A stretch of 64,000 nucleotides of DNA from IMG/VR virus record IMGVR_UViG_3300006924_000006; one strand, written 5' to 3'. The translations under genes were made by a program, and so were the position numbers. Of this stretch, positions 1-64,000 are shown one piece after another. Numbering within the stretch: position 1 is the stretch's first letter; each line of letters starts with the position of its first letter. The DNA comes from an uncultured virus (IMG/VR IMGVR_UViG_3300006924_000006) (taxonomy: Duplodnaviria; Heunggongvirae; Uroviricota; Caudoviricetes). Under the pieces are notes generated by a model, which made no database searches, had not been told where the DNA came from, and saw only the letters and a list, made by a program, of their open reading frames with translations.

Positions 1-244
1 CCGCTGCCTCCGAGCCCTCTGGCGCGGCCTCCTCGTCGTTGGGGACGGGGGGCTCGATATCAGGCGGAAAGAACTCTACGAGCATAAAAAGAGCTATATC
101 GAAAATATCATCGCTCTCTAGCTTTTCCGAAAATGGCTGATTAACAAGCCTTTGCCTAAAGAGAGACAGCCTTCTGCTGTGAAGCTCCCCCAGGAGCGCG
201 CCGCCGCAAGCTGGGCAGCAATTCTTTACTAGAGAGTGTCTCAT
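1..244 (-). CDS. Hypothetical protein, partial (runs off the left edge)
   Basis: ATG at 244 preceded by GAGG; frame MRHSLVKELLPSLRRR... stays open to position 1; not in the ORF track. Confidence 0.55.
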   Translation of the reverse strand, partial: MRHSLVKNCCPACGGALLGELHSRRLSLFRQRLVNQPFSEKLESDDIFDIALFMLVEFFPPDIEPPVPNDEEAAPEGSEAA

Positions 245-282
245 TGAGGCCTTTACCTCAAATTTGCAGTTTCTGCATTTTA

Positions 283-3200
283 TCATAGTGATTTTCCATA
301 AACTCTCTCAAGACTAGAGAGAGCAAGATCTTTTTGATCCAAATAATTATTTACTTTGCATATTGCCTTAATAGGAGTTCCATCTTTTAGAATGGTACGA
401 TATAAGGCATAGTCATCAGCCCAAATAGTCAAACCACAAGTATCTCCGTTAACATCTTCTACTAAGTATTTTGCGAATTTCTTTCCTATATTTTTACCAT
501 TTTTAATTTTAAATTCTTTGATCTTTGTCTTGATAATTGCCTCGATTTTTAATCGAGCACCATCTCCTTGAGCCGCAACACCTGATAAAGGCGTTACCAT
601 TGGACCTCCTGTGAAAAAGTCCTTAAAAACTTCATGCAGACTTCCCGACAAAGATCTCCCCATTACTTCTCTCTCTTTTAAAAGAGTCTCCTTTCTATCC
701 CACTCCTCTTCGGAAGTAGTAAATGTAAGTGAGTCCATTATCTCTAAAAACCGCTTTGAGCCAAGAGGTATGTCAAATTTTGCCGTTAGCTCGGGAATGT
801 TTTCTTTCGGAATTTTTTTCCATGTTGGATTCGCAGCAAGAATATCCTTTGTAATAGCCTTCTTCAGGGCTGCCTTCATTTTGGTTCTGTATTTTTGGTA
901 ATTATCGTGCATATCCATTCTGGTCAGCCCGAAGTCATCAAGAGCGCCGGCCTTTGCCAAGGATTGAATTACGGTCTTTCCAACTGTGCGGCTATTGTTT
1001 CTGGAGACAAAATCAGCAAAGCTCTTATAAGGACGATTTTCCGTGATGCTCTCTATGGCCTTTTCTCCGAGCCCTTTTACGGCGGAAAGCCCAATTGCTA
1101 TCGATTTAGCGTTTAGAACGCGATACTCTCCTGCCGACTTATTAACGTTGGGATGAGTTACGTCAATTTTCATGTTTTTGCATTCAGAGACATACTCCTG
1201 CGCCTTGTCGCTATTTGGGTCTTCAGAGTTGATTAGCGCGCACATAAACTGCACAGGATAATGACATCTTAGCCAAGCTGTCTGAAAAGATATCTTCGAA
1301 TAGGATATTGAGTGAGATTTGTTAAAGCTGTACAGGCCAAGAGGCTCAATATAATGCTTCCATATTAAGGAGCCTGTTTTGTAATCCATCCCAGAAAAAG
1401 ACATGCAATCCTTTACGAAATTCGCTTCAGTCCTAAGAACCAGATCTTCATCCTTGCCCTTTAGCTTGCTGATCTTTCTAAGGGCATCCGCTTGGTTCAG
1501 GTCCCATCCGGCACAATCTTGGGCAATAAACATTGCCTGCTCCTCATAAATTAGGACTCCAAAGGTCTTCTTTAAAGCCCTCTTGAGTTTGGGATGCTCA
1601 TAAGTCGCCTCTTCCAGCCCAAGCCGACGCTTTGCGTACTTCTTTCTTTCTGCCGGCAGACAAGATGGTCTTCCAATTGCGTTAATAACAGAGATATCCT
1701 CAATGGTTTTTGGCTTTAGCTTTATACAGAATGGGGTCAGAGAAGACTCAAGCTGAAAAACTCCAAGAGTTTCTCCTCGCCCTAACATCGCATAGACTTT
1801 TTGATCGGCAAAGTCTATGTCTTCTGTTGTCAGCTTTTTCCCCGTAGAGCTCTCGATTAGCTTGAAGGTATTGTCGATAACAGTCAGCGTTTTTAGGCCC
1901 AGAAGATCCATCTTAATAAGACCATTGTCTTCACACCTAGTCTTCTCCCACTGAGTTACGACGTTGTTGTCTCCATCAATTCTCAGAGGGACTGTTTCGT
2001 AAAGCGGATTCTCACCGATAACCAAACCTGCGGCGTGAATGGACCAGTTTCTTGTGAGATTCTGTAGCTTATTTCCATATTGATAAAGCTCGGGGTACTT
2101 GCTCATATACGCAGAAAACTGAGGGCTATCCGCCATAGCCTTGTCTAAGGTTTTTGAATCAGGCATGATAGATGTAATGTTATTTGATATCTTAAATGCC
2201 GCCGACTTATCTCCTCCCAGACGAAGGCTTCTGGCTACGTCTTTTATAACAACTTTTGGAGACAAAGTACTCCAGTTTGAGATGGAGGCGACCTTATCTT
2301 CTCCGTACTTTTCTTTTACGTATTCCTTGACTGCGCCTGGATCCGAAAAATCTGTATCAATGTCTGGAAAAGATGTCTTCTGATTATTATGAAATCTCTC
2401 AAAAATTAAATCGTATTTAATTGGGTCTACGTCTGTAATTCCGGCCAAATATGCGACCAAAGAACCGGATGCTGATCCCCTTCCGGCGCCAACGGGCATC
2501 TTCTTTTTCGCCCAATTTATGTAGTCTGCAACGATAAGCATGTAGGAAGAAAAGTTCTTATCCTCCAGAACAGAGAGCTCGACTTTGACACGATCCCAAT
2601 AGCGCTCTTTTTCCTCTTTTTCTAAGCCGCCAAGCTTATCTTTAAACCCTTGGATGCACCGATATCTCAGAAGAGCCTTATCCTCAGATAAGGTTGATCT
2701 AGTTTTCTTGTACCATGCCGAAAACTCTTTATAGTCCGGCTCTCCATGCACAGGAAAAGAGGGCAGCCTTGCTCCCTTTGGCTTTATGTAGTGAGGCTCC
2801 TCACAAGCCTCCATAATTTTAATTGTATTCTCCATGCCTTTTGACGCTACTTTTTGGCCAAAAAAGTCAACTATTTCAGAAGGCTCCTTCAGGTACATAT
2901 CCTGAACTCCATAGCGGAATCTATCAGGATCGTCAACAGCCTTCTTGTCCTTGATGGCCAACATGAAGTCGTGATATTTTGCGTGCTCTTTATCTCGATA
3001 ATGAGCGTCGCATGTTATGACGTATGGAATTCCTAATTCGCTGGATATCTTGAGCAAAGATTCGTTTAGCCTAACTTGATTAACCTCTTTTCCATTTTTA
3101 TTAACAGCGTGTAAAGCGTGCGGCTGCAACTCCAAAAAGAATCTATCATTAAAAATAGAGTGAAATCTCTTGACGTATTGCGTGGCAAGCTCTTCGTCTT

Positions 3201-3654
3201 CTTCTGTTACAAGAGTTTTTCCGATTAGACCATTGCTGCAGGCGGTAAGGGCAAAAACGCCCTCATTGTACTTTTCGATATGCTCCCAGGAAATTCTGGG
3301 CGTCTTCTTTCCCATGTAGCCAGCAACTTGATTTTGAAATGCCAGATAATTTAAAGTTAAGATATTTTTATACCCAACTGCATTTTGAGCAAGAAGAACA
3401 AGGTGGTGACTCTTTCTCTCTGAAAGATCATTCGCGAAATAAGCTTCAATTCCAGGAATATATTTCACTCCGGTCTTTTGAGACGCAAGATATGCGTCAT
3501 AACTGGCAGTTAATGTTCCGTGATCTGTTACAGCTACAGCTGGGTGCCCCACCTCCTTCGCCCTCTTAAAGAGATCGAGTGTATCGTTCATTCCGTCTAG
3601 AGGGCTTCCTAGTTCTGTGTGATTGTGAAGCGATACAAATGGTCCTTTTGACAT
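283..3654 (-). CDS. dnaE: DNA polymerase III alpha subunit (family C)
   Basis: PHP motifs SLHNHT/TDHG/GIE/CDAHY; GRGSASGS, FPDIDTDF, HAAGLVI, KMDLLGL, FNKSHS; C-terminal OB fold. Confidence 0.97.
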   Translation of the reverse strand: MSKGPFVSLHNHTELGSPLDGMNDTLDLFKRAKEVGHPAVAVTDHGTLTASYDAYLASQKTGVKYIPGIEAYFANDLSERKSHHLVLLAQNAVGYKNILTLNYLAFQNQVAGYMGKKTPRISWEHIEKYNEGVFALTACSNGLIGKTLVTEEDEELATQYVKRFHSIFNDRFFLELQPHALHAVNKNGKEVNQVRLNESLLKISSELGIPYVITCDAHYRDKEHAKYHDFMLAIKDKKAVDDPDRFRYGVQDMYLKEPSEIVDFFGQKVASKGMENTIKIMEACEEPHYIKPKGARLPSFPVHGEPDYKEFSAWYKKTRSTLSEDKALLRYRCIQGFKDKLGGLEKEEKERYWDRVKVELSVLEDKNFSSYMLIVADYINWAKKKMPVGAGRGSASGSLVAYLAGITDVDPIKYDLIFERFHNNQKTSFPDIDTDFSDPGAVKEYVKEKYGEDKVASISNWSTLSPKVVIKDVARSLRLGGDKSAAFKISNNITSIMPDSKTLDKAMADSPQFSAYMSKYPELYQYGNKLQNLTRNWSIHAAGLVIGENPLYETVPLRIDGDNNVVTQWEKTRCEDNGLIKMDLLGLKTLTVIDNTFKLIESSTGKKLTTEDIDFADQKVYAMLGRGETLGVFQLESSLTPFCIKLKPKTIEDISVINAIGRPSCLPAERKKYAKRRLGLEEATYEHPKLKRALKKTFGVLIYEEQAMFIAQDCAGWDLNQADALRKISKLKGKDEDLVLRTEANFVKDCMSFSGMDYKTGSLIWKHYIEPLGLYSFNKSHSISYSKISFQTAWLRCHYPVQFMCALINSEDPNSDKAQEYVSECKNMKIDVTHPNVNKSAGEYRVLNAKSIAIGLSAVKGLGEKAIESITENRPYKSFADFVSRNNSRTVGKTVIQSLAKAGALDDFGLTRMDMHDNYQKYRTKMKAALKKAITKDILAANPTWKKIPKENIPELTAKFDIPLGSKRFLEIMDSLTFTTSEEEWDRKETLLKEREVMGRSLSGSLHEVFKDFFTGGPMVTPLSGVAAQGDGARLKIEAIIKTKIKEFKIKNGKNIGKKFAKYLVEDVNGDTCGLTIWADDYALYRTILKDGTPIKAICKVNNYLDQKDLALSSLERVYGKSL

Positions 3655-3664
3655 TTTTCTCCTT

Positions 3665-3711
3665 AAAAAAGATATAGGCGTGGGAGCCGATATGGCCCTC
3701 CACGCCTATAT
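3665..3711 (-). terminator. Intrinsic terminator-like hairpin just upstream of dnaE
   Basis: ATATAGGCGTGG...CCACGCCTATAT inverted repeat followed by a T6 run on the minus strand, directly before the dnaE SD. Confidence 0.65.
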
Positions 3712-3739
3712 TAGGCACGTTTTTTACTTTGTCCTAAGA

Positions 3740-4036
3740 TTATTCAGACACCAAGCTGTGAATATGGTCATAAATTTCATTTACGATATCCATATCAATA
3801 TCTTGCTTTGCACTACGAAGGGCCTGCGATAGCTCTTTTTTCGGAAGGCTTTTTGACTTTATATAGTCTGCGGACCACTCTCTTCGGGCTTCTTGCAGAT
3901 CCTTGATCGAAACCTCATAAACCATATATTGCTTTACATATTCTTTTACGTCATCCATTGACCACGTAGTTGAGCCTCCCTCTGATTCGTTGAAAATTCT
4001 AACCATACCAGTCGACTCTGTTTCTTCTTCGTTCAT
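3740..4036 (-). CDS. Small helical protein, possibly DsbA(T4)/GapR-like DNA-binding protein
   Basis: 98 aa with AGGAG SD; pattern IKDLQEARREW...LPKKELSQALR loosely resembles that family. Confidence 0.35.
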   Translation of the reverse strand: MNEEETESTGMVRIFNESEGGSTTWSMDDVKEYVKQYMVYEVSIKDLQEARREWSADYIKSKSLPKKELSQALRSAKQDIDMDIVNEIYDHIHSLVSE

Positions 4037-4045
4037 ATAAGCTCC

Positions 4046-7000
4046 TTATTGTACTTCTGTTCCGATGATCAGCTCCCAGGTTCTCCGGAGGCCTTCGCTT
4101 ACAATAATAGCCTCAGAATACTTGCTCGCCTTTAAAACTTCAGGTTTTTTGCCAACAGGCCATTGATCGCTAATTTTCGCGTCCTTTCTCAAGGTGTTCT
4201 CGACATTTTGAGAGCTATTTTTTTCGAGCTCCCTCTTCTTCTGGTAGGCTGTAAACTCACTGTAAGCGTCCTCGATTCTATCAGTATAGTACTTGGCGAG
4301 GGCCTTCTCTACATTTTTAACACCCATAACTTTCTTCCCCTTTTTTGCAGCAGAAGGGAGGGTGGGATAAACAGGACCAATAGGCTCTTGATAAACTCCG
4401 TATCCAGCAAGGGTTTCTGAATGAAGGGAATAGATCTCTTGCATAGTCAGGGTTCTATCTGAATCCTTGTCTTGGATCTCAGATAGAACATCTTCAGTAG
4501 AATGGGTTGTAGATTTATAGTCATACAGTAAGTTCCTTATCTGCATGTAAGATCTTTCATCTTCATTACTGCCGCTAACAAAATAGAAATTACCACCAGA
4601 AGTGTCTCTCAGCTTATTCCTCATATTCTTGACTTCTGAAGTCTTACCCTTAATTCTTAGGCCAAGGCTGTTGTAGTCGCCCTCTTCAACTTTCCCCTTT
4701 AGATCGGGCTCGTGCCTATTCCCATAAGGATCAAGCAAGATTTCTGGATTTTTAACTCCAATCTTATTTGCAATATGGTCAAGTCCGTGACTCTTAATTA
4801 AGAAGTCTTTTACGAGAGTCTTAACGTCTGAGTCATATATGTCATCTCCAAGCAAAATTTGCTGTCCCGCCCACTCTTCAGAGAAGCATTCTAGAGTTAG
4901 CATCTTATTTAGCAAAACATAGTTATTCAACGGAATATATATTCCAGACGCAACCTCGTATCCTCCGGCCTTTTCTCCGAACCCTATAGGCCCCGTTTCT
5001 ACTATATCTTTTTTCTTTCTCTGGAAACTCGTTAGACCTGACCCCATACTAACATTAAATGGCAACCCACGATACTCGCTAAACAAACTCTTCGTTCTAG
5101 CCTTAGCATAGGCCTCCGCTTTCTCTCGACTCTTGACCCCCAACTTGTCCTTTCTGTCTTGGAAGTCATTATAAACCCTCATTATATTCATCAAAAGGCC
5201 ATTAGCATACTGCAGAGGTCTTCTCTGCAGCATGTCAGAGATCTCAATGACATTTCCCTCAGATATTGCAACCTCTATATTTGCGGTTATAATTGAGAGA
5301 TCATTGGCTTTGAAATTTTTTGGATCAACTTCTATCGGAATAGAAATTCCAGTAAAACTAGGGGCGCCGATAGTAGGCGGAACTAAGTTGGCCTCTCCAT
5401 GCCTGACCTCCTGAGGGCCTATTGCAAATCCACTTGAACTGTTAAATCCAAATTTATCATTTATAACAGCAGAACCTTCGCTCCCAGACACGACTCTTGT
5501 CATTGGGTGATCCAGAAGGCTCAGAAGGCTTTTTGAGGCAATCTTGAGGCCGACCGTTCGACTAGGAACTCTATACAAAGAGTACTCCGGGCCAATTCCG
5601 GCATCTGTCAGCAGCTTGCGATAAACGCCCTCTTCCAAAAGAACCGGAGCCTCTCCTATGGCACTTCTTAGCTCGTCCTGGCTTGTTGCCGTCATAATTA
5701 TAATAAAGCCAGCTGCCAAAAACCCATCAAAAGAAGGGTCTATTATTCCAAACGGATTCTCCTTTCCTTTCTGATCGCAAATTCTAAAAACAGGATGAGT
5801 AAACTTATTCTTTTTAAACTCGTAATGCATGGCGCTCCATGTTGGGACTGCCATGACCCCCTCCTGTCTGAGGGACTCATGTTCAGCAGAAAGAAAGCCA
5901 CTTGGAGAAAGCTTTCTTGCATACTTAGAATCTTTCCCCATAAGAATTTTAGTAACAGGTCGCACACTAAGAATCTTATTTAAGACCAAAGAGGCTTTTG
6001 CAGGAAGCAGAGAGAACTCTCGTATTAACGCGTCTTCATCTTCACCTGCTGCAGATACACCAAGACTTACGACAGGGCCTCCTTCTCTTCTGGGAGTTAT
6101 CCTGTATATAGTCTCCGTATCTCCTGGCTGAACTACGTATACGGAGCCATCCCTTCCCTTCCAGAAAGACCCTAACTCTGGAGCTAGCTTGGAAAGATGA
6201 GGGGTGGCCTTACCTCTTACCGGAGGCGTATGTGAGTATCCAAAATCCTTCAGGAGGCCTGTTATGGAGTCTGCGTTTAAGCCCGCTCCCTCATTCTCTA
6301 GTCCATGCGGAAAGCTGACCCTCTGGGTGTCTAGTTCGGCAGAAAGTTGAGTTCGAATATATTTTATCGCCAAGTCTTGGTGATACTCGTTTAAAGAAGC
6401 AGAATTAAGTCCAATTGGAATTTGTTTTATATCAATTTTCAATAAACCAATATTCGTCATAATTGTGTCAAAAATATCATCCAATGAATCTTCGTCTTCT
6501 GGCACTTCGAGAATAACCGGCTCAACGATTGGAGATACAGAGCAATATTCGATTATAGACTCGGGCGTCAAAAAGACATCCTCTTCTACTCCTACGAATT
6601 CATAATATACATATCTTGGAGATATGTCCCTAAAGTATAGATTATAAATTATAGAAAGCTTTTCTGCAATATAATGAGCAGAGGCAGCAGCAGCCACTCT
6701 TCCGTAATACTCTCTTCCATATTGCTTAGACAACTTTAAGGTAGTATCTGCCGATATCAACCCCTTTGTGAGATGTGCAAGATCCTTGTTTTCCGGCCCA
6801 ATCAACTTGTATAATGCAATCGCTCCAGGGGATTCGAAAACTGAGCTTTCGAATTTACCATGCTTTCGTCTGCCTGAAATCAAATAGCTTCCAATTGCTC
6901 CAATTCCCCGTGCAACTTCACCTTTTGATAGAGTTTTGTCATTATTTATTAAGGAGGATATTTCTTTTAGCAAAGCTTCGAAAACCTTTTCTGTAACCGT

Positions 7001-10000
7001 TCTTAGAAAATCTTGATCCAAAAAGAATAAAAATCTTTTTTCAGACTCAAAGCTCTCAAGGAAGCTTGAGAAGTCATATTTGTCAAAAACTGCCCTCCCT
7101 GATACTCTGCCTAATAGAGGCTCTAGATATTGATGAGTTGAGCTTATTTCTTCAAATAAATGATTTCTAGAAAAGTCAATCAGCTGAATGATGGCCTTTT
7201 CGAACTCACTCTTATTACCTTTGTATGAGTCTGAAAACGAAACGAGCTTATCTCCAAGCAATGGCGCTCGAATAACAGAGGATGAAGAAAGCCTTAAAAA
7301 ATTAGAGCATGAACTAAGCATTTCTGACATAACGCGTGCAATAAATTTATTCATTAGATCAAAAATTTGCTCGGAGGCTATACTTTTGGAATCAAGAACT
7401 GAGCCATCATCAGCTGAAGCTCTAAAATCAATTCCACCTGTGTCTGCATACTTCTTGGCTCTATCAGATGCCTCAAAGCGTATGCCTTTTCCAGTACCTA
7501 TTCCCATATCTTCAGAGGCTTCGTAGTATTCTTCAAGAATATGTCTTTTTAAAACTGTTCCGTGGGTCATAGTAACAGTTCCTGCCTCTGAGCTATTCGG
7601 GGCACCCCAAGCAAGCTTTACATCTCGCGCTCCCTTCCGAGGAAAGCTGTACTCTTCTCCGTTATATTCAAACTTTACGTCCTTAGGTCTAAGCCCACGC
7701 TTAGACCGTACTTCCGCATATGAGCGACGGGCATCTCTTCTGGTCGTTTCAGGGACGCCCTTAACAAGGAGGCCTTGATCAACTGCTGCTTTCACAGAAG
7801 CCTCGCCAGAGGCTTGGAGAAGCTTGTATAGAGAGTTCTTTGCTAAGATGTCTTCTGTAGATGTGCTTCCAGTGCTAGTCCTATGATAGAGTTTGGTTAT
7901 ATCATGTAGGTAATGCTTCGCTCCAAAATGCACAGAGTTGTTTATAGTAAATTTGTGTCCATGCCTGCACCTCAATACTACCCCGCCGATAATACTTAGA
8001 TCTTCTGCAGAAAACTTTACGGAAGTAACTCTTTTTGCCGCTCCAGTAAGACCAAATCTTTTACTGCTTGCTGCCATACGAAGAATAGATGCAAGCTTTT
8101 CTGTTCGCTCTGCAGCTTCGACGGATTCTAGGCTGCCGCCTCCGCCTTCTTCTCCAAGCAAATCTATAAAGAATGCCATATCTGACACATCTACTCCAAG
8201 CTTTAGCATGAAATCAATAACGGCCATTCTTCCTTCTGCACTAAGATTTCCGATAAGAGCACTGAACCCAGCGGGATCGATTGAAGACGCGCTAACCCCC
8301 GCCCCGCATACGGGGAATACGGACGTCCCTTCTGGAAGGTTCTTAAACCCACCCATACCATCAGACGGAGGAGGGATAATGCCGCTTTCAAAGTCAAATT
8401 CATCTATCGCTAATGGGGCCTCGCTAATTGGGCCGGCCAGCGGAGTTACCAGATAGAGACCCTCTGCGGCCATTCTATACTTTCTTATAAGAGATTCAAA
8501 TTCTTCTTTATTTGAAAAAGAAAGATGGGTTGGACATCTAAAATAATTTTTGGAAAACTTCCATCCGCCACTGCTTTTCGACTTATAGTATCTCCTTATC
8601 TTTTCTGCAGTAGCCTCATCTACCTTCTCTTCCTTTACGGCCCGCTCCAATGCACCATCTAAGCTTGCCTTGCTCCGGTAGACGTTCTTGTCGGAAAAGG
8701 AGCTGGCAGCTAGTATTGGGAGGGAGGTCTTATCGGAAGGTGCCGAACCATCTATAACTCCGGAGAGATCTACAGAAAATCCACATTGACCAAAGGATTC
8801 GCGAGATAGAGAGGAAGCCACCTCTTCATAAGGAAAGGCGCTATTTCTTCCATCACCTTCTGGGTAAGGGCAGAAGAAGCGTTGGCCCTTTATCGAAATA
8901 CCTCTTGTAGTCAAAGGTATGCACCCAAGAAATCTCATAGCTTCTGCTCGCCTCAAAAGCCCCTCTGCCGATTTCTCAAACCTATCCGAAGAAATTAGGT
9001 CTTCGATTTCATCCCAAGTCATGCTTTCGTTTGACCTCTTATATATGGAGCTCCAGGCCTCTTTGATTCTCTTTCCGCCTACTACGGAAATGTAGCTTTT
9101 GGGAGGCGCAAATCTAGCCCCTGACGCTCTAATCTTCTCGATAGGGAGAGGTTCAACTTTTCCAACAACAAGCCTGCCGTCCTTATCCTTTTTAGTCTCC
9201 TTCTTAAAGAGAGAGTAAGTTTGCACCTGAATGTCAATCTTGCTCATCTTGGCTTCAATCGTTTTTCTTTTTCTCTGTTCTTCAGTGCCAGGCTGTTTCT
9301 CGAACCCATTGACAATAGTCTTTCCACATACAGTACAGCTTATAAGCTCAGCCTTAATCTGAGGGACAGACTCCTTTTTTATTGTATAATAAATTCTCTC
9401 TTTTCCAATATTAGAGGTTATAAAGCCGCACATTCCTCTTGAGCTAGAAAAAGATTCTCCTGCCAAATACTCTTTGGCCTTACTCTCTATACTCTTGCGA
9501 AAAGCATTATAGATTTTATCGTGAAAAGTTGATGAGAAGCCATACTCATACATTTTCTTAATACTCTCTGAGTATTTCTTGCTATACTTAAACTCATCAA
9601 TTTTCTTCTGGAGAAAGGTGCCTAGGCTAAGATCTGGAAGCGCTATATGATATAAAATTGAATATATTGAGGAGAGATAAGGATCCTCTATTAAATGATT
9701 CGTCAAGTAGATCTTATCGTCTAGTTTTTCTCCTTGATTTTTTACAAAAAGATCTCTCATTTTAATAGATGATACAAATCTATCAAAGTTATCTGCTAGA
9801 TTCTGACGATGAGCCTCTACTCTTTCAACTGTATCACGATCCCCATGCTTCTCATTGTTACGAGTATAGTCCGACCATTCTTTCGCTTTTTCTTCGAAAC
9901 TTTTTAACTCTACTTTTATGCCAGATAGCAACTCATTTGTATATTCAGTTGAATATACAAAAACTCCATCTGGACCAGTCTTTCCTCCTAAAGCCTTTTC

Positions 10001-10888
10001 GTTATACTTCTTGAAAAATGCAGAAAATGTAATCGGAGTAACTTCTGCACCTTCCTGTATGGCCTTGTCAAACAAGGACTTATAGGAGTAGGGCGACGTA
10101 TCTGAGATAAATGCCCGAGAAGATGTTACCAGTGATCGCTGCAATCTACCATAGGTCTTTCTCTTAAATAGGGCAGGCTTACGAACAAGCTCTTTGTCGA
10201 AGACCGAAATCTCTACCATGCCTTTCGGAGGATGCTCTCTAGGCTCTAGCTCTTCTAGCAAGGCTGAGGGCAGATCTTTCTCACCTGATTCTTCTTCGAA
10301 AATATTAATCGCGTCAGGTATAGGCTCCTTTTCTGCTTCTTTTTTTTCGCTTAAGAAGTAAGACCTAACTTCTTCAAAGGGCGTCTCTATAAAGCCTCTT
10401 ATTCCGGCTATCCGGAATAAGAGTAATACTGGGGCCTCAAGATGATCGGGAAGCGAATAGCCCTGAAACCGAATAACAAAATCGTCATAAGCTGCCGAAA
10501 GAGCCTCCGTAATACCGCTTGAGCCAGAAGAGAGAAACGCCTTTTCGGCAGCTTCTATAAGAATATCTTTTTGTTGCTCGTAATCATATTCTACCTCAGC
10601 CTCACTCAGACCCTCCTCGTAAGACCCTTCTTCATAAGACTCTTCTCCGTAAGACCCTTCTTCATAAGACTCTTCTCCGTAAAAGCCTATCTCCTCCTCG
10701 CCTCTTTCTTCATAAGAATCTTCCTCTTCAGACATCAGCATTGGAAGAATATTAAATACTTGGTTTAAGTATTTGTGGTATTCTTCGAGGGTGGAGAGAG
10801 AGTCGTCTAAGCGGGCCTCTTCAAAAGTTTCGGGAAAATGCTCTTTGCTCGCCTCTACTGCAGTCTCTAGTTTTGATTTACTGTTCAT
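4046..10888 (-). CDS. Giant hypothetical protein (2280 aa) with acidic N-terminal repeats and scattered Cys/His motifs
   Basis: Uninterrupted ORF; EESYEEGSY repeats; CTVC, CPYP, CPTH, CRHGH motifs; no family recognised. Confidence 0.85.
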   Translation of the reverse strand: MNSKSKLETAVEASKEHFPETFEEARLDDSLSTLEEYHKYLNQVFNILPMLMSEEEDSYEERGEEEIGFYGEESYEEGSYGEESYEEGSYEEGLSEAEVEYDYEQQKDILIEAAEKAFLSSGSSGITEALSAAYDDFVIRFQGYSLPDHLEAPVLLLFRIAGIRGFIETPFEEVRSYFLSEKKEAEKEPIPDAINIFEEESGEKDLPSALLEELEPREHPPKGMVEISVFDKELVRKPALFKRKTYGRLQRSLVTSSRAFISDTSPYSYKSLFDKAIQEGAEVTPITFSAFFKKYNEKALGGKTGPDGVFVYSTEYTNELLSGIKVELKSFEEKAKEWSDYTRNNEKHGDRDTVERVEAHRQNLADNFDRFVSSIKMRDLFVKNQGEKLDDKIYLTNHLIEDPYLSSIYSILYHIALPDLSLGTFLQKKIDEFKYSKKYSESIKKMYEYGFSSTFHDKIYNAFRKSIESKAKEYLAGESFSSSRGMCGFITSNIGKERIYYTIKKESVPQIKAELISCTVCGKTIVNGFEKQPGTEEQRKRKTIEAKMSKIDIQVQTYSLFKKETKKDKDGRLVVGKVEPLPIEKIRASGARFAPPKSYISVVGGKRIKEAWSSIYKRSNESMTWDEIEDLISSDRFEKSAEGLLRRAEAMRFLGCIPLTTRGISIKGQRFFCPYPEGDGRNSAFPYEEVASSLSRESFGQCGFSVDLSGVIDGSAPSDKTSLPILAASSFSDKNVYRSKASLDGALERAVKEEKVDEATAEKIRRYYKSKSSGGWKFSKNYFRCPTHLSFSNKEEFESLIRKYRMAAEGLYLVTPLAGPISEAPLAIDEFDFESGIIPPPSDGMGGFKNLPEGTSVFPVCGAGVSASSIDPAGFSALIGNLSAEGRMAVIDFMLKLGVDVSDMAFFIDLLGEEGGGGSLESVEAAERTEKLASILRMAASSKRFGLTGAAKRVTSVKFSAEDLSIIGGVVLRCRHGHKFTINNSVHFGAKHYLHDITKLYHRTSTGSTSTEDILAKNSLYKLLQASGEASVKAAVDQGLLVKGVPETTRRDARRSYAEVRSKRGLRPKDVKFEYNGEEYSFPRKGARDVKLAWGAPNSSEAGTVTMTHGTVLKRHILEEYYEASEDMGIGTGKGIRFEASDRAKKYADTGGIDFRASADDGSVLDSKSIASEQIFDLMNKFIARVMSEMLSSCSNFLRLSSSSVIRAPLLGDKLVSFSDSYKGNKSEFEKAIIQLIDFSRNHLFEEISSTHQYLEPLLGRVSGRAVFDKYDFSSFLESFESEKRFLFFLDQDFLRTVTEKVFEALLKEISSLINNDKTLSKGEVARGIGAIGSYLISGRRKHGKFESSVFESPGAIALYKLIGPENKDLAHLTKGLISADTTLKLSKQYGREYYGRVAAAASAHYIAEKLSIIYNLYFRDISPRYVYYEFVGVEEDVFLTPESIIEYCSVSPIVEPVILEVPEDEDSLDDIFDTIMTNIGLLKIDIKQIPIGLNSASLNEYHQDLAIKYIRTQLSAELDTQRVSFPHGLENEGAGLNADSITGLLKDFGYSHTPPVRGKATPHLSKLAPELGSFWKGRDGSVYVVQPGDTETIYRITPRREGGPVVSLGVSAAGEDEDALIREFSLLPAKASLVLNKILSVRPVTKILMGKDSKYARKLSPSGFLSAEHESLRQEGVMAVPTWSAMHYEFKKNKFTHPVFRICDQKGKENPFGIIDPSFDGFLAAGFIIIMTATSQDELRSAIGEAPVLLEEGVYRKLLTDAGIGPEYSLYRVPSRTVGLKIASKSLLSLLDHPMTRVVSGSEGSAVINDKFGFNSSSGFAIGPQEVRHGEANLVPPTIGAPSFTGISIPIEVDPKNFKANDLSIITANIEVAISEGNVIEISDMLQRRPLQYANGLLMNIMRVYNDFQDRKDKLGVKSREKAEAYAKARTKSLFSEYRGLPFNVSMGSGLTSFQRKKKDIVETGPIGFGEKAGGYEVASGIYIPLNNYVLLNKMLTLECFSEEWAGQQILLGDDIYDSDVKTLVKDFLIKSHGLDHIANKIGVKNPEILLDPYGNRHEPDLKGKVEEGDYNSLGLRIKGKTSEVKNMRNKLRDTSGGNFYFVSGSNEDERSYMQIRNLLYDYKSTTHSTEDVLSEIQDKDSDRTLTMQEIYSLHSETLAGYGVYQEPIGPVYPTLPSAAKKGKKVMGVKNVEKALAKYYTDRIEDAYSEFTAYQKKRELEKNSSQNVENTLRKDAKISDQWPVGKKPEVLKASKYSEAIIVSEGLRRTWELIIGTEVQ
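10621..10680. repeat. Exact 30-bp tandem duplication encoding an acidic repeat
   Basis: aagacccttcttcataagactcttctccgt twice. Confidence 0.95.
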
Positions 10889-12230
10889 ATTCTTTATTTT
10901 CCAAAAACTTTTGATATTTAGCCAATCTATTCTCTGAGGATTCTACGGCTTCCTTACGAAGAAAGCTTTCTTCGTAATCATCTTTTATTTCTTTTATTAG
11001 TAATTTAATCCACGAATAAGCTTGATTTATATGAGAATCTTCAGACCTTGTTGCGGCAACTAAGATTCTGCTTTCAACAGGATCTATTTCAATTTTCCCC
11101 TTAGAGCTTTTATTTGCAGCTATACAGAACTGATCGTCAGCAAAATCTACCGTTCCAATAAGAGAGGCCTCCTCTAGTTCAAGAAGCCTCAAGATCTCTC
11201 TGTTCAGATATGGGCCAACCACTTTTTTGGGGAATTCCCAAACTGGAATCGTAGATATTGCCTTGTAGTAATCTCCTCTAATTTTAATATTATAAAAGTC
11301 TTTTTCCATCAGCGGGGTTACGCACGTTCTCTGGGTGCTAAAAAGATCTAGATATAAGAGCTTCATCGTCTCATTTCCAACTCTAGCAATCGGAAGCTTT
11401 ATTGAGAACCCTCTTTTTACAAACTTCTTATTTATAGGAGCTCCCGCTTTGGAGAAGAAGCCTCTTTCTAACGGTAAAGTTCTCTCTATGCAGATCGACC
11501 GCTCAAGAGAATCTGTAATGTCTGAAAGAGGATATATACAAGATATATAATTATTGTGCCCCATAGTGCCGTTCGTCAGAAGTGGAGTCTCCATAATTCC
11601 TGCGTTGTAATATCTGAATATATTTATAACGCCAAAATCGAATAAACCATCCAGTCTAGCCTCCAGTTCAATAGAGGCCTCTCCGTTCTCTTTCTCAAGA
11701 AGATCGAGCGTAGCTTCTATGTCTAAAGCCTCTCTTCTGATAATTCTAGCAAAAGAGTACAACAGAATTTGTATTCTGGCTCTTTTCTTTGCAGAAAGCG
11801 CTCCTTCGACAGCTCTCACAGAACTTGGCCTCTTTGGGCTTAACGCTCTCTTGCTAATCGAAGTTTTTCCCTCTAGTGGATCAATCTTTCTTATCTTATC
11901 TTCCAGAAGATACTTATATAAACTCTTAAAAAAAGCAATTCGCCTTCTCAAGGATGAGATATGCCTCGGAGAAGATGCGCGCTCTCTTAATAAGCCGCTG
12001 CTGTATTTGGAATCAAACAAGGCCCTGTCTGCTTTGAACGCTGATACAGCGGACCTAAGCTCGCTCAGGCTGTCTAGCCCAAGCGAGTCAAAGGGGAACT
12101 TCAAAAAGTCTCTTTCAATAGAAAGGAGTCGAGCCTTATAGGGCTTAGGCCTTCCTCTTTCTAAAGTTAGAATCTTATATTCTGATATAGACCTCTCCTC
12201 TCTTAGAAAGGCCAGCATTTCTTTTTTCAT
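10878..12230 (-). CDS. Hypothetical protein (450 aa)
   Basis: Long ORF overlapping the start of the 2280-aa gene. Confidence 0.75.
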   Translation of the reverse strand: MKKEMLAFLREERSISEYKILTLERGRPKPYKARLLSIERDFLKFPFDSLGLDSLSELRSAVSAFKADRALFDSKYSSGLLRERASSPRHISSLRRRIAFFKSLYKYLLEDKIRKIDPLEGKTSISKRALSPKRPSSVRAVEGALSAKKRARIQILLYSFARIIRREALDIEATLDLLEKENGEASIELEARLDGLFDFGVINIFRYYNAGIMETPLLTNGTMGHNNYISCIYPLSDITDSLERSICIERTLPLERGFFSKAGAPINKKFVKRGFSIKLPIARVGNETMKLLYLDLFSTQRTCVTPLMEKDFYNIKIRGDYYKAISTIPVWEFPKKVVGPYLNREILRLLELEEASLIGTVDFADDQFCIAANKSSKGKIEIDPVESRILVAATRSEDSHINQAYSWIKLLIKEIKDDYEESFLRKEAVESSENRLAKYQKFLENKEYEQ

Positions 12231-12238
12231 TTTTAGTC

Positions 12239-13003
12239 TTAGACGAAGTCTTCCAGAAAATCTACTACAGCCTTATTGGTCTTAATTCTCTTTAACCGCA
12301 TACTTGCTGCCCAGCCAGTTATCCCAACTTGTTTGGCAGCATCTTTTATAGAGTGCCCCTCAAGGCAGACCATTTTTAAGATGGCCAGAGTTTTCTCATC
12401 AACTTGTCTTTCGAGTCGATCCATCATCATAGATAGGTCGACCTCTTCTTGAGCTGTTCTCTCTATGGAATAAATTCCATCAGATGATGATAGGCTGGAT
12501 TCGAAATTATCATACTCCTCTCCGTTCATCGGATTTTTCTTGGGCATCGCACTAAAGATAAGCTCATCTCTTGAGACTCTATACGCAGAGCCATGCTCTG
12601 CGCCGCACTCCACACACACCTTAAGGCTTTTTTTCTTCTGAATGACACCGCCACAAGAGCAAAGGCTTGCCTCCTTTTGATGAAGATACCCGTAGGCATC
12701 ATTTGACAATTTATTTGCGCTCTTTAGTTTTGAAATTATTTTATTTTTCAAGTGGTTGTGGAGGAACGTACTTAGCTTAACTTTCTTTTCAGGGTTAAAT
12801 GCGTTAATTCCCTCAATTATCATCACCGAGAACTCTTGCCTCAAGTCTTCGGTGTGATATCCGGAAATATATATTTTAGACGCCCATTTGCATACCAAGG
12901 GGTATATCTTTTTGAGAACCCTATCATATCCTTCCTTAGTTTTTGTATTAATAAGAAACTCTTCTTCGTACATCCTAACAAGGTGTTCGTGCTCGCTCTT
13001 CAT
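12239..13003 (-). CDS. Sigma-70-family RNA polymerase sigma factor with Zn-ribbon insertion
   Basis: Region 2-like EDLRQEFSVMIIEGINAFNPEKKVKLSTF; region 4 HTH EGHSIKDAAKQVGIT; CSCGG...CVECG insert; likely start ATG 13003. Confidence 0.8.
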   Translation of the reverse strand: MKSEHEHLVRMYEEEFLINTKTKEGYDRVLKKIYPLVCKWASKIYISGYHTEDLRQEFSVMIIEGINAFNPEKKVKLSTFLHNHLKNKIISKLKSANKLSNDAYGYLHQKEASLCSCGGVIQKKKSLKVCVECGAEHGSAYRVSRDELIFSAMPKKNPMNGEEYDNFESSLSSSDGIYSIERTAQEEVDLSMMMDRLERQVDEKTLAILKMVCLEGHSIKDAAKQVGITGWAASMRLKRIKTNKAVVDFLEDFV

Positions 13004-13011
13004 ATATCTTC

Positions 13012-13776
13012 CTATTCCGCCCAAGCATCTTGGCATATTGGCATATAGTCGCACCACCTACACAACATAGACGGCTTCTTGACCCAATTCTTGTCACTTT
13101 CAATTGCTGAAGCTCGTTTTGTTACGGTGTCTACACATCTGCTTAAATCACTGCGATTAAAACGATACTCTTTGGTAGAGCTCTTGTGCTTTAACATAAG
13201 ATAAGACCCATGTACCTCCTTGACATCTTTAAATTTCCGATTTAAAGCCTCAGCGTATACTAGAAGCTGAAATTCATTTAAGTATTTCGGATTTTTACTT
13301 GTCTTGTAATCTAGAACTCCATACACGCCTGGACTTATTCTGTCGACTCTATCTATAAAGCCTCGCACTATTGTCGTTGGGTTTATATTAAACTCATACT
13401 TCATTTCTGTGGCAATTACATCAGGGGTTCCTTCTGCTCTGATCTTATTGAGATAATCTTGCATCATTATCCTGAGAGCAAGCATTCCAGACATATCTCC
13501 GTCTGGCATCCAAGTAGATTCCTGCAGCAAGTTTATGTTAAACTCTTTTACTCCGGCTACAAAGCACTGCTTCATTAAAATCGAGTAATCTTTCGAGGGA
13601 ATGCTTTCCGCTATAATTCTTTCATGAAAGATTTCCAAAATTCTGTGAGCACAAGAGCCTAGCTCTGTGAAGTTCCATTCTTGCTTTGGAATGTCTGGCT
13701 TTTCAATATACCTATAATGATATTTTTTGGGACACTTTTTGTGAGTGTCCATAGACGAAACAGATAACTTTAACAA
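13012..13776 (-). CDS. PD-(D/E)XK nuclease (RecB/AddB/Cas4-like, 4 Cys)
   Basis: LSVSS..CPKKY, GSCAH, RGFIDRVD, DYKTS, QLLVY, CRWCDYMPIC. Confidence 0.9.
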   Translation of the reverse strand: MLKLSVSSMDTHKKCPKKYHYRYIEKPDIPKQEWNFTELGSCAHRILEIFHERIIAESIPSKDYSILMKQCFVAGVKEFNINLLQESTWMPDGDMSGMLALRIMMQDYLNKIRAEGTPDVIATEMKYEFNINPTTIVRGFIDRVDRISPGVYGVLDYKTSKNPKYLNEFQLLVYAEALNRKFKDVKEVHGSYLMLKHKSSTKEYRFNRSDLSRCVDTVTKRASAIESDKNWVKKPSMLCRWCDYMPICQDAWAE

Positions 13777-13791
13777 ATTAAACTCCTAATT

Positions 13792-14667
13792 TTAAAACGC
13801 TCGACTAACAGACCTATCCTGTATCCAGCGATATACAAAACGATTTTTGCTACCAACCCCGTTTTTTGAGGTCTTTCTCTCGACTCTCTGAACAGACTTT
13901 ATCCATCTAGATTCTAGACTCTCCCAATAGTAAGATATATAGAGCTGTTTCTCTGCGTCATAAAAGCTTCTAACATAATTTCCAGTAACTATAGGCTCGG
14001 GCTCCCCTAATCTTTCCTCATAGAATTTGGCAGTTGGACCGAAAGTACTATAAGTGCGATTAATAATCTTAACGACTTGGTTGTCCATCATTTCTTGGGT
14101 TGATCCGTCTATAGTTATGTACTTTGCCTTTGGATCAAATTCTGAATTATTATTTACAGAAGAAATAGAAAAACGATCATCTGCAGAGTTGATTTCAGGA
14201 AAGTTTATAAATGAAACAGAAGTCTTGTTTCCTGAAAGCTTTACTCCGCTTGAGTTAACCAGGGACGCCTTTATATCTAAGTCCTCAAACGCTATCGAAG
14301 TCTCTTGAGCTGGCTCTCCAACGGAGTTTACGGATAAATTATCTAGCACAACCGCCGAAGAAGATAGAATCGAAATTCCCTCCTCACCGATTCTCCTTGG
14401 GCCATTTAGATCTGTAGAGCTTGTAGCGTAAGACTCAGTCAGAACAGCAGAGCTATCTGTAGGTGAGATTGCTATTGCCTTCAAAGTAACTGCCCCAGGG
14501 GACGTTGGTAGGTGGACATTTCCAACTGCAATTAAATCTGCTGAAGTTGGGGTTTCTCCGTCAAGAGTATAATACACTGTCGCAGGAACGTCCGTAGAAA
14601 AAGTTACGAAAGATGGAATTTCCGAAATAAACTCTATTTCACTTTCGACTAATGTTAGCGTTATCAT
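13792..14667 (-). CDS. Protein with FN3-associated/chitobiase-like beta domain, probably structural
   Basis: VYYTLDGETPT...LKAIA signature. Confidence 0.6.
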   Translation of the reverse strand: MITLTLVESEIEFISEIPSFVTFSTDVPATVYYTLDGETPTSADLIAVGNVHLPTSPGAVTLKAIAISPTDSSAVLTESYATSSTDLNGPRRIGEEGISILSSSAVVLDNLSVNSVGEPAQETSIAFEDLDIKASLVNSSGVKLSGNKTSVSFINFPEINSADDRFSISSVNNNSEFDPKAKYITIDGSTQEMMDNQVVKIINRTYSTFGPTAKFYEERLGEPEPIVTGNYVRSFYDAEKQLYISYYWESLESRWIKSVQRVERKTSKNGVGSKNRFVYRWIQDRSVSRAF

Positions 14668-14702
14668 ATTTTCCTCGCAATATGCTCAATATAATTAGCA
14701 TG

Positions 14703-17700
14703 TCACCTAGTCGTAAATTTTATAGAACTTTCTCCATTGACTTTCGTTATATCAATTATGTTATCAAACTTCTCTTTCAAAGATTCGTCATGGGTTATTA
14801 CCAGTATCTTGTACTTATCTTCTAGAGCCTTAATTACGTTAACAAAAAGAGTCTCAACTCCATAACGATCAAGAGGAGAATTAACCTCATCAAGGAGCAA
14901 GAACTCAAGCGAAGAGCCTCCGTATCTAGAGGACATATCACTTAAGCCTATTCTGAGCGCAAGTGATATCCGGAACTTCTCCCCTCCGCTTAGAGACTTA
15001 AAGCTTTGTAGGTGTCCATCCTTCTGTACCTTTAAGTCCAAGGTTTCTATGGTAGAAACTCCGTCTGAACCGACCCGCTGTGTCTCTAAGACTATAGATG
15101 CTGGCTCGTTGCAAATTGAGGACAAAATTACGTTTGAAGTCTTCTCTAAATCTTCAATAATTGTATCTAAAAGAACTGCTTGTATCCCATTTTTTCCAAA
15201 CATCTTGGCAAGCTTATCAAAGGTTGATACTGCGGCCATCTTCTTAGCTATGCTCTTTTTGTCCTCTGACATCTTCTTAAGCTTAGCAGACAGAGTGCTT
15301 TCTCTTTCGAGTAATCGTCCAATACTCACATTCTCTTTGGAAATATTCTCTAGCAACACAGACAACTCTGCTCTAAAGATTTTTAGGTTTTTTCTGATAG
15401 CCTGAAAGTCTTCATTCTTGATTGATTCTAGTTGAGATTTATTTCTTTTTAGACGATCAGCCGCCTCCACTGCGGCAATCTCCGCAGCGCTCAACTCTTG
15501 TTTGTACTGCGCTATATTCTTTTTCAAAATTGACAGCTTATGGTTTTCTATCTCTAATTTTTCTCTCGCCTTTAGGATCTTGACATTTTCAGCCTTTGTT
15601 TTGAGCAAAGCATTTAGGGCATCTTCTGTGTTTCGCAATTCTCTTATAGCCACACTATTTCTCTCGGAGTACGTCCCTCTCTTGCAGAGGATATCTTTCT
15701 TTAGAGAATCATACAGCTCTTGGTCAATATCTTGACTGCAAACATAGCAACGATCTTGAGCTATCTCTATATCGTCTAAGCTTCTAATCAGCTCCTGTGA
15801 AGAGGCTTTCTCAACTTTATAAAAGGATAGTTCGCTAGTTAGATCCTCTACTTTTAGCTCGTCAACTTCCTCAAGGACCTTTTCCTTGAGGTATAGCTCC
15901 AGCTTTCCGGCTAAGACCAGAATTGGAGCTTCTTCTGTCTCTAGATCAAAAATTCTCTTCTTACAATCTGTCACCTGTCCTAGCAGCCTTCCTCTCTTTT
16001 CATTGAGGATTAAAATTTCCTCAGTTGCCTTATCATAGGCGTCCGTATCAAGGCTGCTCTTTAGTTTTGAGTACTTGACCTCCAATGAAGAGATATCTTT
16101 GGAGTAGGCGCTCCTCTTAGACTGAAGCTCTCCTACCCTTTCCTTTGACTGGCTGACATTAAGGCGTACGTCTTCCAGCTCTTCGAATGTTACATCATAA
16201 TCTTCTACGGATTTCTTTAGAATCTTGCATTCCATAGAAAGCTCTTTGGCCTTCTTCTTGGCCTCCTTTTCGTAAGAGTCCCATCTTGATACATCAACTA
16301 TTGATTTTAAAATCTCTTTTTTCCTAGAGGCCTCTACTTCTGCAAACTCAGAGATATCATTCTGCCGAAAGTAAATAGAGTTCACAAAGGTCTTGTGATC
16401 AAGCCTAATAGTCTCTTCTATTTTCTTGTTGGTACTGCCAGATGTTGAGCCAGACTTATCGATCCAATCGCCAGCCTTATCTAGGCAATGTAGCTCAACT
16501 TCTGACGTTGAGTTTACTCTATTTCTAGTTCTCTTTACCCTGTAAACTTTGTCTTCATGCTTGAATTCCATAGCAACAGAACAGATCGACTCTCCCCATC
16601 GAATAATGTCATCCATCATAGCTGATCTGGACTTATTAAATAGGCACCACAGTATACCCTCAAAGATAACCGAGTTATGGGTTATGAATCCATTTAACGC
16701 ATACAGTTTTGTATGATTGTCTATCTGTATATCATATGTTTGCTCATCAGGAATCTCTTTTATTGCCTTGACCTTGTCCCAATATATATCGGCATTTGAT
16801 AGGGCAGTTAGTCTATCGCTCTTCATGAAGGCGGCATATTTGCCAAGCTTGCTTCTTGACATGTTTTTGTTACGAATTTGACTTCTCGACAAATTAAACC
16901 TATCCCTATTCCCATAAAAAGCACCAGACTTAATGCTCTCCTGTATTTCATCCCGGAATAAGCTCGAAGGGACTACGTCCTTATTCGGATTTCCACGAAT
17001 AGATTGAATTTTCTTTCTCATAGCCAATAGCCTAGCCTTCTTTGGACCGTAAACGTGTCCCTCTACTAAGTCGAAAAACCTATCGAAGTTGCCGGCCTCG
17101 GTGTGCAAAGACAGGGTCCAAGAATTATGTTTTTTAGCAATTAGCTTGCGCCTAACCGTACCTGTCACCCCAAATCTCAGCAACAGACTCTGTATATCAT
17201 ATGCTAGTTGCCGAGATTCAAGTCTAAAAGATACCTCTCGACTCTTTTCGGTGTTCGCAATGTATCCATCGCCAGAAAAAAACATTCCCAAAAAAGCGCC
17301 AACATTTTCTTTGCTTTCAGAAAAGAATATTGTGGGTAAAGTTTTGTCAATCGCCTTCTTCCCCATAAGATTATATTTTTTGAAGAAATCTCTAGAGGCC
17401 CTAGCTGAAGACAAAGACTTTGCGGCTCTCGTTATAATGGGATCATTAAACGATAGCAGCTTATCATAATTTAGCGCATGTTGAAGCGCCTTTATTCTAC
17501 TCCAGTTATTTGGAGACATTTCTTCTAAAGAGATTCCGAGCTCTTGCATTCTCTTCAAAATAGCCGCCCCATTTCCCCTTCTGTCATTGGCTGATGTTAT
17601 CGTATACGTTAGCTCCTGCTTGCTAAGCGCTCCTCCAAAGATGTCCTTTACGTCTTTCCTTGCTACTTCAACGATCTCTTCATCTGCATTTGTAAACTTC

Positions 17701-18227
17701 GGAGACATGCCCGTCAGGCCGCCTTCTGCGGCGAACAAACCAAGCAGTCTAGCCTCAGGAGCCTCAAGGGTTGTCTTCGGACAGATAACTCCAAGGCTTC
17801 TTGGTGTTGCAACAAAGTCTCCTTCCGTAAGAAGTGAGGCCTTCTTACAGTTTAGGTCATCAGATAAAATTGGATGTGTTTTAGAAACACGCTCAGAAAT
17901 GCCAGAGACCATAGTCACTTCTAGCATACTCTTTACTCCAGATACCTGAGTCGCAACAACTTTGGCTGGCCTCAGCTTGAGATCTTCGTCAAGGCCCCAT
18001 ACATAAAAATCCCGAAAATTTTCATGCAGTTCTTTTACAGAAGTTTTTTCTCCGGTATATGCGTCTGTCAATATGGTGTTGCCAGACAAGCACTTCCCTG
18101 AGCCATTACTTTTCGTATAATCACCCTCTGTATTTCCAATTAAAAGAGCAGAATTAAATTTCGTGAAATCAATTTCGCTTTCTGAATGTGAAAAGAAATT
18201 TATCATCTTTATATTAAGAGGAATCAT
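14703..18227 (-). CDS. sbcC: SbcC/Rad50 (gp46-like) SMC ATPase containing an intein
   Basis: Walker A NGSGK|S split by intein, Q-loop FRQND, coiled coil with CYVC zinc hook, LSGGE signature, LLLDE Walker B, ITH. Confidence 0.93.
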   Translation of the reverse strand: MIPLNIKMINFFSHSESEIDFTKFNSALLIGNTEGDYTKSNGSGKCLSGNTILTDAYTGEKTSVKELHENFRDFYVWGLDEDLKLRPAKVVATQVSGVKSMLEVTMVSGISERVSKTHPILSDDLNCKKASLLTEGDFVATPRSLGVICPKTTLEAPEARLLGLFAAEGGLTGMSPKFTNADEEIVEVARKDVKDIFGGALSKQELTYTITSANDRRGNGAAILKRMQELGISLEEMSPNNWSRIKALQHALNYDKLLSFNDPIITRAAKSLSSARASRDFFKKYNLMGKKAIDKTLPTIFFSESKENVGAFLGMFFSGDGYIANTEKSREVSFRLESRQLAYDIQSLLLRFGVTGTVRRKLIAKKHNSWTLSLHTEAGNFDRFFDLVEGHVYGPKKARLLAMRKKIQSIRGNPNKDVVPSSLFRDEIQESIKSGAFYGNRDRFNLSRSQIRNKNMSRSKLGKYAAFMKSDRLTALSNADIYWDKVKAIKEIPDEQTYDIQIDNHTKLYALNGFITHNSVIFEGILWCLFNKSRSAMMDDIIRWGESICSVAMEFKHEDKVYRVKRTRNRVNSTSEVELHCLDKAGDWIDKSGSTSGSTNKKIEETIRLDHKTFVNSIYFRQNDISEFAEVEASRKKEILKSIVDVSRWDSYEKEAKKKAKELSMECKILKKSVEDYDVTFEELEDVRLNVSQSKERVGELQSKRSAYSKDISSLEVKYSKLKSSLDTDAYDKATEEILILNEKRGRLLGQVTDCKKRIFDLETEEAPILVLAGKLELYLKEKVLEEVDELKVEDLTSELSFYKVEKASSQELIRSLDDIEIAQDRCYVCSQDIDQELYDSLKKDILCKRGTYSERNSVAIRELRNTEDALNALLKTKAENVKILKAREKLEIENHKLSILKKNIAQYKQELSAAEIAAVEAADRLKRNKSQLESIKNEDFQAIRKNLKIFRAELSVLLENISKENVSIGRLLERESTLSAKLKKMSEDKKSIAKKMAAVSTFDKLAKMFGKNGIQAVLLDTIIEDLEKTSNVILSSICNEPASIVLETQRVGSDGVSTIETLDLKVQKDGHLQSFKSLSGGEKFRISLALRIGLSDMSSRYGGSSLEFLLLDEVNSPLDRYGVETLFVNVIKALEDKYKILVITHDESLKEKFDNIIDITKVNGESSIKFTTR
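16674..18092 (-). mobile_element. Intein with LAGLIDADG homing endonuclease (473 aa)
   Basis: Begins CLSGNT after GSGK, ends GFITHN before Ser; block B SKTHP, block F TYDIQI; LLGLFAAEG and FLGMFFSGDG motifs. Confidence 0.95.
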
Positions 18228-19393
18228 GCGTCTCCCATAATTATCTTAGCCTCTTTTAATAAGAGTTTTTGATATGCATCCTCAATTCCTTGTGACTTTG
18301 CAAAGGCCTCAAACATAGAGAAATCATCTTTGTGATTGAGTATTCCGATATCCCGAACTGTTCTCTTGGTTATAATTTCGACCAAAACCTTTGAAACATA
18401 AAAGGCTCCGTTGTCATAAAGCTTCGACTGAATAGCCTTCCGATCAACTGCAGGGGCAACCTTTTCGTCTATAGTAACCTTGAATCTTACGATTCTATCT
18501 TCTACGTCATACGCTTCTACTGCGTCGTCAAGAGCTTTTGTAATTCCCGAAAAATCATGCCCAGTTAGATCATAGGAAATATCCAGCAGATTGCGTACCG
18601 GTATTTTGCAAAATTTTGCTCTCTTTTTCTCAACGTTATAATCTATGAAATATTTCTCAATATTGGAATCTCCGAAATTAGACTTTTCCATAGAACCTGT
18701 ATATATACAGACCGGAGAGCTTTTTCTTAAGACTCTAAACTGATGCACATGACCCATCATAGCGACATCGCACCCAGCAAAGGCCAAGGGTTTTGCCATA
18801 ATCTCTGAGCCGCCGTAGTTATTATAACTTCCTTCGTAAAAGAAGTTGTGCCCCACAGCTATAATCGGTATATCCTGCTCACATGTTTCGATCAAAGATC
18901 GAACTTCTGCGTCATACCCCCCTGACTGCTCTGCAGTAGTCTTTCCGGGATACATCCTTTTGTCTCTATACGGAAGCAACAGTAGATTGACTCTTTTGTT
19001 GTCCTTATTGGAGACCTGAATTACATCTGGATTGAGAACCATGCGAACATTAGGGTACTCACAGGCTCCAAGAGAAGAGATAGAGCTTGTAAAGTTATCT
19101 CCGCTTCTCTTGTAGTCATGATTTCCCATTAAAATGAACGACGCAATATTTGCGTTTGAAAGCTTCTTCAGGGCCCGATCTACAATTCCCATGTGCTCCG
19201 GTTCCGGATCCCTAAACTCAAACATATCTCCTGTTTGAATGAAGATTTCAGCCTTTGTTTCGATTGCATGGTCAACTACATAGTTGAGGCTTCTCTCATA
19301 GTCGTCCACTCTTGTGTTACCGCCCTTTCCATTCGACCTTCCTAGGCCAAATACTGCGCCGATATGCACATCTCCACATACTATAGCTCTCAT
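18224..19393 (-). CDS. sbcD: SbcD/Mre11 (gp47-like) metallophosphoesterase nuclease
   Basis: GDVHIG, TGDMF, GNHD, GH, GHVH motifs; adjacent to sbcC. Confidence 0.92.
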   Translation of the reverse strand: MRAIVCGDVHIGAVFGLGRSNGKGGNTRVDDYERSLNYVVDHAIETKAEIFIQTGDMFEFRDPEPEHMGIVDRALKKLSNANIASFILMGNHDYKRSGDNFTSSISSLGACEYPNVRMVLNPDVIQVSNKDNKRVNLLLLPYRDKRMYPGKTTAEQSGGYDAEVRSLIETCEQDIPIIAVGHNFFYEGSYNNYGGSEIMAKPLAFAGCDVAMMGHVHQFRVLRKSSPVCIYTGSMEKSNFGDSNIEKYFIDYNVEKKRAKFCKIPVRNLLDISYDLTGHDFSGITKALDDAVEAYDVEDRIVRFKVTIDEKVAPAVDRKAIQSKLYDNGAFYVSKVLVEIITKRTVRDIGILNHKDDFSMFEAFAKSQGIEDAYQKLLLKEAKIIMGDA

Positions 19394-19944
19394 AGTTTGA
19401 AATACCTCCTGTGCAAGATCTTCTTCAGTTTTTCCTGAATTCTTTTCGCTCCAGCAACGTCATACCTATCCAACAAGCTTATCTTTGAATCCATTTTTTT
19501 AATCAAAGATTCTATCCAAGCCGCATCATCCGAGTGCTTTCTTTGGAGATTGCGAAGAATTTCTGATATCTCCAAAAGCACAAACAAAGTACTTTGCTTC
19601 TTTTCATGCACGCCGACTCGGGCCTTATTGGGATCTACACATACAGAGAGGTCTTCTATTGCCTCTGTAAAAGTTCGATCAGTACAGAGCATATAGAAGT
19701 CTATAGCATTATTTGAGGCTCCACATCCAAAACAATAAAAATTATTGTTTTGATTATCGATGTATAATGATCCGGTTCTTTCTAGTCCAGATTTATGCTC
19801 TGTTCCTGGACATTTGCACTTATGTGTAAAGTTTCCGCTATTTGCCTCAGAAAGGGCAATCCCCTGACTTTCTGCTATTTCAGAAATTTTAACAGAAGCC
19901 AATATATCCTGCTTTGAATAACGCCTCAAAAGAATTTGCTCCAA
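19390..19944 (-). CDS. Stand-alone primase-type CHC2 zinc-finger protein
   Basis: CKCPGTEH...SLYI...FYCFGCG...AIDF; no TOPRIM domain. Confidence 0.8.
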   Translation of the reverse strand: MEQILLRRYSKQDILASVKISEIAESQGIALSEANSGNFTHKCKCPGTEHKSGLERTGSLYIDNQNNNFYCFGCGASNNAIDFYMLCTDRTFTEAIEDLSVCVDPNKARVGVHEKKQSTLFVLLEISEILRNLQRKHSDDAAWIESLIKKMDSKISLLDRYDVAGAKRIQEKLKKILHRRYFKL

Positions 19945-21014
19945 AAAGATGGCTTACGCCTCTTAACCCCTAGCCTACTCAGCTCTTCCTCGATGTCAGT
20001 AATCTTCGGCGCACGAAAAAGTCTCGGAGTAGAGAGTGATGCGTCTATATAGAGGCCTGTTCCAATGTCCGTTATCTTCTCTGCCCCATTAGAATCCAGA
20101 ATGACACGACTATCTACAGCGGAAGCAACCTTTAGTGCTATCCTGGCCGGAAAATTTGCCTTAATAAGGCCGGAAACTACATTTGAAGAAGGCCTCTGCG
20201 TTGCTAGGATTATGGAGATTCCAGCGGCCCTGCCTTTCTGAGCAAGGAGGCATAGCTTTTTTTGAATTGCCTTATTTTGCAAAGTTAAATCTGCCCATTC
20301 ATCAATAACCAGAATAATCGGGTTCATTCTTGGCTTCTTTGGGAAGCTTAAATTAAACTCCCTTGCATCCCTTGCTCTCGCCTTCTGAAGTATCGCAAAA
20401 CGCTCCTCCATAATAACTGTAATTTCGCCAATCACATCTATTGAGTCTTCTACGGAATGTACTATTTTCGCGACAGATGGTACATCTTTATATATAGAGA
20501 ACTCAACCATCTTCGGATCTACCAAGTAGACTGCAGACTTCTTTCCTATGAGAGAAAGAATGAAGTTATGCAGCAAAACACTCTTTCCAGACCCGGTCGT
20601 CCCTCCTATCAAAACGTTTGGCATCTTGTTCATATCTAAGCTTAGCATTTTGCTGTGAGAGTCTGCCCCAAGAGTTATGGGAATATAGTGATTCTCGTCA
20701 AGAGAGCTGTATGCCTGCTCAAAAGAGGGCGGCGAAATTTGCTTGGTCTGAACGTGAACCCTATATATTCCCCGATCCATCATCATAGATCCAGTGGGGT
20801 AAGCGTGAGCCATAAGAGAAAGCCCTAAGTCTCCAAGGGCTCGATCCACTTTGGAGGCCTTCTCTCCGTGCCTTAGCCTTATGTCATAAATATCGAAATA
20901 TTCTTGCTCTTTTAAAGAAACAGAGTCTGCCTTGATCTTAAATGCACTAAGTAATTCTGAAAATACTTTTTCTTTTGTTTTTTCAAAAATCTGAACTCGA
21001 CCCTCTTCCGGCAT
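19926..21014 (-). CDS. ftsK: FtsK/SpoIIIE-family DNA translocase (motor domain only)
   Basis: GGTTGSGKS, VDPKMVE, VIDEWAD, AQKGRAAGI, ATQRPS, IKANFPARIA. Confidence 0.9.
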   Translation of the reverse strand: MPEEGRVQIFEKTKEKVFSELLSAFKIKADSVSLKEQEYFDIYDIRLRHGEKASKVDRALGDLGLSLMAHAYPTGSMMMDRGIYRVHVQTKQISPPSFEQAYSSLDENHYIPITLGADSHSKMLSLDMNKMPNVLIGGTTGSGKSVLLHNFILSLIGKKSAVYLVDPKMVEFSIYKDVPSVAKIVHSVEDSIDVIGEITVIMEERFAILQKARARDAREFNLSFPKKPRMNPIILVIDEWADLTLQNKAIQKKLCLLAQKGRAAGISIILATQRPSSNVVSGLIKANFPARIALKVASAVDSRVILDSNGAEKITDIGTGLYIDASLSTPRLFRAPKITDIEEELSRLGVKRRKPSFWSKFF

Positions 21015-21201
21015 TAGAACTCCTTATTTCTTCCAAAATATCCTGCAGCGCCTCGCGGTACCCTATACGAGCAATATAGGCACCGTCCTTTGTTGGGTCA
21101 AGAGAAAACTTGCGAGCCTCGTCTTCCAGCCCTCTAATAAGGGTATTGTTTTTTGATATTTTGCCTAGAATTAGGGAGATTGTCTCTTCCTTGAAGCTCA
21201 C
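20983..21201 (-). CDS. Hypothetical protein
   Basis: 72-aa ORF tightly packed in the operon. Confidence 0.55.
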   Translation of the reverse strand: MSFKEETISLILGKISKNNTLIRGLEDEARKFSLDPTKDGAYIARIGYREALQDILEEIRSSNAGRGSSSDF

Positions 21202-21551
21202 TTGGATCCCTGGTTCTTCTTAACTCGGCCGAGCTCTCTTTTTAGATCTCGGAGCTCTGCCTCAAGCTTGATGTTATCATCCCTAAGCTTAAGAGAGGAT
21301 CTTAGAGATAAAACTATAAGGCCAAAAATTCCTTCCCCAGGATTGATTCCATCAAGGTCGTCGGCCGCAACCAGCAATCTATTGAGGATAGATACTACAT
21401 TTTTGTGGTAGCCCGGAGTCTGGTTGTCGGGATGAGTTTTGTCGGACAAGAGTCTCTTGAAGTCGTCAAAGGCACTCTCTACTCCGCTTTGTGCCTTGCT
21501 CTTCTTTGAGTCCATATACTTGCTATTCGCAGGCATCTTTACGTTAGACAT
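21198..21551 (-). CDS. Hypothetical protein with C-terminal coiled coil
   Basis: 117-aa ORF with GGAGG SD. Confidence 0.65.
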   Translation of the reverse strand: MSNVKMPANSKYMDSKKSKAQSGVESAFDDFKRLLSDKTHPDNQTPGYHKNVVSILNRLLVAADDLDGINPGEGIFGLIVLSLRSSLKLRDDNIKLEAELRDLKRELGRVKKNQGSK

Positions 21552-21873
21552 GAAAATCTTCCTCCAGCATTAACATTATGTATATACCGCATCTTTTATG
21601 CATTTTTAAAAATGCCTGTATCTCGTGCAGCCTATCTTCTCCTATGATACCAAACTGTCTATATAAAAAGTTGATTATGTTAATGCACTTGTTATGGTCG
21701 TTACAGGGCGCGTCAAATAAGCCGCAAGCATTTTCTAAAAAAGGCATCAACTTATCTTTCGTCTCTCTGTTTAATTTGGACAAGTCTGCAATTGGATTAA
21801 CAATAGAATTGCAGCAAATAAATCCAGAGCTTTCAACATGTCCATTGCATCCAAATAATATCAAAATCTTCAC
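21544..21873 (-). CDS. Hypothetical Cys-rich protein
   Basis: 109-aa ORF. Confidence 0.6.
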   Translation of the reverse strand: MKILILFGCNGHVESSGFICCNSIVNPIADLSKLNRETKDKLMPFLENACGLFDAPCNDHNKCINIINFLYRQFGIIGEDRLHEIQAFLKMHKRCGIYIMLMLEEDFHV

Positions 21874-21935
21874 CTACATCTTCTCTGTATTTTACATGTT
21901 TAATAAATCGAAACAATCGTTAGGAAGTGCCTCTC

Positions 21936-22226
21936 TTAGATATCTATATATCCTCCGAAAGAGACGCTCATTACATCTGTTGAATTTGGATCTGCAGTAA
22001 TTACAAACATATCTCCAGTTGTGCCGTCTAGTTGAAGCTCTGCAATATTAGGGGAAATTCCACTGTCCTTCGGAAGAGCCCAGGCTGCCAATAATCGCCC
22101 CTTATCAGAAGTCATGATCCCTGTGGAAGAAGTATCGTATTCTATATAATCTCCAAAGTCAGTCCACGATGCAGCTCCGACCAAGTCTGGATTCAGATAT
22201 AGCCTAAAGGATGAGAATTTCCTGCA
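21936..22226 (-). pseudogene. Probable 5'-truncated gene remnant
   Basis: Frame open back to TGA at 22229-22227 (CRKFSSFRLYLNPDLVGAASWTD...) with no good start; the ATG overlapping the upstream stop (22254) is in another frame and stops after 6 codons. Confidence 0.35.
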
Positions 22227-22253
22227 TCAATCGTTACCTCACTTGATATGCCA

Positions 22254-24062
22254 TTATACTATACTCCACTCTGTGCCAGAAAAAGCCAGCATAACACTTG
22301 CATAATCTGCGTCAAGAACAAGAGAGGCTGCACCATCAATTGTCTCTGCGCCATCTGTATTAATCGTTATATTGCTAGCGAAAGCTGACCCAGCTTTATC
22401 TTTTATTGTTAAAACTCCAGTATTATGATCAGCTCCAGCCAAAAGAGTTATAACTTGCGCCGTGCCTGTTGCTAACACGTAGTCATCTGTTGCCAAGACC
22501 ACATAAGGATCTGCGGCAGTCTCCGTAATAGTTGGAGTGGCAATAGACGGAGTCTTCCAGGCCGGTTGCCGATTCGCGTCTGCCGTAACAACCTGCCCTG
22601 GAGTCCCTGTCTCTAAGTAATAAATATCTCCACTATCAGGAAACGCGGTTGATTCACTTGGATTCGAATTCCAAAGGGTAATATGCCCTTTCCCCTTCTT
22701 CAAATCATTAATTCTAATCGGAGAATGGTCGGCAGGAGCAGATTCTCCTCCCGTAGCTCTTTCAACAATATGAATCCTTCTTGCCGGAGCAGTTAAGAGA
22801 TCTGGACCTATAACCTCGCCAGGAGTGATGGGGCCGATCCCTACATATCCCGCCTTATCCAGAGAATCTTTGCCTCCATCTATAATGATCGCAGTCTTGA
22901 GGGCCGCATCAGTATCATGGTACGTCTGTAAATATAGATTTCCATAATCATTTGCGCTTCCCCCATAAGTATGATGAAAGCCGGCGATCCTAGCTATAGG
23001 GCCGGATGATAAGGTTCCGGAATTTCCGATGAAATTAAATGCAGAATATTTATCAAAATCTCCTGGGCCATTAGTTGTGTTTTCCAGAGAAATAATCGGC
23101 CCAGTGCCTTCTCCCGTTCCTCCTGCAACTTTGTTATAAAGAAAAGAGCTGTTTCCTCCAAATGATCCAGAGTCATTATACTGAATATTTGTATCTGCTC
23201 CGCCAGGAGTAGACGGCGTTGTACTAGACTCAATCTTAACGGTATCTGTGTCAGCGGTTGCAGTTAGGGTAATTCCAGTTCCGGCAGAAAAGGTAACCGT
23301 ATCCGTAACGCTATCAGCGACTACAGGGCCGCCTGACGCCGAACCGCCGTCCGCAACTACAGCAATATTTTCAAATAAATTTTGAACGCCTACAGAAGAA
23401 CTTGTGTAAAAATCTCCGCTCGCATCGACAACAACAGCCGTTCCACTTCCTGCTGACAGCCCGACCACTCTTAATGGAGGATTTACCAAGTCCTTTATGT
23501 GCAATCTTCTGTCTGGAGAAGAAATTCCTATTCCAACTCGCGTATTCGTATAGTCGTATACAAATCCGTTGTTTCCGCCAAACGCTCCTGCGTTATTGAA
23601 CTGTATGTTGGTGTTGTCTCCGCCTGCAGAGCCTGATAAATCTAAGAAATACTTCTTTTCCCCAGTTGTAGTATTCTCTATATATTCTGGTATCGCGAGA
23701 TTTTCAAGATCTTCTCCAGCAGCAATTGCAGCAGCCCTTCTTGCTGCTGGCGTTCCATAAACTAAGTCAGAATAGCTTTGCAAATTAATATATTGTACTG
23801 CCGGAGTTGAGCCTCCGTATCCACCGAGGTTTGCATGAGCCAGCTGACCTCTTACATGAGCCCCCTCTGTCAGAAGTATCTTGGAGGCTCTTCCATTCGC
23901 ATGGGTCCCATCATGAACGTGTCCTGCCACAAGAGGATGAAATTCATCAACCGAAGTATTAGATCCATACTCTCCTCCGAAAATGCGATTCATTACGTCT
24001 GCAGTAACAACCGTTACGGCCGACGTATACTTTGTCAAATTAGTATCGCTGCTATCTGCCAT
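22254..24062 (-). CDS. Putative tail fibre/virion appendage protein
   Basis: Gly/Ser/Thr-rich; two GGxxTNIQ(F/Y)NxxGxFGGN repeats; VGIG..P motif; C-terminal TIKDKAG..TIDG module; N-terminus shared with the next gene. Confidence 0.7.
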   Translation of the reverse strand: MADSSDTNLTKYTSAVTVVTADVMNRIFGGEYGSNTSVDEFHPLVAGHVHDGTHANGRASKILLTEGAHVRGQLAHANLGGYGGSTPAVQYINLQSYSDLVYGTPAARRAAAIAAGEDLENLAIPEYIENTTTGEKKYFLDLSGSAGGDNTNIQFNNAGAFGGNNGFVYDYTNTRVGIGISSPDRRLHIKDLVNPPLRVVGLSAGSGTAVVVDASGDFYTSSSVGVQNLFENIAVVADGGSASGGPVVADSVTDTVTFSAGTGITLTATADTDTVKIESSTTPSTPGGADTNIQYNDSGSFGGNSSFLYNKVAGGTGEGTGPIISLENTTNGPGDFDKYSAFNFIGNSGTLSSGPIARIAGFHHTYGGSANDYGNLYLQTYHDTDAALKTAIIIDGGKDSLDKAGYVGIGPITPGEVIGPDLLTAPARRIHIVERATGGESAPADHSPIRINDLKKGKGHITLWNSNPSESTAFPDSGDIYYLETGTPGQVVTADANRQPAWKTPSIATPTITETAADPYVVLATDDYVLATGTAQVITLLAGADHNTGVLTIKDKAGSAFASNITINTDGAETIDGAASLVLDADYASVMLAFSGTEWSIV

Positions 24063-24063
24063 C

Positions 24064-25734
24064 TTAAACCGTAGGCTCCCTAAATACGTTCAGCATATTT
24101 TCAACAACAGTGAGTTTGACAGCAACGCTTTCACCGACAAGCAGATTGGAGCCTACTTGGTCAGATTGATTTAGCATTACGAACTTAAGGCTACTCCCCT
24201 TTGCGATGCCGGTACCCGCATCGGTTGGAGCAGTCTCATCGTGACAGAAGAATACTTCAAAATCAGAAGCGCCGCCTCCGACAGGGGCTGCGGGACTTGT
24301 AACTCTAGAGCCGCTCGTTCCCATCGCCAATGGAATAAGGGCTCCAGAGTCAAATGTTTCCAAAAGAGAGGTCATCTTGTAATCGAATGATCCATCATTT
24401 TTGCAAACAACGCCTCCATTCATCAGGAAAGCTGTAGAGTTATGCTCACTTACATTTAGCGTATTTTGATCCCAATATGTATATGATATTGTTGCTTCTA
24501 TTCTTATGGAATAAGAGCAATTAGCCCTTGGAAAAAAGGCTCTCTTAGGGGACGCTGTGTCTTCTGCTCCATCCAAATATGCAACAGTTGTTGTTGGATA
24601 CGGAACGGAAGATGTAGCAATATTTGCTCGACTATAGTTGAAGTGACCAAACATTGTTGCGCTAAAAACCTGAGCACTTCCGACATCCTTTGTAAACAAA
24701 GTCCAAAGACCTGCAGAGCTGGAATTTAATGGGAAATCTGATAAAACTGGATTTTCTGGATTATATGCTCCTGAGGCTTGCGTGTTTTGTCCCCACATGT
24801 GAGAGTGGCCTCGAAATCCAATTACAGAGGAACTATCAGGGGAGTCTGCAGCCTCTTCAGAGGCCTCTATAAGATTGCTGGCTCCACATACCATAGAAGC
24901 CTCACCCGCCTCTATGGTATTGCTCTTTCCGCCCAATACAACTGAGGTCTCAGCTCCTGACTTAATCGTATTTTTCGTTCCACTAACTACAGCAGAGAGG
25001 GCCGCCTCAACAAGATTTTCTTTTCCACCGGAAATAACAGAATAATCTCCAGACGCTTCCGTATCTGCCCCAAGAGCTACAGAGGCTATGCCGCGATTTG
25101 CTTCATCCCACTGTGTATGATCAACTGTTCCTGCTCTAAATGCGGAATTGGATTTGTCAAAAAAGAATCGACTGTCTCCGTCACCGCCTAGATCAAGATC
25201 CTCAAGCGATGAGGAGCCAAATACAAAGTCAAACCCTTCTGCGCTAGACCAAACATCCTCTATAGCCTCAAGGCTTGATCCATTCCATGTCTGATCCTTC
25301 TGCCTTATAATCTTATTCTCTGTTATAGCAGACGCGGCACTTGAGGGGTCAGAGTCTTCCTGAAAGGTCAGGTCTGCCCTAAGACCTCTCAGGTCCAGAA
25401 GGTACTTTGTAATAGATCCGTCTTCTGTATACTCTGGAATTGCCTCGCTAACAGTTATCGTATCAAAAACCGTTCTCTTTGTAACGGCTTTATCTCCAAG
25501 GTTTTGATTCTGTAACTGACCAGAAACATGGTCGATCAAATCGATCTTCCCTGCATGACCGTCTGCTCTGGCTCCGTCATGAACATGGCCGGCAACCCTG
25601 GGATCATCAGCTGCTAGCAAATCTCCAGATGATGTTCCGAATTCTCCTCCATATAATGAATTAGCAAAATCTGCTGTAACAATTGTTACCGCAGATTTAA
25701 ACTTAGTTAGTACGCCTGAGGAATCGCTTGCCAT
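24064..25734 (-). CDS. Putative tail fibre/virion appendage protein with YadA-like beta repeats
   Basis: AFRAG..W..N.G.ASVALG and SxxxGGxxN repeats; N-terminal GHVHDG module. Confidence 0.7.
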   Translation of the reverse strand: MASDSSGVLTKFKSAVTIVTADFANSLYGGEFGTSSGDLLAADDPRVAGHVHDGARADGHAGKIDLIDHVSGQLQNQNLGDKAVTKRTVFDTITVSEAIPEYTEDGSITKYLLDLRGLRADLTFQEDSDPSSAASAITENKIIRQKDQTWNGSSLEAIEDVWSSAEGFDFVFGSSSLEDLDLGGDGDSRFFFDKSNSAFRAGTVDHTQWDEANRGIASVALGADTEASGDYSVISGGKENLVEAALSAVVSGTKNTIKSGAETSVVLGGKSNTIEAGEASMVCGASNLIEASEEAADSPDSSSVIGFRGHSHMWGQNTQASGAYNPENPVLSDFPLNSSSAGLWTLFTKDVGSAQVFSATMFGHFNYSRANIATSSVPYPTTTVAYLDGAEDTASPKRAFFPRANCSYSIRIEATISYTYWDQNTLNVSEHNSTAFLMNGGVVCKNDGSFDYKMTSLLETFDSGALIPLAMGTSGSRVTSPAAPVGGGASDFEVFFCHDETAPTDAGTGIAKGSSLKFVMLNQSDQVGSNLLVGESVAVKLTVVENMLNVFREPTV

Positions 25735-26021
25735 TACTTTTTACGACTTTTGAAATACTTTTTAATTTTGTCACTAACTTTAAATTTAACTGACTGATAG
25801 GCGTCAAGGACCATTTTCTCTTGAGTCTTCGGATTCCTAACTGGCCTAGGAGCATGTGTATATAGGTAGTATTTTCCAAACCCTACAATAGAGACCTCTC
25901 CATCTTCCTCTAGGCCTTCTATTATTGATTCGATTGTAGCCTCTAGAACTTGGTAGGACTCCTTTTGGGTCAGCAGAGTTTTTGATGCTATTCTTTTTGC
26001 TAATTTCTTTTTGTTCATCAT
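25734..26021 (-). CDS. hup: HU/IHF-family histone-like DNA-binding protein
   Basis: MNKKKL...VSIVGFG..RNPKTQE...VKFKVS. Confidence 0.92.
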   Translation of the reverse strand: MMNKKKLAKRIASKTLLTQKESYQVLEATIESIIEGLEEDGEVSIVGFGKYYLYTHAPRPVRNPKTQEKMVLDAYQSVKFKVSDKIKKYFKSRKK

Positions 26022-26044
26022 AAGTTTGGTCTACCATTTTTGCA

Positions 26045-26066
26045 CATGCACGCATATGCGTGCATG
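26045..26066. repeat. Perfect 22-bp palindrome within an alternating purine/pyrimidine tract upstream of HU
   Basis: CATGCACGCATATGCGTGCATG. Confidence 0.9.
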
Positions 26067-26102
26067 CCTTGTACCTATAAATCTTTAATTATTAATAGTA
26101 AA

Positions 26103-26324
26103 TTAAAGGATATCATCATCAAACTTACCGGCATGCTTTCTGGACCTCGCAAGATCCTCTTCCAGTTCGTTCAACTTACGTAGGTAATAGTCATAAATCA
26201 CTACTAAATCTGCTTCATCCATACTTCTTGGGTCTATCCCATAATTTTCATATATTTCACCTACTTTTTCAACAACCTTTAACAATGCACCTTCTTTATC
26301 TAACGTAGCCCATGAACCTATCAT
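26103..26324 (-). CDS. Hypothetical protein
   Basis: 73-aa ORF, ATGA-coupled to the upstream gene. Confidence 0.6.
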   Translation of the reverse strand: MIGSWATLDKEGALLKVVEKVGEIYENYGIDPRSMDEADLVVIYDYYLRKLNELEEDLARSRKHAGKFDDDIL

Positions 26325-26692
26325 TTTTCATCTGCTCTTTTTATTATTTGCCTGCAGATATCTAGCATGTTTTCTACTGGCATTTTTAATTTAAAAGAAT
26401 TGATACAATAGGCACACCATACAAGGTTTCCCCTTACATACCCCTTCTTCGGATCCACGCAGTCTAGAGACATCTTCAGCGGATCATGAACTCCATACTC
26501 ATCTGATTTAATCACATTAAGCTTAATACCGGAGTAATGGCATCTTCCTTCTTGCTTTTCAAACAAATCGACAATATACTCTCGGTTAATACCAAAGGGA
26601 AGATCTCTCTTTAGAGCTCTTTTCCTCGCAGATCTGAGAGAGCTACCGAACATCAGATTCGGATGCTCCATGCACTTCTGTCTCCAGTTCAC
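26321..26692 (-). CDS. His-Me finger (HNH/EndoVII-like) endonuclease-family protein
   Basis: QEGRCHYSG...SLDCVDPKKGYVRGNLVWC...IN..K. Confidence 0.7.
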   Translation of the reverse strand: MNWRQKCMEHPNLMFGSSLRSARKRALKRDLPFGINREYIVDLFEKQEGRCHYSGIKLNVIKSDEYGVHDPLKMSLDCVDPKKGYVRGNLVWCAYCINSFKLKMPVENMLDICRQIIKRADEK

Positions 26693-26698
26693 CTCGGA

Positions 26699-26956
26699 TT
26701 ACTCCTCGCCTACTGGCTTGTTAAATACATTCACCATAATGCGCTGGCCGGCCTTAGCTCCCGCTGCCTTAATCACAGTTCTTAGGGCCGCCGCTATACG
26801 CCCTTGCTTTCCAATTACCTTGCCGACATCTTCTTTTCCAACTCTAACTTCTAATAAAAGTCCCTTCTCTGATTCGGTCTTGAGAACCTGAACAGATTCT
26901 TCGTCGTCAACAATATTCTTTACCATCTCAACTAGTAGCGCTTGTACATTTTCCAT
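26699..26956 (-). CDS. khpA: KH-domain RNA-binding protein (KhpA/YlqC family)
   Basis: IVDD.E.V...EDVGKVIGKQGRIAAALRTV. Confidence 0.9.
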   Translation of the reverse strand: MENVQALLVEMVKNIVDDEESVQVLKTESEKGLLLEVRVGKEDVGKVIGKQGRIAAALRTVIKAAGAKAGQRIMVNVFNKPVGEE

Positions 26957-26957
26957 T

Positions 26958-27458
26958 TTAAATCTCCTTTATAGTTATTGTTTTCGGCTCTTCTTCTGCT
27001 TTGCGCGGAATTACTAATTCTAAAAGTCCATTTTTCATCGAAGCAGACATACGTCCAACATTAAATGTTGGATTTATGTAAAACTTAGCCTTAAAGTTTC
27101 TTCTGGCAATTCCCCTTACGATCATCCCTCTTTGCACCACTATATTTGGAGCCTTTGCAGGGTATTCTTCTTGATCAGATAATGCCTCATGCATTTCCTC
27201 TGCGTCTATTTTGTTTCCAGATCCAGTTATAAAAACTTCATTGCCCTTTGCTTTGAGCACAATGTCATCAGGAGAATACCCTGCAAGCGCAAAGGCCATA
27301 TGAAACCCCTCGACATCACACCACTGATCACACCTTGGAAACTTTCCTGATGAAGAAACCTTCTTATTAGAAGAAACCTCTCTGAAGAACTCATCATCTA
27401 TCCACAGCAAATCTAGAACTCTAGCCGGAATTGAGACCCTGCTAATAACATCTTTCAT
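26958..27458 (-). CDS. Small heat-shock protein (Hsp20/IbpA-like)
   Basis: FALAGYSPDDI...RGIARRNF...ASMKNGLLELVIP. Confidence 0.88.
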   Translation of the reverse strand: MKDVISRVSIPARVLDLLWIDDEFFREVSSNKKVSSSGKFPRCDQWCDVEGFHMAFALAGYSPDDIVLKAKGNEVFITGSGNKIDAEEMHEALSDQEEYPAKAPNIVVQRGMIVRGIARRNFKAKFYINPTFNVGRMSASMKNGLLELVIPRKAEEEPKTITIKEI

Positions 27459-27464
27459 ATCAAA

Positions 27465-27797
27465 CTATTCCTCTTCTTCATATAGGTTAACAGGCTCATC
27501 GAGATTGGCAGCAATTGAATCTGCCGCATCAACAATGTTGTGAATTGACCAGCTTACAACGCTTGTAATAAATGCGCCGATTACTGGACTTATCTCAAAA
27601 TATAAGGACAAGAAAGCGCCAACCCAAACCCCGGTACACATAGAGCAGTTTATTAACTTCTCAGCCCATAGGCTTCGAGATAAGAACCTTCTCAGTGGCT
27701 CCGCAATATCTGATACAACCAGTACCAGAGTCATCCCGGCAGAGCTTAAGCAGAACATTAAAAACTCGGTAAACTGCACCAACTCATCCTCACTCAT
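27465..27797 (-). CDS. Small membrane protein (DUF1360-like)
   Basis: Hydrophobic helices with LINCSMCTGVWVG. Confidence 0.6.
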   Translation of the reverse strand: MSEDELVQFTEFLMFCLSSAGMTLVLVVSDIAEPLRRFLSRSLWAEKLINCSMCTGVWVGAFLSLYFEISPVIGAFITSVVSWSIHNIVDAADSIAANLDEPVNLYEEEE

Positions 27798-27891
27798 AAT
27801 ATACTTTAACGTCTTTTAATTATCAACAATATTATGTCAACTTATTGATATTCCTAAAATCTTCACGGATTCTGCAAAGCTTTTGCCCGAG

Positions 27892-27922
27892 GGGCCGGGG
27901 CGGTTGTTTGCCGCCCCGGCCC
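27892..27922. terminator. GC-rich 12-bp hairpin (terminator or RNA-stabilising stem)
   Basis: GGGCCGGGGCGG-N7-CCGCCCCGGCCC directly after the DUF3310 gene; no clear U-tract on the minus strand. Confidence 0.5.
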
Positions 27923-27925
27923 TAT

Positions 27926-28195
27926 TTATATTTTAGGCGCAGGTTTTGACTCGTCAAGAGTCGCTGCAGACTCCTTTTCACAAAGGCCAATAAATCGATC
28001 CAGATACCACTTTGCCTTCTTTAAATCCTCTAGGACATTACCGTGCTTCCTTCCCGCTCTTGATATATATTTAACTGTGTTTCCAAGGTGAAACCCTAAC
28101 CGCCAAGCCTCAATAACCTTGATCGTCTCATAAACCGTGGACTCTCCCTGAGGGTCACCACTCTGATAATGGCTAGGATGTTTTACATTGCTCAT
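27926..28195 (-). CDS. DUF3310 (SaV-like) phage protein
   Basis: VKHPSHY...FHLGNTVKYISRAGRK...EDLKKAKWYL. Confidence 0.85.
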   Translation of the reverse strand: MSNVKHPSHYQSGDPQGESTVYETIKVIEAWRLGFHLGNTVKYISRAGRKHGNVLEDLKKAKWYLDRFIGLCEKESAATLDESKPAPKI

Positions 28196-28210
28196 TTAAT
28201 ATCTCCTTTA

Positions 28211-28886
28211 TTATATTGTAATTTCACCTTTGACGAACCTACTTAGCTTTTGAGTTTTTCCGGTTCGATGATCGGTCACCTTGTCTCGCTGAACTTGATA
28301 AGTCCTTATCTTATCTCCTCTCATTCCAGAGCCAACCTGAGAGGCTCTCAGCTCAGACCTTCGTCTGCTGGCTGCGCTCCTTTCGATCTCATATAGCTTA
28401 GCTCGAAGAAGCCTTAGAGCATAGTCTTTGTTCAAGTGTTGTGAACGCTCTGATTCGCATCGAATGCTTATTTGTGTTGGAATATGTTTCAGCTGAACGG
28501 CAGAGTCAGTTACATTTCTATGCTGCCCGCCCGCTCCAGATCCACGGCAAGTCTTCCACTCAAGGTCTTTCTTGTCGATCTTTACTGATGCTCTTTTTGG
28601 CTCTGTTAGAATTGCAACCGTTATAGTCGAAGTGTGAACTCTGCCTCGTTTGTCAAGGGGAGAAACTCTTTGCCAGCGATGGCCTCCTGCTTCTTTCTCA
28701 AAGATCTTTAAAGCGTTCTTTCCTTCGATCAAAGCTATGCTAATTCCTGGGCGTGATTCTATTATTTTCAGGCTAAAGATAATTTCGGCGGCAGACCTTG
28801 CCGTAAATGCCGAGTTGATCTTTAACAAGAAGTTTGCTTTCTTTTCCGCCTTCAGCGGCTCTAATCTCTAATATAATAGAATTCAT
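28211..28886 (-). CDS. Class I peptide chain release factor lacking domain 1, expressed via a +1 frameshift at CTT TAG C (about 224 aa)
   Basis: SD plus ATG at 28886 gives MNSIILEIRAAEGGKES...RNYL then TAG; the +1 frame continues SLKIIE...EAGGHRWQRVSPLDKRGRVHTS...GAGGQHRNVTDSAV...ERSQHLN...KIRTY...VTDHR. Confidence 0.85.
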
Positions 28887-28906
28887 CTTCCTTTTCTCCT
28901 TTATAT

Positions 28907-29491
28907 TTATTCTGGCTTAACTCCAGAGGCTAATGCTATTTTGCAAATATGCTCTAGCCTTTCTATGTGACAAAATGCTTCCCACGGGTTTTTCCCAATA
29001 GCACAAGCTCCATGCGCAGTTTGGCCAACAATATCATAATAGACCTCTCCATTACGTTGCATTTGAAAAAATGTATCATCTGCCAAGCCTTTACTTGTCG
29101 CCTCCCAAAGTCCTACATTCTTCCCAACTTTTGTATAGCGATATACTTCCGGAAACTTCTTTGCTAATGCCTGCAGATTCCACCCTGCCATCATCGCTGC
29201 AACAATATAGGTTGGATGCAGATGAAGCACGCATCTCGTTCCCTTGTGACTCTTCTGCAAAAGCCAATGCATCTCTAGCTCTCCAGAGGCATTCTTATTC
29301 AGGCCAAGCTTTCCTCTGGAAATTGGAATTCTAAGAATAGATTCTGGATAAATGATATTCTTTCTAACTCCAGACGGAGTTATGTAGAGAGTTTTTTTCT
29401 CTGACCTCTTTAAAGAGCAGTTCCCGTCCTTGGTAGTTATCCAGTTTCTATCGTATGCCTCTCGCATAACATCGCCAATAGCAGTTAACAT
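28907..29491 (-). CDS. Class II aldolase/adducin-family protein
   Basis: DGNCS, ITPSG, SGELEMH, HLHPTY, HG motifs. Confidence 0.88.
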   Translation of the reverse strand: MLTAIGDVMREAYDRNWITTKDGNCSLKRSEKKTLYITPSGVRKNIIYPESILRIPISRGKLGLNKNASGELEMHWLLQKSHKGTRCVLHLHPTYIVAAMMAGWNLQALAKKFPEVYRYTKVGKNVGLWEATSKGLADDTFFQMQRNGEVYYDIVGQTAHGACAIGKNPWEAFCHIERLEHICKIALASGVKPE

Positions 29492-29656
29492 CTACAGAAG
29501 CTCCTCATCTACAGACCACTCTTCTACGCAAAGAGTGGTCTCGCCGTCGCCTTCGTTTTCGAATAAGAATTCCTCTGCTGCCTCTTCGCTGGAGAAGACC
29601 GCAACGATTCTTGCTTCATTTCTAAAAGATTCTTCTGTTATAATATAAACAATCAC

Positions 29657-29929
29657 CTATAACTCCTGTAAATAAAAACTCTGCTTAAGCTTATAGGCCG
29701 GAAACTCAGTTTCGTGAAACCAAGAAACCACAGTCTTGCTTACAGTAGGATCTCCATCCAAGAAAGCCTCTCCTTCCGAGAATGCCTCTCCAACTTTGCT
29801 CTTATCAAATCCGGCCGGAACATGAAGCTCTACTATCTCAAAATAACTTCTGGGCATAATCTTGCAGCTATTCTCGATGATTAAATAGTAGATATCTTCC
29901 TTCCATGGCTTTTTCGACTTCTTTCCCAT
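29657..29929 (-). CDS. Hypothetical protein
   Basis: 90-aa ORF in a packed small-gene array. Confidence 0.55.
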   Translation of the reverse strand: MGKKSKKPWKEDIYYLIIENSCKIMPRSYFEIVELHVPAGFDKSKVGEAFSEGEAFLDGDPTVSKTVVSWFHETEFPAYKLKQSFYLQEL

Positions 29930-30393
29930 TACTCATTATCCTCTGGGTATATATAAACGAAAGTTTCATTTTCAAAATGCCTAACTTCTCCGGTCGGAAG
30001 ATCGTTTAGGCCCGAAACTCTTATGCAGATATTATATCCGATAAGAGGCTCTAGGTGGCTGTACGAAGCCTTTCCAACCATCCACTTGGCACCGTCTTCA
30101 GACCAAAAGTTTTCCTGGCCTTCTCCTAGGTCTACAAACCTGACTTGCCTTTCTCCTCCAAATACTGTCTCCACACTCTCTTTCGAAAGACTCTTCTCAA
30201 ATGCTTTAAGGGATTTTATGATTTCGCTATCATCTACTAGGTGAGGACAGCTAAGCTCCCAAGACTCCTCTCTGGGGTCCCAAGCAATTTCTAACTCAAT
30301 TCCAAAAAAATTAAAGGTTCCGCCCGAATATTCTCCATTCCCAGAATCAGAATATGAGCGCGTAGTCAGTTGTGGATGCAATCTCTTCTTCAT
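29929..30393 (-). CDS. Hypothetical protein
   Basis: 154-aa ORF with GGAGG SD. Confidence 0.65.
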   Translation of the reverse strand: MKKRLHPQLTTRSYSDSGNGEYSGGTFNFFGIELEIAWDPREESWELSCPHLVDDSEIIKSLKAFEKSLSKESVETVFGGERQVRFVDLGEGQENFWSEDGAKWMVGKASYSHLEPLIGYNICIRVSGLNDLPTGEVRHFENETFVYIYPEDNE

Positions 30394-30416
30394 AATTATC
30401 CTCCTTTGAAATTATG

Positions 30417-30656
30417 CTAAAATTTATCTTCACTTTCAAGAAATAGCTTTAAAGCTTCTCTGTAAGAGAACTGTTTGCGTTTATCAGCGTAATAGTTCCG
30501 TTTTGTTTTGGAATAACAAGTTATCGTAAGGATTCCATATTCTGCATCTTTAAAATGCACATAATATTCCTCTCCAACTTCTTCTCTAACCACATCTACA
30601 AGATGATCTATAATTGCGTCCTGAAGCCATGTGTCTATTTTTATATCAACTCCCAT
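30417..30656 (-). CDS. Hypothetical protein
   Basis: 79-aa ORF, TAATG-coupled. Confidence 0.55.
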   Translation of the reverse strand: MGVDIKIDTWLQDAIIDHLVDVVREEVGEEYYVHFKDAEYGILTITCYSKTKRNYYADKRKQFSYREALKLFLESEDKF

Positions 30657-31258
30657 TATTGGACCATCTTCATTATATTAAACTTAAATAAGTCCAACTG
30701 TTGGGGCTCATACTCTACCTTCTTTGGTTTATGTCCCACTTTCCTTGATTCGTCAAAAACCTTTCTCTCCTCATAATGACTATCGCATAGAGTCGATATC
30801 CAACTTGTGTCTCTGCGCTCTCCTCGCTCGCCGCAAACCTCGCAGGCCTGAAGAGACATCGCCTCAGTTAGACTGACTACTCCTTCAATAAACTCATCAC
30901 CTCCATAGTAATAAGCTCTAAGTCCTCCGAATTTTTCTTTTATTTGGCAGAAGGAAAACGAATGCATATAGTATCCATTCAAAGGCGGCTCTGCACCGTC
31001 CTCTATGATGGCCTTTCCCGTATACTTAAGGTAGTGCTCAATATGCGCGCACATTGCCTCAAGAAGATTCGACCACCCCTCTCCAACGCAGGGGTAGCAA
31101 TTGCTCAAGAGATCTGAATATTTCACAGTCAATCGAGCCTCCCAGGTCATGCAATCTTCGCACAAGGTAACACGCCTTGAGCCGCGCGACCCAACTTCAC
31201 TTAGGCTATCGCACTCTTTCTTACAACTTGTACAAGTCCCCGTTTCTTTTTCACTCAC
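30656..31258 (-). CDS. Conserved phage hypothetical Zn-binding protein
   Basis: QIKEKFGGLRAYY...CEVCG...WISTLC pattern typical of phage proteins; likely GTG start at 31258. Confidence 0.7.
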   Translation of the reverse strand: MSEKETGTCTSCKKECDSLSEVGSRGSRRVTLCEDCMTWEARLTVKYSDLLSNCYPCVGEGWSNLLEAMCAHIEHYLKYTGKAIIEDGAEPPLNGYYMHSFSFCQIKEKFGGLRAYYYGGDEFIEGVVSLTEAMSLQACEVCGERGERRDTSWISTLCDSHYEERKVFDESRKVGHKPKKVEYEPQQLDLFKFNIMKMVQ

Positions 31259-31476
31259 TTTCTTTCTCCGGTAAATCAAAGGCTCCGCAATTACATGTGT
31301 GCCAGCCTTGGGGCCAAGGACACTCTTCTGCGTGCTCCTTGTGAGCCTCTGCAGACTGGCATCCAATAGAGCAAAACTGGCTATATGACAGCGGAAAATA
31401 TGTTTTATATTCTTTGCCGCACTCATTACATTTTCGAATTATAATTGCCATTATTCAATTCCGCTTTACTCTGCGC

Positions 31477-31866
31477 TTATTCTCGAATATAGCCCTGCTC
31501 AATTAATCCATCCATAACCGCCGCAGTCATATAATGATCTCTATCATATTCGATAAGATCAAGCCCATATGACTGAACCAAAGCTTGGCGAATGGCCTCA
31601 TATGTCTTACTGCCAACAAAATGTTCTCTTACCTCAAACTCTAGCTTAGTAACTCCATTTTTTTGGAACTCAACAGAAGCCACCCGAATGACATCTTCTG
31701 CGTCGTTTAGAGTGTTAAATATAGCTCTATCATCAATCCAGACTCGCTCTGTCGCCCATGCCCAGCCTTTAGCTATAGAGTGGCTTTCATATTTTATCAA
31801 ATATTCATTAGTTATATTATCATAAACAACAAACTTGGGTTTCGTGTACTTATTTTTCACGACCAC
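31477..31866 (-). CDS. Hypothetical protein
   Basis: 129-aa ORF. Confidence 0.6.
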   Translation of the reverse strand: MVVKNKYTKPKFVVYDNITNEYLIKYESHSIAKGWAWATERVWIDDRAIFNTLNDAEDVIRVASVEFQKNGVTKLEFEVREHFVGSKTYEAIRQALVQSYGLDLIEYDRDHYMTAAVMDGLIEQGYIRE

Positions 31867-32007
31867 CCCTCTCTTTCTTCGCCAGAGCCTTATGAATCTT
31901 AATCCAAGTCTTGGCGCGGGCCCTTAAGATCTTCTGCGCACTAGAGCTGAAATGTTCCTCTTCTTTCTTCATAGATTGGATGGCTTTCTCCAAAGCGTCA
32001 GATGAAG

Positions 32008-33054
32008 TCATCGGCGCTCTCCTTCTGCATTAAAGATATGCGTTGAGCTCTCTATCTGACCGGCATTCGTTTGCCTCATAAAGACCGCCTTATCTTGAAG
32101 CTCGTGGATGGTTCTTGCTCCAGAGTAAGAAAGGCCAGAGCGAATTCCTCTTTCCAAATCTCCAAGAACATCTGCAACTGACCCCTTAAGCCTTACTCTT
32201 GTTGCGATGCCCTCTAGAGAAGCAGCGCGGCCCCTCCAGGCTATCTGAGCGTCTTTTGACGCCATCCCACGATAGGCTTTGAACTTACCCTCTGAAGTCT
32301 CCAGAACGTCCCCTGGGGTCTCGTCTGTTCCTGACAGAAGGGAGCCGCACATAACAAAGTTTGCTCCAGCAGCTAATGCCTTAACTATATCTCCAGAATT
32401 TCTGATTCCACCATCTGCAATGATAGGGGCGTCATAACTTGATTCGGCACAATCAAAGATTGTCTGCAACCCAGGAACTCCATGCCCTGTTTGAATTTTT
32501 GTAGAACAGATTGAGCCTGAACCAATATTCGCACGAACACTATTCGCGCCCCAATCAACCAGAGCTTCATATCCATCTTTCGTCGCAATATTTCCCGCAA
32601 TAATATGAATATGGTCTCCGAAGTCTTTTCGCAGATTTCTTAGAGCATTCCGCATTAAAACATGATGCCCATGTGCAACATCAACACATAGAATTCGGAT
32701 ACCAGCGTCTACGAGCGTCCGTGCGCGCGCTAACTCGTCTGAAGAAGTTCCTATTGCAGCGGCAGTATGTGCTGTCGCATCGATATCAAGGCCAGACTCA
32801 AGAACGCGCCTTACGATTAGGGCCTGCTGCTCTGGTGAATTATATCTGTGAATCACAGATACTCCTCCGGCTTTTGCCATAGCCAAAGCCATCCTATCTT
32901 CTGTAACAGTGTCCATTGGGCTCGATATAATCGGGAGACTGCATACGGTGCTTCCGAGGCTTGACCTTAGATCAACTTCCTTTCTGCTGCGTATATCAGA
33001 AAACTGTGGAACAATTAAAACGTCTTGGTAACTCAAACCTTCTTTTAGCTTCAT
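32008..33054 (-). CDS. guaB: IMP dehydrogenase/GMP reductase family protein without CBS domains
   Basis: [35 protein letters not shown] (catalytic Cys), IIADGGI, YRGMAS; IMPDH versus GMPR not resolved. Confidence 0.88.
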
Positions 33055-33382
33055 ACTTAACCCCTATTCTTGGTTCGCTCAATCTGCTCAGCCCAATTTG
33101 GCTAGCCTAAAAATCTTAAACCCTGCACGGGCAGCCGCAACTCTAATTCGCTTTTAGCCAAGAATGAGGACTCCCAGCCCTAACGCAATCTAGTAGAGTC
33201 TTAAGTTCAATGATTCTATTATGTGCCTCTTTCATATCTTCAAATTCCCCTAGAGTCCAAGAGCAATCTTCGCACAAAAAGCTTTGTCGCTTCTGATAGG
33301 TTACAACCGTGCAGTCCTCATCTCTATATTTGCATCCGTGAATGACACAACAATGCTCTGTATGTACACCCTCACACATGAG

Positions 33383-34066
33383 CTAACAAGCCGCCCAACC
33401 GCCGACTACCCAAGATAGCTTTTTGCTTGGCTTTTGGGTTGCGGCCTGCTCCACCTTCTCCAAGGCCTTGGCCTCCCTCTCTGTCCAGGCAGCAATCCTT
33501 TTGATAGCTGTATCGCTAAGCAAATCAGAGCTACAAAGCGGACACTTTGGAAGCTGCGGATAAGATATATAGCCAGAAGATATCTCGCTTCTATACGGAA
33601 AGATATGTTTTGCCTTAAGCCTATCTAGACTAAGGCGAGAAGAACATTCCGAACATCCTACGAGCGTTGACTTTCTTCCAAAGAATGATTCACATATGGC
33701 CACCATTCCATGATATTTCTTTTCCATGACCCTTCTCAAGTCTAACCTTGCATCTTCGACTTTCTTTCTCTGCTTTTCAGTTACCGCCTGAGGGGCATAA
33801 AAAGAGCACGCAATAGGCGCCATTCGTTTGCTATGGTGATCCAAAACATACTCTTCAGCCTTTACCTCAGAATCAAAACCGCGATGAATAAACTCTATTC
33901 CTGAAGAAAAAGTTGTTGCGTTACCAGCATAAGCTCCTCTTCCAGATTCACGAGCATCCTCTTCAACACGTCTGCTCCATGCTTTTCTGACAGCCTCTTT
34001 ATCTGATGCATTTACCGTAATAGTGTAATCATGAGCTCCCATATCATTTTCCCTCCCCATCTTCAT
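33383..34066 (-). CDS. Hypothetical protein with two CxxC motifs
   Basis: 227-aa ORF; CSEC and CPLC. Confidence 0.65.
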   Translation of the reverse strand: MKMGRENDMGAHDYTITVNASDKEAVRKAWSRRVEEDARESGRGAYAGNATTFSSGIEFIHRGFDSEVKAEEYVLDHHSKRMAPIACSFYAPQAVTEKQRKKVEDARLDLRRVMEKKYHGMVAICESFFGRKSTLVGCSECSSRLSLDRLKAKHIFPYRSEISSGYISYPQLPKCPLCSSDLLSDTAIKRIAAWTEREAKALEKVEQAATQKPSKKLSWVVGGWAAC

Positions 34067-34283
34067 TAATCCACTTTCTCAAGTCGACAATCTCGTACCA
34101 ATCATAATGACAGCCGCGAATCAAATGCTTTCCATAGTACCACTCATTTGTAGAAGGAGACATTTCGATCTTAATTTCGTCCTCCGCCTCTTCCTTGGTT
34201 TCAAAAGTGGCAATCCAATCTTCAGTTCCGATATCTGGATAATAATTTTCGCCAGCAATTAAAAGAAAATATTTCATAACTTC

Positions 34284-34730
34284 TTACCCAAAGATAATGT
34301 CAGAATCAAACTCAATATATTCCTCCTCAAAAGCTTTGAGCTTTTCGCAAAAGCCTTTGATCCTCTTGGAATATGCTACAAACGGAATATCTTGAGTAAT
34401 TACAAATCCAAAAATGTCTGGAATGTCTGACGTGTAACTAGGATAATCACACTCTTCCCATTGGGCCGTGTAACCAAACTCAATTCCCCGAATAGTCACA
34501 GTACCTTCAATTCCCTCGTTGATTTTTCGATACTCTTGAGTTAACCCAAAAAGCTCTGCATCTGGAATCTGCCTCTCTGCAATTTGAGGCATTGAAGTTT
34601 GATCGTCAGGGCTTGCTTCGGCTATAGCCCTCACTCGACCTATAACCTTTTCATCCTCTATTCCATAAACCGGCACAAGACCTTCTGCTAACCAAAACAA
34701 AAACTGTTTATCATTCATTTTTCTCTCCAA
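34284..34730 (-). CDS. Hypothetical protein
   Basis: 148-aa ORF. Confidence 0.55.
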   Translation of the reverse strand: MERKMNDKQFLFWLAEGLVPVYGIEDEKVIGRVRAIAEASPDDQTSMPQIAERQIPDAELFGLTQEYRKINEGIEGTVTIRGIEFGYTAQWEECDYPSYTSDIPDIFGFVITQDIPFVAYSKRIKGFCEKLKAFEEEYIEFDSDIIFG

Positions 34731-34733
34731 AGC

Positions 34734-35216
34734 TCAACTCCAGCACTGAACTACGTCTGTTTCTTCGATCGGAATATCTGTCGTCATAAGATGCGAAAAA
34801 TCCTTAGAAAACTCCACTACAGAGGTTCTGTCATTCGCCATAATTGCCATATCAAATTCTCCAACATTAGAGTACTGAGAAGAATTTACAATCCAAACTT
34901 TTTGGCTATCATCCTTAGTCCAAAGCGAAGCATAAATATAGCCTCTCTTCCCGAAATTAACATAACCCATATGAGTCCAATCATTAACAACTAATTTCTG
35001 ATTCGTTATATTGCTGATATCTTCATCAGAAAAATCCCACTGCCAGTCACACTCTCCTTCGAGATAACAATCCGTGTTGAAAAGCTTTGATGCCTGCCTA
35101 TCCTTGTTCGGATCTCCCTCGAAAAAGCAATGCTTTACAAATGGGACAATATCGCTATAACAGTTATGACTCACTTTCGTTCTTCCTTTCAAATTTCTCA
35201 AGATCTCTGACTGCAA
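34734..35216 (-). CDS. Hypothetical protein
   Basis: 160-aa ORF; true start probably the internal GTG (VSHNCY). Confidence 0.55.
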   Translation of the reverse strand: MQSEILRNLKGRTKVSHNCYSDIVPFVKHCFFEGDPNKDRQASKLFNTDCYLEGECDWQWDFSDEDISNITNQKLVVNDWTHMGYVNFGKRGYIYASLWTKDDSQKVWIVNSSQYSNVGEFDMAIMANDRTSVVEFSKDFSHLMTTDIPIEETDVVQCWS

Positions 35217-35353
35217 ACCTCAAGTGCTCTTCTGCGTTGTTTAATTCATCATAGGTCGCAAAGGCTCCGCAAGCTCGCTTTGCCGCCTCAATAACTCGCC
35301 TCTCTAAACGCCTCAACCTTACTCTTTTGATATAATATTTCATCTATAAAATC

Positions 35354-36319
35354 TCAATTTAATTCTTGCAGAAAATGATATCGATAAGTGTCATATATTA
35401 TCTGCTCAATCACTTTCCTATCTGATTCTTCCGGAAGAGAGCTTGTTGCGACTGCGGCAGTTACGCTCTTAAGCCTGCTTTCGATTTCTTCAGAAATTTC
35501 CTCAACAGAAACTTCTCCTTTGCGAACTCTCAGAAGATAATCAGCTTCCTTTAAGGGAAGGGTAATAGAGCCTGTCTCTAATAGCTCGATTGCTTCGCCG
35601 GAGATTCTAAGCGCGTGCATCATAGCTTTATAGTCTGCTCCACTAGCTTCTGCCGCCGCCTGTGAACGACGACCATACCTCTCACATAAAGGAGTTAGGG
35701 TGCTATCAATGCAATATCCAAAAGTAGTGGTTACGGGCATATATCTGCCGCAAACCATTAGGGCAGGAGCTTTCTTTCCAGACTTCTTATTAAGAATCAC
35801 GTCAGTAAGCTCAACGTGCTTTCTCTCAGCAAGATGTGCGAGGTCGTCTAAGTGTTCCGATAGCCTTGCATCAGAGGGCATAGACCGGAACAAACCAAGC
35901 ACAGCCTTTGCATCGTTCATTCGGTCGCCCTTCAAAGAATATTTGGAAGCTTGAGATTTACAATATCCAACCATAGCGTGAACCTTTTTGTTCAAGATAT
36001 GCGGCCGAAGCTCCAAGACTCTCTCCCAAACAGGAGAGGATTCTAGCCAAAATTCCTTTGGAGTAAAAAGCATATCTAAAGCATTTGTTTGCCCGGCCAT
36101 ACAAAGCTCTAAGAATCTACCAAACTCTATTGACTCTACATCAATATCTTCAGAAGAATTCTTCCCTGAGCTAGTGGCTGAAGACATAATCCTTTTAGTT
36201 TTAAAGAGAAATATGTCACGAGGATCTGGCAGGAAAACTTCTTTATAGTCCGTGTCGGAAGATGGAAGATTCGTTCCATAGACCTTGCTTCCAAAGAGCA
36301 TCTTAACTATCGTCTTCAT
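35354..36319 (-). CDS. DNA polymerase beta-superfamily nucleotidyltransferase (T4 NrdC.11/RlaP-like)
   Basis: FGSKVYGTNLPSSDTDYK; YKAMMHALR...LLRVRKG. Confidence 0.85.
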   Translation of the reverse strand: MKTIVKMLFGSKVYGTNLPSSDTDYKEVFLPDPRDIFLFKTKRIMSSATSSGKNSSEDIDVESIEFGRFLELCMAGQTNALDMLFTPKEFWLESSPVWERVLELRPHILNKKVHAMVGYCKSQASKYSLKGDRMNDAKAVLGLFRSMPSDARLSEHLDDLAHLAERKHVELTDVILNKKSGKKAPALMVCGRYMPVTTTFGYCIDSTLTPLCERYGRRSQAAAEASGADYKAMMHALRISGEAIELLETGSITLPLKEADYLLRVRKGEVSVEEISEEIESRLKSVTAAVATSSLPEESDRKVIEQIIYDTYRYHFLQELN

Positions 36320-36485
36320 TTTAGTCCCCTATCCGTAAATGAGATCCATAAACTTAATAAGTTTTGGAACAATTTCATTGGTGTGATAAATGCAATAGCC
36401 AGCTCCATAGAGAATCATTGCTACCAGCGCAGTCTTTTTAACAAAATTGATCATCTTTCTCTACCTCTTTCTGGCTCAGCTAACC

Positions 36486-36962
36486 TCATTTTAAGTCTTC
36501 AATTTTCTTTTCAAGCTTTTTTAATTCAGACTGAAGCTTATCACGCTTTTTCTCGGCATCGCTTAACAGTTGCGGAGCAACTGCCAGCTTCCACTTCTGC
36601 ATTTTAACCTCATAATCCTTTAACTTTTCTTCATAAGAAGACATCTTCTTCAAATACTCTTTCAGTTTGGCTTCATAAATTTGATTATCTTTTTCAAGAT
36701 TAGGATTTTGAATGTCATAGACTATGAACATTGAAGCTCCGGAACATCCTTCATAATCATATGAAGCCTCATGATCAATCACTAGAAATATTTGCGACAA
36801 AGGAACCCCATCTGGAAGAACATCTTCTAGGGAATAGCTCTCTCGATCCTGAACCCACTCAGTTATCATAATGTGCTTTTCAAGCACTTCCTTTGGCCTG
36901 GGCGGAGCACTTGGCTTTCTCGGTTTTTTTGGCTTCTTGGGATTCATCTTACAGAATCTCAT
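36486..36962 (-). CDS. Hypothetical protein with Pro/Lys-rich N-terminus and coiled coil
   Basis: 158-aa ORF. Confidence 0.6.
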   Translation of the reverse strand: MRFCKMNPKKPKKPRKPSAPPRPKEVLEKHIMITEWVQDRESYSLEDVLPDGVPLSQIFLVIDHEASYDYEGCSGASMFIVYDIQNPNLEKDNQIYEAKLKEYLKKMSSYEEKLKDYEVKMQKWKLAVAPQLLSDAEKKRDKLQSELKKLEKKIEDLK

Positions 36963-37515
36963 CTATGACGCCAAGAAGCAAAGCCTCTTCCGCAGTCATA
37001 AACCAATCGAATTTATTCTTCATAACCTTCTTTAGCTTCTTCTTGGTAATCTTTGTTCTATTTAAAGTTATTTCTTCAATCTTATGCTGAAGTCGCTTGC
37101 TTTCCTTGACTTTTTCTTCCATGCCTTTTATCGTTCCGTAAAAGCCTGTAGAAACCTGATGATATAGCGGAGTTGATTGAGAATAGCCAAAGCGCTTATG
37201 TCCAGATATCAAAATCATAAAGCCACAAGACATAGCTGCGCCGGTCACAATCGTATGAATCGGGGTCCTACTTTTCTCCATGACACCCAAGAGGCCAAGA
37301 CACTGATAGACTGCCCCGCCATAAGAGTCAATGTAAATCTTAATAGGATTTGGCTTATATTTGATATTATGAATCTTATATGTCTTCTTGAGAAAAACAT
37401 CATGCTCATTAATCATGACAATATTTTTCGTAAGATCATTCATCGTTTTTTGAGTAACCTGATCTGGAAGATAAAGATTTCTCTGCTTTGGGGCCGGAAT
37501 TACCGTGTTGTCCAT
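36949..37515 (-). CDS. clpP: ClpP-family serine protease
   Basis: IYIDSYGG, GAAMSCG (Ser), LYHQ (His), DWFMTAEEA...GVIDEI. Confidence 0.88.
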   Translation of the reverse strand: MDNTVIPAPKQRNLYLPDQVTQKTMNDLTKNIVMINEHDVFLKKTYKIHNIKYKPNPIKIYIDSYGGAVYQCLGLLGVMEKSRTPIHTIVTGAAMSCGFMILISGHKRFGYSQSTPLYHQVSTGFYGTIKGMEEKVKESKRLQHKIEEITLNRTKITKKKLKKVMKNKFDWFMTAEEALLLGVIDEIL

Positions 37516-37543
37516 TTAATTTTTCCTAAAATTTATCAATATT

Positions 37544-37867
37544 TTAATCACGCTCACAAACTTCTGCAAGCCGCACTTCCTCTGGAGTAAGAATCTTCTC
37601 CTTTAGAATAAAATGTTTGACCCACTTTACACGGCCTACATAAAAGGGCGTAATTTCGCTTATATATTTCATATAAGCTTCTACCGCCTGAAACATCGGG
37701 AACACACCAACGTGTCCGCTCTCACATGAGGCCACAATAGCCGGCGTCTTCCGCAACCCATTCGGACCCTCCTGATAGGCAATCTCCCTGCTGTTAGTCA
37801 TAACTGATGGATTTATAGGAATTCCACACGTTTTACACAAAAAACTTTTATAGCTTAATCGTGACAT
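37544..37867 (-). CDS. Hypothetical Zn-ribbon protein
   Basis: CKTC...CESGH. Confidence 0.55.
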   Translation of the reverse strand: MSRLSYKSFLCKTCGIPINPSVMTNSREIAYQEGPNGLRKTPAIVASCESGHVGVFPMFQAVEAYMKYISEITPFYVGRVKWVKHFILKEKILTPEEVRLAEVCERD

Positions 37868-38558
37868 CTTTTGTCCTTATAATCCTGGGCTCCGCATAAG
37901 CTCTTTTAGAAGGGGTGATTATAAGCCCTTCACCAAGGCCGCCTAATACAACCGGCCCCATAGCCTCCGGAGGGTGATCACACCCATTAGGAGTCTCAAT
38001 TCCAAGAAAGAAATAAATATTCTTTTTAAGCCCAATGTATTTCTTGAAGAAATTCGTCCAGACGTCTTTTCTCGAAATCAACTCCTCAATTATAGGAGCA
38101 GTCCCGACTTTGTCTGGAAGATCATCGGTCAGAATATAGTATTCTTTTCCATTAATCACTTTGTTCTTCCCTGGATAAGAGCGGTATGTTATTGGATGCC
38201 TCTCATACCGGCCTCTCTTAAAGCGGACAAGGACTCTTCCATGCTCTTTCGAGTCAAGCAGAAATGACTCAAGCTTATTTTTCATCATATACTTCTCGAC
38301 TTCATCAGAAACTCTCTTCCCCTCTTGCGTTATCAGGTCTTTCTCGTCAAGCATTTGTTTTAAAGTTAAAATAACTCGCTCTATAGAGAAACCAAGGAGA
38401 CTCTTCATATCTTTTTTCTTCCATTTTTTAAGATATGGTTTTTTAATATATGAATTAGCAAGAAGCCTCTGCTTCTTATCAAGTAGTATGGGAGTCTCCG
38501 CTAACTTCGAAACAAAGTCTAACTCATCATAGTCAATTCTGTATTCTGTAGACGCCAT
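37848..38558 (-). CDS. Hypothetical protein
   Basis: 236-aa ORF, TAATG-coupled. Confidence 0.65.
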   Translation of the reverse strand: MASTEYRIDYDELDFVSKLAETPILLDKKQRLLANSYIKKPYLKKWKKKDMKSLLGFSIERVILTLKQMLDEKDLITQEGKRVSDEVEKYMMKNKLESFLLDSKEHGRVLVRFKRGRYERHPITYRSYPGKNKVINGKEYYILTDDLPDKVGTAPIIEELISRKDVWTNFFKKYIGLKKNIYFFLGIETPNGCDHPPEAMGPVVLGGLGEGLIITPSKRAYAEPRIIRTKDVTIKL

Positions 38559-38801
38559 TATTTCCCTGCTTTCTTATCTCCGTAACTATCTTTGAGCCAC
38601 TCTTGAACAGTCGGGCCTGCCTCATACTCCCTGACTCCATCTTCATTCTTTCTTCCGCTGCCGATGCGAACAAAGCCACACTCTTTGCACGCGGACGCGA
38701 GTGAGTCTGGAATATGAAACCACTTTACAGTCTTGCTGCAACGATTGCAGTGATCGCCCAAGACCTTTTGGCCGTCAAATTCGTGCCTGCTGCTCACTGC
38801 T

Positions 38802-39449
38802 CTAAGCCTTTTCTGGCAGCATTCCAGCCGCCCGCATAGCATCTATAGTAAGCGGAAAGCTTCCTTCCTCCTCAACTAACGCAAGCATTTTCTCTGCAAT
38901 TTCCCTTATCTCTACTTGTGCGTGCTCATCATTTCTTAGATTTTGAAAGTGAGCGAACGACCTCCAATTAAACATAACATCAGAAGTTATCTGAATTCCA
39001 TATGGGAGATAAAATCTGGCACTTTCTTTAGCTCTCTTTCTTGAGATTCCAGCCTTTTCCAGCCGTTTAATGCAAGAATGGTATCTTAAATATGACTCTT
39101 CCACATGAGCTCTCAAGGCGCACTGCTGACTTATCGGCCAATCGCTTGGAACGTAATATTTGTCCTCTGTAAACTCCTTATATCGGGAAGATTCTGCATT
39201 CAGCGAAACGCCAGAGCGATGCTTTAGAAGGTGGATGTGCGATGCAATATCCGTTGTAATCAAGAAGTGTAAACTAGACTTCTCGAAAGGAGTATGATGA
39301 AATTCTGTTGCAAGCATACGTAGTAGCTTATCAACCCTTCCTAGTTTCTTGGGCGTTAGCTCTCTGTTTGTACTTGTCCAAGCGGAGCAAGCATGGGTCA
39401 GGTCGTTTCCATAAACGCCAATTAATTCTACGCTATTTTCATGAGTCAT
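38802..39449 (-). CDS. thyX: FAD-dependent thymidylate synthase
   Basis: HHTPFE, KHRSGVSLNAESSRY, KESARFYLP, NWRS..HF..LR..HAQVEIR; likely ATG at 39449. Confidence 0.93.
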   Translation of the reverse strand: MTHENSVELIGVYGNDLTHACSAWTSTNRELTPKKLGRVDKLLRMLATEFHHTPFEKSSLHFLITTDIASHIHLLKHRSGVSLNAESSRYKEFTEDKYYVPSDWPISQQCALRAHVEESYLRYHSCIKRLEKAGISRKRAKESARFYLPYGIQITSDVMFNWRSFAHFQNLRNDEHAQVEIREIAEKMLALVEEEGSFPLTIDAMRAAGMLPEKA

Positions 39450-39773
39450 ACTAAACTTCCTTCCCCCGCGGGCGCCGGGCAAAATCTTCACATTAATTTA
39501 TTCTAAATATTTGGCTAGGCAACCACCCACCTAACCGCGCCTTTCGGCCCGCCCGCTACAAGCGGGGTAACTTCATTTTTTATCAAACCTCTAATGTCTC
39601 TGAGTAACTCGGCAGAGGGCCAAGTCTCCAGGGGGCCTTTCTAAGCGTCCTATATCCTGATGCTTTGTCTCTATATTCGATGGCTTCCTCTAACATTTCT
39701 GGAGGGAAAACTGCCATAATAACTACGGGATAATCTGGCGCTGTCGCAAAAACAAATAGCCAACAGTCCTTCA

Positions 39774-40979
39774 TCACGTTCCCCGACAAATAACAGTGAA
39801 CTGCTTTTCTTGATCAAAGATTTCTACAGCCGCCTCAGAAACATCGGCCGGAGTAACCGCCTCTACTCCAGAGATATAGTCTTCAATAGAAGGAAGTCCG
39901 CTAAGCCTACGCTTAACCGCCCAATATGCCAGACTATAACTATCTTCCATCGCAGAATAGAATGAAGACCTAATCTTGTTCTTGGCCCTCTGAACCTCTT
40001 CTGCACTTGGCATGTTCGCCTTAACTCTAGAAAGCTCTTTTCCGACAATTTCTATTGCCGGAGTTATGTTCTCTTCCCTTGTTGAGAACTCTACCATAGA
40101 AGCTCCGCCTCCCTGAAAATCTGTTGTTCCAGCAGAAATAGAATACACAAGACCACTCTTTTCCCTTACTTCTTCGAACAGCCTAGAGTCCATTCCTCGT
40201 CCTAAAATGGTTGTCAATACCATCATAGAACTGCGAAGTTCAGATCCAGTAGGCTTTGACGGCATTCCAAGCCAAACATATGCATGTTCAATGCCGCCCT
40301 TCTCTAGCTCTCCATATCGCTTGCCCATATAACCAGACTCTTTAAATTTATAGGGATTTCTCGTCTTGCCAGTGGCCCTTCCGAAGTATCGATTCAACAA
40401 GTTCTTCATATCCTTCTTCTTTAGATTGCTGCAGATAGAGACAATCGCGTCTTTTCTATTACAGAACTGAGAGTGAAAGCGCTTAATCTCATCTACAGAA
40501 AACTTAGAGATAGACTCCTGAGTTCCAATAACAGGAGTTGTTAGATAATTGTCGAAAAAGCTTTCCGAAAACATATTCCACATATATGAGGATACACTAT
40601 CCAGAGAAGAAATCTCCTCCTCTTTAACAACCTCAATCTCCCTCAGAATCTCTTCCTCTGGAAAAATCGGATTAAAAACCATATCCGACAAAATCTCTAC
40701 GCAAGGCTCTAGGTTCTCATAAGGGACCGTGATAAAATATACTACTGCCTCATGCGAGGTAAATGCGTTAGATGATCCTCCCAAAAACCCTATCTTCCTC
40801 TGAATCTCCGATGCCGTTCTTGTTGCCGTCCCCTTAAATAAAGAGTGCTCAAGCATATGGGCCATTCCAGAACTATACTTTCCTCTAGACTCAACTCGTG
40901 ACCCTGCATTAAACGCAACCATAACAGTGGCTATGCGACTATGGGTTTTTGAAATCTCATGAATCATTAAATTCTCCAA
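39774..40979 (-). CDS. M16-family zinc peptidase
   Basis: GMAHMLEHSLFKGT (HxxEH), NAFTS, SRLFEEVREKSGLVY. Confidence 0.93.
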   Translation of the reverse strand: MENLMIHEISKTHSRIATVMVAFNAGSRVESRGKYSSGMAHMLEHSLFKGTATRTASEIQRKIGFLGGSSNAFTSHEAVVYFITVPYENLEPCVEILSDMVFNPIFPEEEILREIEVVKEEEISSLDSVSSYMWNMFSESFFDNYLTTPVIGTQESISKFSVDEIKRFHSQFCNRKDAIVSICSNLKKKDMKNLLNRYFGRATGKTRNPYKFKESGYMGKRYGELEKGGIEHAYVWLGMPSKPTGSELRSSMMVLTTILGRGMDSRLFEEVREKSGLVYSISAGTTDFQGGGASMVEFSTREENITPAIEIVGKELSRVKANMPSAEEVQRAKNKIRSSFYSAMEDSYSLAYWAVKRRLSGLPSIEDYISGVEAVTPADVSEAAVEIFDQEKQFTVICRGT

Positions 40980-41015
40980 AAAAAAGAGGACAAAGAGATA
41001 CCCCTTTGCCCTCTT
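40978..41015 (-). terminator. Intrinsic terminator after the VWA gene
   Basis: AAGAGGGCAAAGGG..CTCTTTGTCCTCTT stem plus T-tract on the minus strand. Confidence 0.7.
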
Positions 41016-41052
41016 CCTGAGCCAGAAGCTTGTTTCCGGCTTATTGTTTTCG

Positions 41053-42189
41053 CTACTTTTGTTCGATTACGACCTTTTTGCCGTAAGGAAAGTTTACACC
41101 CTCGTCCTGCTTACATACGGCCCATAGAACACGAGCCTTCGGCTTGTCTGGAAATGGAGCATAACCGTCTGTAAACACAGCAAGACCATCGTACTTCAGC
41201 TCATCAACCATCTGGATAACTGGAGCGAAGCAAGTTCCTCCACGTCCCTTGATAGCAATTGAGGACTTCTTCTTAGAAAAAGGCTGAGGCTTTCCGTATA
41301 CCTGCGTATCAAACTGAATAAAATCAACCTCAACGTGATCAATCATTCCGTTTAATTCTGTCGCAAAGTATTCTAGCTGCTTATCAGAAACAGAGCCCGA
41401 AGTATCAAACGCTACGAGCAGACGGCTCGTATAGTTCCTCTTTGAGCCAGGAGAAGTAAAGCCATAACGTCGGTTAGGACGCATACGAGTGTTCCTTCGT
41501 CCCATCATTACAAGCTTGTTGATAAACCAGCGAACTTCCTTCTTCCAGTTAACTACAGGCTTATTGGCCGCGATAATTTGCGCGGCAATACCACCCGCAA
41601 TATTCCCCCAGCCCTTCTTCTCCTGAGCCTTAATCGCCTTTTCGGCAATACCCCTAATCTTTTCCTCGACAATATCATCATCGAAGTCTTCCCACATAGA
41701 GTGGTCGTCTAGAGTCTCGCCGTACTTTTCGCCAAGCCCTCCAAATCCATCCTCATTTTCTTCAGCCTCTTTCTTCAGCTTTTCATAGTACCACTCTGCC
41801 GACTGATTTTCTTCAAGGCCGAAAGTCGCGGGATAAATCGCCCCGTCAGGAAGTCCTTCAATGTGACAGTTGATTGCCGCATCGGCAGCAAGGTTATATC
41901 CCTTCATGTTATACGCAAAATGTTTTGAGCGCGTCAGGTGATGAAGAAGAATGTGTAGCGCCTCATGCTTCAGCACTCCTCGAAGCTCCGTTGCAGAAAG
42001 CTTCGCAACGAAATCCGGGTTATAGTACAAAGCTAGGTCTACACGGCGAATTACTCCAACCGCCATAGTTGGCAGGTCCTTTCGTTCCTTCTTGTTCAAA
42101 AAGAGAAAGACCTCTCCATAAAGAGGCCGAAAAGCTACTAGCTTTGAAATAGCTGAGTTTAGCTTATTTTTTACGTCTACGTTTGCCAT
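41053..42189 (-). CDS. DUF2201-type metallopeptidase-like plus VWA domain protein (MoxR partner)
   Basis: LKHEALH, NLAADAAIN, DTSGS MIDAS motif, GRGGT, FTDG. Confidence 0.88.
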   Translation of the reverse strand: MANVDVKNKLNSAISKLVAFRPLYGEVFLFLNKKERKDLPTMAVGVIRRVDLALYYNPDFVAKLSATELRGVLKHEALHILLHHLTRSKHFAYNMKGYNLAADAAINCHIEGLPDGAIYPATFGLEENQSAEWYYEKLKKEAEENEDGFGGLGEKYGETLDDHSMWEDFDDDIVEEKIRGIAEKAIKAQEKKGWGNIAGGIAAQIIAANKPVVNWKKEVRWFINKLVMMGRRNTRMRPNRRYGFTSPGSKRNYTSRLLVAFDTSGSVSDKQLEYFATELNGMIDHVEVDFIQFDTQVYGKPQPFSKKKSSIAIKGRGGTCFAPVIQMVDELKYDGLAVFTDGYAPFPDKPKARVLWAVCKQDEGVNFPYGKKVVIEQK

Positions 42190-42256
42190 ATGTTCTCCAT
42201 TAAGTAGATGTTTCAGGCACCAGATAACCCCGTGCCTGCCTGCGGGCTAAAGCAAA

Positions 42257-43333
42257 TTAGTTTGAGAGATAAATCTGCTTTAGATGCTCGCGGAAGTCCT
42301 CGTCGGACTGCCATTCCATTACGATCTTCTTAGTCTTCTTTCCACCCAGCATAGAAACCCATGCCTGTGAAGCTACATCATTTGGTAGCATCAGGAAGAA
42401 AGAGCGCAGATTAGACCGCTGCTTTTCCTTCATCTTAGTGAGGCTTCGGCTGTTAACCTCCGCAACAACGGACCTTGACAGAGCGGCGATAACCTCAATG
42501 TCATTGCAGGCAGACTCAACCTTCGACTTGACCTTCTCGAAGGTATCAATGACTTCTTCCGGTCGAAGATGCGAAAACTCATTCGTTAGAAACTTCTGGA
42601 ACATAACGGCGATTTCTCGACCGAGCCATCCCTTCGTAACCTGAGTGAGCATTCCGTCCTCAGCCCTAGAGTCAAGCCCCATATGAGTTAGCGTGTCACT
42701 GAACGCAACCCAACTTCGACGTGAAGGATAAATTCGGCCAGCCTCCAGGTTTCCAACCGGAGGGTCAAGAAGGTTCTGGTTACGGTTAACGAACTCTACT
42801 ACAGCCTTATGAACCCCGTTGTCCCGTGCCCAATCCATCCACTCTACAGCAGAGGGATCAAAGTCAATGTGGAACCAGCGGTCATTGAGCGCCGGGTCAA
42901 GTTCCACAACGTCGTAATCATCGTCCGAGTTGACAGCCGAAACTACTCGCCAACCATCGGGCAGCTTTTCACCATCAAGGCGGCGGTCGAGACAAATCTC
43001 GAAAACAGCTTGAAGAACATCTTTTGATGCGCGGTTAAGCTCGTCAAAGAAAAGAATTCCCTTTGAAGTCTGAGCACGCGGCCACCACTCTTGCTTTAGA
43101 AAGCGAATGATATCCTTATCGATATCCTTATGAGGCATTCCCTTGATATCACCAACTTCGCACTGAGAAAGCCTTACGTCCCAAAAGCCGTACTCCTCTC
43201 CTGACTCTGCCGATAGTTCTTCGGCAACTTGTCGTACTACAGAAGACTTGCCTACTCCATGCTTCGCGTGAAGCATGATAGACTTATCATTGGGCATGTT
43301 CTTAAGAATCTCTTTGGTCTGACTAATGTTCAC
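42257..43333 (-). CDS. MoxR-like AAA+ ATPase
   Basis: HGVGKS, LFFDELNRA, LDPALNDR, PSRRSW; GTG start at 43333 with AGGAG SD. Confidence 0.9.
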   Translation of the reverse strand: MNISQTKEILKNMPNDKSIMLHAKHGVGKSSVVRQVAEELSAESGEEYGFWDVRLSQCEVGDIKGMPHKDIDKDIIRFLKQEWWPRAQTSKGILFFDELNRASKDVLQAVFEICLDRRLDGEKLPDGWRVVSAVNSDDDYDVVELDPALNDRWFHIDFDPSAVEWMDWARDNGVHKAVVEFVNRNQNLLDPPVGNLEAGRIYPSRRSWVAFSDTLTHMGLDSRAEDGMLTQVTKGWLGREIAVMFQKFLTNEFSHLRPEEVIDTFEKVKSKVESACNDIEVIAALSRSVVAEVNSRSLTKMKEKQRSNLRSFFLMLPNDVASQAWVSMLGGKKTKKIVMEWQSDEDFREHLKQIYLSN

Positions 43334-43483
43334 AGTATATCTCCTTACAGCTTGTACAAATTCGCGGAGGATTCCACGCCCCAATATAGTGAGGACAGAG
43401 CGATATTTCCAATATCTTTTGCTGCGTATTTTCAATCTTTAAACAAATTTTTGAAGCACCCGAGGGCTCATCCCTCACGCCCT

Positions 43484-43511
43484 GATATAGTGCAGGGCAG
43501 ATTTATATTAC
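43484..43511 (-). promoter_or_regulatory. Repeated bipartite promoter-like motif, copy 1
   Basis: GTAAT-ATAAATCTGCCCTGC-ACTATATC with upstream A-tract. Confidence 0.75.
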
Positions 43512-43921
43512 GTTTTTTGCAAGCCCTCCTTTGTTGGAGCACTATCCTCAGATACATCTAGGATTGCCTGCTTGGCAACCTCTAGTCTGTCCCGAAAGCC
43601 TTGTAGAACTCCGGAAAGCTCACTCAAAGAGTGAGCAGCAGAGCCCTCATTAGAAGGCTCAATTTGAGCCCCTGAGCCAAGAAGAGAGGATACTAAACCT
43701 CCCAAATCAAACGACTCCAATACTCCGTCCTTCTCTCCCATTATATCAGACGCAAAGCTTGTAGCTTCTTCAAATCGCTCTTCTATAGAGGAAAGTCTTT
43801 GCTCTATCCCCTCAAGCCTCTCAACAACTAATTCTTCAAATTCTGTCATGTCTCTCTCCAATCTACTCTGTCTTCTTCTTGATATAAGCCTCAAATCTCT
43901 TCGCAAAAGCCTCTGAGTCAT
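43508..43921 (-). CDS. Hypothetical coiled-coil protein
   Basis: Likely starts at the internal MTEFEE. Confidence 0.55.
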   Translation of the reverse strand: MTQRLLRRDLRLISRRRQSRLERDMTEFEELVVERLEGIEQRLSSIEERFEEATSFASDIMGEKDGVLESFDLGGLVSSLLGSGAQIEPSNEGSAAHSLSELSGVLQGFRDRLEVAKQAILDVSEDSAPTKEGLQKT

Positions 43922-44489
43922 TTCCGTAATGATGGGATAAGCATTGCCTATCCCACATATAATGGGCCATTTCGTGTGCTAAAGATAAGTAGTTCTGCCT
44001 AGGAGACAAGTCAGTTAACAATATAGATGAATTAGCCTTAATCTCTGGAGTCGTATCATAAAAGGCATATACAATACCTCCGCCCCATCCTATTGAACGA
44101 AAGTATGCCGCAAACCTATCTTCAGATAGCATCTTATCTTTATCTATAATAAAGATATTTAAATTAAATCCATATCTGCAATCAGCCGTGCTTCCTACTG
44201 TTTCTGTTACAAACATCCTATAGAAAAAGACTATTCCCTCCATGGCCTCGTGAATGTCTCCCGGAGGATATGCCACAAGGAGCCTGCTTTTTGAGGAGTG
44301 CGGATAAGCCTGATATGAAACGGTATACGGCAAAGCCTCTCCGGCTACAGAAACAGACTTAGACACAATATGTTCTGTCGCTATATCTCCTATAAACTTT
44401 GATTTATAGGGCTCTGCGCTAGCCGGAGAAACACTTAGAGCAAGAAGTATACTAGCGCCTATTAAAGTTCTTATCACTTCTCTTTCCAC
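43863..44489 (-). CDS. Secreted HExxH zinc-metalloprotease-like protein
   Basis: Signal-peptide-like N-terminus ending ASA; LAHEMAH...EAFA. Confidence 0.65.
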   Translation of the reverse strand: MEREVIRTLIGASILLALSVSPASAEPYKSKFIGDIATEHIVSKSVSVAGEALPYTVSYQAYPHSSKSRLLVAYPPGDIHEAMEGIVFFYRMFVTETVGSTADCRYGFNLNIFIIDKDKMLSEDRFAAYFRSIGWGGGIVYAFYDTTPEIKANSSILLTDLSPRQNYLSLAHEMAHYMWDRQCLSHHYGNDSEAFAKRFEAYIKKKTE

Positions 44490-44650
44490 TTCTTGCTCTT
44501 CCGATAACTTCCACTCTAAGGTTAGGATTCAGCTTTAGATTTTCCACATGGTCCAGGGGAACTCCAGAATGTTCAAAAACTGCGTTTGTATCCTTGTTAG
44601 TAACCTTAATATTTAGAAAAACTTCTCTTTCGGACCTCATACACATCCTC

Positions 44651-45619
44651 CTATTCGAGAGCCTCAAGCGCTCTCTCCACCCTTCTTGTCAGCCAGGGAC
44701 TATTAATTATCGATATAGCAGGCATAATCCATGGAAAGTTGTCCTTAGATATACACTCTGCTAACCGGGAGATAACCTGTTCGTCAGGCGTATCTGCAAA
44801 GAGCATAATCATTCGCTCGGCATGAGCAATTTTATTTTCAAATTCTTCAGCACTATCCTCTTCCCTATCGCGAATAATTGCGTACCTCCAAGACCTAATA
44901 CTCTGAGACAAGTGCTCTGCAACCAGCCTCTTGAGACTGACAGGAGAAGACTTTGCAATTGCCCTAATCAGATTGTCTGACAGAAGGTTTTTCTGTGCCG
45001 CCTTGAAAAGAATCTGTCGCTTAATATCGATAGCACCCGGGGCTCTCTTTACTTTAAAAAAGCAATAATCAAAAAACTTTGGATCTTCTGAGTTTTCCAG
45101 GCCAAGACTTCTAATGCTTATCGCCTCTGGGCTATCTCCTCCGAGATCTGCCCGCGAAAGTGCATCTAAATAATCATACCCCTTATCCACCAGAGGAATT
45201 AACGCAGCCTTTGCATCTAATTCCTCTTCTGTGAGGGAGGCTTTTTGCTTCAGATAAGAGTACATCTTTTCTAGCCAAGCGTAACAGCTCTCTGAGCTTA
45301 ATAGATCACACCTGTGCCCTATGTTAAGAGATTGATTGACAATTAGATGAAATAATCTCACTCTTTCATTAGGACAATTATCCCAAATATGCTGAATAGA
45401 TTCATCTTTAATGATAGGATTGTTACTGTAATAGTATTGCGATTCATTAATTGCACATTTTACAGCATACTTATAAATCTCGTCATACGGCAATGGCATA
45501 TCCTGGTTAGAACTGCCTTCATATTCATAACGAGCACTAAACCCTTCAAACATCTTATATCCTTTCTTGAGGAAAGCCCGGACAATAGCCCTAAGAAGCT
45601 TCCATTCTCTGTTGTACAA
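44651..45619 (-). CDS. Alpha-helical repeat-like hypothetical protein (paralog family)
   Basis: C-terminal pattern shared with three other genes in the window. Confidence 0.6.
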   Translation of the reverse strand: MYNREWKLLRAIVRAFLKKGYKMFEGFSARYEYEGSSNQDMPLPYDEIYKYAVKCAINESQYYYSNNPIIKDESIQHIWDNCPNERVRLFHLIVNQSLNIGHRCDLLSSESCYAWLEKMYSYLKQKASLTEEELDAKAALIPLVDKGYDYLDALSRADLGGDSPEAISIRSLGLENSEDPKFFDYCFFKVKRAPGAIDIKRQILFKAAQKNLLSDNLIRAIAKSSPVSLKRLVAEHLSQSIRSWRYAIIRDREEDSAEEFENKIAHAERMIMLFADTPDEQVISRLAECISKDNFPWIMPAISIINSPWLTRRVERALEALE

Positions 45620-46310
45620 GCTTGGCGACCCACTTTGACTTTAGATTTCTATTTGCCAATACAAGTGGAAGAAAATCAAGAGGAACCTTCGTTACCATTA
45701 TGGAAAACGGACGTTTAGCAATCTCCTTCATTATAATCTCACTTAGTTTCTCGTAACCAAATGGTGCAGCCTCTGCTCCCATGGCTCGAATCTCTGCCAT
45801 CTTATCGGCAAGCATATCATCCAAACACTCTGCCGGCCCTAGCCTTTCAAAAACTGTTTTTCGAACAACTTTGTCCTTATCTTTCTTCAAAGATCGCAAT
45901 ACTTTTATAGAGCAGCCTTTAGCCGCAATTCTTCGCTCATTAATTGTCCCGGACTTTGCTAGCTTGTCAAGGACTTTTATATCCGAGTAAAAGCCATTAG
46001 ACAAGCAGATCAGCCTAACAGGCTCTGGGCCTGTTAAGAGAGCGCTATCTCCGATAGTAGGATACTTTTTTAGTAAGCTAAAAACGAAATCTTTAGCATA
46101 GTAGGAGCTCCACCTATGAGAGCCTAAGAGAGCATCATTATAATTCTTTTTAGAAGCCAGAAGATATCTCGCCTGCTCCTCCGAAGCTCCGCTCTTTAAG
46201 GAGTCTACCCTTGAGCGAAAGCTCTGCCAGTTGCCATAGGTGCTAAATACACTTTTTATCTCCTTTACAAATTCGCTATTACTATTACTATTGCTCACAG
46301 CATCTATCAC
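45591..46310 (-). CDS. HEAT-like repeat protein (paralog family)
   Basis: LKKDKDKVVRK / MLADKMAEIRA repeats. Confidence 0.65.
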   Translation of the reverse strand: MIDAVSNSNSNSEFVKEIKSVFSTYGNWQSFRSRVDSLKSGASEEQARYLLASKKNYNDALLGSHRWSSYYAKDFVFSLLKKYPTIGDSALLTGPEPVRLICLSNGFYSDIKVLDKLAKSGTINERRIAAKGCSIKVLRSLKKDKDKVVRKTVFERLGPAECLDDMLADKMAEIRAMGAEAAPFGYEKLSEIIMKEIAKRPFSIMVTKVPLDFLPLVLANRNLKSKWVAKLVQQRMEAS

Positions 46311-47133
46311 CTTCCGTTTCTAGTTCATTCATATTTTTTACAAAAAAACCCGCAGCATTCTTGTGACCTCCGCCACCAAACTCCAGAGCTATAGTAGACA
46401 CATCCATCCTATTCTCCTTTGACCTTAATGAAAACCTAAATTTTTCTCCGTCGAAGTAGTACACCGCAGCAAATTCTTCATCTTCACATAGAATGTTTCC
46501 TATTTCCGATTGAAAAGACGAAGAGTTTACTGCAGGAACATTTTCCCCTGCAATATTTAGACGATGAACATTTGAGAGCATCATCTTCACCAGAGTTTCT
46601 TTGTACCTGAGAATATCCCCTCCAGCAGAAACAACCTTGCTCCACGCTGGAGAGCACGGCTCCCCAAGCTCCAGGCTCAAGCGGTTCCATTCGGAAAAGC
46701 TTTTTTTATGCGAATCAACTACAGACAATACCTCTTCGGCCTTATCTAGCTCCCAAGTCCACAAGTCTCTGTCTTGAATATACCTAAGAAGAGGTGGGAC
46801 AGGCTTTCTTTTAAAGAGAAACTTCCATGCCAAAACTGCTCCAGATTGGCTCATATCGAAATGGCAATACTCCAAATCTCCGCAGCTTTCTTGGGAAGTC
46901 TTATGGTGGTCAATGACCGTTAGCGTGTTCGCTTCCTCTTCTAACTCTTCCAATATAGCCCTAGGATAACAAAAGTCAACAATAAATACATCGCGTCCAG
47001 TGACCACCGGAGGCTCGTCGCTATGACGAACCGGAACATATTTAGCTTTCGCTCCATACTTCTGATAAAAAGCCCACGCTGCGCCGAAGCCATCTGGACA
47101 GCCGGCATGATAAAGAACCGTTACTCTTGACAC
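46288..47133 (-). CDS. DHH/DHHA1 phosphoesterase
   Basis: YHAGCPDG, VDF, IDHH, FSLRS, FGGGGHKNAAG; likely GTG start at 47133. Confidence 0.9.
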   Translation of the reverse strand: MSRVTVLYHAGCPDGFGAAWAFYQKYGAKAKYVPVRHSDEPPVVTGRDVFIVDFCYPRAILEELEEEANTLTVIDHHKTSQESCGDLEYCHFDMSQSGAVLAWKFLFKRKPVPPLLRYIQDRDLWTWELDKAEEVLSVVDSHKKSFSEWNRLSLELGEPCSPAWSKVVSAGGDILRYKETLVKMMLSNVHRLNIAGENVPAVNSSSFQSEIGNILCEDEEFAAVYYFDGEKFRFSLRSKENRMDVSTIALEFGGGGHKNAAGFFVKNMNELETEGDRCCEQ

Positions 47134-47134
47134 T

Positions 47135-48165
47135 CTACACTTCCTTCGGGGAATAAGAATACACAATATCCTCAATTAAAATACAATTAGCGTTTATCAC
47201 TTCTGTTATAAAATCACACATAATGTTTAAGCTTGAGAAGGATCGAATTAGACCTTCATGAATAAGCTTAAACTTTCCAAACTCTTTTAAGATATCACAC
47301 TTGCTAATAACTAAATTAGTTGTTCCCGTAAGATTAACTGCCTTAACCAGATAGTCGAGATTCAGCCAATTAACCTTTCTTGGCCTTCCTGTCGTTACTC
47401 CAAACTCTTCTCCCATTTTAGCGATTACAGACAAGTCCTTATCTTCAAGCAAACTGCTTGGAAATCTCGGATCTTCCCCAGACTTCGTATCATATATCTT
47501 TGCAGCGCCCCAAATCGCATTAACCCTCTGAGGCGGAAACCCCAGAGAGCAAGCGCCATAAGGCAGGGTGATAGAAGAAGTTACATAAGGATAAAGGCCA
47601 TGATCAATATCAAGCCAAACGCCCTGCGCTCCTTCACACAAAAGCCTTCCCTCTAACTTCTCATCCCAAATATATTTCGGATCCAATACATCTTTTGCCA
47701 AGATTCCAATTCTAGCCGCTTTATCCGCATAGCAAGGGGCTATTCCCCTGCCCGTAGTTCCAAGCCTTGGAGCCAAATGCTCCTTATCATAGGCTATTTG
47801 AGAATCAGTTACGATATGACATTTTGGAGAAACCTTGATCAGCGTAGTATCAAATCCATTTTTATCCAAGTAAGAAACCTCTTCTTCAAAGGAGCTTGGA
47901 TGCAAGATGCACCCAGGGCCAATAACAGAAGTTACTCCATAAAATACACCAGATGGAATTAAGTGAGTTTTATACTTTTCTCCATCGACCCATACGGTGT
48001 GTCCTGCGTTATTACCCCCTGCCCATCTTGCCACAACATCATAGTTGCCACTACTCGCCAGATGTGCAGTAATCTTTCCTTTTGCTTCGTCACCTTTTTA
48101 TGTTGAGATTGACCCGAAGGTCAACCCCAGCATAAACCGACGACAATATCTGCCTTATCGATCAT
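47135..48165 (-). CDS. purA: Adenylosuccinate synthetase (short type, about 332 aa) split by a 32-nt coding gap
   Basis: SD plus ATG at 48165 gives MIDKADIVVGLCWG, then gap, then DEAKGK...RWAGGNNAGHT, GTTGRGI.P.Y.DK, EGAQG..LDIDHG.YPYVTSS, EFGVTTGRPR. Confidence 0.9.
48092..48126 (-). other. Putative translational bypassing (ribosome hop) element
   Basis: GGT TGA CC-TTCG-GGTCAATCT CAACATAAAAA GGT: matched take-off and landing codons, stop codon, UUCG hairpin. Confidence 0.8.
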
Positions 48166-48191
48166 GCTGAATTCTCCTTTTTGATTTTGGT

Positions 48192-48824
48192 TTAAAAAAT
48201 ATCGACCTTACTCGCATCGAACGAGCTAGCTTCAGCATAACCCTCGGTGGAGGGCTCGCAATTATCAATCGAAATAACTTTTTCGATTTTAGTTGGACGC
48301 TTAAAAAAGGAGATTCCCTCTCCGTGACCAGACAGTTTGCCGGAGAAAGAGATATATTCTCCAGGCTCAAAGTCGTATGCCTTTCCCGTCTTAAAGAAAT
48401 ACTTCCAACCAGCTTTATCGGAACACATGATTCCAGGTGTTGGAAACTGAGCGTCAGCCTTTGACGCTACAATCTTCTTGACCAGAAGCGGGCCAATCGC
48501 GCGTCTCTCTCCGACCACTAGATATGTCGGAGGCTCTAACATGGCGGCATTTGCCTGCTCATCAGCCCAGCGATTCAAGGATGCAATCCAATTATCGGTA
48601 AGCCTATGTGGAGTCTCGATAATAACGTCTCTGCTTGAGATAAAGAACTTATTTTTTGGTTGGTTTTGTAGAGCTACAGCAAGCAGAGGAACAACCATAG
48701 GGTTGAGCTTATCAAGCTGCTTCTTGGCCTTTTCCTCCAGCTCTTTAGCGCAAGGCTTCTTTCTTCTCTTTCTTTTCGTTTGTTGAGGTTTTGAGGGGCT
48801 GCTTTGTCCGAAAATCTTGACCAT
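48192..48824 (-). CDS. Hypothetical protein, possible C-terminal OB fold
   Basis: 210-aa ORF; first gene after promoter motif copy 2. Confidence 0.6.
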   Translation of the reverse strand: MVKIFGQSSPSKPQQTKRKRRKKPCAKELEEKAKKQLDKLNPMVVPLLAVALQNQPKNKFFISSRDVIIETPHRLTDNWIASLNRWADEQANAAMLEPPTYLVVGERRAIGPLLVKKIVASKADAQFPTPGIMCSDKAGWKYFFKTGKAYDFEPGEYISFSGKLSGHGEGISFFKRPTKIEKVISIDNCEPSTEGYAEASSFDASKVDIF

Positions 48825-48850
48825 TAAAAATCACCATGCCTATCCGGCTA

Positions 48851-48878
48851 GATATAGTGCAGGGGAGGTCTACATTAC
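48851..48878 (-). promoter_or_regulatory. Repeated bipartite promoter-like motif, copy 2
   Basis: GTAAT-GTAGACCTCCCCTGC-ACTATATC. Confidence 0.75.
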
Positions 48879-48896
48879 GATTTTAATGGCAAGCGA

Positions 48897-50192
48897 TTAC
48901 TTCTTGCCAGTCAGCCCCTCCATTCCTCTTTGCTCTCTGCGCGTTCCCACTCCACGCTCGACGGCTGATAGACCCCTCTTTCGCTTTCTTTGACCGGAAA
49001 TCTTCTGGCGGTAAAGCCTTCGTTTGGCTGGAGACTTTTCTTCGCGCCTTATCTCTGCCATCATTCTCCTCTGCTCTCTTAGATTTAAGAATTCCGGATC
49101 TCTTTGAGAAAGCGGAGAAATAGTGTTTTGATCATTAGGGTTCGCAACGTAGAATAACGCTCCGTCTGATTTTCTCATTCGTATGTTATCTACGGCAAAA
49201 AATTCAGAAGAATTAAAAGTAGGTTTTGCCGACTTTGCCTCAGCGGGCATGCCCAATATAAGTTCCATTTCAGGATTTACTGCCTCATCTTTCTTGTAAA
49301 GATCTCCGATCCTTTTCTTCCAAGTTGAAGAAAGGGCTGCATACTCAGGCATAGTCTCTGGAGTTCTTTTCGCTACGTTTTTGTAAAGAGAGTCTCTGTG
49401 AGACAAGTTAAGGCGACCATCACCTGTTGGAAACTTGACATAAGCACTGAGTAGTGCGTCAGAAGTTGCAGTTGCAGTTTCTGTCTGCTCTGCTTGAGGG
49501 ACAGTTTTTGCGGCAGGAGAAAGTTTCTGCAGCTTAGCCAATGCCTCTGTTGGCTTCATATCAGCTGGTACGGCAGAAGTCGTGTTTTCTTTGGTAAGCT
49601 TATTCCATGCCGCAGAAGTTAACGGACCCCACCATCCATCAGTTTTCAGGCTCGCTCCTAGTTCGTTCAACTTCTTTTGAACTGCAACCCAGGGACCCAG
49701 ACGCTTCTGCTTGGGAGCTTCTTTTTTCTCAGACTCTTCTTTGGATCCTACTGCCTGCCTTCTCCACAGCTTTACCTTTTCGTCTAATATTTGAAGATAC
49801 TCCTTATCCTTAGGTCGCTGAGCTCCACTTGCATCTGAAACGCTTTTCCATTCATTATTTCGCGCCTTCCTCCATAACACATCTGATTGGCGAAGATTAT
49901 TATCATGCCTCCACATGACATAGAGAACAATTTCATCTCCATCTAAGGCCTTCTCTGCTATCCCATATTCTTCGCTGTTTTTGCCATTTTTACGATTGTC
50001 CAAAAACCCTGCCCAGGCAAGCTCTGCGCCAAAGAAAGCTCTAGCCGGAAGTGGCTCCTCTATTGTAGATCTAGGCTTGTTGGCTCGATGCTCAAAAAAA
50101 AGTTCGGCAAAAACTTTTGCCTCATATTCTTTATATCCAGACTTACCCAGTGCCTTTGCCAATTTCAATAGTTCAGTTTTTGTATTACTCAT
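48897..50192 (-). CDS. Protein with peptidoglycan-binding-like domain, possible virion protein
   Basis: VAVQKKLNELG..LKTDGWWGPLT; N-terminal LLKLAKALGKSG motif. Confidence 0.6.
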   Translation of the reverse strand: MSNTKTELLKLAKALGKSGYKEYEAKVFAELFFEHRANKPRSTIEEPLPARAFFGAELAWAGFLDNRKNGKNSEEYGIAEKALDGDEIVLYVMWRHDNNLRQSDVLWRKARNNEWKSVSDASGAQRPKDKEYLQILDEKVKLWRRQAVGSKEESEKKEAPKQKRLGPWVAVQKKLNELGASLKTDGWWGPLTSAAWNKLTKENTTSAVPADMKPTEALAKLQKLSPAAKTVPQAEQTETATATSDALLSAYVKFPTGDGRLNLSHRDSLYKNVAKRTPETMPEYAALSSTWKKRIGDLYKKDEAVNPEMELILGMPAEAKSAKPTFNSSEFFAVDNIRMRKSDGALFYVANPNDQNTISPLSQRDPEFLNLREQRRMMAEIRREEKSPAKRRLYRQKISGQRKRKRGLSAVERGVGTRREQRGMEGLTGKK

Positions 50193-50209
50193 CTTCTTAC
50201 CCCATAGAC

Positions 50210-50905
50210 CTAGCGGCCAAAGATTATCTCTCTATAAACTTCTTTTTTTGCGTTAGAAATAGAAGCGTCTTTAAATATTCTATTTTCTAGATCTTTCTTC
50301 TGCCTATTGCTTAGGCAATTCTTTATATTAGTTAACAATATATTATTAGAATCATAAAATTCTGAAGAATAAATAAGCCCAGAGCCTTTCTTCATCCAGA
50401 TTTTACCATTATCTGCAATATAAAATTCTTTTTTTATTAGATCAAGGTTCTCGCAGCCAAGAGATTGCATTAGAAAGTCAAAGAAACTCCACTCTTCATC
50501 CGGCTCTTCCGGAGTTTTTCTGTCTATATTAACCGGAGGCTTATCCTCATCTATGTCTATCAGCGATTCTCCGCCGAAGCCGCTACGATTAGATGCCTCA
50601 AAGTCTGCCGCGTCATAAGGCTGCTGATCTCCGCCGTATCCCCTTTGCCTGTGGTTTTGTGCCCCAGGGGGTGATCCGGCTGGAGTATCGAGGAGCCCAA
50701 GGGCTTTCTTGCGAAAATAATCGAGCCTGCTTTTCGCTGTATTATTTTTGCCCGGGGGTGGTTCGGAAGGCTTATTGCTAAAGGTATTTTCGTCAGGGCC
50801 GAATTGCACCCTATTTACGTCGGGAGTCTTCCCTCTGATTACAGGACCTCCTTCGTAATAGTCTATTAAGTCTATTACAGATAATTCTTCGGCCTCTTCT
50901 TCCAC
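50210..50905 (-). CDS. Hypothetical protein
   Basis: 231-aa ORF with acidic, low-complexity N-half. Confidence 0.6.
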   Translation of the reverse strand: MEEEAEELSVIDLIDYYEGGPVIRGKTPDVNRVQFGPDENTFSNKPSEPPPGKNNTAKSRLDYFRKKALGLLDTPAGSPPGAQNHRQRGYGGDQQPYDAADFEASNRSGFGGESLIDIDEDKPPVNIDRKTPEEPDEEWSFFDFLMQSLGCENLDLIKKEFYIADNGKIWMKKGSGLIYSSEFYDSNNILLTNIKNCLSNRQKKDLENRIFKDASISNAKKEVYREIIFGR

Positions 50906-50906
50906 C

Positions 50907-52244
50907 CTACCTTCTAACCTTCGGAAGATTTATGGTAAATTCAGAAGATAAGCTGCTTACAACATCGTCCATGGCATTACTCGCTACAGCCTCTGCCTCA
51001 GGCTCATCTACACTTTGATCTGTCCACTGAGGACTTCGAGTGTCGGTCTCTTTCTTAATATCCGGAGATTTCAGTAAAGCTAGCTCAGAAACGTCTGCGC
51101 TCTCTATGTCTTCAAGAAACTTAAGAAGCCCACCCCAATTGCCGGCATATTCTCCTGGCCTAGATACGCCTTTTACCGAAACAAGAGAGTGTCCCTTGCC
51201 CCAATTCATAGCACTGTCCACGGCAGTCCCTACTGGCAGCAGGTACTTTTCTTTTCTAGTTAAAAATGTCCTCAAAGCAGCGGCCGTATTTCTTCCCCAC
51301 TTTCCGTCAGCGCTGGCCCCGATAATCTTTTGGATCTCTTCTAGACTATTGCTTGTTCTTTCTGCTTTAGCCATAGACTCAGTCTCTTCCGAAGCAGTCG
51401 CCCAAGGAAGAGGGGTGCCATTTATTTTGTGAGCGAGAATTGTCTCTAGCACATCGCCAACCTTGTTTCCTCTCCAGTCAAAGAAAGCACCTCTCTGGCC
51501 TCCTTCATATAAGGGTCGATTAAGATCTCCGACCTTAGCCCTAAACTCATCCCAGTCTCTTTCGGCTGGGGCATAAAGCTCGCTAGCCTTAGCGCCTCTA
51601 ATCTCAGGGCCAAACTCTTCAAGTATATCAATAATGCTTATCTCTGCATACTCAGAGCCATCAAGGTCATGCCTGGAAAGATTTGTGGCCTCTTTCCGGA
51701 TAGCCGCCATTGCCACAATCACGTCAAGCCTGTCTGCCAATCCTGTTTCACCAATTTCATCTAAACGATTTGCTATCTTCTGTAGCTCCCCAAGTATAGT
51801 CATTTCCTTTTCTCCAAAAGCATCAATTGATGCCAGCGCTTTCATTCCGCCTTGTATTAGTGATTCTGCCTGTCTCTCTGCCGCCTCTGCTGCGCCCTCG
51901 CCGCCAGGGAAGCCCTTCTCTGAGTCAAAATCCTCAATGTGTCCATATTCATGAACCAGTGTTTTTGCTACCATTTCTACAATTGAATTTATCTCATCTT
52001 CACCAGCATTAGGCGGAAACTTAGAAAGAACAAAGTGTATCTTGTCTATCTTTCCATCATTATTTTTATCTTCAGAAGAAACATACGCTATAGCGTTTGG
52101 ATTATCCGCAGGAGGACTCTGCTCCCATACTATCTGATTTACGTTGTTTAACATAGCAACAATCTCTGGCCTTAGACCTAAGGCTTTAACCTTATTTACG
52201 ACTGTCGGCCAATAGTGCGGCCCGTGTGCCTTCTTCTCAAACAT
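50907..52244 (-). CDS. HExxH metalloprotease-like protein with PG-binding-like motif
   Basis: LVHEYGH...E; EIQKIIGASADGKWGRNT; LQKIANRLDEIG motif. Confidence 0.6.
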   Translation of the reverse strand: MFEKKAHGPHYWPTVVNKVKALGLRPEIVAMLNNVNQIVWEQSPPADNPNAIAYVSSEDKNNDGKIDKIHFVLSKFPPNAGEDEINSIVEMVAKTLVHEYGHIEDFDSEKGFPGGEGAAEAAERQAESLIQGGMKALASIDAFGEKEMTILGELQKIANRLDEIGETGLADRLDVIVAMAAIRKEATNLSRHDLDGSEYAEISIIDILEEFGPEIRGAKASELYAPAERDWDEFRAKVGDLNRPLYEGGQRGAFFDWRGNKVGDVLETILAHKINGTPLPWATASEETESMAKAERTSNSLEEIQKIIGASADGKWGRNTAAALRTFLTRKEKYLLPVGTAVDSAMNWGKGHSLVSVKGVSRPGEYAGNWGGLLKFLEDIESADVSELALLKSPDIKKETDTRSPQWTDQSVDEPEAEAVASNAMDDVVSSLSSEFTINLPKVRR

Positions 52245-52276
52245 GTGCCCCTCAGATTTTATTGCTAAAAATAATG

Positions 52277-52681
52277 CTAATATGTTCTCGCCTTTTTAGG
52301 CTTTATATAGCGAGTAGTTGTTCCAATAATATCAATAGAATCTTGTCTAATAATAGAAAAGAAGAAATGAAATGGCCTTCCAGCTGCGGATTCCCTTCTG
52401 ATCTCAACCCACATTCTTTTCTTGGATGCTATATCAGATTGATTTGACAGGAACATATGAACTACGCCATCGCTATTCGCCTTAAAGTCTTGAGCGATTA
52501 CCTCATTTAATTCCGGATTATTTAAATCATACAGAACGTCTCTTCTGTCGCCCCACTCTTTACCAAAATATTTTCTATACTTTAGCCTGACAGTGGTCGA
52601 TACTCTAATCGGTAGCTGACTTTTGCTATCAGTTACACCCGACTCTTCTAGCCCAGCCTTTTTTATAAACCCTTTCTTCAT
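52277..52681 (-). CDS. Hypothetical protein
   Basis: 134-aa ORF. Confidence 0.6.
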   Translation of the reverse strand: MKKGFIKKAGLEESGVTDSKSQLPIRVSTTVRLKYRKYFGKEWGDRRDVLYDLNNPELNEVIAQDFKANSDGVVHMFLSNQSDIASKKRMWVEIRRESAAGRPFHFFFSIIRQDSIDIIGTTTRYIKPKKARTY

Positions 52682-52719
52682 AAAACTGCCTTATGCCTTA
52701 TGTGACCATATTACTAGAT

Positions 52720-52755
52720 AAAAAAAGGGCTTCGGCAAATTGCCGAAGCCCTTTT
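52720..52755 (-). terminator. Intrinsic (likely bidirectional) terminator
   Basis: AAAAAAGGGCTTCGGCA-AAT-TGCCGAAGCCCTTTT. Confidence 0.85.
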
Positions 52756-52773
52756 CGATAGGCTCTTTGTTAA

Positions 52774-53046
52774 TTAAAGAGCAACATAGTAAGCTAGCAT
52801 CTTGTATACAGAATCCACATCTTCAAATTTCGGATTCCTCACTGGCTTAGGAGGAGCCTTGAGCCCTAGCCTTACCTCGGCTACTCCTTCGCTCTTATAA
52901 AAAGGCTCAACTTTATTTCGAGCAACTGCCATAATTGAGCCATCAAAACTGATTAGTAGCGTATCGCTAATCTCCGGATTCTCATCCCACGCAAATTTTC
53001 CAAAGTAATTCTTATGAACAGGTTCTTCCAACCAAATATATTCCAC
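52774..53046 (-). CDS. Hypothetical protein
   Basis: 90-aa ORF. Confidence 0.55.
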   Translation of the reverse strand: MEYIWLEEPVHKNYFGKFAWDENPEISDTLLISFDGSIMAVARNKVEPFYKSEGVAEVRLGLKAPPKPVRNPKFEDVDSVYKMLAYYVAL

Positions 53047-53079
53047 GTTTTTCCCAATCTTAATATCTAAATATTGAGC

Positions 53080-53934
53080 CTAAAAAGGCACATCGTTATT
53101 CTTCTCCTGCAATCTCTCGCGCTCTTTCATTCTCCGCTCAATGGCATTAAGCACATATTGTGACTGTGTTCCCATAATAGACGTCAAAAGATGAATCGGA
53201 AGCTCTTTCGCTAGCAAATGAAGAACCTGTTCATATTTAGAATCGCTAATAGAGAGAAGCAGCTCATCGTAGTTTGGATACAAAGACTTGTTAGCGATAA
53301 TTGCCCTAACTCCATCGTAAGAAGCACTAGAACTTGATTCGCTTCGTATCTTTCTCGCCTGCTTCTTTGTAAGAGAACCTGTCTTTATATATTCCCTGTA
53401 CCAAATCGACCGCCACGAATGATGTGGCTTTGGTACTTGTGAAAATAATTCTTTTTCCGCCAACTCCTTAATTGCTTTTGGGTTCTCCACTATACACTTT
53501 GCAAGAATGCCGCGTATTCCTCTTGGAATCCAAGTTGCGGACCTTCCTGCTCCGGAAGAATAAACCTTATTAAAAAGATCAAGCCACACAAATTCCGAGA
53601 CTTTTTCCGCCGCAATATGCGTATACGATGAAGAGTCATTCGCAATTTCTCTAAGATTAGATTTAATATATTCGCTAGAAGTATATTTCTCTATAGCATT
53701 CTTCAGAAAAGAAGATTTAAAGACCTCTTCTTCTGGAACTAGCTTTATTAGAACCCTGAAGATATCCCCTGTCGCCTTATCGTCTAGAGAAAGGGAGTTC
53801 AGAAATACATCTAAATGCCCGGTTTTAAACGCTGACAGCCTAATCTCCGAGAGATTCAAATGGTTATTAGCATAATTAGATCTTCCAAAAAGTCTTTCTG
53901 CGCCAATCCCTGCAAGCTCACTGAGAACATCCAT
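53080..53934 (-). CDS. Alpha-helical repeat-like hypothetical protein (paralog family)
   Basis: GGAGG SD; shared C-terminal pattern. Confidence 0.6.
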   Translation of the reverse strand: MDVLSELAGIGAERLFGRSNYANNHLNLSEIRLSAFKTGHLDVFLNSLSLDDKATGDIFRVLIKLVPEEEVFKSSFLKNAIEKYTSSEYIKSNLREIANDSSSYTHIAAEKVSEFVWLDLFNKVYSSGAGRSATWIPRGIRGILAKCIVENPKAIKELAEKELFSQVPKPHHSWRSIWYREYIKTGSLTKKQARKIRSESSSSASYDGVRAIIANKSLYPNYDELLLSISDSKYEQVLHLLAKELPIHLLTSIMGTQSQYVLNAIERRMKERERLQEKNNDVPF

Positions 53935-54181
53935 TTAGAACCTCCTTAACTGCAGCGTCAAATACAAGCCTATTATCCTTTAATACCCGAACCTTGCTTT
54001 CGTCAGAAAGCCACTCCCAGGATTTGAGAATTTCCGGAAGAGGAAGTGTGAAAAACTCCTCTCGAAGAGTTTTATGTTCGCTATTATAAGCGTTTTGAAT
54101 GGAGTTGATAGCAATAGCTACCAACATACTTCTGACATCCTCTGTACTGCGTAATTTTGCGGATTCTACTTCCCTTGACAT
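53918..54181 (-). CDS. Hypothetical protein
   Basis: 87-aa ORF after promoter motif copy 3. Confidence 0.6.
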   Translation of the reverse strand: MSREVESAKLRSTEDVRSMLVAIAINSIQNAYNSEHKTLREEFFTLPLPEILKSWEWLSDESKVRVLKDNRLVFDAAVKEVLNGCSQ

Positions 54182-54214
54182 ATTTTCCCTTTCTTCTTCA
54201 TAAGTGTCTGCCCA

Positions 54215-54242
54215 GATATAGTATAGGGCAAGAGCATATTAC
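54215..54242 (-). promoter_or_regulatory. Repeated bipartite promoter-like motif, copy 3
   Basis: GTAAT-ATGCTCTTGCCCTAT-ACTATATC. Confidence 0.75.
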
Positions 54243-54256
54243 AATTTTTTTGAAAC

Positions 54257-55855
54257 CTAATCTGCCGGCGAATCATAAATCGCTACTTCCGTAGTAAGCA
54301 GAATTCCGCCAGATGAAGCAGCGTTTTCAAGGCCGGTCCGAACGACCTTGACCGGATCGATGATTCCAGCCTCTACCATATCCTCTTTGAGAGAGCCCTC
54401 TAGGGCGTCAAATCCCATTAGAGCTGAACCAGAACTGATAATCTTTTCCATATGCAAATGATATTCCATTCCAGCATTTTTTAGAATCTGTATAAAAGGA
54501 GCCCTCATTGCATACCCCACAACCTCGCATCCAACGATCTCCTCTGTAGTCAAATTCGACGTTAGCTTAAAGGCCTCTAGAGCAGGTAGACAGTGAAGCA
54601 GTGCCGCGCCGCCACCAGGGACAATTCCCTCTTCAATTGCCGCCTTAACAGCATTAATTGCGTCTTCCACCCTATCCTTCTTCTCTTTGACTTCCGCCTC
54701 AGATACTCCGCCTACTTTAAAGATAGCAATGGAACCAGTTAGAGCAGACAACCTTTGCTTAATCGCAGCAATCTCATACCCCTCAAGCCTTGAGTCTTCC
54801 GCTCTAACCTTAATGGAATTAACACGCTCCTCTACAGAGGCTTCTGTTCCCGCTCCATCTACAATCGTTGTGTCGTCCCTAGAGACAACAACTCTTCGAG
54901 CAGAGCCTAGATCTGCTATCGTAACAGACTCAAGCGGAGAGCCTGCTTCGTTTGTAAGCAATGTAGCGTTGCAGACTGTGGCAATATCTCCGAGAATATC
55001 TCTTCGCATATCTCCAAACCCCGGCGCCCTAACCGCACAAGACTCCAAGGTCTTGCGTGCCTTATTTAAGACTAAGGTCTGCAGAGCCTCTCCCTCTACA
55101 GTTTGTGCAATAATAAGAAGCGGCCTTGCCGACTCTGCCGCTGCTTGTGCAACTGACATTATCTCAGATGTAAGAGCAATTCTTCCATCATACACCAGTA
55201 TTAGCGGATTAGCAAACTCCACTGTCATTCTGTCTAAATTCGTTGAAAAAATAGGAGAGATATAACCTCGGTCAAATGAAAGACCTTCGGAATAAGAAAC
55301 ACTAGTTTCTGCTCCTGCAGACTCCTCTACCGAAATCAAGCCATGATCTCCAACCGCAGAGACAACCTTTCCAATCAAGCCTCCTAGCTTCTCATCATTA
55401 TTTGCCGAGATAACCGCAACACTATTTATAATTTCCTCGCTTGAAACTTCCTTGGAAAGCTCTTTGAGCCTTGCGGATACAACTTCTACCGCCCTATCTA
55501 TACCTCGCTTTATTAAGACTGGATTGTGTCCTGCTGCGACCATCTTCGAGCCTTCAGTGTAAATAGCTTGAGCCAAAACAGTAGCAGTAGTAGTTCCATC
55601 TCCTGCAAGGGAGTTTGTAGAAGAGGCAACGCTCTTGATTAACTCCGCTCCCATATTCTGTACTCTATCGCCAAGCGTAATTGCCCTAGCAACTGTTACT
55701 CCGTCTTTGGTAATTAGCGGCGGACCAAACGCCCTCTCTATTGCAGCGTGCCTGCCTCTCGGACCAAGAGTGGCCTTAACTGCGTTCGCAAGTATATCTA
55801 GCCCTTCCTGTAAACCAGCCCTAGCCTTTGTATCAAACTCAACCTCTTTAGACAT
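54257..55855 (-). CDS. groEL: Chaperonin GroEL (no GGM tail)
   Basis: AVKATLGPRG, ITKDGVTVA, GDGTTTATVLA, APGFGD, EEGIVPGGG, GIIDPVKV. Confidence 0.97.
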   Translation of the reverse strand: MSKEVEFDTKARAGLQEGLDILANAVKATLGPRGRHAAIERAFGPPLITKDGVTVARAITLGDRVQNMGAELIKSVASSTNSLAGDGTTTATVLAQAIYTEGSKMVAAGHNPVLIKRGIDRAVEVVSARLKELSKEVSSEEIINSVAVISANNDEKLGGLIGKVVSAVGDHGLISVEESAGAETSVSYSEGLSFDRGYISPIFSTNLDRMTVEFANPLILVYDGRIALTSEIMSVAQAAAESARPLLIIAQTVEGEALQTLVLNKARKTLESCAVRAPGFGDMRRDILGDIATVCNATLLTNEAGSPLESVTIADLGSARRVVVSRDDTTIVDGAGTEASVEERVNSIKVRAEDSRLEGYEIAAIKQRLSALTGSIAIFKVGGVSEAEVKEKKDRVEDAINAVKAAIEEGIVPGGGAALLHCLPALEAFKLTSNLTTEEIVGCEVVGYAMRAPFIQILKNAGMEYHLHMEKIISSGSALMGFDALEGSLKEDMVEAGIIDPVKVVRTGLENAASSGGILLTTEVAIYDSPAD

Positions 55856-55900
55856 GCGTCTTCTCCTTTAACCTCATATTACCTATAGGTCGTGCGCTTC

Positions 55901-56248
55901 TCAAGCTCCCTCTGGGGCTTCTGCCTCTTTTTCTATAAGAGACTCCTCTTTCGCCTGAGCTTCTTTCGCGGCCTTCTCTTTGGCCTTTTGCTCTTCCGCT
56001 CTTTCAATTCTCTTAATTCGACCTGTAATTCTCTCTGTAGCAAAAACAAGCTCGTCTTCGTCAAGCTCATCTGCAAAAAAATAAAAAATAGCCTTTCCAC
56101 CTTCTGTAAGAGAGGCTTCAAGAGTCTCAAGCTCTTCCTTTATAACATTAATTCTCATCATCTCCCTCAAAAGGGTCTGCCCGGACTCTAACAGAGTCTT
56201 ATCATCGATACCGTTAATCATATCCCGAAAGTCATTAAGTTTTGGCAT
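55901..56248 (-). CDS. Hypothetical charged helical protein
   Basis: 115-aa ORF. Confidence 0.6.
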   Translation of the reverse strand: MPKLNDFRDMINGIDDKTLLESGQTLLREMMRINVIKEELETLEASLTEGGKAIFYFFADELDEDELVFATERITGRIKRIERAEEQKAKEKAAKEAQAKEESLIEKEAEAPEGA

Positions 56249-56309
56249 TTTCTTCCTTTTCTGTACTGCTACTAATAATCTTTCCTTCTATACAAAGGAA
56301 TAAGTTAAT

Positions 56310-57272
56310 ATGCTTAATAGATTAAACTCTTTGGAAGCCTATCTCGATGAAGTAGGTCAAAAAGATTCCTCTAATGCTGTTGGATCTCTCTTAAAAATCT
56401 GCGAAGCAAATAGCCTCTCTCTCTTCGATATAAGCAATCCTCAGCTAAAAGCGTGGGATGACTTGCTCCTCAAAATGTATCGTCCTTCGTCGCTTGTCTT
56501 TGAAATAAAAGAAGTTGGAAAGGCCTTATCTGTTCCAGCAAGCAAGCTTTCCGCCTCACTTGAGAAGCTGAACGTCCCAAAGGACGTAGCAAAAAAAGAA
56601 GAGCTAATACAAACGCTGGCCTCAATTAAGCTAGAAAAAAAATTTGACGAAATTGTCAAATCGGCTGACTGGAAATCTATGCTCTTAAAGGGAGACAGCA
56701 CAAAGATTAAACCAAAGTTTTTCGGAAGAGCAGTTCCAGTCGCCGGCGCCCTCATTACTATTGGCGCAGCCACAAAAAATATAACAGAAGCAATTGGCAA
56801 TGCCAAAGTTATTATGAACGAACTTCCTTTGGAGAAATACAATCTATCTCTCACTAAGATATTTTCCCCTGCAGCAGTTGCAATTGGAAGCATTCTATCT
56901 GATCAGATCGAACAAAATAAAGATAATCCAGAGAATCTCTCGGAACTTCTAGACGTTTGCAGAGTTATATCCGCCTTTTATATGGATTTTATATTTGCTC
57001 TATCAAATAGTGTTATGATGGTAATTGACATTCTAACCGCGCTCTCTGCTCTTCTCGATGGCCCACTTCCAATTGCAGATGTACTTGCTGGTTTGGTTGG
57101 GTTCGTATTGAGCATGGGAATCATCGGAGCAGAACTCGGAAGCGAATACCTATCCGAAAAATACTGGAAGAATCATTTTGCCAAGATTAAATCTATAGCG
57201 ATTGAAAATATCCAGAGGATAGAGAAGTCTTTCTCTACTGCTGAGGATGCTCAGTTGGAGCCTGCTTCCTAG
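56310..57272 (+). CDS. Hypothetical protein with C-terminal hydrophobic hairpin; the only credible plus-strand gene
   Basis: AAGGA SD; 320 aa; hydrophobic stretches flanking DGPLPIAD. Confidence 0.75.
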   Translation: MLNRLNSLEAYLDEVGQKDSSNAVGSLLKICEANSLSLFDISNPQLKAWDDLLLKMYRPSSLVFEIKEVGKALSVPASKLSASLEKLNVPKDVAKKEELIQTLASIKLEKKFDEIVKSADWKSMLLKGDSTKIKPKFFGRAVPVAGALITIGAATKNITEAIGNAKVIMNELPLEKYNLSLTKIFSPAAVAIGSILSDQIEQNKDNPENLSELLDVCRVISAFYMDFIFALSNSVMMVIDILTALSALLDGPLPIADVLAGLVGFVLSMGIIGAELGSEYLSEKYWKNHFAKIKSIAIENIQRIEKSFSTAEDAQLEPAS

Positions 57273-57412
57273 CAAGAGAGCCTTTCCGGTTCCACCAACT
57301 AAGCCACTCTCGCTCCCACTCTTCGCGATTAACGCGAATTTTGCGCGTTCCTCTTTTCACAAAATAAACAGTAACAGGCCCAACTTCTTCTTCATTTGTC
57401 ATATACTATCTC

Positions 57413-57961
57413 CTATTTGTTCTGAAAAAACTGTCTGCAGTATTCACTCATAACCGCAGTTCCAGCGTGACTAACATTTAGACAATAACCGAGACCATTC
57501 ATTGGAATAAAAATAGAATCATTCTTTAGCGAAATCTCAGCCGGAACACCCGTCTCTTCATTTCCTAAGACAAGCACGATTTTCTCTTCAAAGTTGAACT
57601 TGTAATCGAAAACACTTTCTGCATCTTCAGTCAGTTCAACCGCAACTCTTTTATATGAGTTATTGTCGCAGAACTCATTAAAGTACATCGGATTAGAAAA
57701 TGTCTTAAATCGCATATAATCATATAGCGAACCGGACCTCGGATTTAGAAAGCTTCTATCCGGCAATGAGCCCATTACGAATATGTCTCTAACCCCAAAA
57801 CATGCCGCACTTCTTATTAGAAACGCTAAATTTTCATCAAAAGAAAAACTGACCGTAGCTATTGCCAGCGGAACCTCTATAGCATCCTTTATCTTCTCGC
57901 TATATCGCTCACGCCTTGTTTTGCTTCTTTTTGTGTCTAGAAACATCGGACTTCCAATCAT
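57413..57961 (-). CDS. SpoU/TrmH-family RNA 2'-O-methyltransferase
   Basis: ENLAFLIRSAACFG, VLGNEETGV, IPMNG...LNVSHA. Confidence 0.88.
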   Translation of the reverse strand: MIGSPMFLDTKRSKTRRERYSEKIKDAIEVPLAIATVSFSFDENLAFLIRSAACFGVRDIFVMGSLPDRSFLNPRSGSLYDYMRFKTFSNPMYFNEFCDNNSYKRVAVELTEDAESVFDYKFNFEEKIVLVLGNEETGVPAEISLKNDSIFIPMNGLGYCLNVSHAGTAVMSEYCRQFFQNK

Positions 57962-58420
57962 CTAATCGTTTGTAGAAATCACCTTATAAACTCTGCCAAA
58001 CTTTGAGAACTTTTCTCCGAACGAAAGAAGTCTGGCCAGCTTTAAAGCGAAATCTCCCTCCTCATCCTTGTAAGAAGGATTCAGCGCTTTCATCGCAGAC
58101 TCCAACTCCTCTTTTGAGGAGCTCCACTTTGCCACAAACTCTTCCGGACTCATATTTGCTGCGGCGAAAAAATAACTTCGATAATCACTCAGATTTGCCG
58201 CAGTTACCCCCTCCTCTTTCGACCACGCTCTTTCTTCTTCCGTTGTCTTTTTAGACTTAGACGCCGTAGAGAGAACTACATCTTGCGAAAGATCTAACAC
58301 ATCAGTGTCTGACCACCCGAAATATATATTGGTTATATTATTCTCGGCAGGAACTCGCTCTTCTTTGTAGGCATAAAGTTTGCTAACTTTGTATTTAGAC
58401 TTGAAATCTGCAAGCCCCAT
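57962..58420 (-). CDS. Hypothetical protein
   Basis: Likely ATG start (MGLADF) right after the glutamine synthetase stop, with GGAGG SD. Confidence 0.6.
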   Translation of the reverse strand: MGLADFKSKYKVSKLYAYKEERVPAENNITNIYFGWSDTDVLDLSQDVVLSTASKSKKTTEEERAWSKEEGVTAANLSDYRSYFFAAANMSPEEFVAKWSSSKEELESAMKALNPSYKDEEGDFALKLARLLSFGEKFSKFGRVYKVISTND

Positions 58421-58421
58421 T

Positions 58422-59465
58422 CTACTCCTCCGCTGAGCACACCACAGAGATGAGAGTAGCCGCAACTCTATATGGATTTGCGTTTGAATTAGGACGCCTA
58501 TCTTCGAAGTATCCCGCGCCGGCCCGCTTTACATGCCAAGGAATTCTGACTGACGCACTACGATCTGAGACTCCAACGCGAAACTCATCAAGGCTACAAG
58601 TCTCATGTTTGCCAGTAAGCCTTCTCTCTAAGCCGACTCCATAAGTGGACTTCGCCAAGTCAATCGCACTCTCTTCCGCTAAAGCCTCGCACGCTTTATT
58701 AATGGGAGTTATCCCACCAGCCTCACGCATAGATGCCGTACTAAAGTTGGAGTGCAAGCCGCTTCCATTCCAATCTCCGCAAACAGGCTTCGGGTCTAGA
58801 CTTATGCTTACTTCCTGTAACTCACAGACTCTCTGCAAAATAAACCTAGCCACCCAAAGATGGTCACAAGCCTGCACTGCATTAGTTCCTGGGCCACCTA
58901 TTTGGTACTCCCACTGTCCAAGCGCAACCTCTGCGTTGATTCCTACGATTGAAAGCCCAGAATTAATACAGGAGTTAAGATGTAGCTCAGAAAGATTCCG
59001 GCCGACAACATTCTCTGCTCCTACTGCACAATAATAAGGACCTTGTGGCCTCATATCTTCAGAGTGGCCTAACGGCTCATCATCTTTCATCATAAAGTAT
59101 TCTTGCTCAAATCCAATAACGGGGTCCTTATCATTGTGCTTGAGCATTTCGTCAATCAGCCTTGCCCTATAATTGGTCTCGTGTGGAGTCATATCCGTAT
59201 TTAGAACATCACAAAGAACAAGGACTCCATTTTCACGATTTGAGTCTAAACACGCAAAAACTGGCCTTAAAACTAAATCTGATTCATTTGATTCCGCCTG
59301 CTTCGTGCTAGAGCCATCAAAGCTCCAAACTGGCAAATCCTTTAGAGAAAGGGTCCACTCTTTCTCTTCCGTTGAAAGGGTAAGAACCCTGGTCTTTGAC
59401 CTTAACTCCTGAGTCTCATATCCGTCGAGCCAAATATATTCTGCCTTTATGGTAGTTCTGTTCAT
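58422..59465 (-). CDS. glnII: Glutamine synthetase type II
   Basis: AEYIWLDG, LRSKTR, WSFDGSST, GFEQEY, PQGPYYC, GINAEV..GQWEYQ, DWNGSGLH, RLTGKHET, YFEDRRP. Confidence 0.95.
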   Translation of the reverse strand: MNRTTIKAEYIWLDGYETQELRSKTRVLTLSTEEKEWTLSLKDLPVWSFDGSSTKQAESNESDLVLRPVFACLDSNRENGVLVLCDVLNTDMTPHETNYRARLIDEMLKHNDKDPVIGFEQEYFMMKDDEPLGHSEDMRPQGPYYCAVGAENVVGRNLSELHLNSCINSGLSIVGINAEVALGQWEYQIGGPGTNAVQACDHLWVARFILQRVCELQEVSISLDPKPVCGDWNGSGLHSNFSTASMREAGGITPINKACEALAEESAIDLAKSTYGVGLERRLTGKHETCSLDEFRVGVSDRSASVRIPWHVKRAGAGYFEDRRPNSNANPYRVAATLISVVCSAEE

Positions 59466-59472
59466 CTTTATC

Positions 59473-60330
59473 CTATTGTAAATTCAAAAAAGTTTCTTCA
59501 TACTCATCTAATGTCTTTTGCTTTAGCATAGACGCAAAGCTCATAGAGTGAAAGTCATTAGAAATACTGCTCATGTCTAAAACAGATTTTGTATAAACGA
59601 TCTTACTCTCTTCGCCCTTTAGATCAATAAACTTTATCAGGCTATAGCTTTTCTCATAAGCCTTGCGAAACGTATCATCCTTCAGCTTCTGACTCAAAAG
59701 GCCTTCTGTCTCCAATATTTTAGAAGCAGTCTTCTTTCCGACTCCCCTTACCCCAGGAATATTGTCAGCCTTATCTCCCACCATTGCCTTCCAGGAAACA
59801 TAATCATAGCTCGTATTTTCACGATACTTTTTGGAAATAGGATTATAAAGCTTTACAGTGTCCGGATACTTATTAAGAAGCTGAATAAAATCAGTATCAG
59901 AAGAGATTATCGTTACGTCATCGTCCCTATGAAAGTAATCAATAATATACTGAACTAAATCATCGCATTCTTGCTCTGGATGGAATACAGTTCTGATGGG
60001 ATAATCCTTTTGAACAGAAGAGATTATCTTTCTCTTCTGCCTATGGAAAGACTCCCAATATTTAACGATATCTGGATTATCCGTATCTATCTTGCGATTT
60101 CCCTTATAGTTGGGGTCTGCCTCCAACCTCGCTGCGGGCTTTCCGTCTAACGGAAAATAAACAATATCTGGAGAAAATCTAGATACAGTCGCCCTGAGAG
60201 TCCTAAAAAAGTTGTAAACAATCTGGTGCTCTCCGTCAGCCAAACCACCGCCCCACTGAAAGCGGCACCTATGAATCATATTATAGGCATCAATGATCAG
60301 AATTTTTTTAGATAATGCTTTTGATATCAA
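59473..60330 (-). CDS. 5'-3' exonuclease/flap endonuclease (T4 RNase H or PolI N-domain-like)
   Basis: IIDAYN, YKGNR, ECDD, SSDTDFIQL, GDKADNIPGVRGVGKKTA; likely TTG start at 60330 after AAGGAG. Confidence 0.92.
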   Translation of the reverse strand: MISKALSKKILIIDAYNMIHRCRFQWGGGLADGEHQIVYNFFRTLRATVSRFSPDIVYFPLDGKPAARLEADPNYKGNRKIDTDNPDIVKYWESFHRQKRKIISSVQKDYPIRTVFHPEQECDDLVQYIIDYFHRDDDVTIISSDTDFIQLLNKYPDTVKLYNPISKKYRENTSYDYVSWKAMVGDKADNIPGVRGVGKKTASKILETEGLLSQKLKDDTFRKAYEKSYSLIKFIDLKGEESKIVYTKSVLDMSSISNDFHSMSFASMLKQKTLDEYEETFLNLQ

Positions 60331-61012
60331 CTGCGTTCTCCTTGGCGTCCTTAACTGTCTTTCCACTGCCATGTACCTCAAACATTATGATGAGATCTTT
60401 AGTCTTATCATTAACGGTACACATGGTACAGGTATTACAGGAAATATCGCTCTTGCCTTCAACTCCATGCCTTGCAGGACAAAGCACTGCCTTTTTTCCT
60501 GAAAGCTCCAAGCTTTTGGGAATCCCGCTTCCCTTTACAGCTAAGGAGGTAGACCATCCCATGGAAATTGCCTCGCTTAATTCTTCTAGAGAATTACAAG
60601 ACGCCCTAAACCACTTCTTGAGTGGTCGAGAGGACTTTTTCTTCCAGGCATGTGTATATCCAATATTAATTAGACCCTCTGCCTCAACCTGCTTGCACTC
60701 AGAAATGGTGTCTGGAACATCGCCAACGATATCTCCAGCGACTCTATGCCTAACAATCCTCGCAGACTTATGCCTCTTCTTCAAAGCTTCAGTCAAAGAT
60801 TTGGCCTTAAGCTTTCCCGTCTCAATATTCTTTCCCAAGACCCTTAGGTAAAAAAGACCCCAAGCATAACAGCCGCCGCTCTTAAAAGAGCAGGAGTCTG
60901 GACACGAACTCAGGGGAGAATATGAGGCAAGCACTTTGCCTATCTTTTTATCTGAAGACCTCGAAACCCAATGAACAGTTCTCATATTTACAACTCCAAC
61001 AGCTAGTGGCAC
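60308..61012 (-). CDS. Cys-rich phage protein (gp88-like, possible Fe-S)
   Basis: SCPDSC..GGCYA, RHRVAGD, YTH, ASC, CPA..CNTCTMC..HG. Confidence 0.6.
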   Translation of the reverse strand: MPLAVGVVNMRTVHWVSRSSDKKIGKVLASYSPLSSCPDSCSFKSGGCYAWGLFYLRVLGKNIETGKLKAKSLTEALKKRHKSARIVRHRVAGDIVGDVPDTISECKQVEAEGLINIGYTHAWKKKSSRPLKKWFRASCNSLEELSEAISMGWSTSLAVKGSGIPKSLELSGKKAVLCPARHGVEGKSDISCNTCTMCTVNDKTKDLIIMFEVHGSGKTVKDAKENAVDIKSII

Positions 61013-61035
61013 CTTTCGTTCGGATTAACGGACTA

Positions 61036-61067
61036 TGATGCTGCGGGAAGCATCTCCCGCAGCATCA
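61036..61067. terminator. 13-bp hairpin, terminator-like
   Basis: TGATGCTGCGGGA-N6-TCCCGCAGCATCA. Confidence 0.55.
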
Positions 61068-61089
61068 AAAGTATCAGCCGATACGACTC

Positions 61090-61305
61090 TTACTCAGAAA
61101 GAGTTTCGTTTAGAAAACTTCGTAGAGCCTGAGCTTCACGAATAGTCATATTGACAGCATGACTCGGAACTCGCCAGTCTTCTGATTGAACTACAATCTG
61201 AAGCCGATTGCTTCCGGCCTGCTTACGCGGGTCTCCATTTCGTAGGTTAAGAGTTAGCGACTTAGTCTTCTTAGTTCTATTTAGCATCTGAATTTTCCTT
61301 TCCAA
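61090..61305 (-). CDS. Hypothetical protein
   Basis: 71-aa ORF. Confidence 0.5.
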   Translation of the reverse strand: MERKIQMLNRTKKTKSLTLNLRNGDPRKQAGSNRLQIVVQSEDWRVPSHAVNMTIREAQALRSFLNETLSE

Positions 61306-61507
61306 AAATCATTACACTTGCTCTTTTTGGGGAGCGTTTCATTTTCTTTGCAGCCTTATTTCTCGGCTTACTCGTTGGATTACTTGCTGTCGCGGCAGAT
61401 AATAGCACCGAAACATCATTCTCATCAAAAGGGGTCTTATCTATTCCGACTAGATCCTTTGATATGCTCTTCTCTACAACCATCTATCCCTTCCTTTTAG
61501 ATCTTAT

Positions 61508-61837
61508 TTACCCCTCTGCCAGCCAGCCTGAGCGCCGCTCCTCAAGAGAGATAATATCTTCAACAATTGCCATGCAGATACTTCCATCAGCAGTATGGTA
61601 ATTAATGACGTTAGAGCTGTAATCAACAGACTCTACCACTCCCCTCTCTCGCTCTCCCTTTCGGGAGCGACTATTGACCCGGATGCAATCTCCGGCTTCA
61701 AAGTCCTTAATATGAAAGCAGTTAAACTCATCATACGGCCGACCATATAGCTTGGAAAACTCTACCTTATTACTCATCACATTCTCAATCGTTAAGGGTT
61801 CATCCTGCCAAAATGGCAGAGCCCCGCATACCAACAT
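61508..61837 (-). CDS. Hypothetical protein, SH3/KOW-like
   Basis: FEAGDCIRV...RGVVESVD; likely starts at the internal MSNKV. Confidence 0.5.
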   Translation of the reverse strand: MLVCGALPFWQDEPLTIENVMSNKVEFSKLYGRPYDEFNCFHIKDFEAGDCIRVNSRSRKGERERGVVESVDYSSNVINYHTADGSICMAIVEDIISLEERRSGWLAEG

Positions 61838-61871
61838 GGTATTCGCGGAACAATTCGAGTCCAGAGATTAT

Positions 61872-62498
61872 TTAATCTCTATTCTCGTTTTCAATAATCT
61901 TCTTTCTCAGCACCTTATGGATACCCGGATTTACCCGCAAAGCACTTGGGAGCAAAACATGCCGGATATAGTTCCTCATATATGAGGTATTGGAGTTCGA
62001 CGGGTCTTCCACATAAGGGACGCCCTTTCTTTTGCACCAAGATAGTAACTCAGCCTTTCTAGTAGAAAGAAACGGTCTTACATAGTTGTCTCGACGCCTT
62101 GGGATTAGCCTTGGAGTCCCATGTAGCGAGGTAAAAATCCAAGTTTCAACCAAGTCGTCAAGATGGTGGCAGGTTACAATTGGGATACCCTTACCTACAG
62201 TCGAAGAGAACAGATTGAAAAAAGCATAACGCTGCTCTCTCCAATAGCATTCCTTCGACTCTCTTGGGCGCAACTCTCGGGTCAACTTCCCAGCGAACAA
62301 AGGCAGCCCCTTTTCTTCGGCATATTCCCTTACGAAGCTTTCTGCTTCATCTGCGTGCTCCGACCCGTGATTAAAATGCAGAATGGTCACGCTTCTCTTC
62401 CCTCCATTATGAAGAAAGTCTAACGCGGCCATACTGTCTGCACCCCCCGATACTGCTACGGCAATGTTTTCGGGAATCTTTTCCAAGAGAGTAATCAT
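61872..62498 (-). CDS. tilS: tRNA(Ile)-lysidine synthetase, catalytic domain only
   Basis: AVSGGADS, HFNHG, HHLDD..ET, RPFL, EDPSN....RNYIR. Confidence 0.92.
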   Translation of the reverse strand: MITLLEKIPENIAVAVSGGADSMAALDFLHNGGKRSVTILHFNHGSEHADEAESFVREYAEEKGLPLFAGKLTRELRPRESKECYWREQRYAFFNLFSSTVGKGIPIVTCHHLDDLVETWIFTSLHGTPRLIPRRRDNYVRPFLSTRKAELLSWCKRKGVPYVEDPSNSNTSYMRNYIRHVLLPSALRVNPGIHKVLRKKIIENENRD

Positions 62499-62527
62499 GC
62501 TCGCCCTTCGCGGCTGGGTTCCGCCTA

Positions 62528-62555
62528 GATATAGTGCAGGACAAAATTATATTAC
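62528..62555 (-). promoter_or_regulatory. Repeated bipartite promoter-like motif, copy 4
   Basis: GTAAT-ATAATTTTGTCCTGC-ACTATATC. Confidence 0.75.
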
Positions 62556-62617
62556 GTTTTTTTAGAACCACACCTATCCCCTTGCCCACCGTGCATTACC
62601 TGCCCTTGGCCCCTCTT

Positions 62618-62875
62618 CTAAGAAGAGAGTCTGTTTAATTCAAACAAAATAGGAGAAACCCCTCCTTCTACTAGCTCTACGATCTCCCACGTTAAAGCTT
62701 CATCTGCTTTATTTCCATATTCTATTTGCCTTTTAATAGCATTAACTGCATCGAACTTTCTTGTCCATATTGCACCACGACTAGTCCAAGATCCATAAGC
62801 TCCCTTTGTAAGAAACTTTCCAATGCTTGGATCCCTGACTTTATATCCAAAAATTTTTTTCTTTTCTTTCTTCAA
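62618..62875 (-). CDS. Hypothetical protein
   Basis: 85-aa ORF with GAGGAG SD. Confidence 0.6.
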   Translation of the reverse strand: MKKEKKKIFGYKVRDPSIGKFLTKGAYGSWTSRGAIWTRKFDAVNAIKRQIEYGNKADEALTWEIVELVEGGVSPILFELNRLSS

Positions 62876-62906
62876 AATAACTCCTCAAGAGAGGTATTGT
62901 CTAACT

Positions 62907-63692
62907 CTAGTTCACTTCAAAAATTCTCTTAATAGCGCTCTCGACCCTCTTGCTACCCCCCGCCCCTCCTAGGAAGAACATTGCCTCCTCCGGAGTAAGA
63001 CGCTTAACTAGCTCCGTTAGAAATAAATCGTTAATAACTCCATGAGTTCCGGCCTTTAACTTAGAAATAAATGGCTCAAGATCACTTCGTGTCGCAGACC
63101 CCAAAGCTCTTCTCTCCAGATAAGAAATTCTTTGCCCAATATCTTTTGGAAGAAACTGCTTATAACAATTGTCAAATCCAATTCTCGTTATGAGTTTTGT
63201 TTGGACGTTTCTCTTTAGAGGACGAGAAACTTGATTTGTGAGCATTTTTTTGGCAATATTAACTGGCAAAATTGAAACGACTCTAGATCTAACTCTTTGG
63301 TCCCTAGAGTCTATCAGCCTCTTAGACATCTTTATTCGCTCTTCTGACGATACAGAGTCTAGAACTATGATCGCGAAAATGCCCTGAGAATAATTAGTTA
63401 AAATCTTTCTATCATTTTCATTATAACAGAAGGCTTTGACAAGGTTCTCAAATACGGCCCCAAACCCTTTCTTCTTATCTTTGTTAGAATAAGTCCAGCC
63501 AGGATAATGATTCCATCTGGAATCGCTTACAATATCCTTCTTATGCTTATTAGACAACGTCTTCCAGTATTCTAAAACCCGAGGCTCGTCTGAATACTCG
63601 ACTCTTGACCAGCGCCACCTCCTCTCCTTCTTGCTCAAGGTTAAAAGCAACTCCATGAACTTATCGTACGGCTTATTAGTTTTCTTCGGCAT
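62907..63692 (-). CDS. Alpha-helical repeat-like hypothetical protein (paralog family)
   Basis: LIDSRDQRVRS HEAT-like segment; shared C-terminal pattern. Confidence 0.6.
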   Translation of the reverse strand: MPKKTNKPYDKFMELLLTLSKKERRWRWSRVEYSDEPRVLEYWKTLSNKHKKDIVSDSRWNHYPGWTYSNKDKKKGFGAVFENLVKAFCYNENDRKILTNYSQGIFAIIVLDSVSSEERIKMSKRLIDSRDQRVRSRVVSILPVNIAKKMLTNQVSRPLKRNVQTKLITRIGFDNCYKQFLPKDIGQRISYLERRALGSATRSDLEPFISKLKAGTHGVINDLFLTELVKRLTPEEAMFFLGGAGGSKRVESAIKRIFEVN

Positions 63693-63707
63693 ATTATATC
63701 CTTTCTT

Positions 63708-64000
63708 CTACAGTTGATGCAACACTGGCTGACGCTCTTCGCTCAGACAGACTAGAATAATTTTATTAAAAATAGCAATAGTATCCCCCGCTTCTCCGAC
63801 AGAGGCTCTGACTTTCAGGGTCAAGCTCGTTTTTCCAGCCTTATAAAAGGAAGCGTCTATCACGACTATCTCTCCTAACTTTGGGCTAGAAACAAAATCT
63901 ACTGACTCAATGTGCCGAATAACACATAAACGCTTCGATAATAACTGACCATATGTTTCGCACGCCTCACTAACCCATTTCATTAAGACTCCGCTGCGTA
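63708..64000 (-). CDS. Hotdog-fold acyl-CoA thioesterase-like protein, partial (start beyond the right edge)
   Basis: Frame open to the window edge: SGVLMKWV...IESVDF..P..GEIV...GKTSL...LVCL. Confidence 0.7.
   Translation of the reverse strand, partial: RSGVLMKWVSEACETYGQLLSKRLCVIRHIESVDFVSSPKLGEIVVIDASFYKAGKTSLTLKVRASVGEAGDTIAIFNKIILVCLSEERQPVLHQL

Follow-up and report, generated by a model that had tools for sequence, protein, structure and literature searches.

Release-factor genes interrupted by a stop codon

In bacteria, prfB is the textbook case of a gene gauging its own product through a frameshift. As described in PMC12421855, its site has the arrangement SD-N3-CUU_UGA_C, with a Shine-Dalgarno (SD) element 3 nt before CUU. 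In that 2025 survey of 8,164 prfB motifs TGA accounts for 98.6% of the stops, TAA for 1.4% and TAG for none, which its authors take as the signature of self-regulation, and the same account reports no programmed frameshift for prfA in 12,753 genomes. The locus studied here lies in a 64,000-nt stretch (the window) of the uncultured virus record IMGVR_UViG_3300006924_000006. It resembles prfB in being a class-I release factor gene with CUU directly before an in-frame stop and C after the stop; a further likeness, the GGAGG placed 3 nt before CUU, is found in the consensus of its family but not in the window. It differs from prfB in that its protein is RF1-like and not an RF2, in that its site falls at codon 37/38 in domain 2 whereas that of E. 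coli prfB is at codon 26, and in that its stop is TAG, with all three stops being used across the family of short factors to which it belongs. The location in domain 2, away from the prfB position, argues that the site arose independently of prfB; judged from the sequence, the device appears to work like prfB, as a convergent counterpart and not as a member.

The closest viral parallel is found in Mimivirus and Megavirus, whose eRF1-type factor is recoded (Jeudy et al. 2012, PMC3521657); that paper, in the parts available, describes it as a virus-encoded termination factor with recoding at internal stops and a bacterial-type autoregulation reading. Those proteins are, however, eRF1 homologues (eukaryotic/archaeal-type) from amoeba viruses whose genes combine a frameshift with readthrough, whereas the window has a bacterial-type RF1-like factor in a phage and a single +1 shift. 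PrfH (RFH, paired with RtcB2) also does without domain 1 and keeps GGQ (PMC1586002, in part), but it matches the window protein weakly, flanking genes are varied and the phage's own 211-kb record shows no RtcB; the available part of PMC1586002 describes no frameshift for prfH. Canonical RF1 (prfA) is the best match over domains 2-4, including the GGHRxQR...GRxHTS decoding region and GGQ, yet the window factor lacks domain 1 and has SPL for PxT, and full-length RF1 forms its own clade. Finally, Lak, Agate and Jade phages (Borges et al., 10.1101/2021.08.26.457843) and the huge phages with RF1/RF2 (PMC7162821) are, in the accessible portions of these papers, likewise large phages with class-I release factor genes, but the stop-recoded phages differ from the window phage, which uses the standard code. 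The word 'frameshift' is absent from the accessible texts of both papers, term look-up in the available parts of PMC5009743, PMC7824862 and PMC6514570 found no description of such a frameshift, and our search of the open-access literature returned no paper on frameshifting in a phage release-factor gene or a short RF1-like gene.

Gene layout, protein identity and genomic setting

The gene is encoded on the minus strand (Table 1). ORF1, MNSIILEIRAAEGGKESKLLVKDQLGIYGKVCRRNYL, holds the start of domain 2 with the EIRAAEGG motif and has the slippery Leu codon CTT as its last codon, while ORF2 comprises the remaining part of domain 2 together with domains 3-4 (Pfam RF-1, 3.1e-33; PCRF, 1.3e-10). 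When T 28775 is skipped, translation runs on as SLKIIESRPG... via GGQ to the TAA stop, and the joined product (P0001) has 224 aa. The coordinates given in the first-pass annotation are all correct, and its claim that the GGQ-containing remainder joins in the +1 frame without loss is borne out by the alignment to Thermotoga maritima RF1, in which query residues 4-221 correspond to RF1 88-312, unbroken over the junction. Similarly, the Pfam PCRF profile flanks the break colinearly (100-132 before it, 154-194 after it), with the RF-1 domain behind. The same annotation had located the site within domain 2 rather than at the prfB position, which stands, with the correction that the protein has no domain 1 whatever, as the RF1 match starts only at residue 88.

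Table 1. Positions of the elements of the release factor gene, counted from the first nucleotide of the window
Feature	Position	Strand	Remarks
Shine-Dalgarno-like run AAAGGAG ... AAGGAAG	28887..28902	-	ahead of ATG 28886-28884; read directly
ORF1, frame 0, 37 codons from ATG 28886	28776..28886	-	Pfam PCRF profile 100-132, E 3.5e-4
Putative frameshift site CTT_TAG_C	28772..28778	-	slippery CTT_T 28778-28775 (CTT 28778-28776), in-frame TAG 28775-28773, C 28772
ORF2, +1 frame, 187 codons, AGC 28774 (Ser38) to last sense codon	28214..28774	-	
Codon-recognition tripeptide position Ser75-Pro76-Leu77 (SPL)	28655..28663	-	RF1 = PxT, RF2 = SPF
GGQ peptidyl-tRNA hydrolysis motif G119 G120 Q121	28523..28531	-	invariant in alignments A1 and A2
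TAA stop of the full-length product	28211..28213	-	

The 12 nt 5' of CTT (CGC CGA AAT TAT) contain no SD-like run (GGAG, GAGG, AGGG, GGGG and AGGA were searched). Rfam gave no match over 28400-29100 at E-values up to 1, and the predicted fold of the 141 nt surrounding the site is no more stable than those of shuffled sequences (z -0.99); a small upstream hairpin in the fold predicted for the window is, by eye, not kept in the relative L004.

P0001 combines GGQ within an RF-1 domain with PCRF, the features of a class-I bacterial release factor. Among the NCBIfam models it scores highest with prfA (228 bits), followed by prfB (165) and prfH (97), every one of them below its cut-off: 227.8 bits against 400 for the prfA model NF001859, of which only profile positions 105-331 of 347 are covered, 165 against 370 for the prfB model TIGR00020 and 96.8 against 166.65 for the PrfH model TIGR03072. 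The matches to structures in the PDB fall in the same order (T. maritima RF1, 4.9e-49; RF2, 1.7e-33; PrfH, 7sa4, 8.5e-16). The gene is accordingly closest to prfA in these scores, and it is predicted to encode an RF1-like class-I release factor without domain 1, a domain reported in the available part of PMC1586002 to be dispensable for codon recognition and peptide release. We rejected a PrfH/RtcB identity on the sub-threshold TIGR03072 score and on the lack of any RtcB match across the phage's own 211-kb record, which is itself 63% complete.

The tripeptide at residues 75-77 is SPL and does not conform to the PxT of RF1 (RF1 PxT and RF2 SPF are the motif names used in PMC5776981, where, in the part available, the tripeptide alone is not what sets stop specificity). 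L004 has SPT and most relatives PPT, with PPN, PPS, PPG, PET, PKT, PST, APN and SPG found in others, and the RF1-type Gln in GGHRWQR is kept in the window factor. A Ser at the first position is said, from the work of Ito et al. in 2000 and from structures of release factors on the ribosome, to be the RF2 state, and Gln the RF1 state. It is conceivable that the pairing of SPL with an RF1-type Gln gives the window factor a relaxed or altered stop specificity. Leu37, encoded by the slippery codon, aligns to the conserved Trp of the 'GW' in RF1; in our prokaryote genome scan the RF1 genes of Spiroplasma have TGA at this same residue, which we take to be read as Trp.

The window gene is flanked by a class II aldolase-like gene and a DUF3310 gene (Pfam); genes for Hsp20 and a KhpA-type KH protein also adjoin it. 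More broadly, the window (286-63983) has the gene content of a jumbo phage, with many cell-like functions. The products encoded include Pol III alpha, a sigma-70-like factor, a Cas4-like nuclease, an FtsK-like ATPase, GMP reductase/IMPDH, ThyX, a glutamine-synthetase-like protein, an RlaP-type nucleotidyltransferase, ClpP, GroEL, an M16 peptidase, a PP-loop (TilS-like) enzyme and a SpoU methylase. Two further genes in the window are interrupted. An SbcC/SMC-type ATPase gene (14706-18227, minus strand) is split by an intein that includes a LAGLIDADG endonuclease domain (Pfam Intein_splicing, LAGLIDADG_3, SMC_N) and adjoins a gene for an SbcD-like phosphoesterase (18227-19393). A purA gene (47138-48164, minus strand; PF00709, 3.4e-70) has an SD and ATG 48164 followed by 14 codons ending ...TGG GGT and then TGA; the P-loop GDEAKGK resumes 29 nt on in another frame, right after a second GGT, and this second frame has a TAA just upstream and no start codon. 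This break looks like a gene-60-style translational bypass (take-off GGT, landing GGT), another form of recoding or a tiny intron.

Distribution and conservation of the site

To delineate the family, we assembled a viral set of 83 rows, consisting of 80 loci from a profile scan of IMG/VR together with L001, L002 and the window, and a bacterial set of 80 loci from a scan of one genome per prokaryote species. The frameshift is found in 56 of the viral rows (TGA 41, TAG 12, TAA 3), and with L009 dropped the remaining 55 represent 52 distinct proteins; a further 14 rows have an in-frame TGA and two an in-frame TAG that would need readthrough, nine were scored as uninterrupted (L041, L044 and L077 of these start after the site) and two were left unclassified. 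At this codon the top phage-database match, LR745208.1 from an uncultured huge phage of 485 kb, reads GGT CTT TGA C. Among the bacterial loci 34 are frameshifted (TGA 22, TAG 11, TAA 1), mostly from Myxococcota, with examples on the fully assembled chromosomes of Archangium gephyra (TAG) and Minicystis rosea (TGA); the remaining loci comprise 33 full-length RF1 genes with domain 1, eight with an in-frame TGA and five that start after the site. Metagenomes contributed four frameshifted loci out of ten (three TAG, one TGA), among them a new TAG relative, L176. In each of the resulting 94 frameshifted rows (TGA 64, TAG 26, TAA 4), CTT and the stop occupy the identical codon, exactly 31 residues after the E of EIRAAEGG. 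The CTT-stop core that the first-pass annotation had singled out is therefore conserved throughout, with C as the following base in 36 of the 52 distinct viral genes (G 12, A 3, T 1), as in the window. On inspection, L044 (CTT TAA C) and L011 carry the site too, and so do three of the five bacterial loci scored as starting after it, L131 and L166 at the family codon and L112, as CTT TGA C, at a point eight residues downstream; six extra rows in all show CTT-stop in this manner, five at the family codon and L112 beyond it.

The same annotation had proposed an independently evolved switch; this holds with respect to prfB, given the different position, but not as an invention of this phage or of UAG, as 94 rows share the break and 64 of them have TGA. 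Within the family, UAG appears to be one interchangeable variant and not a unique invention. At the 34 bacterial loci no conserved neighbours were seen among the 49 of 93 flanking ORFs scanned (short ORFs and those overlapping the gene being left out), the flanks being ordinary, varied genes; therefore, this is also a chromosomal gene and not phage cargo alone. In a FastTree analysis of 147 rows full-length RF1 forms one clade (support 100) with the short factors outside it, and phage and Myxococcota short-factor rows are intermixed; both this and a quick IQ-TREE tree are midpoint-rooted and poorly resolved at depth. The device is dispensable, because of the best 120 among 7,989 database relatives 43 are single ORFs that span 95% or more of P0001; the other 77 of these 120 cover 74-91%, which corresponds to ORF2 alone. 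The frameshift is unannotated among the database relatives seen, which bear source names such as 'peptide chain release factor 1' (JGI) or 'peptide chain release factor-like protein' (NCBI, for an ORF2-only product).

The nucleotides around the site are conserved beyond what the protein demands. In a codon-usage test on 88 distinct frameshifted genes, the slippery Leu is CTT in all 88, whereas CTT makes up 11% of the other Leu codons of the same genes. Arg is encoded by AGG in 46 of 47 cases at position -2 (198 of 2,272 elsewhere) and by CGG in 58 of 69 cases at position -3 (429 of 2,272 elsewhere); the Fisher p-values of 8e-46 and 3e-30 ignore relatedness and are hence overstated, yet the effect is large. 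The resulting consensus, CGG AGG NNN CTT, places GGAGG 3 nt before CTT. Such nucleotide-level selection in 88 genes argues for a programmed site and against decay. An internal SD is present in 47 of the 56 viral and 23 of the 34 bacterial frameshifted rows, so that the absence noted in the first-pass annotation is right for the window but does not extend to the family, whose consensus has GGAGG at the prfB spacing; the window and L004 belong to the SD-less minority (9/56 viral, 11/34 bacterial). With no internal SD, the yield in the window is probably lower than in most relatives. As a separate observation, the SD-less L025, L087, L124, L131, L135, L143, L146, L151 and L169 have CAC (CAT in L146) two codons before CTT, mostly inside CCAC (e.g., CAC CAC GGT CTT). 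We also considered whether Leu at this residue is forced by the slippery codon, four uninterrupted viral relatives having F/W there, and dropped the idea, as many uninterrupted relatives also have Leu.

Several relatives depart from this pattern. L012 (IMGVR_UViG_3300037067_027616) has TAT TAG A and L082 (IMGVR_UViG_3300044957_000763) has CTC TGA C at the position of the frameshift stop (~1600 in each locus), and both genes stay open in frame 0 beyond it. Each has as its partner in the quick tree a +1 gene with the same stop (L051, L065), which looks as if one site had switched between frameshifting and either readthrough or recoding. The phage short factors of a separate clade (L002, L046, L055, L056, L062, L070, L072, L076, L079, L083-L086 and L088) have an in-frame TGA (one TAG) at various codons and no frameshift; thus, in these the RF1-like factor gene is itself written in the recoded alphabet, while the code-change genes of Jade phages are described as standard-coded in the available part of 10.1101/2021.08.26.457843. 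L011 and L174, of the L004/L010 lineage, have CTT TAG C plus a second frame break downstream near GGCGG, which may be an assembly error or a sign of a decayed copy.

Readings of the break and of its stop codon

The break in the window could be accounted for without a programmed frameshift in several ways. The TAG might be read as an amino acid (e.g., under code 15), so that readthrough would take the place of a shift; large phages are known to recode stops (10.1101/2021.08.26.457843, in part), and the relatives with in-frame TGA (14 rows) or TAG (2 rows) occur in other phages. Against this, 94% of the 211,453-bp record (42% G+C, estimated 63% complete) is occupied by code-11 ORFs of 70 aa or more, which end in TAA 104, TAG 76 and TGA 46 times (n=226), with similar use in the window (TAA 31, TAG 27, TGA 16; n=74, 72 of the 74 ORFs being on the minus strand), and the seven tRNAs in the record, none of which lies in the window, include no suppressor. 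As TAG is a frequent terminator and no suppressor tRNA accompanies it, UAG is a genuine stop here. Moreover, frame 0 past the TAG has no similarity to release factors and meets another TAG 10 codons on and then TGA; with the standard code and homology in the +1 frame only, the gene needs a shift and not readthrough, and we regard amino-acid decoding of the TAG as barely credible. A pseudogene, or an extra T introduced by assembly or sequencing, is highly improbable too, although a single extra base in a T run, which the first-pass annotation had flagged for checking, is a common type of error and in one relative (L011 and L174) the frame is broken a second time downstream. Over 3,673 nt around the gene, the contigs L009 (IMG/VR) and L171 (a 214-kb metagenome contig) share 100% identity with the window, the 1,523-nt contig L172 from another data set matches at 1,522 of its 1,523 nt, and eight marine-metagenome runs contain the entire stretch (of the 17 runs matching it, none is RNA). 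Logan contigs of the runs X1 (word depth ~1,254) and X4 (9,961 nt, depth 12) show no differences and no indels at the site, though their runs are possible source samples and weak as independent support. The same break, moreover, recurs in 88 distinct genes down to ~40% protein identity, with frames otherwise open and conserved. Nor are the close homologues uniformly in frame, an outcome that would have told against the first-pass reading: the L004/L010 relative, with 73% DNA identity over 1,010 nt and 77% protein identity, has AAC TCT CTT TAG C at the same codon. The heptamer CTTTAGC occurs 62 times on the two strands of the record and TAG followed by C ends 13 of the 76 TAG-terminated ORFs of the phage; being so common, the motif and its stop context are not exceptional, and the weight rests instead on the two-sided homology and on conservation.

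A third possibility is that ORF2 is translated alone from an internal start in the +1 frame (e.g., TTG 28828), with ORF1 being a small peptide or a remnant. Gene callers do read the gene in this way: the ORF listing gives a 205-aa TTG ORF, and ORF2-only products exist in databases (P0005; the 77 of the best 120 relatives covering 74-91%). However, ORF1 is intact with EIRAAEGG and its own strong SD in every frameshifted row, no SD is seen before TTG 28828, the +1-frame residues upstream of the site lack similarity to release factors and uninterrupted relatives have both parts in one chain, all of which makes an internal start very unlikely. The window site is, on the conservation described above, very probably one of programmed +1 frameshifting, and an RF1-like factor without domain 1 made by such a frameshift is likely to be the best explanation overall. 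In the mechanism we propose, a Leu-tRNA would sit on CUU in the P site with UAG in the A site; most ribosomes would terminate and release the 37-aa peptide, while in a fraction of them the tRNA would slip onto UUU, after which AGC (Ser38) would be decoded and the whole factor made. Since termination and slipping would be rivals for the same A site, slow UAG termination should increase the yield; this would apply when host RF1 is scarce or, if the phage factor itself reads UAG, when the phage factor is scarce. The gene would then act as a sensor of termination capacity in a phage in which about a third of the genes end in TAG. That the capacity for UAG termination influences the yield is, in our view, slightly more likely than not; genuine self-feedback by way of the phage factor seems doubtful.

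The stop codon itself allows for a different interpretation, in which the programmed +1 site is a fixed attenuator that holds a factor harmful in excess at a constant low yield, the UAG being accidental and neither RF1 sensing nor self-feedback being involved. Consistent with this, the stop type differs between sister genes in the FastTree (L125 TAG vs L127 TGA; L117 TAG vs L139 TGA) and has no link to the tripeptide (PPT occurs with TGA 26, TAG 7 and TAA 2 times in viruses, and with TGA 8 and TAG 6 times in bacteria), to the share of TAG among flanking genes (0.29 at TGA sites vs 0.31 at TAG sites, in a test on crude ORFs from at most 3.7 kb per locus) or to G+C, which does not differ. With the stop type toggling and unlinked to tripeptide and flanks, UAG may be incidental and not a specific RF1 sensor. 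Likewise, the genetic code ties the stop and the base after it to residue 38 (TGA to D/E, TAG to S/R, TAA to N/K), a position that varies in uninterrupted relatives; the window has no SD; and overexpression of release factors is reported to be harmful in B. subtilis (PMC12421855, in part). On the other hand, with a single shared A site some dependence on release factors is hard to avoid, as the prfB mechanism set out in the available part of PMC12421855 implies, and a weak ribosome-binding site would be a simpler route to low yield, yet the SD, the CTT and the weak stop context are kept in most members. A fixed attenuator is, on this evidence, possible but the less probable course. As far as sequences go, strict self-recognition throughout the family is made less likely by the RF1-type loops that accompany UGA sites. 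Three readings can be put forward: factors that decode every one of the three stops, a site that reflects the activity of whichever host factor recognises its stop, or a stop that serves just as a slow codon keeping the yield low. Among these readings of the stop the termination-capacity sensor is favoured, because slipping and termination compete at one A site, and a UAG-coupled supply of extra factor would be a sensible reading, as a third of the ORFs of this phage end in TAG.

The cassette of SD, CUU, stop and C would thus have arisen at another position and in another release-factor lineage than in prfB, in huge phages and Myxococcota and with three stops, and it provides a natural experiment on what is sensed by the stop of a frameshift site of this kind. 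It also points to an unstudied class of short RF1-like factors, which are named in databases from their second frame alone. More speculatively, and we hold this only tentatively, the short factors of huge phages and Myxococcota may be a second, independent frameshift-gated family whose sensor codon can be UGA, UAG or UAA, with the window site being a sensor of RF1/UAG load. If true, the freedom of the sensor codon would stem from a factor that reads all three stops, for which relaxed decoding would be in keeping with the variable loop (SPL together with an RF1-type Gln in the window factor), or from a gene that reports general termination capacity. Whenever UAG termination fell behind during infection, CUU_UAG_C would then replenish a factor devoid of domain 1, which is the part reported to cooperate with RF3. 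The site might also serve as a ready-made UAG-responsive translational switch for recoded hosts, and it bears on how giant phages terminate translation under the load of their own TAG stops.
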